Below are positions 1 through 63,740 of a stretch of 63,740 bases of DNA, one piece after another. The DNA is from Octopus bimaculoides (Eukaryota). The stretch is from the NCBI RefSeq assembly GCF_001194135.2, contig NC_068992.1, positions 62,959,561 to 63,023,300 of the forward strand, written 5' to 3'. The translations under genes were made by a program, and so were the position numbers. The notes under the pieces are model-generated. The model saw only the letters and a program-made list of their open reading frames with translations. It made no database searches and was not told the DNA's origin. Position 1 is the stretch's first letter. Each line of letters starts with the position of its first letter.

Positions 1-617
1 ATATATATATATATATATATATAACACGATGCATTCAGCCATCCATCCGTATTAAGAGCAACCAAGTAGGGGAACATGCATGTCGGTAAAATACACATCT
101 GAGCAATATTCAATGAGAGAAATGTGTGGATAATGCCTTTCTCGAAATTTCTATCATAGAATGTCTATTCAGCTAAAACTACAATAACCACCACCACTAC
201 CACAACAACAACAATGGTACAAAAGCAGACGTATCTACTCGAAAGAACAACAATCCCAACAAAAACATCATCAACAAGCGGTCGTATTCAGATATCAAAC
301 AATAGCTCAATGAGGTCGACGCAGGGATGAAACATAAGCTAGACGGGTTTATCAAAAGAACAGAACAAAGAAAAATATGTCTCCAATGAAAGTAACTTGT
401 ATACATTGCTGGGTGTCTATTGATGATAAATAAAGACGTATTAAACGAAATCGGTTGCGTATGGGGATAGACTTTGGTGGCCATCTTGTAATGTTTTATT
501 GCAACCGTGTTCGGTTTATGCATACTGCCGGGCTACAATTATGCTAATATACAATATACAACAAATGATTGTATTTCGAAGATTATAGTTGTATTTGTAT
601 TTCTGTATAAGCAAATA

Positions 618-1090
<473 letters not shown>

Positions 1091-1544
1091 ATACGTATAT
1101 ATGTATTTAATTTGGGTATGTTTTATATTACACGTATATGTAATACAGTTTCTATGTTTTCATATATACATATGCATAAAACATATAAGACTGTAACTAC
1201 ATATGCATAATATGTTTATTTACATATATACATCTGCACACTTTCATATATTTGTGTCTATATATTTATGCGATCACATACAGACACCCGTACATATACA
1301 AACATATGTACACACTATGAATAACGCCATTCAGTTACAATAATGCTTGCCTAAGTGTAGTTGCAGCATCGAATTTATTCTTCAATGCAATAAAGTGTTC
1401 GCTGATGATCTGTTGCGCTTCGGTATCCAATTGCGCTTCGAACGTGCACTGCAGACGGTCCAAAAGCCACCACGTTGAACTGTACGTAGGGAGCAAATAA
1501 TATAAACTTGTGTTTGTCATAATTTCACATAGTGTCGAAGGCAT

Positions 1545-2130
1545 GGTTGTGTAGTAAAAAGTTTGCTTCCTAACCATATAGTTCTGGATTCAGTGTTACT
1601 GCATAGCTCCTAGAACAATTGTCTTCTACTATAGCCCCAGGCTGACCACAGCCTAGTGACTGGATTTGGTACACGGAAACTGAAAGAAGCGACGAGCTGG
1701 CAGAAACGTTACCACGCCGAGGTAGACTTTGCCTTTCATCCTTTCGGGGTCGATAAATTAAGTACCAGTTACGCACTGGGGTCAATGTAATCGACTTAAT
1801 CCATTTGTCTGTCTTTGTTAATCCCCTCTATGTTTAGCCCCTTGTGGGCAATAAAAAAAAATAGGAAACTGAAAGAAGCGCATCATGTATGCGTGTGCGT
1901 TTAAGTGTGTATGTGTGTGTGCGTGTGTATGTATTTGTGTTTATCCACCACCACTATTGAAAACCGGTGTCGGTGTATTTACATCCAATAATCTAGCGGT
2001 TCGGCAAAAGAGAGCGGTAGAATAAGTACCACGTTTACAAAAAAGCAATTGGGGTCGATTCATTCAGTCTTCAAAGCGGTGCCCCAGCATGGCTGCAATC
2101 TAATGACTGTAACAAACAATCAATAGAAGA
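1545..2130 (+). mobile_element. SINE family B (tRNA-like head, CORE-like segment, internal TA/TG microsatellite, CCCCAGCATGG tail), interrupted by a nested family-A SINE
   Basis: Collinear similarity to copies at 4470-5050 and 50320-50790 (TCTTCTACTATAGCC, GGAAACTGAAAGAAG, GAATAAGTAC, GGGGTCGAT motifs). Confidence 0.85.
1692..1863 (+). mobile_element. Family-A SINE, internally deleted, nested in the family-B SINE
   Basis: GAGCTGGCAGAAACGTT head, CTTTGCCTTTCATCCTTTCGGGGTCGATAAATTAAGTACCAG body and A-rich tail. Flanked by identical 17-mers GGAAACTGAAAGAAGCG at 1675-1691 and 1864-1880. Confidence 0.9.
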
Positions 2131-2353
2131 TATACGAATGTTTTTGTTGGCGTGTGTGTATGCATTTACGTATGCAACGTATGTGTATGGATATCAGACG
2201 TATGGCAGCCGTTGCCACATGGTGAGCTACCCTTCTTAACCTAGAATTCTAACATAAATAATTCTTGTTTTGGATGAGTGAATCGCGAAGCAGATAAGAT
2301 TATAAAGAAAGACGTGTAAATATTGGGTCAAAAATCCCGTTTGGATAGAAATG

Positions 2354-2416
2354 TTGCATTTGGGACTCGACCCCACGTCTCCTGTTACTATGACAAGTGT
2401 TCTACCATTAATTAAC
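2354..2416 (-). pseudogene. Degenerate tRNA-like sequence (pseudo-tRNA or isolated SINE head)
   Basis: The reverse complement has an A-box-like TAATGGTAGAAC, a 5-bp stem with 7-nt loop (CTTGT-CATAGTA-ACAGG) and a T-arm-like GTGGG-GTCGAGT-CCCAA. The invariant U33 and TTC are lost. Confidence 0.45.
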
Positions 2417-4020
2417 ATTGAACGTACAAACTTAGATATATTTTTAAAGCTTATACGCTAACAAACTGCTTTGATGTTTGTTTCTCAGTGAGTTTTATAA
2501 AATTTTCAAAGAAATTACATTTTTTCATGATGTAAAATCACCATTCTTTGTAGTAGCACCCATTTACCATAACCGGAATATACACTTCGTACATATATGT
2601 AGACACACACATACACACACGTGTCTGTACATGCATACACACACGTGTGTGTGTATGTATGTACATAGTTACACACTTATCTAAATATATATAAGCATAC
2701 ATAAACAAACACATATATACATATACATATATACTCACACACGCTACCCTCACACACACACATATATATACATGTAATCAATCTTACGTGTGCATCTGTA
2801 GTTATGAGTATATAGACATATACCTTTATAAATATGGATATATATGTGTGTGTGTGTGTGTGTATACATACAGACACACGCATACATCATATATATAGTT
2901 ACACACATATATTTTTGTGTGTATGTGTGTCCCTGTGTATGTATGTGTGTTTGTTTGTGTGCATAAATATTCAAGTTAGCTTCCCTATGTCTCTTAATTT
3001 TTCCTTTCCTTATTTTTTTTCTCTTATTCTAATCGAAGACGAAGAATTGATATTTTACCACCGCTGTTTGATGCCGCCTCAAAGTATTTTTGTTTGCTTT
3101 TTTCTTACCAATTTTTAACACATTGTGACACAATATTTTTATATACATATCTATATATACATATATATATATATATATANNNNNNNNNNNNNNNNNNNNN
3201 NNNNNNNNNNNNNNNNNNNNNNNNNNNNNNNNNNNNNNNNNNNNNNNNNNNNNNNNNNNNNNNNNNNNNNNNNNNNNNNNNNNNNNNNNNNNNNNNNNNN
3301 NNNNNTATATATATATATATATATATATATGCATATTCTTGCCCTCTGTTATAAACATCATATCGGAATCCAATAGGCTGACATGAAGTGCAGATTTATC
3401 TATCTGAAGAGGTCTCCAAAAATAACACGGGTCTCTCACTTCTTTTTACATAGCATATTTCTCTGGAAATTCTTCGAGAGTGTTTTTTTGCTTAATTTTG
3501 TTTAACAATTTCTCAGTTTTATCTTTATTTTTAATTTTTCATTATAGAAGTTCATGTTTTAACATTCCCAATAAAAAAAAAATAGATGGTAGGTTAGGAG
3601 TATAACAGAATATTCTTTCTTGAAGTGACAGCCAAGTTATAAATTGATGAGAGAGCATAAGATGAAGATTCCTGACAGGACAATGAATGTTCCTGGAAGT
3701 AGGAAGAGCCAGCTAGCTCCTTCATGCTTTGGGACATTCAATACTATTTTCGCGCTGTCGGAACTTTCGATGTTGCAATCTGCGGGTTTGTTTGTTGATT
3801 TTCTGATTCTATTGAACTATCTCCGCTCCAACAATCTATCTATCATCTTTTTATCTTAGAAACATCTTTTGTGTCTACATATATATACACATACATACAT
3901 ATATACATACATACATACCTATTCATGTATGTGTGTGTGAGTGCCTGTATGTGTGTCTGTGTGTGTATATATATCTAGGTAAGCAAAGAAAGACAGTTAT
4001 ATTTTATATTTAAAGCATTA

Positions 4021-4067
<47 letters not shown>

Positions 4068-4077
4068 NNNNNNNNNN

Positions 4078-4114
<37 letters not shown>

Positions 4115-4469
4115 AGAGAGAGAAGTGTGAGATATAAGAAAAAGAAACAGCCAATGAGAGAAGGTAGAGAGAGAAGTATTCGGTAAGAGTGATTGTTCTC
4201 CTGTTTGTTAAACAGATATTTCTTTTACTTTAGAAAATGTAGTCATACGAAGATAAGTATACGTAAGTAATCAAGTGTTTCGAATGATAAATGAATGAAA
4301 TAATCCTACTCCAAAATGTGCGTATATGTCTGTGGTTGGTAAGCAAGCTACTTTATTTCATTAAATTTGCCACGAGGGCGGTACACAGAATAGCTATGGG
4401 CTGGACGAGGACATTAATGAGATGAATGATAACGAAAATGAGTAAAAATGAGAGGAGGATCAGCGCCCG

Positions 4470-4651
4470 CCGACCAATAACTCCTCGAGTAACTTGCTCC
4501 CAACCACATGGTCCTGGGGTCACTCCCACTGGGTGACACCTTGGGCAAGTGTCTTCTACTATAGCCTCGGGTTGACCAAAGCCTTGTGAGTGGATTTGGT
4601 AGACGAAAACTGAAAGAAGCCCGGCATATATAGATATATATATGTGTGTGT

Positions 4652-4692
<41 letters not shown>

Positions 4693-4778
4693 CTTGTGTG
4701 TCTGTGTTTGTCCCCCCACCATCGCTTGACAACCAATGCTGGTGTGAGTACCTCTCCGTCACTTAGCANNNNNNNNNN

Positions 4779-4864
<86 letters not shown>

Positions 4865-5050
4865 CTTGTGTGTCTGTGTTTGTCCCCCCACCATCGCTTG
4901 ACAACCAATGCTGGTGTGAGTACCTCTCCGTCACTTAGCAGTTCGTCGAAAAAGACCGATAGAATAAGTACTAGGCTTACAAAGAATAAGTCGTGGGGTC
5001 GATTTGTTCGACCGCAGTCAGATGACTGAAACAAATAAAACAACAAAAGA
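4470..5050 (+). mobile_element. SINE family B copy (central part duplicated across a 10-N gap)
   Basis: ACCACATGG head, CACCTTGGGCAAGTGTCTTCTACTATAGCC, internal (TA)n(TG)n, CATCGCTTGACAACC, AAAGAATAAGTCGTGGGGTCGATTTGTTCGAC tail. Confidence 0.9.
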
Positions 5051-5732
5051 ATATATATATGTGTGTAACTGCAAAAATTTGGAGTCAACACTACAATTGT
5101 TTCTGCGCAACGTAGTTCTCCAGGCGTTCAAGTACTTGATTGTGCAACTGTTACCCTGCATTAGGAGATCTAGTTGTGTTTCCTCGGGTGGTATATAAAT
5201 ATTGCCTCCGTAAGTTCAAAATCCTTGGCTTCAAGAACCTCTTCTGATTGTCGTGTCACCGAGCTTATCAGGGTTTGTCGTTGGCAAACTACTTTGAATG
5301 TGTAGATGAAGATTTGCTTATGGTGCTGCCTAATCGGACTGATTAGCACCCAGCCATGCACTCAGCCATGCCCGCACCAGCACAAAAGTTGCACCTAAAG
5401 AAACAAGGCATCATCCTCTGGCAAAAACCTCTTGCTAAGTGACGTAAGGTGTCATAAGAAAATTTCTTTGAAAGTTTTCGTTCCTGGTGAAATGGGAAAC
5501 TTAATTACTGTAAATTAGTCCGAATACCAGATCCATCACTACAGATTTGGTCCCCTTTTACGATGTACCGTGCAAGAGACTAAGGTACTTCTGCAGAGAT
5601 CTGCAGGCGGTCACACAAGTGTATTCCCTAACTACAACACCACCAACTACAATACGCCAAATTCTTTGAAAACAATTTTGCTAAAATCTTTAACGCTGCA
5701 ATCATAGCCGATAATACTACAAAATAATAATA

Positions 5733-5741
5733 TTAATAATA

Positions 5742-5809
<68 letters not shown>

Positions 5810-5950
5810 GATAAAAACAACAACAATAATAATGATGATGATGATGATTTCTTTTATTGGCCAAACAATACAAATGAAGAATAATAATGACAATAATAAT
5901 AATAATAATGATAATAATAATAGTAGTTGTAGTAGTATTAATAATAATAA
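5733..5950. repeat. (TAA)n and degenerate trinucleotide tract
   Basis: Direct reading. Confidence 0.95.
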
Positions 5951-6742
5951 TCGGGATGATAATGGAGCTCACAAGGAAGCAGAATTGATAACCAAAAAAG
6001 ACTTAATATAAAGCAATAAATCATCGCACCTAAAGATTATTTAACTTCAAACATCTTAATTTCTTTAGTCCTTTCATCANNNNNNNNNNNNNNNNNNNNN
6101 NNNNNNNNNNNNNNNNNNNNNNNNNNNNNNNNNNNNNNNNNNNNNNNNNNNNNNNNNNNNNNNNNNNNNNNNNNNNNNNNNNNNNNNNNNNNNNNNNNNN
6201 NNNNNNNNNNNNNNNNNNNNNNNNNNNNNNNNNNNNNNNNNNNNNNNNNNNNNNNNNNNNNNNNNNNNNNNNNNNNNNNNNNNNNNNNNNNNNNNNNNNN
6301 NNNNNNNNNNNNNNNNNNNNNNNNNNAGGAAGCAGAATTGATAACCAAAAAAGACTTAATATAAAGCAATAAATCATCATACCTAAAGATTATTTAACTT
6401 CAAACATCTTAATTTCTTTAGTCCTTTCATCACAATATAATTTAAGTGAGCATTCGTGACTACGCACTCGTTCACAGCCAAACACTGTCGCGCACGCACG
6501 CACACACACACACACACACAGTAACAGACACACTGACAGACACACACGCACTCACTTCCATAGTCCTGAGTGAATGTTTTTCTTAAATGCATACGTGTGT
6601 GCTTGTACGCATGTATGAAAGTGCGTGTGCGAGTGTAGATGAGTGTGTGTGAATATACGTGCATACATATGCATACATACATGCATATATATATACACAT
6701 ACACACACAAATATATACATATACACACACACACACATACAT

Positions 6743-6744
<2 letters not shown>

Positions 6745-6817
<73 letters not shown>

Positions 6818-6864
6818 CAGAGACAGACAGACAGACAGATAGACACAGAGACAGACAGACAGAC

Positions 6865-6921
<57 letters not shown>
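6745..6921. repeat. (GATA)n/(GACA)n tetranucleotide microsatellite
   Basis: Direct reading. Confidence 0.97.
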
Positions 6922-6923
<2 letters not shown>

Positions 6924-7663
6924 AAGAAAGGAAGAAAGGAAGAAAGAAAGAAATATATACATATACAGNNNNNNNNNNNNNNNNNNNNNNNNNNNNNNNN
7001 NNNNNNNNNNNNNNNNNNNNNNNNNNNNNNNNNNNNNNNNNNNNNNNNNNNNNNNNNNNNNNNNNNNNNNNNNNNNNNNNNNNNNNNNNNNNNNNNNNNN
7101 NNNNNNNNNNNNNNNNNNNNNNNNNNNNNNNNNNNNNNNNNNNNNNNNNNNNNNNNNNNNNNNNNNNNNNNNNNNNNNNNNNNNNNNNNNNNNNNNNNNN
7201 NNNNNNNNNNNNNNNNNNNNNNNNNNNNNNNNNNNNNNNNNNNNNNNNNNNNNNNNNNNNNNNNNNNNNNNNNNNNNNNNNNNNNNNNNNNNNNNNNNNN
7301 NNNNNNNTGTGTAGTTGTGGCTTTAATAGAGGGCTTTAATAGCAATAAAAATCAATCAAAATTACAAAATTAATAGTAGTGACCATTAAAGGTAGCCATA
7401 AAAATCAATTAGTTAGAATTACTGTAAAGAGGATAGGAAAAATGAGTGTATTTAATGCAGTACAATACCGTCAGCATCGTGAATCGCTATACGAGTTCTT
7501 ATAAGCGTTACTGATCGTTCTCGTGTCAGTGAGCTCTTAAGAGAAAAAGTTTTTGAATAGCCCCATGTGATCGATCGATCCCGCAAGGAATAACAACCCA
7601 AATCTCACTCAAATTTCAATTCATTGTCGTTTTAATTCTTTGTGTTTTTTTTAATTTTTTTTA

Positions 7664-7957
7664 CCAAAAGGGGGAATAATAAGCGAAGTGGTCACGGTTA
7701 GAGAGTCTTTGATGAAAGGCTTGCTCCATCAGACAGATATGATCCGGCTTTAATGAGTATCGGAAATAGTCTCAACTAATCAAAGGGGAAAAAAATAAAT
7801 GAGATTGTCACGGAGAGAGTGTCTTTAATGAAAGACCTGCTCCGACAGATAGATGTGACTGGGTGCTAAAGAGCCTCGGAAACATTAACAATTATAGAAA
7901 AGGAAAAAATATATGAGACTGTCACGGCTGGAGTGTCTTTAAACAAAGACCTGCAGG
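7664..7957. repeat. Diverged tandem repeat, about 115-bp unit, about 2.5-3 copies
   Basis: GTCACGG...GTCTTT...AAAG(G/A)C(T/C)TGC core at 7691, 7807 and 7921 (periods 116 and 114); the intervening segments are also mutually similar. Confidence 0.8.
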
Positions 7958-8149
7958 TAGCTAACTAGTATCGCAGAAACAATAATGTTCACTCTAGATG
8001 ACATAGTAACCACGACTAAATTCAATTTAGCACACGCCACTGACGAGACTTAATAAGGCCTAAATGCATTTTTTGACGTTTTCACAAGCAATTGCCGGAA
8101 TGAATTTCGTCTCCCTCCGAATGTATATTGTTATTAACACAGCACGTCC

Positions 8150-8440
8150 ATAAGGTGCATAGATAAGTGGTTAAGGTGTTACATTCACGACTGTGAGAAA
8201 TCGGTTTCGATTCCCAGACCGTGAGATGCGTTGTGTTCTTGAGCTAAACACATTATTTCACCTCGTTTTTCTTCATTCAGCTCTAAATGGTCTCTATGAA
8301 TATCTACAATGTTAAGCCTACGAAGGAAAAACATATTGAGAATAGGGAAGCATATTGAAATCTCAGTTACTTACACGCCACAGAAACAGGATTTACTCCC
8401 GGCCTTATGAGTCCTTAGATTCAAGACAGAGTTAACACAT
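8150..8440 (+). mobile_element. SINE family C (tRNA-derived head plus GTGTYCTTGAGC segment)
   Basis: A-box-like GATAAGTGGTTAAGG, B-box-like GGTTTCGATTCCC, then GCGTTGTGTTCTTGAGC as in copies at 29480, 34080, 36778 and 58300. Confidence 0.75.
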
Positions 8441-8689
8441 AAACGTCCATATTGTATCTCGGGGGAAAAACCGCAGTAACTTGCCTGTTAACAGTTTATT
8501 TATGTAGAAAAGTGAGAGGCCGATTAAAGCACAATTAGTTGCATCTTACTTCGTCGTATTGCAGTGGGCCTTCTTATGATCCGTAATCAAAAGATACTTG
8601 CACAAATAGCAAATTCCAGTAAATGGTTTCTGCCAAAAGACCCGATCTCAGAACAACAAACTCTCAAAGAATAAATCATCATTATTGGT

Positions 8690-8920
8690 TTTACTTTTAC
8701 TTGTTTCGGTAATGGGACAGCGGCCGTGAAGGAGCACCTCCATGTAAGTTTTTTTTGTGGTTAAAATCAGAACGAGTACATATTTATCTTTGTTCTCACT
8801 CTGGTACTTATTTTGTCGACTTTTCTACTGAATCGCTAAGTTACGGACATGTAAGTAAACTGACACGTGTGGTCAAGCCGTTGTGGGAGACAAAAGCAAA
8901 TTTAAAGACATATACACATA
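8690..8920 (-). mobile_element. SINE family B, 3' part (diverged)
   Basis: Reverse-complement match to the family-B tail (TTACTTGTTTC...GGAGCACC, GGTACTTATT, GCTAAGTTACGG). Confidence 0.65.
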
Positions 8921-8923
8921 GTT

Positions 8924-8955
<32 letters not shown>

Positions 8956-8964
8956 TATTATGAT

Positions 8965-9155
8965 TGACCGTTGACTGAACACTATTCAATTTTTTTTCTC
9001 CGTGTTTTTCTCCTTGTCTCCGTATTCTTTCTGTTGAAGAGCGTAGCTCGAAACGTCAAAGACTTTCCGTATTCCCGAGCGTCATACTAATATATACTTT
9101 TGTTATTTACACCACCTGTCCTCGTCTGTTGTTATTTTTTGTATATTCTCCCATA
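8965..9155 (+). mobile_element. Probable Penelope-like element terminal-repeat (pLTR) fragment containing a minimal hammerhead motif
   Basis: Contains TCTTT-CTGTTGA-A-GAGC-GTA-GCTC-GAAAC-GTC-AAAGA (9026-9062), the layout of Penelope-associated minimal type-I hammerheads. The element assignment is inferred from that motif; boundaries are approximate. Confidence 0.45.
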
Positions 9156-9376
9156 TATATATATATATATATATATTTGATTCTCTATATTTAATACTCA
9201 ATATTNNNNNNNNNNNNNNNNNNNNNNNNNNNNNNNNNNNNNNNNNNNNNNNNNNNNNNNNNNNNNNNNNNNNNNNNNNNNNNNNNNNNNNNNNNNNNNN
9301 NNNNNNNNNNNNNNNNNNNNNNNNNNNNNNNNNNNNNNNNNNNNNNNNNNNNNNNATATATATATATATATATATC

Positions 9377-9428
9377 CTATCAATGACTTATGAGTGGATT
9401 TAGTTGGCGGAAATTGAAAGAAGTCCGT

Positions 9429-9480
<52 letters not shown>

Positions 9481-9546
9481 TGTATGTATGTATGACGGGC
9501 TTCTTTCAATTTCCGCCAACTAAATCCACTCAGAGGTCATTGATAG
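9377..9546. repeat. 64-bp inverted repeat (foldback of a family-B SINE segment) around a (TA)n spacer
   Basis: 9377-9440 is the reverse complement of 9483-9546 with 3 mismatches. Confidence 0.92.
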
Positions 9547-9650
9547 TCACGGAAAAATCGTGAAAAGACACATGCACAAAATCCACACGTTGGAATTGAA
9601 CCCAGAACCAAGTAATCGGAAAAACAGATTTTTACAACAGTCACTATATA
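9485..9650 (-). mobile_element. SINE family B, 5' part
   Basis: GACGGGCTTCTTTCAATTTCC...AAATCCACTCA...GAAAAGACAC...TGAACCCAGAACCA matches the reverse complement of the family-B head. Confidence 0.75.
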
Positions 9651-9703
9651 AAGCTAATTAGCACTAATTATCATTTTCTCCCTTTTTTTTTTTATCTTTG
9701 CAG

Positions 9704-9880
9704 GAAGTAAGAGACTGGAAATTTGTTGCCATGGTGTTGGATCGTTTTTTCCTGTACATCTTCACCAGCACATGTCTCGCCGGAACTCTCTGCATCTTTC
9801 TCTACGCACCATCACTCTACGATCATCGCATACCCATGGAGGGAAGTAACGAAATTGGTAACACAACATGTATTTATTGA
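9704..9880 (+). CDS. Terminal coding exon of a nicotinic acetylcholine receptor (Cys-loop ligand-gated ion channel) subunit: end of the MA helix, M4 transmembrane helix and short extracellular C-tail
   Basis: Translation [58 protein letters not shown] carries the DWK(Y/F)VAMVxDR...F...GT...L.AP pattern of invertebrate nAChR subunits. It is preceded by a long polypyrimidine tract and acceptor (cctttttttttttatctttgcag, AG at 9702-9703), giving a phase-0 exon. Subtype cannot be assigned from this exon alone. Confidence 0.93.
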
Positions 9881-9929
9881 AGAGTAAAAATACCAATCAT
9901 ATACGTGTATATACACATATGTATGGGAA

Positions 9930-10220
<291 letters not shown>

Positions 10221-10747
10221 CTGTTTCGTGCGTTAGCACAAATTGCCCGTGTACGAAACTCTCTGCCCTTGAGTCAAATTGAAAAATTCTGTCGATTAAG
10301 TGACAAATGATATGTATGTGTATATAGCAACATACACATACACACACACACACACAAACATATATACACACATACATATTTATTTGTGTGTGTGTGTGCA
10401 TGTGTGTATGTAAGTATGTGTGTGTGAATTGAAGATTGGTCTTTATAATACTCATTTTATTTTATGAATGACAGTTGCTTCTACAAGACCATGACTGATA
10501 TAGATATATATAGAGACACATATTTGTGTATATCATATTTGTACGTGTATCCTGCAGTATACGGGCAATGCATCCGGCAAAGAGTTAATGTTGAAACAGT
10601 TGCTGCGTAAGATTCATATCAACATGACAATTTGTTGGAATTAAAGCGGATTAAAGGGATTAATGAAACACAGAATAATTAGTATATGCATGCATTGTAA
10701 ATATGCAATATTTGTGTTTACATGGCTATATGTGTCTATGTGTTTGT

Positions 10748-10791
<44 letters not shown>

Positions 10792-10849
10792 ATAAATACA
10801 TACATACATATGCACATACATTCATATATGTATGCATACGTATATATAG

Positions 10850-10898
<49 letters not shown>

Positions 10899-11024
10899 CA
10901 CACACACACAAGCATATACATATGTATGTATGTATATAAGACGATGTTAAAATAAGGATGGACTATTTTACATCCAGAAAACTTGTTTATTACAGTGTCA
11001 AAGTCTCGTTACTGTAATGCAGTG

Positions 11025-11180
11025 AATAAAGCTGTATGGATATGTTTACCTTGGATGTAATCATAACGCAATTGAAGCAACAGGATGCCACTGGACACCA
11101 CATCTTAGGATATCGATGCAGTAGAAACATGTGTCGGACGGCATTTTAAGAGAGCCTATTGTAAATAAGATTGCAATAAA
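11025..11180 (+). promoter_or_regulatory. Candidate polyadenylation signals for the nAChR transcript
   Basis: AATAAA at 11025-11030 and 11175-11180 in non-repetitive sequence 1.1-1.3 kb after the stop codon. The motif is common in AT-rich DNA, so usage is unproven. Confidence 0.3.
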
Positions 11181-11435
11181 CAAGTTTTAAAGATGTACAA
11201 TGTTGCATCGTCCTCTCAGCGTCACATGTGTATGCATTCGGTATACAGTATAAAAGGCAAAGAAGCAAAATCATTATTTTTCCATCGGGAGAAATACAGC
11301 GGGACTGTTTACCTTAAACAATTTCTCTTAGTTCCATATCGTTCGACGTTGTTAACGAGAACCTAAATTATACCAGAGTGTTTGAAAGGGACCTGCCCGG
11401 ATTTATACCCCTATCTAATTATATGTATGAAAAGT

Positions 11436-11482
11436 TTTGAGCCTTCAAGGCGTTTGAGCCTTCAAAGCGTTTGAGCCTTCGA
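11436..11482. repeat. 17-bp minisatellite, about 2.7 copies (TTTGAGCCTTCAARGCG)
   Basis: Units start at 11436, 11453 and 11470. Confidence 0.9.
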
Positions 11483-61130: not shown

Positions 61131-62325
61131 TATGGCAATAACATATCCATTCACTCATAATGTGTTCAAGCAGATTCAAACGTGAATATCGGGTCACTGA
61201 TGTTTCTCCTCATCATAGAGCACCTTCTCACTTTAAACGATGTGTATTCTTAACACACTCTGTTCACCATTATAAAGAAAGTGAAAATATCGCGGTGTTT
61301 CGACCTCGTTGAGTATCTCCTCAGTCAACGTTACCCCACCGGATCGGGGAATCTCACAAGAGCAGAGCATATTAACAATGAAATAAACAAACAAGTTATT
61401 GTTTGAATTCTCACTTTTCTGCCAGCACCCCATGAATTATCTTTTTGGTAGACATCACTATTCATCAACAAATAATTTGTGTGCTGACTTCTATAAAATG
61501 TTCATGTTTTCGGGAGATGTATCGGTCCAGCAGGATAGTCTTACTTCAGGAGACACAAAATGAGGTTAAAATACTGCGGTAACTCAACGTCCCCGCGCAC
61601 TGGTTAATCGCGTGTTATAAACACGCATCGGTGAAAGGGACGAGGTGTTCTCCGATGACGAAAAACAAAAGCGATCAGATATTATACGGCAGGCTGAGTA
61701 AGAGTTCGTTATTAGCGAAAGAGGTAGTATTAGTTGAAAATAGAATTTTGTGTATCTTATTTAAGGTGGATATACTGTAGAAGACCAGAACATCGTTTCC
61801 AACGGTAAAAATGCATTCAATCTCGCCTACTGACTATGTGCGACACAAGTGATTTGTTAATTAATTGCTTTTTTTTCTATATTAGTTTAGGCTAAATTTG
61901 TCTAAGCATGCTGTTCATAGTGAAGACTTACTATTGATGATGCTCAAAGAAGCAGAAATTTAGATTTAGCAATGCCATAGGCGCTACTCGACACTTTTCA
62001 TATGCTATTGGTATAAATCTGTGCTCTTTTAGCAATAAATGTCTATACGAGATGCTTTCTCGAGACGAATGTCGCAGTTTTGTGGTTCTCTACTGCATAT
62101 CCACGTTAAGTAAGGTATAAAGCATACTATTTCAACTAATATACATAAATGAGTATATGTGAGTGTATGAGTGCGCGCGCGCGCAAGTATGTGTGCGTGC
62201 GTGTGTGTGTGTGTGTGTGTTGTAGTGTTGATTTACTAATACGATCAGCAATACACACGCTGCAATGTAGCGTGAGATGAATATCGGGAATTATACATAA
62301 TCTACTTCGGATTTCCTAGTCGGGC

Positions 62326-62405
62326 AGTGCAGTGAACGGACGGGTTTGTATCGCGCAGCAACGTCAGGCAGTCGTTTAGGTATAAGCCCGTCTGATTACT
62401 GCACT
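62326..62405 (+). ncRNA. Pre-miRNA-like hairpin
   Basis: Arms 62326-62352 and 62379-62405 pair at 26 of 27 positions with no bulges (21 Watson-Crick, 5 G.U, one A.A mismatch) around a 26-nt loop. It lies in non-repetitive sequence. I do not recognise the mature sequence. Confidence 0.6.
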
Positions 62406-63288
62406 ATGTGAACATGAAACTTGAAGTAGATCGCGTATAACTATTGCATTCATTAAATGAAATATATGTGTGCGTGCGTGCGTGTGTGTCTGTCTGTGTG
62501 TGAGACTGTGTGTGCATGATGTATGGATGCATTGTTTTTAGTCATTAGATTGCAGTCACGCCATGGAACCGCCTTCATTACATTCATACTATACATCCAC
62601 AGTAATTTTCCTTAACCAATTATTTAAGGTTATCGATTACTCTCCCAGCTAAGTTACAGTATATAAAGGGCCACAAGACAACATATAGGTAAGCCGTGCG
62701 CGTATTCAAACACAAACACACGCACATATACATAAACATACAGATATATATAAATACACATACACATATATATATATATATATGTTTACATATAAATGTG
62801 TATGTGTGTGTGTGTGTGTGTATGCATATATATATNNNNNNNNNNNNNNNNNNNNNNNNNNNNNNNNNNNNNNNNNNNNNNNNNNNNNNNNNNNNNNNNN
62901 NNNNNNNNNNNNNNNNNNNNNNNNNNNNNNNNNNNNNNNNNNNNNNNNNNNNNNNNNNNNNNNNNNNNNNNNNNNNNNNNNNNNNNNNNNNNNNNNNNNN
63001 NNNNNNNNNNNNNNNNNNNNNNNNNNNNNNNNNNNNNNNNNNNNNNNNNNNNNNNNNNNNNNNNNNNNNNNNNNNNNNNNNNNNNNNNNNNNNNNNNNNN
63101 NNNNNNNNNNNNNNNNNNNNNNNNNNNNNNNNNNNNNNNNNNNNNNNNNNNNNNNNNNNNNNNNNNNNNNNNNNNNNNNNNNNNNNNNNNNNNNNNNNNN
63201 TATATATATATATCCGTATGTATCTATAGATGTATATGTTTATATGGAATGTATACGATGTATAGATTTACACAAGCATACACATATA

Positions 63289-63330
<42 letters not shown>

Positions 63331-63704
63331 TATATGCATGCTTATATATATATATATACAATTTATATACGCATACATATATATGTATGTAAATGCCTGC
63401 ATATGTATATGTATATATATACCTATATGCACATCTGTCTATCTATTTATATATGTATGCATGCATGTATGTCTGTCTGTCTGTATGTATGTATGTATGT
63501 ATGTATGTATGTATCTAAAACTGTGTGTCTGTGTGCACGTGCGAGCGTGTGGGAGTGTGTATTTCAGTTTTGAAATGTTTATATTCTCTTCATGTTATGC
63601 GAAAACAAGATAAGGATTCTTGTATATGGTCTGATAGCAGAAATCACACAGTGAATTGCTGGTTTCACTCGTAAGATTAACAGACGTATACAGATATACA
63701 TACA

Positions 63705-63740
<36 letters not shown>

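What the first reader, a model, noticed from the sequence alone, without database searches (positions are those of the whole stretch)
62326..62405. Unrecognised pre-miRNA-like hairpin with a bulge-free 27-bp stem
Seen: AGTGCAGTGAACGGACGGGTTTGTATC pairs with GGTATAAGCCCGTCTGATTACTGCACT at 26/27 positions. All five non-Watson-Crick pairs are G.U and none is A.C, which favours selection for RNA pairing on the + strand over a decaying DNA palindrome. It lies in unique, CpG-containing sequence, matches no repeat in the window and has no TA/TSD ends. The 26-nt loop has its own AACG/CGTT sub-stem, and a small 8-bp hairpin lies 50 nt upstream (62256-62274). Known: coleoid cephalopods have an expanded, largely neural miRNA repertoire. 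Inference: a lineage-specific miRNA; candidate arms are approximately UGCAGUGAACGGACGGGUUUGUA (5p) and UAUAAGCCCGUCUGAUUACUGCA (3p). I do not recognise either, and I see no CNNC motif at the usual downstream position.
Basis: partly seen in the sequence, partly recalled or inferred. Interest (0 to 1): 0.75.

Follow-up and report, generated by a model that had tools for sequence, protein, structure and literature searches.

The report
Old 150-bp palindrome, miRNA unproven
The hairpin is really there and would fold very stably as RNA, but it is the top of a longer, decayed 150-base palindrome of a kind common in this window, and nothing available here shows that it is made into a microRNA.

Summary
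The described hairpin exists exactly as stated: 62326-62352 pairs with 62379-62405 at 26 of 27 positions, with 5 G.U pairs and one A.A mismatch. As RNA the + strand folds at -43.7 kcal/mol (z -7.6); the - strand reaches only -23.2.

It is the upper part of a 150-nt imperfect palindrome, 62291-62440, with about 58 pairs and no indels. Below the 27-bp core there are five A.C mismatches.

A neutral-decay simulation gives the observed strand asymmetry in 6% (one-sided) or 9% (two-sided) of trials. The G.U argument for RNA-level selection is therefore weak.

Two clear Tc1/mariner-type MITE palindromes in the same window are also single-copy there. "Unique in the window" therefore does not exclude a transposon origin.

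There is no Rfam match, no match in paper texts, and no seed match to published Octopus vulgaris miRNAs.

The decisive tests could not be run. These are small-RNA reads, genome-wide copy number and orthologous loci.

Best explanation: an old palindromic repeat relic with no shown RNA function (about 0.6). A real lineage-specific miRNA remains possible (about 0.1).

The parts
62291..62440 (+). Whole imperfect palindrome (150 nt, about 58 pairs as RNA). The arms are 62291-62352 and 62379-62440, in register with no indel.
   Evidence: I11; pair list; 43 WC, 10 G.U, 5 A.C, 4 transversion mismatches over 62 positions; + strand -67.3 kcal/mol, z -8.2; - strand -47.2, z -4.9.
62326..62352 (+). 5' arm of the 27-bp core stem. 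The candidate 5p product would lie at about 62329/62331-62350/62352.
   Evidence: The product coordinates are inferred from geometry only; no reads were available.
62379..62405 (+). 3' arm of the 27-bp core stem. The candidate 3p product would be at about 62381-62402 (UAUAAGCCCGUCUGAUUACUGC), with a 5' U at the weaker duplex end.
   Evidence: The product coordinates are inferred only.
62353..62378 (+). Apical region of 26 nt. It has weak extra pairing (62353-59 with 62368-75) and an alternative AACG/CGTT pairing.
62316..62319 (+). 5' side of a 4x4 internal loop; its partner is 62412-62415. This is the only candidate 'basal junction', 33 positions below the apical junction.
62412..62415 (+). 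3' side of the 4x4 internal loop.
62291..62315 (+). Basal extension of the helix, 5' side. It pairs with 62416-62440. Over the basal 29 positions (62291-62319, which include the 4x4 internal loop) G.U and A.C mismatches are balanced (3:4), as expected for neutral decay.
62416..62440 (+). Basal extension of the helix, 3' side.
62256..62274 (+). Small 8-bp hairpin with a 3-nt loop upstream. It is at chance level and is not considered part of the element.
62160..62222 (.). (TG)n/(CG)n-rich microsatellite bounding the unique segment on the left.
62466..62515 (.). (TG)n/(GTGC)n-rich microsatellite bounding the unique segment on the right, in the same orientation as the left one.

Best explanation
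The feature is an old, single-locus, imperfect DNA palindrome of 150 bp (62291-62440). Most likely it is the relic of a foldback or MITE-type insertion, or of a local inverted duplication. It has since decayed mainly by transitions, many of them at CpG sites.

By chance, and by the way it was noticed, most transitions in its upper half are of the kind that read as G.U on the + strand. The + strand would therefore fold into a long, very stable RNA hairpin if it were transcribed.

The palindrome, its extent, the mismatch spectrum and the folding energies are shown. Its origin and its lack of function are inferred.
For: 1.
2. Mismatches are 15 transitions against 4 transversions. Six of the 15 transitions lie at a CpG kept in the other arm, the signature of methyl-CpG deamination.
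3. Over the whole element the ratio of G.U to A.C is 10:5. In the basal 29 positions it is 3:4.
4. In 1500 simulations of neutral decay of a perfect palindrome, with the same number and type of substitutions, a strand asymmetry at least as large as observed arose in 5.7% (one-sided) and 8.9% (two-sided). The better strand folded at least as well as the observed + strand in 38%.
5. The same window holds two unmistakable Tc1/mariner-type MITE palindromes of similar size: 56451-56580 with TA|CAGTG...CACTG|TA ends, and about 12537-12640. Both are also single-copy in the window.
6. Non-low-complexity hairpins at or below about -42 kcal/mol per 110 nt occur about 6 times in 55.7 kb of this window. 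By contrast, 164 miRNA genes are annotated in O. vulgaris (PMC9699675), whose genome is 2.8 Gb (PMC10700109).
7. There is no Rfam family at gathering score. The best weak hit is mir-590 at 18.5 bits against a threshold of 65.
Against: - No second copy and no unambiguous target-site duplication was found, so a transposon origin is not shown.
- The outer ends (TTATAC...) lack the CAGT termini of the two clear MITEs.
- In the upper 33 positions G.U outnumbers A.C 7:1. The 80-nt core folds on the - strand hardly better than shuffled sequence (z -1.8, against -7.6 on the + strand). This is what RNA-level selection on the + strand would produce.
- There are no indels in 62 aligned positions despite about 30% non-Watson-Crick positions.
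- Transcription was not tested at all.
Confidence: 0.6

Rival explanations
1. It is a lineage-specific canonical miRNA gene on the + strand. Microprocessor would treat the 4x4 internal loop (62316-19/62412-15) as the basal junction. It would cut about 11-13 bp above it, and Dicer would release a duplex of about 22 nt. The likely guide is the 3p arm, UAUAAGCCCGUCUGAUUACUGC. The hairpin may have been born from an older palindrome whose upper 33 bp are now kept paired by selection.
For: - The + strand hairpin is very stable and well defined.
- There are 33 paired positions between the internal loop and the apical junction, close to the canonical stem of about 35 bp (the canonical length is from established knowledge).
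- G.U to A.C is 7:1 in that segment and 3:4 below it.
- The core - strand folds poorly.
- The 3p candidate begins with U at the A/U- and G.U-rich duplex end.
- A UGU lies at the apical end of the 5' arm, 62347-49.
- Octopus lineages are known to have gained many novel miRNA families, and the published set is stated to be an underestimate (PMC9699675).
Against: - No read evidence could be obtained.
- The helix continues for about 25 more pairs below the internal loop instead of opening into single-stranded flanks.
- There is no CNNC downstream and no UG near -14.
- There is no Rfam hit.
- Neither arm occurs in any searchable paper text.
- None of 12 candidate seed-site 7-mers is attached to an O. 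vulgaris miRNA in the stored, truncated supplementary tables of PMC9699675.
- The prior is very low: strong hairpins outnumber miRNA genes by roughly a thousand to one.
Confidence: 0.1
2. It is a non-canonical small-RNA source. If the locus is transcribed, the 58-bp near-perfect hairpin would be diced directly into heterogeneous endo-siRNA-like products. This is the kind of lowly expressed 'background product of the miRNA pathway', with no conserved targets.
For: - The duplex is long and almost uninterrupted, which makes it a better Dicer substrate than Microprocessor substrate.
- PMC9699675 notes that many such lowly expressed small RNAs are seen in octopus libraries.
Against: The proposal rests on structure alone.
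Confidence: 0.12
3. It is a double-stranded element inside a longer transcript, in an intron or UTR. It would act as a substrate for ADAR editing or as another cis-acting structure, rather than as a small-RNA precursor.
For: A long dsRNA stem specific to the + strand. Coleoids have very high A-to-I editing in neural tissue (PMC9699675 abstract).
Against: No exon or gene could be recognised in the window. No transcription data were available. Nothing specific points to this reading.
Confidence: 0.05

Closest known systems
Canonical animal pre-/pri-miRNA hairpins (MirGeneDB criteria), in particular the octopus and coleoid novel miRNA families of Zolotarov et al. 2022
   Same: - A single, well-defined hairpin.
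- More than 16 complementary nucleotides between the arms.
- A loop longer than 8 nt.
- About 33 bp between an internal loop and the apical junction.
- Possible 22-nt arms with a 5'-U guide.
- Marked preference for one strand.
   Different: - The helix extends to about 58 bp with no single-stranded basal flanks.
- No CNNC or basal UG motif.
- No sequence or seed match to any Rfam family, or to the O. vulgaris seeds that could be checked.
- No expression or conservation evidence.
Tc1/mariner-derived MITEs (Stowaway-like palindromic elements), as exemplified in this window at 56451-56580 and about 12537-12640
   Same: - A palindrome of about 130-150 bp with a short non-palindromic centre.
- Ends compatible with a TA duplication.
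- Single copy within the window, like the two clear MITEs.
- Sits in repeat-rich, apparently non-coding DNA.
   Different: - The outer termini are TTATAC..., not TA|CAGT....
- The arms are much more diverged (69% Watson-Crick, against nearly perfect arms in the MITE at 56451-56580).
- Folding is strongly strand-asymmetric, whereas the two MITEs fold equally on both strands (-66.9/-65.8 and -50.2/-49.8 kcal/mol).
- The family and its copy number are unknown.
Hairpin RNA (hpRNA) endo-siRNA loci of Drosophila
   Same: A long inverted repeat that would fold back as RNA into an extended, nearly perfect duplex.
   Different: It is much shorter (58 bp, against hundreds of bp). It is a single hairpin, not tandem. 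No small-RNA evidence exists, and the class has not been described in cephalopods as far as I know.

Membership tests
Canonical animal miRNA (MirGeneDB criteria) | An imperfect hairpin with at least 16 complementary nucleotides between the two arms and a loop of at least 8 nt. | tested here: met
   26/27 paired in the core, with a 26-nt apical region.
Canonical animal miRNA (MirGeneDB criteria) | Reads of 20-26 nt from both arms with homogeneous 5' ends. | not testable with these tools
Canonical animal miRNA (MirGeneDB criteria) | 2-nt 3' overhangs on both ends of the duplex (the Drosha and Dicer signatures). | not testable with these tools
   This needs read ends.
Canonical animal miRNA (MirGeneDB criteria) | A stem of about 35 bp flanked at its base by single-stranded RNA. 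| tested here: inconclusive
   There are 33 positions between the 4x4 internal loop and the apical junction. Below the loop, however, the helix resumes for about 25 more pairs down to 62291/62440.
Canonical animal miRNA (MirGeneDB criteria) | Auxiliary processing motifs: basal UG, apical UGU/GUG and a downstream CNNC. These are frequent but not obligatory. | tested here: not met
   No CNNC in 62403-62440 and no UG at 62313-62319. Only a UGU at 62347-49 is present.
Canonical animal miRNA (MirGeneDB criteria) | Conservation of the arms, with a variable loop, at the orthologous locus of related species. | not testable with these tools
   No cephalopod genome was reachable. The metagenome scans gave 0 hits and the protein-based routes found nothing.
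Any described miRNA family | A sequence/structure match to a curated model, or a seed match to a published miRNA. | tested here: not met
   - Rfam 15: nothing at gathering score. The best hit is mir-590 at 18.5 bits against 65.
- No paper text contains the arm sequences.
- None of 12 candidate seed-site 7-mers is attached to an Ovu miRNA in the truncated supplements of PMC9699675.
- MirGeneDB itself could not be searched.
MITE (Tc1/mariner or Stowaway-like) | Terminal inverted repeats. | tested here: met
   The whole element is an inverted repeat. This is met trivially.
MITE (Tc1/mariner or Stowaway-like) | A TA target-site duplication flanking the element. | tested here: inconclusive
   TA is present at 62292-93 and 62438-39. 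TA is self-complementary, however, and cannot be told apart from the palindrome itself.
MITE (Tc1/mariner or Stowaway-like) | Many dispersed copies in the genome. | not testable with these tools
   It is single-copy in the 63.7-kb window, but so are the two clear MITEs. A window this size would reveal only families of roughly 10^5 copies or more.
MITE (Tc1/mariner or Stowaway-like) | Characteristic CAGT-type termini. | tested here: not met
   The outer ends are TTATAC.../...GTATAA. A CAGTG occurs only internally at 62325, without a matching 3' counterpart.

The most novel reading that the evidence does not exclude
A young, octopod-lineage-specific miRNA caught in the act of emerging from an older 150-bp palindrome. 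Selection for RNA pairing would now maintain only the upper 33 bp (G.U to A.C 7:1), while the basal 29 positions decay neutrally (3:4). The 4x4 internal loop would have become the new basal junction for Microprocessor.
Probability: 0.1. Interest if true: 0.45.

Novelty: new member of a known kind. Interest (0 to 1): 0.2.

Why it matters
If it were a real miRNA, it would add one more lineage-specific gene to the already documented coleoid and octopus miRNA expansion: 90 novel families and 164 genes in O. vulgaris. It would also give a clean example of a miRNA born from a palindromic repeat. That would be useful but incremental.

If it is a decayed palindrome, as I think more likely, it is ordinary. 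Its value is then cautionary. In this repeat-rich genome, strong hairpins are about a thousand times commoner than miRNA genes. G.U/A.C asymmetry in a hand-picked stem segment is weak evidence, and uniqueness within 64 kb says almost nothing about transposon origin.

Tried and rejected
Neither was retried.
- Rfam at gathering score over the whole window, and at E<=10 around the hairpin, gave nothing meaningful.
- Literature:
  - The arm sequences occur in no searchable paper text.
  - The supplements of Zolotarov et al. hold no miRNA sequences, only seed-site k-mers. None of the 12 candidates matches a named miRNA.
  - The MirGeneDB 3.0 paper has no stored supplements.
  - No paper listing small-RNA run ids was found.
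- Copies elsewhere: two metagenome scans, one with the 3p arm and one with a gapped two-arm pattern, gave 0 hits.
- Back door through predicted proteins:
  - Five ORFs from the window are not on record.
  - A LINE-tail ORF found only one 57-aa hit. The protein collection therefore holds almost nothing from cephalopod non-coding DNA, and I abandoned the plan to sample octopus contigs for copy number.
Inspection of all stop-to-stop ORFs of 50 aa or more showed no recognisable host-gene exon, only TE fragments.
- Nested-MITE idea: I considered and rejected an 82-bp CAGTG-ended MITE inserted at 62325-62406. The flanks 62291-62324 and 62407-62440 are themselves complementary, and the 3' end does not mirror CAGTG.
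- CpG richness as a sign of constraint: rejected. CpG observed/expected is 1.45 in the hairpin (11 sites) against 0.86 for the window and about 1.06 in the adjacent 1 kb. The numbers are too small and the window is not CpG-depleted.

Full report
**1. The observation**

The 5' arm, 62326-62352, pairs in register with 62379-62405 at 26 of 27 positions. There are 21 Watson-Crick pairs, five G.U pairs and one A.A mismatch (62336/62395), with no bulge.

Folded as RNA, the 80-nt core has an MFE of -43.7 kcal/mol. Its z-score is -7.57, none of 200 dinucleotide shuffles does as well, and the MFE structure makes up 41% of the ensemble.

The minor details also check out:
- The AACG/CGTT pair is present in the loop.
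- The 8-bp hairpin lies at 62256-62274 (-11.4 kcal/mol).
- No CNNC lies downstream.

The small upstream hairpin carries no weight. Perfect 6-bp hairpins occur about 20 times per kb in this window.

**2.

The inverted repeat is much longer than 80 nt. The repeat finder reports 60-nt arms, 62291-62350 and 62381-62440 (I11). RNAfold pairs 62291 with 62440 and continues inward without a register shift.

The whole object is a 150-nt imperfect palindrome with about 58 pairs. It folds at -67.3 kcal/mol on the + strand (z -8.2) and at -47.2 on the - strand (z -4.9).

Comparing the arms position by position over 62 positions gives 43 Watson-Crick pairs, 10 G.U, 5 A.C and 4 transversion mismatches, with no indel.
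- 'No A.C' fails outside the core. Five A.C mismatches lie outside the 27-bp core.
- 'No TA/TSD ends' fails at the true ends. They read T-TA-TAC.../...GTA-TA-A, which is compatible with a TA duplication but not diagnostic, because TA is self-complementary.

**3. Is the G.U excess evidence of selection for RNA pairing?**

Only weakly. In the core, five transitions all falling in one class has a two-sided probability of 1/16.

I simulated neutral decay of a perfect palindrome with the same 15 transitions and 4 transversions placed at random. A strand asymmetry in MFE at least as large as observed (20 kcal/mol) arose in 5.7% of 1500 trials one-sided and 8.9% two-sided. The better strand folded at least as well as the real + strand in 38%. 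The hairpin is thus no more stable than a neutrally decayed palindrome would be on its luckier strand.

Six of the 15 transitions sit at a CpG that the other arm retains. That is what methyl-CpG deamination produces.

One pattern is still worth recording. In the upper 33 positions (62320-62352) G.U to A.C is 7:1, while in the basal 29 positions it is 3:4. The core folds on the - strand hardly better than shuffled sequence (-23.2 kcal/mol, z -1.8). This is what one would expect if only a Microprocessor-sized upper stem were under RNA-level selection. However, the split was chosen after seeing the data and the numbers are small.

**4. Context and controls**

The window is repeat-rich and I could recognise no host-gene exon in it. 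It contains:
- TA/TG microsatellites
- 25 N runs
- SINE-like and LINE fragments

A sliding RNAfold scan found about six non-low-complexity hairpins of comparable strength in 55.7 kb of unmasked sequence. Two of them are unmistakable Tc1/mariner-type MITE palindromes:
- 56451-56580, with TA|CAGTG...CACTG|TA ends.
- About 12537-12640, with CAGTAGTAAC... ends.

Both fold equally on the two strands (-66.9/-65.8 and -50.2/-49.8 kcal/mol). Importantly, both are single-copy within the window. The absence of a second copy of the hairpin in the window therefore says nothing about a transposon origin. A 56-kb sample would reveal only families with roughly 10^5 or more copies in a genome of this size.

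For scale, O. vulgaris has 164 annotated miRNA genes (PMC9699675) in 2.8 Gb (PMC10700109). Strong hairpins at the density seen here would number a few hundred thousand. I share it from the look of the SINEs and microsatellites, but I could not verify it.

**5. miRNA-likeness from structure alone**

Favourable features:
- A single well-defined hairpin.
- 33 positions between the 4x4 internal loop (62316-19/62412-15) and the apical junction, close to the canonical stem of about 35 bp.
- A possible 3p product, UAUAAGCCCGUCUGAUUACUGC (62381-62402), with a 5' U at the A/U- and G.U-rich end of the duplex.
- A UGU at 62347-49.

Unfavourable features:
- The helix resumes below the internal loop for about 25 more pairs. 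A canonical pri-miRNA opens there into the single-stranded flanks that Microprocessor uses.
- There is no CNNC in 62403-62440 and no UG around -14.

No Rfam family matches. There is nothing at gathering score in the whole window, and the best weak hit is mir-590 at 18.5 bits against a threshold of 65. Neither arm occurs in any searchable paper text. None of 12 candidate seed-site 7-mers is attached to a named O. vulgaris miRNA in the stored, truncated tables of Zolotarov et al.. MirGeneDB itself was not available.

**6. What could not be done**

All were out of reach.
- Read laying, tried with O. bimaculoides run ids taken from PMC8967140, was closed as well.
- Two metagenome scans found nothing.
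- Look-ups of five window ORFs found nothing.
- A translated-frame search found nothing.
- A LINE-tail ORF had a single hit, which shows that the protein collection holds almost no cephalopod non-coding sequence.

**7. Verdict**

The hairpin is real and far beyond chance. A palindrome is what makes it so, and palindromes of this size are a normal component of this window.

| Reading | Probability |
|---|---|
| Old palindromic repeat relic (foldback/MITE-type insertion or local inverted duplication) decaying by transitions, with no demonstrated RNA function | about 0.6 |
| Genuine lineage-specific miRNA | about 0.1 |
| Non-canonical Dicer substrate, if transcribed | about 0.12 |
| Editing or other cis-acting dsRNA element | about 0.05 |
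| Unassigned | the remainder |

The specific argument offered for it (all G.U, no A.C, no TA ends, unique) is weaker than stated. Interest is low unless read data show precise processing.

Noticed in passing
window 56451-56580: A clear Tc1/mariner-type MITE palindrome: TA|CAGTGGACATTTAAACAC...GTGTTTTAACGTACACTG|TA. It folds equally well on both strands (-66.9/-65.8 kcal/mol, z -10 and -13) and is single-copy in the window. I used it as a control.
   Followed up: partly
window 12537-12640: A second MITE-like palindrome (CAGTAGTAACTCGGTTT... / ...AAACCGATGTACTATTG) embedded in TA-rich sequence. It folds at -50.2/-49.8 kcal/mol on the two strands.
   Followed up: partly
window 51251-51380 (+): Another strong hairpin with even larger strand asymmetry: -51.3 kcal/mol on + against -27.7 on -. 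Its 3' flank resembles sequence at 50628-50702 (75% over 76 nt), so it is probably SINE-associated. It shows that strand-asymmetric hairpins arise here outside miRNA genes.
   Followed up: partly
window ~34290-34380 (-); 16441-16550 (+); 41781-41890 (-): There is a tRNA-like SINE head (GGCACGTAGCTTAGTGGTTAG...GGTCGTGAGTTCGATT; ARAGORN calls no tRNA). There are also two copies of another SINE-like unit that share a GCGAAATGCT...AGCATTTCGC-type hairpin. From memory these look like the abundant octopus SINEs; I did not verify this.
   Followed up: no
window 46194-46881 (-) and 47948-48193 (-): Degenerate retrotransposon fragments: a reverse-transcriptase piece with a YIDDIF motif broken by frameshifts, and a LINE C-terminal tail. 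The tail ORF had only one homologue (57 aa, E 2.5e-9) in the 5.8-billion-protein collection.
   Followed up: partly
window 62836-63200 and 24 other N runs (8063 N in all): The '199-nt, 97-99% complementary' inverted repeats that the repeat finder reports at 62821-63218 (I1-I3) are an artefact of an N run flanked by TA microsatellite. They are not a real palindrome.
   Followed up: yes
window 62160-62222 and 62466-62515: The unique 240-bp segment that carries the hairpin is bracketed by two TG/CG-rich microsatellites in the same orientation. I do not know whether this reflects a larger repeat unit.
   Followed up: no
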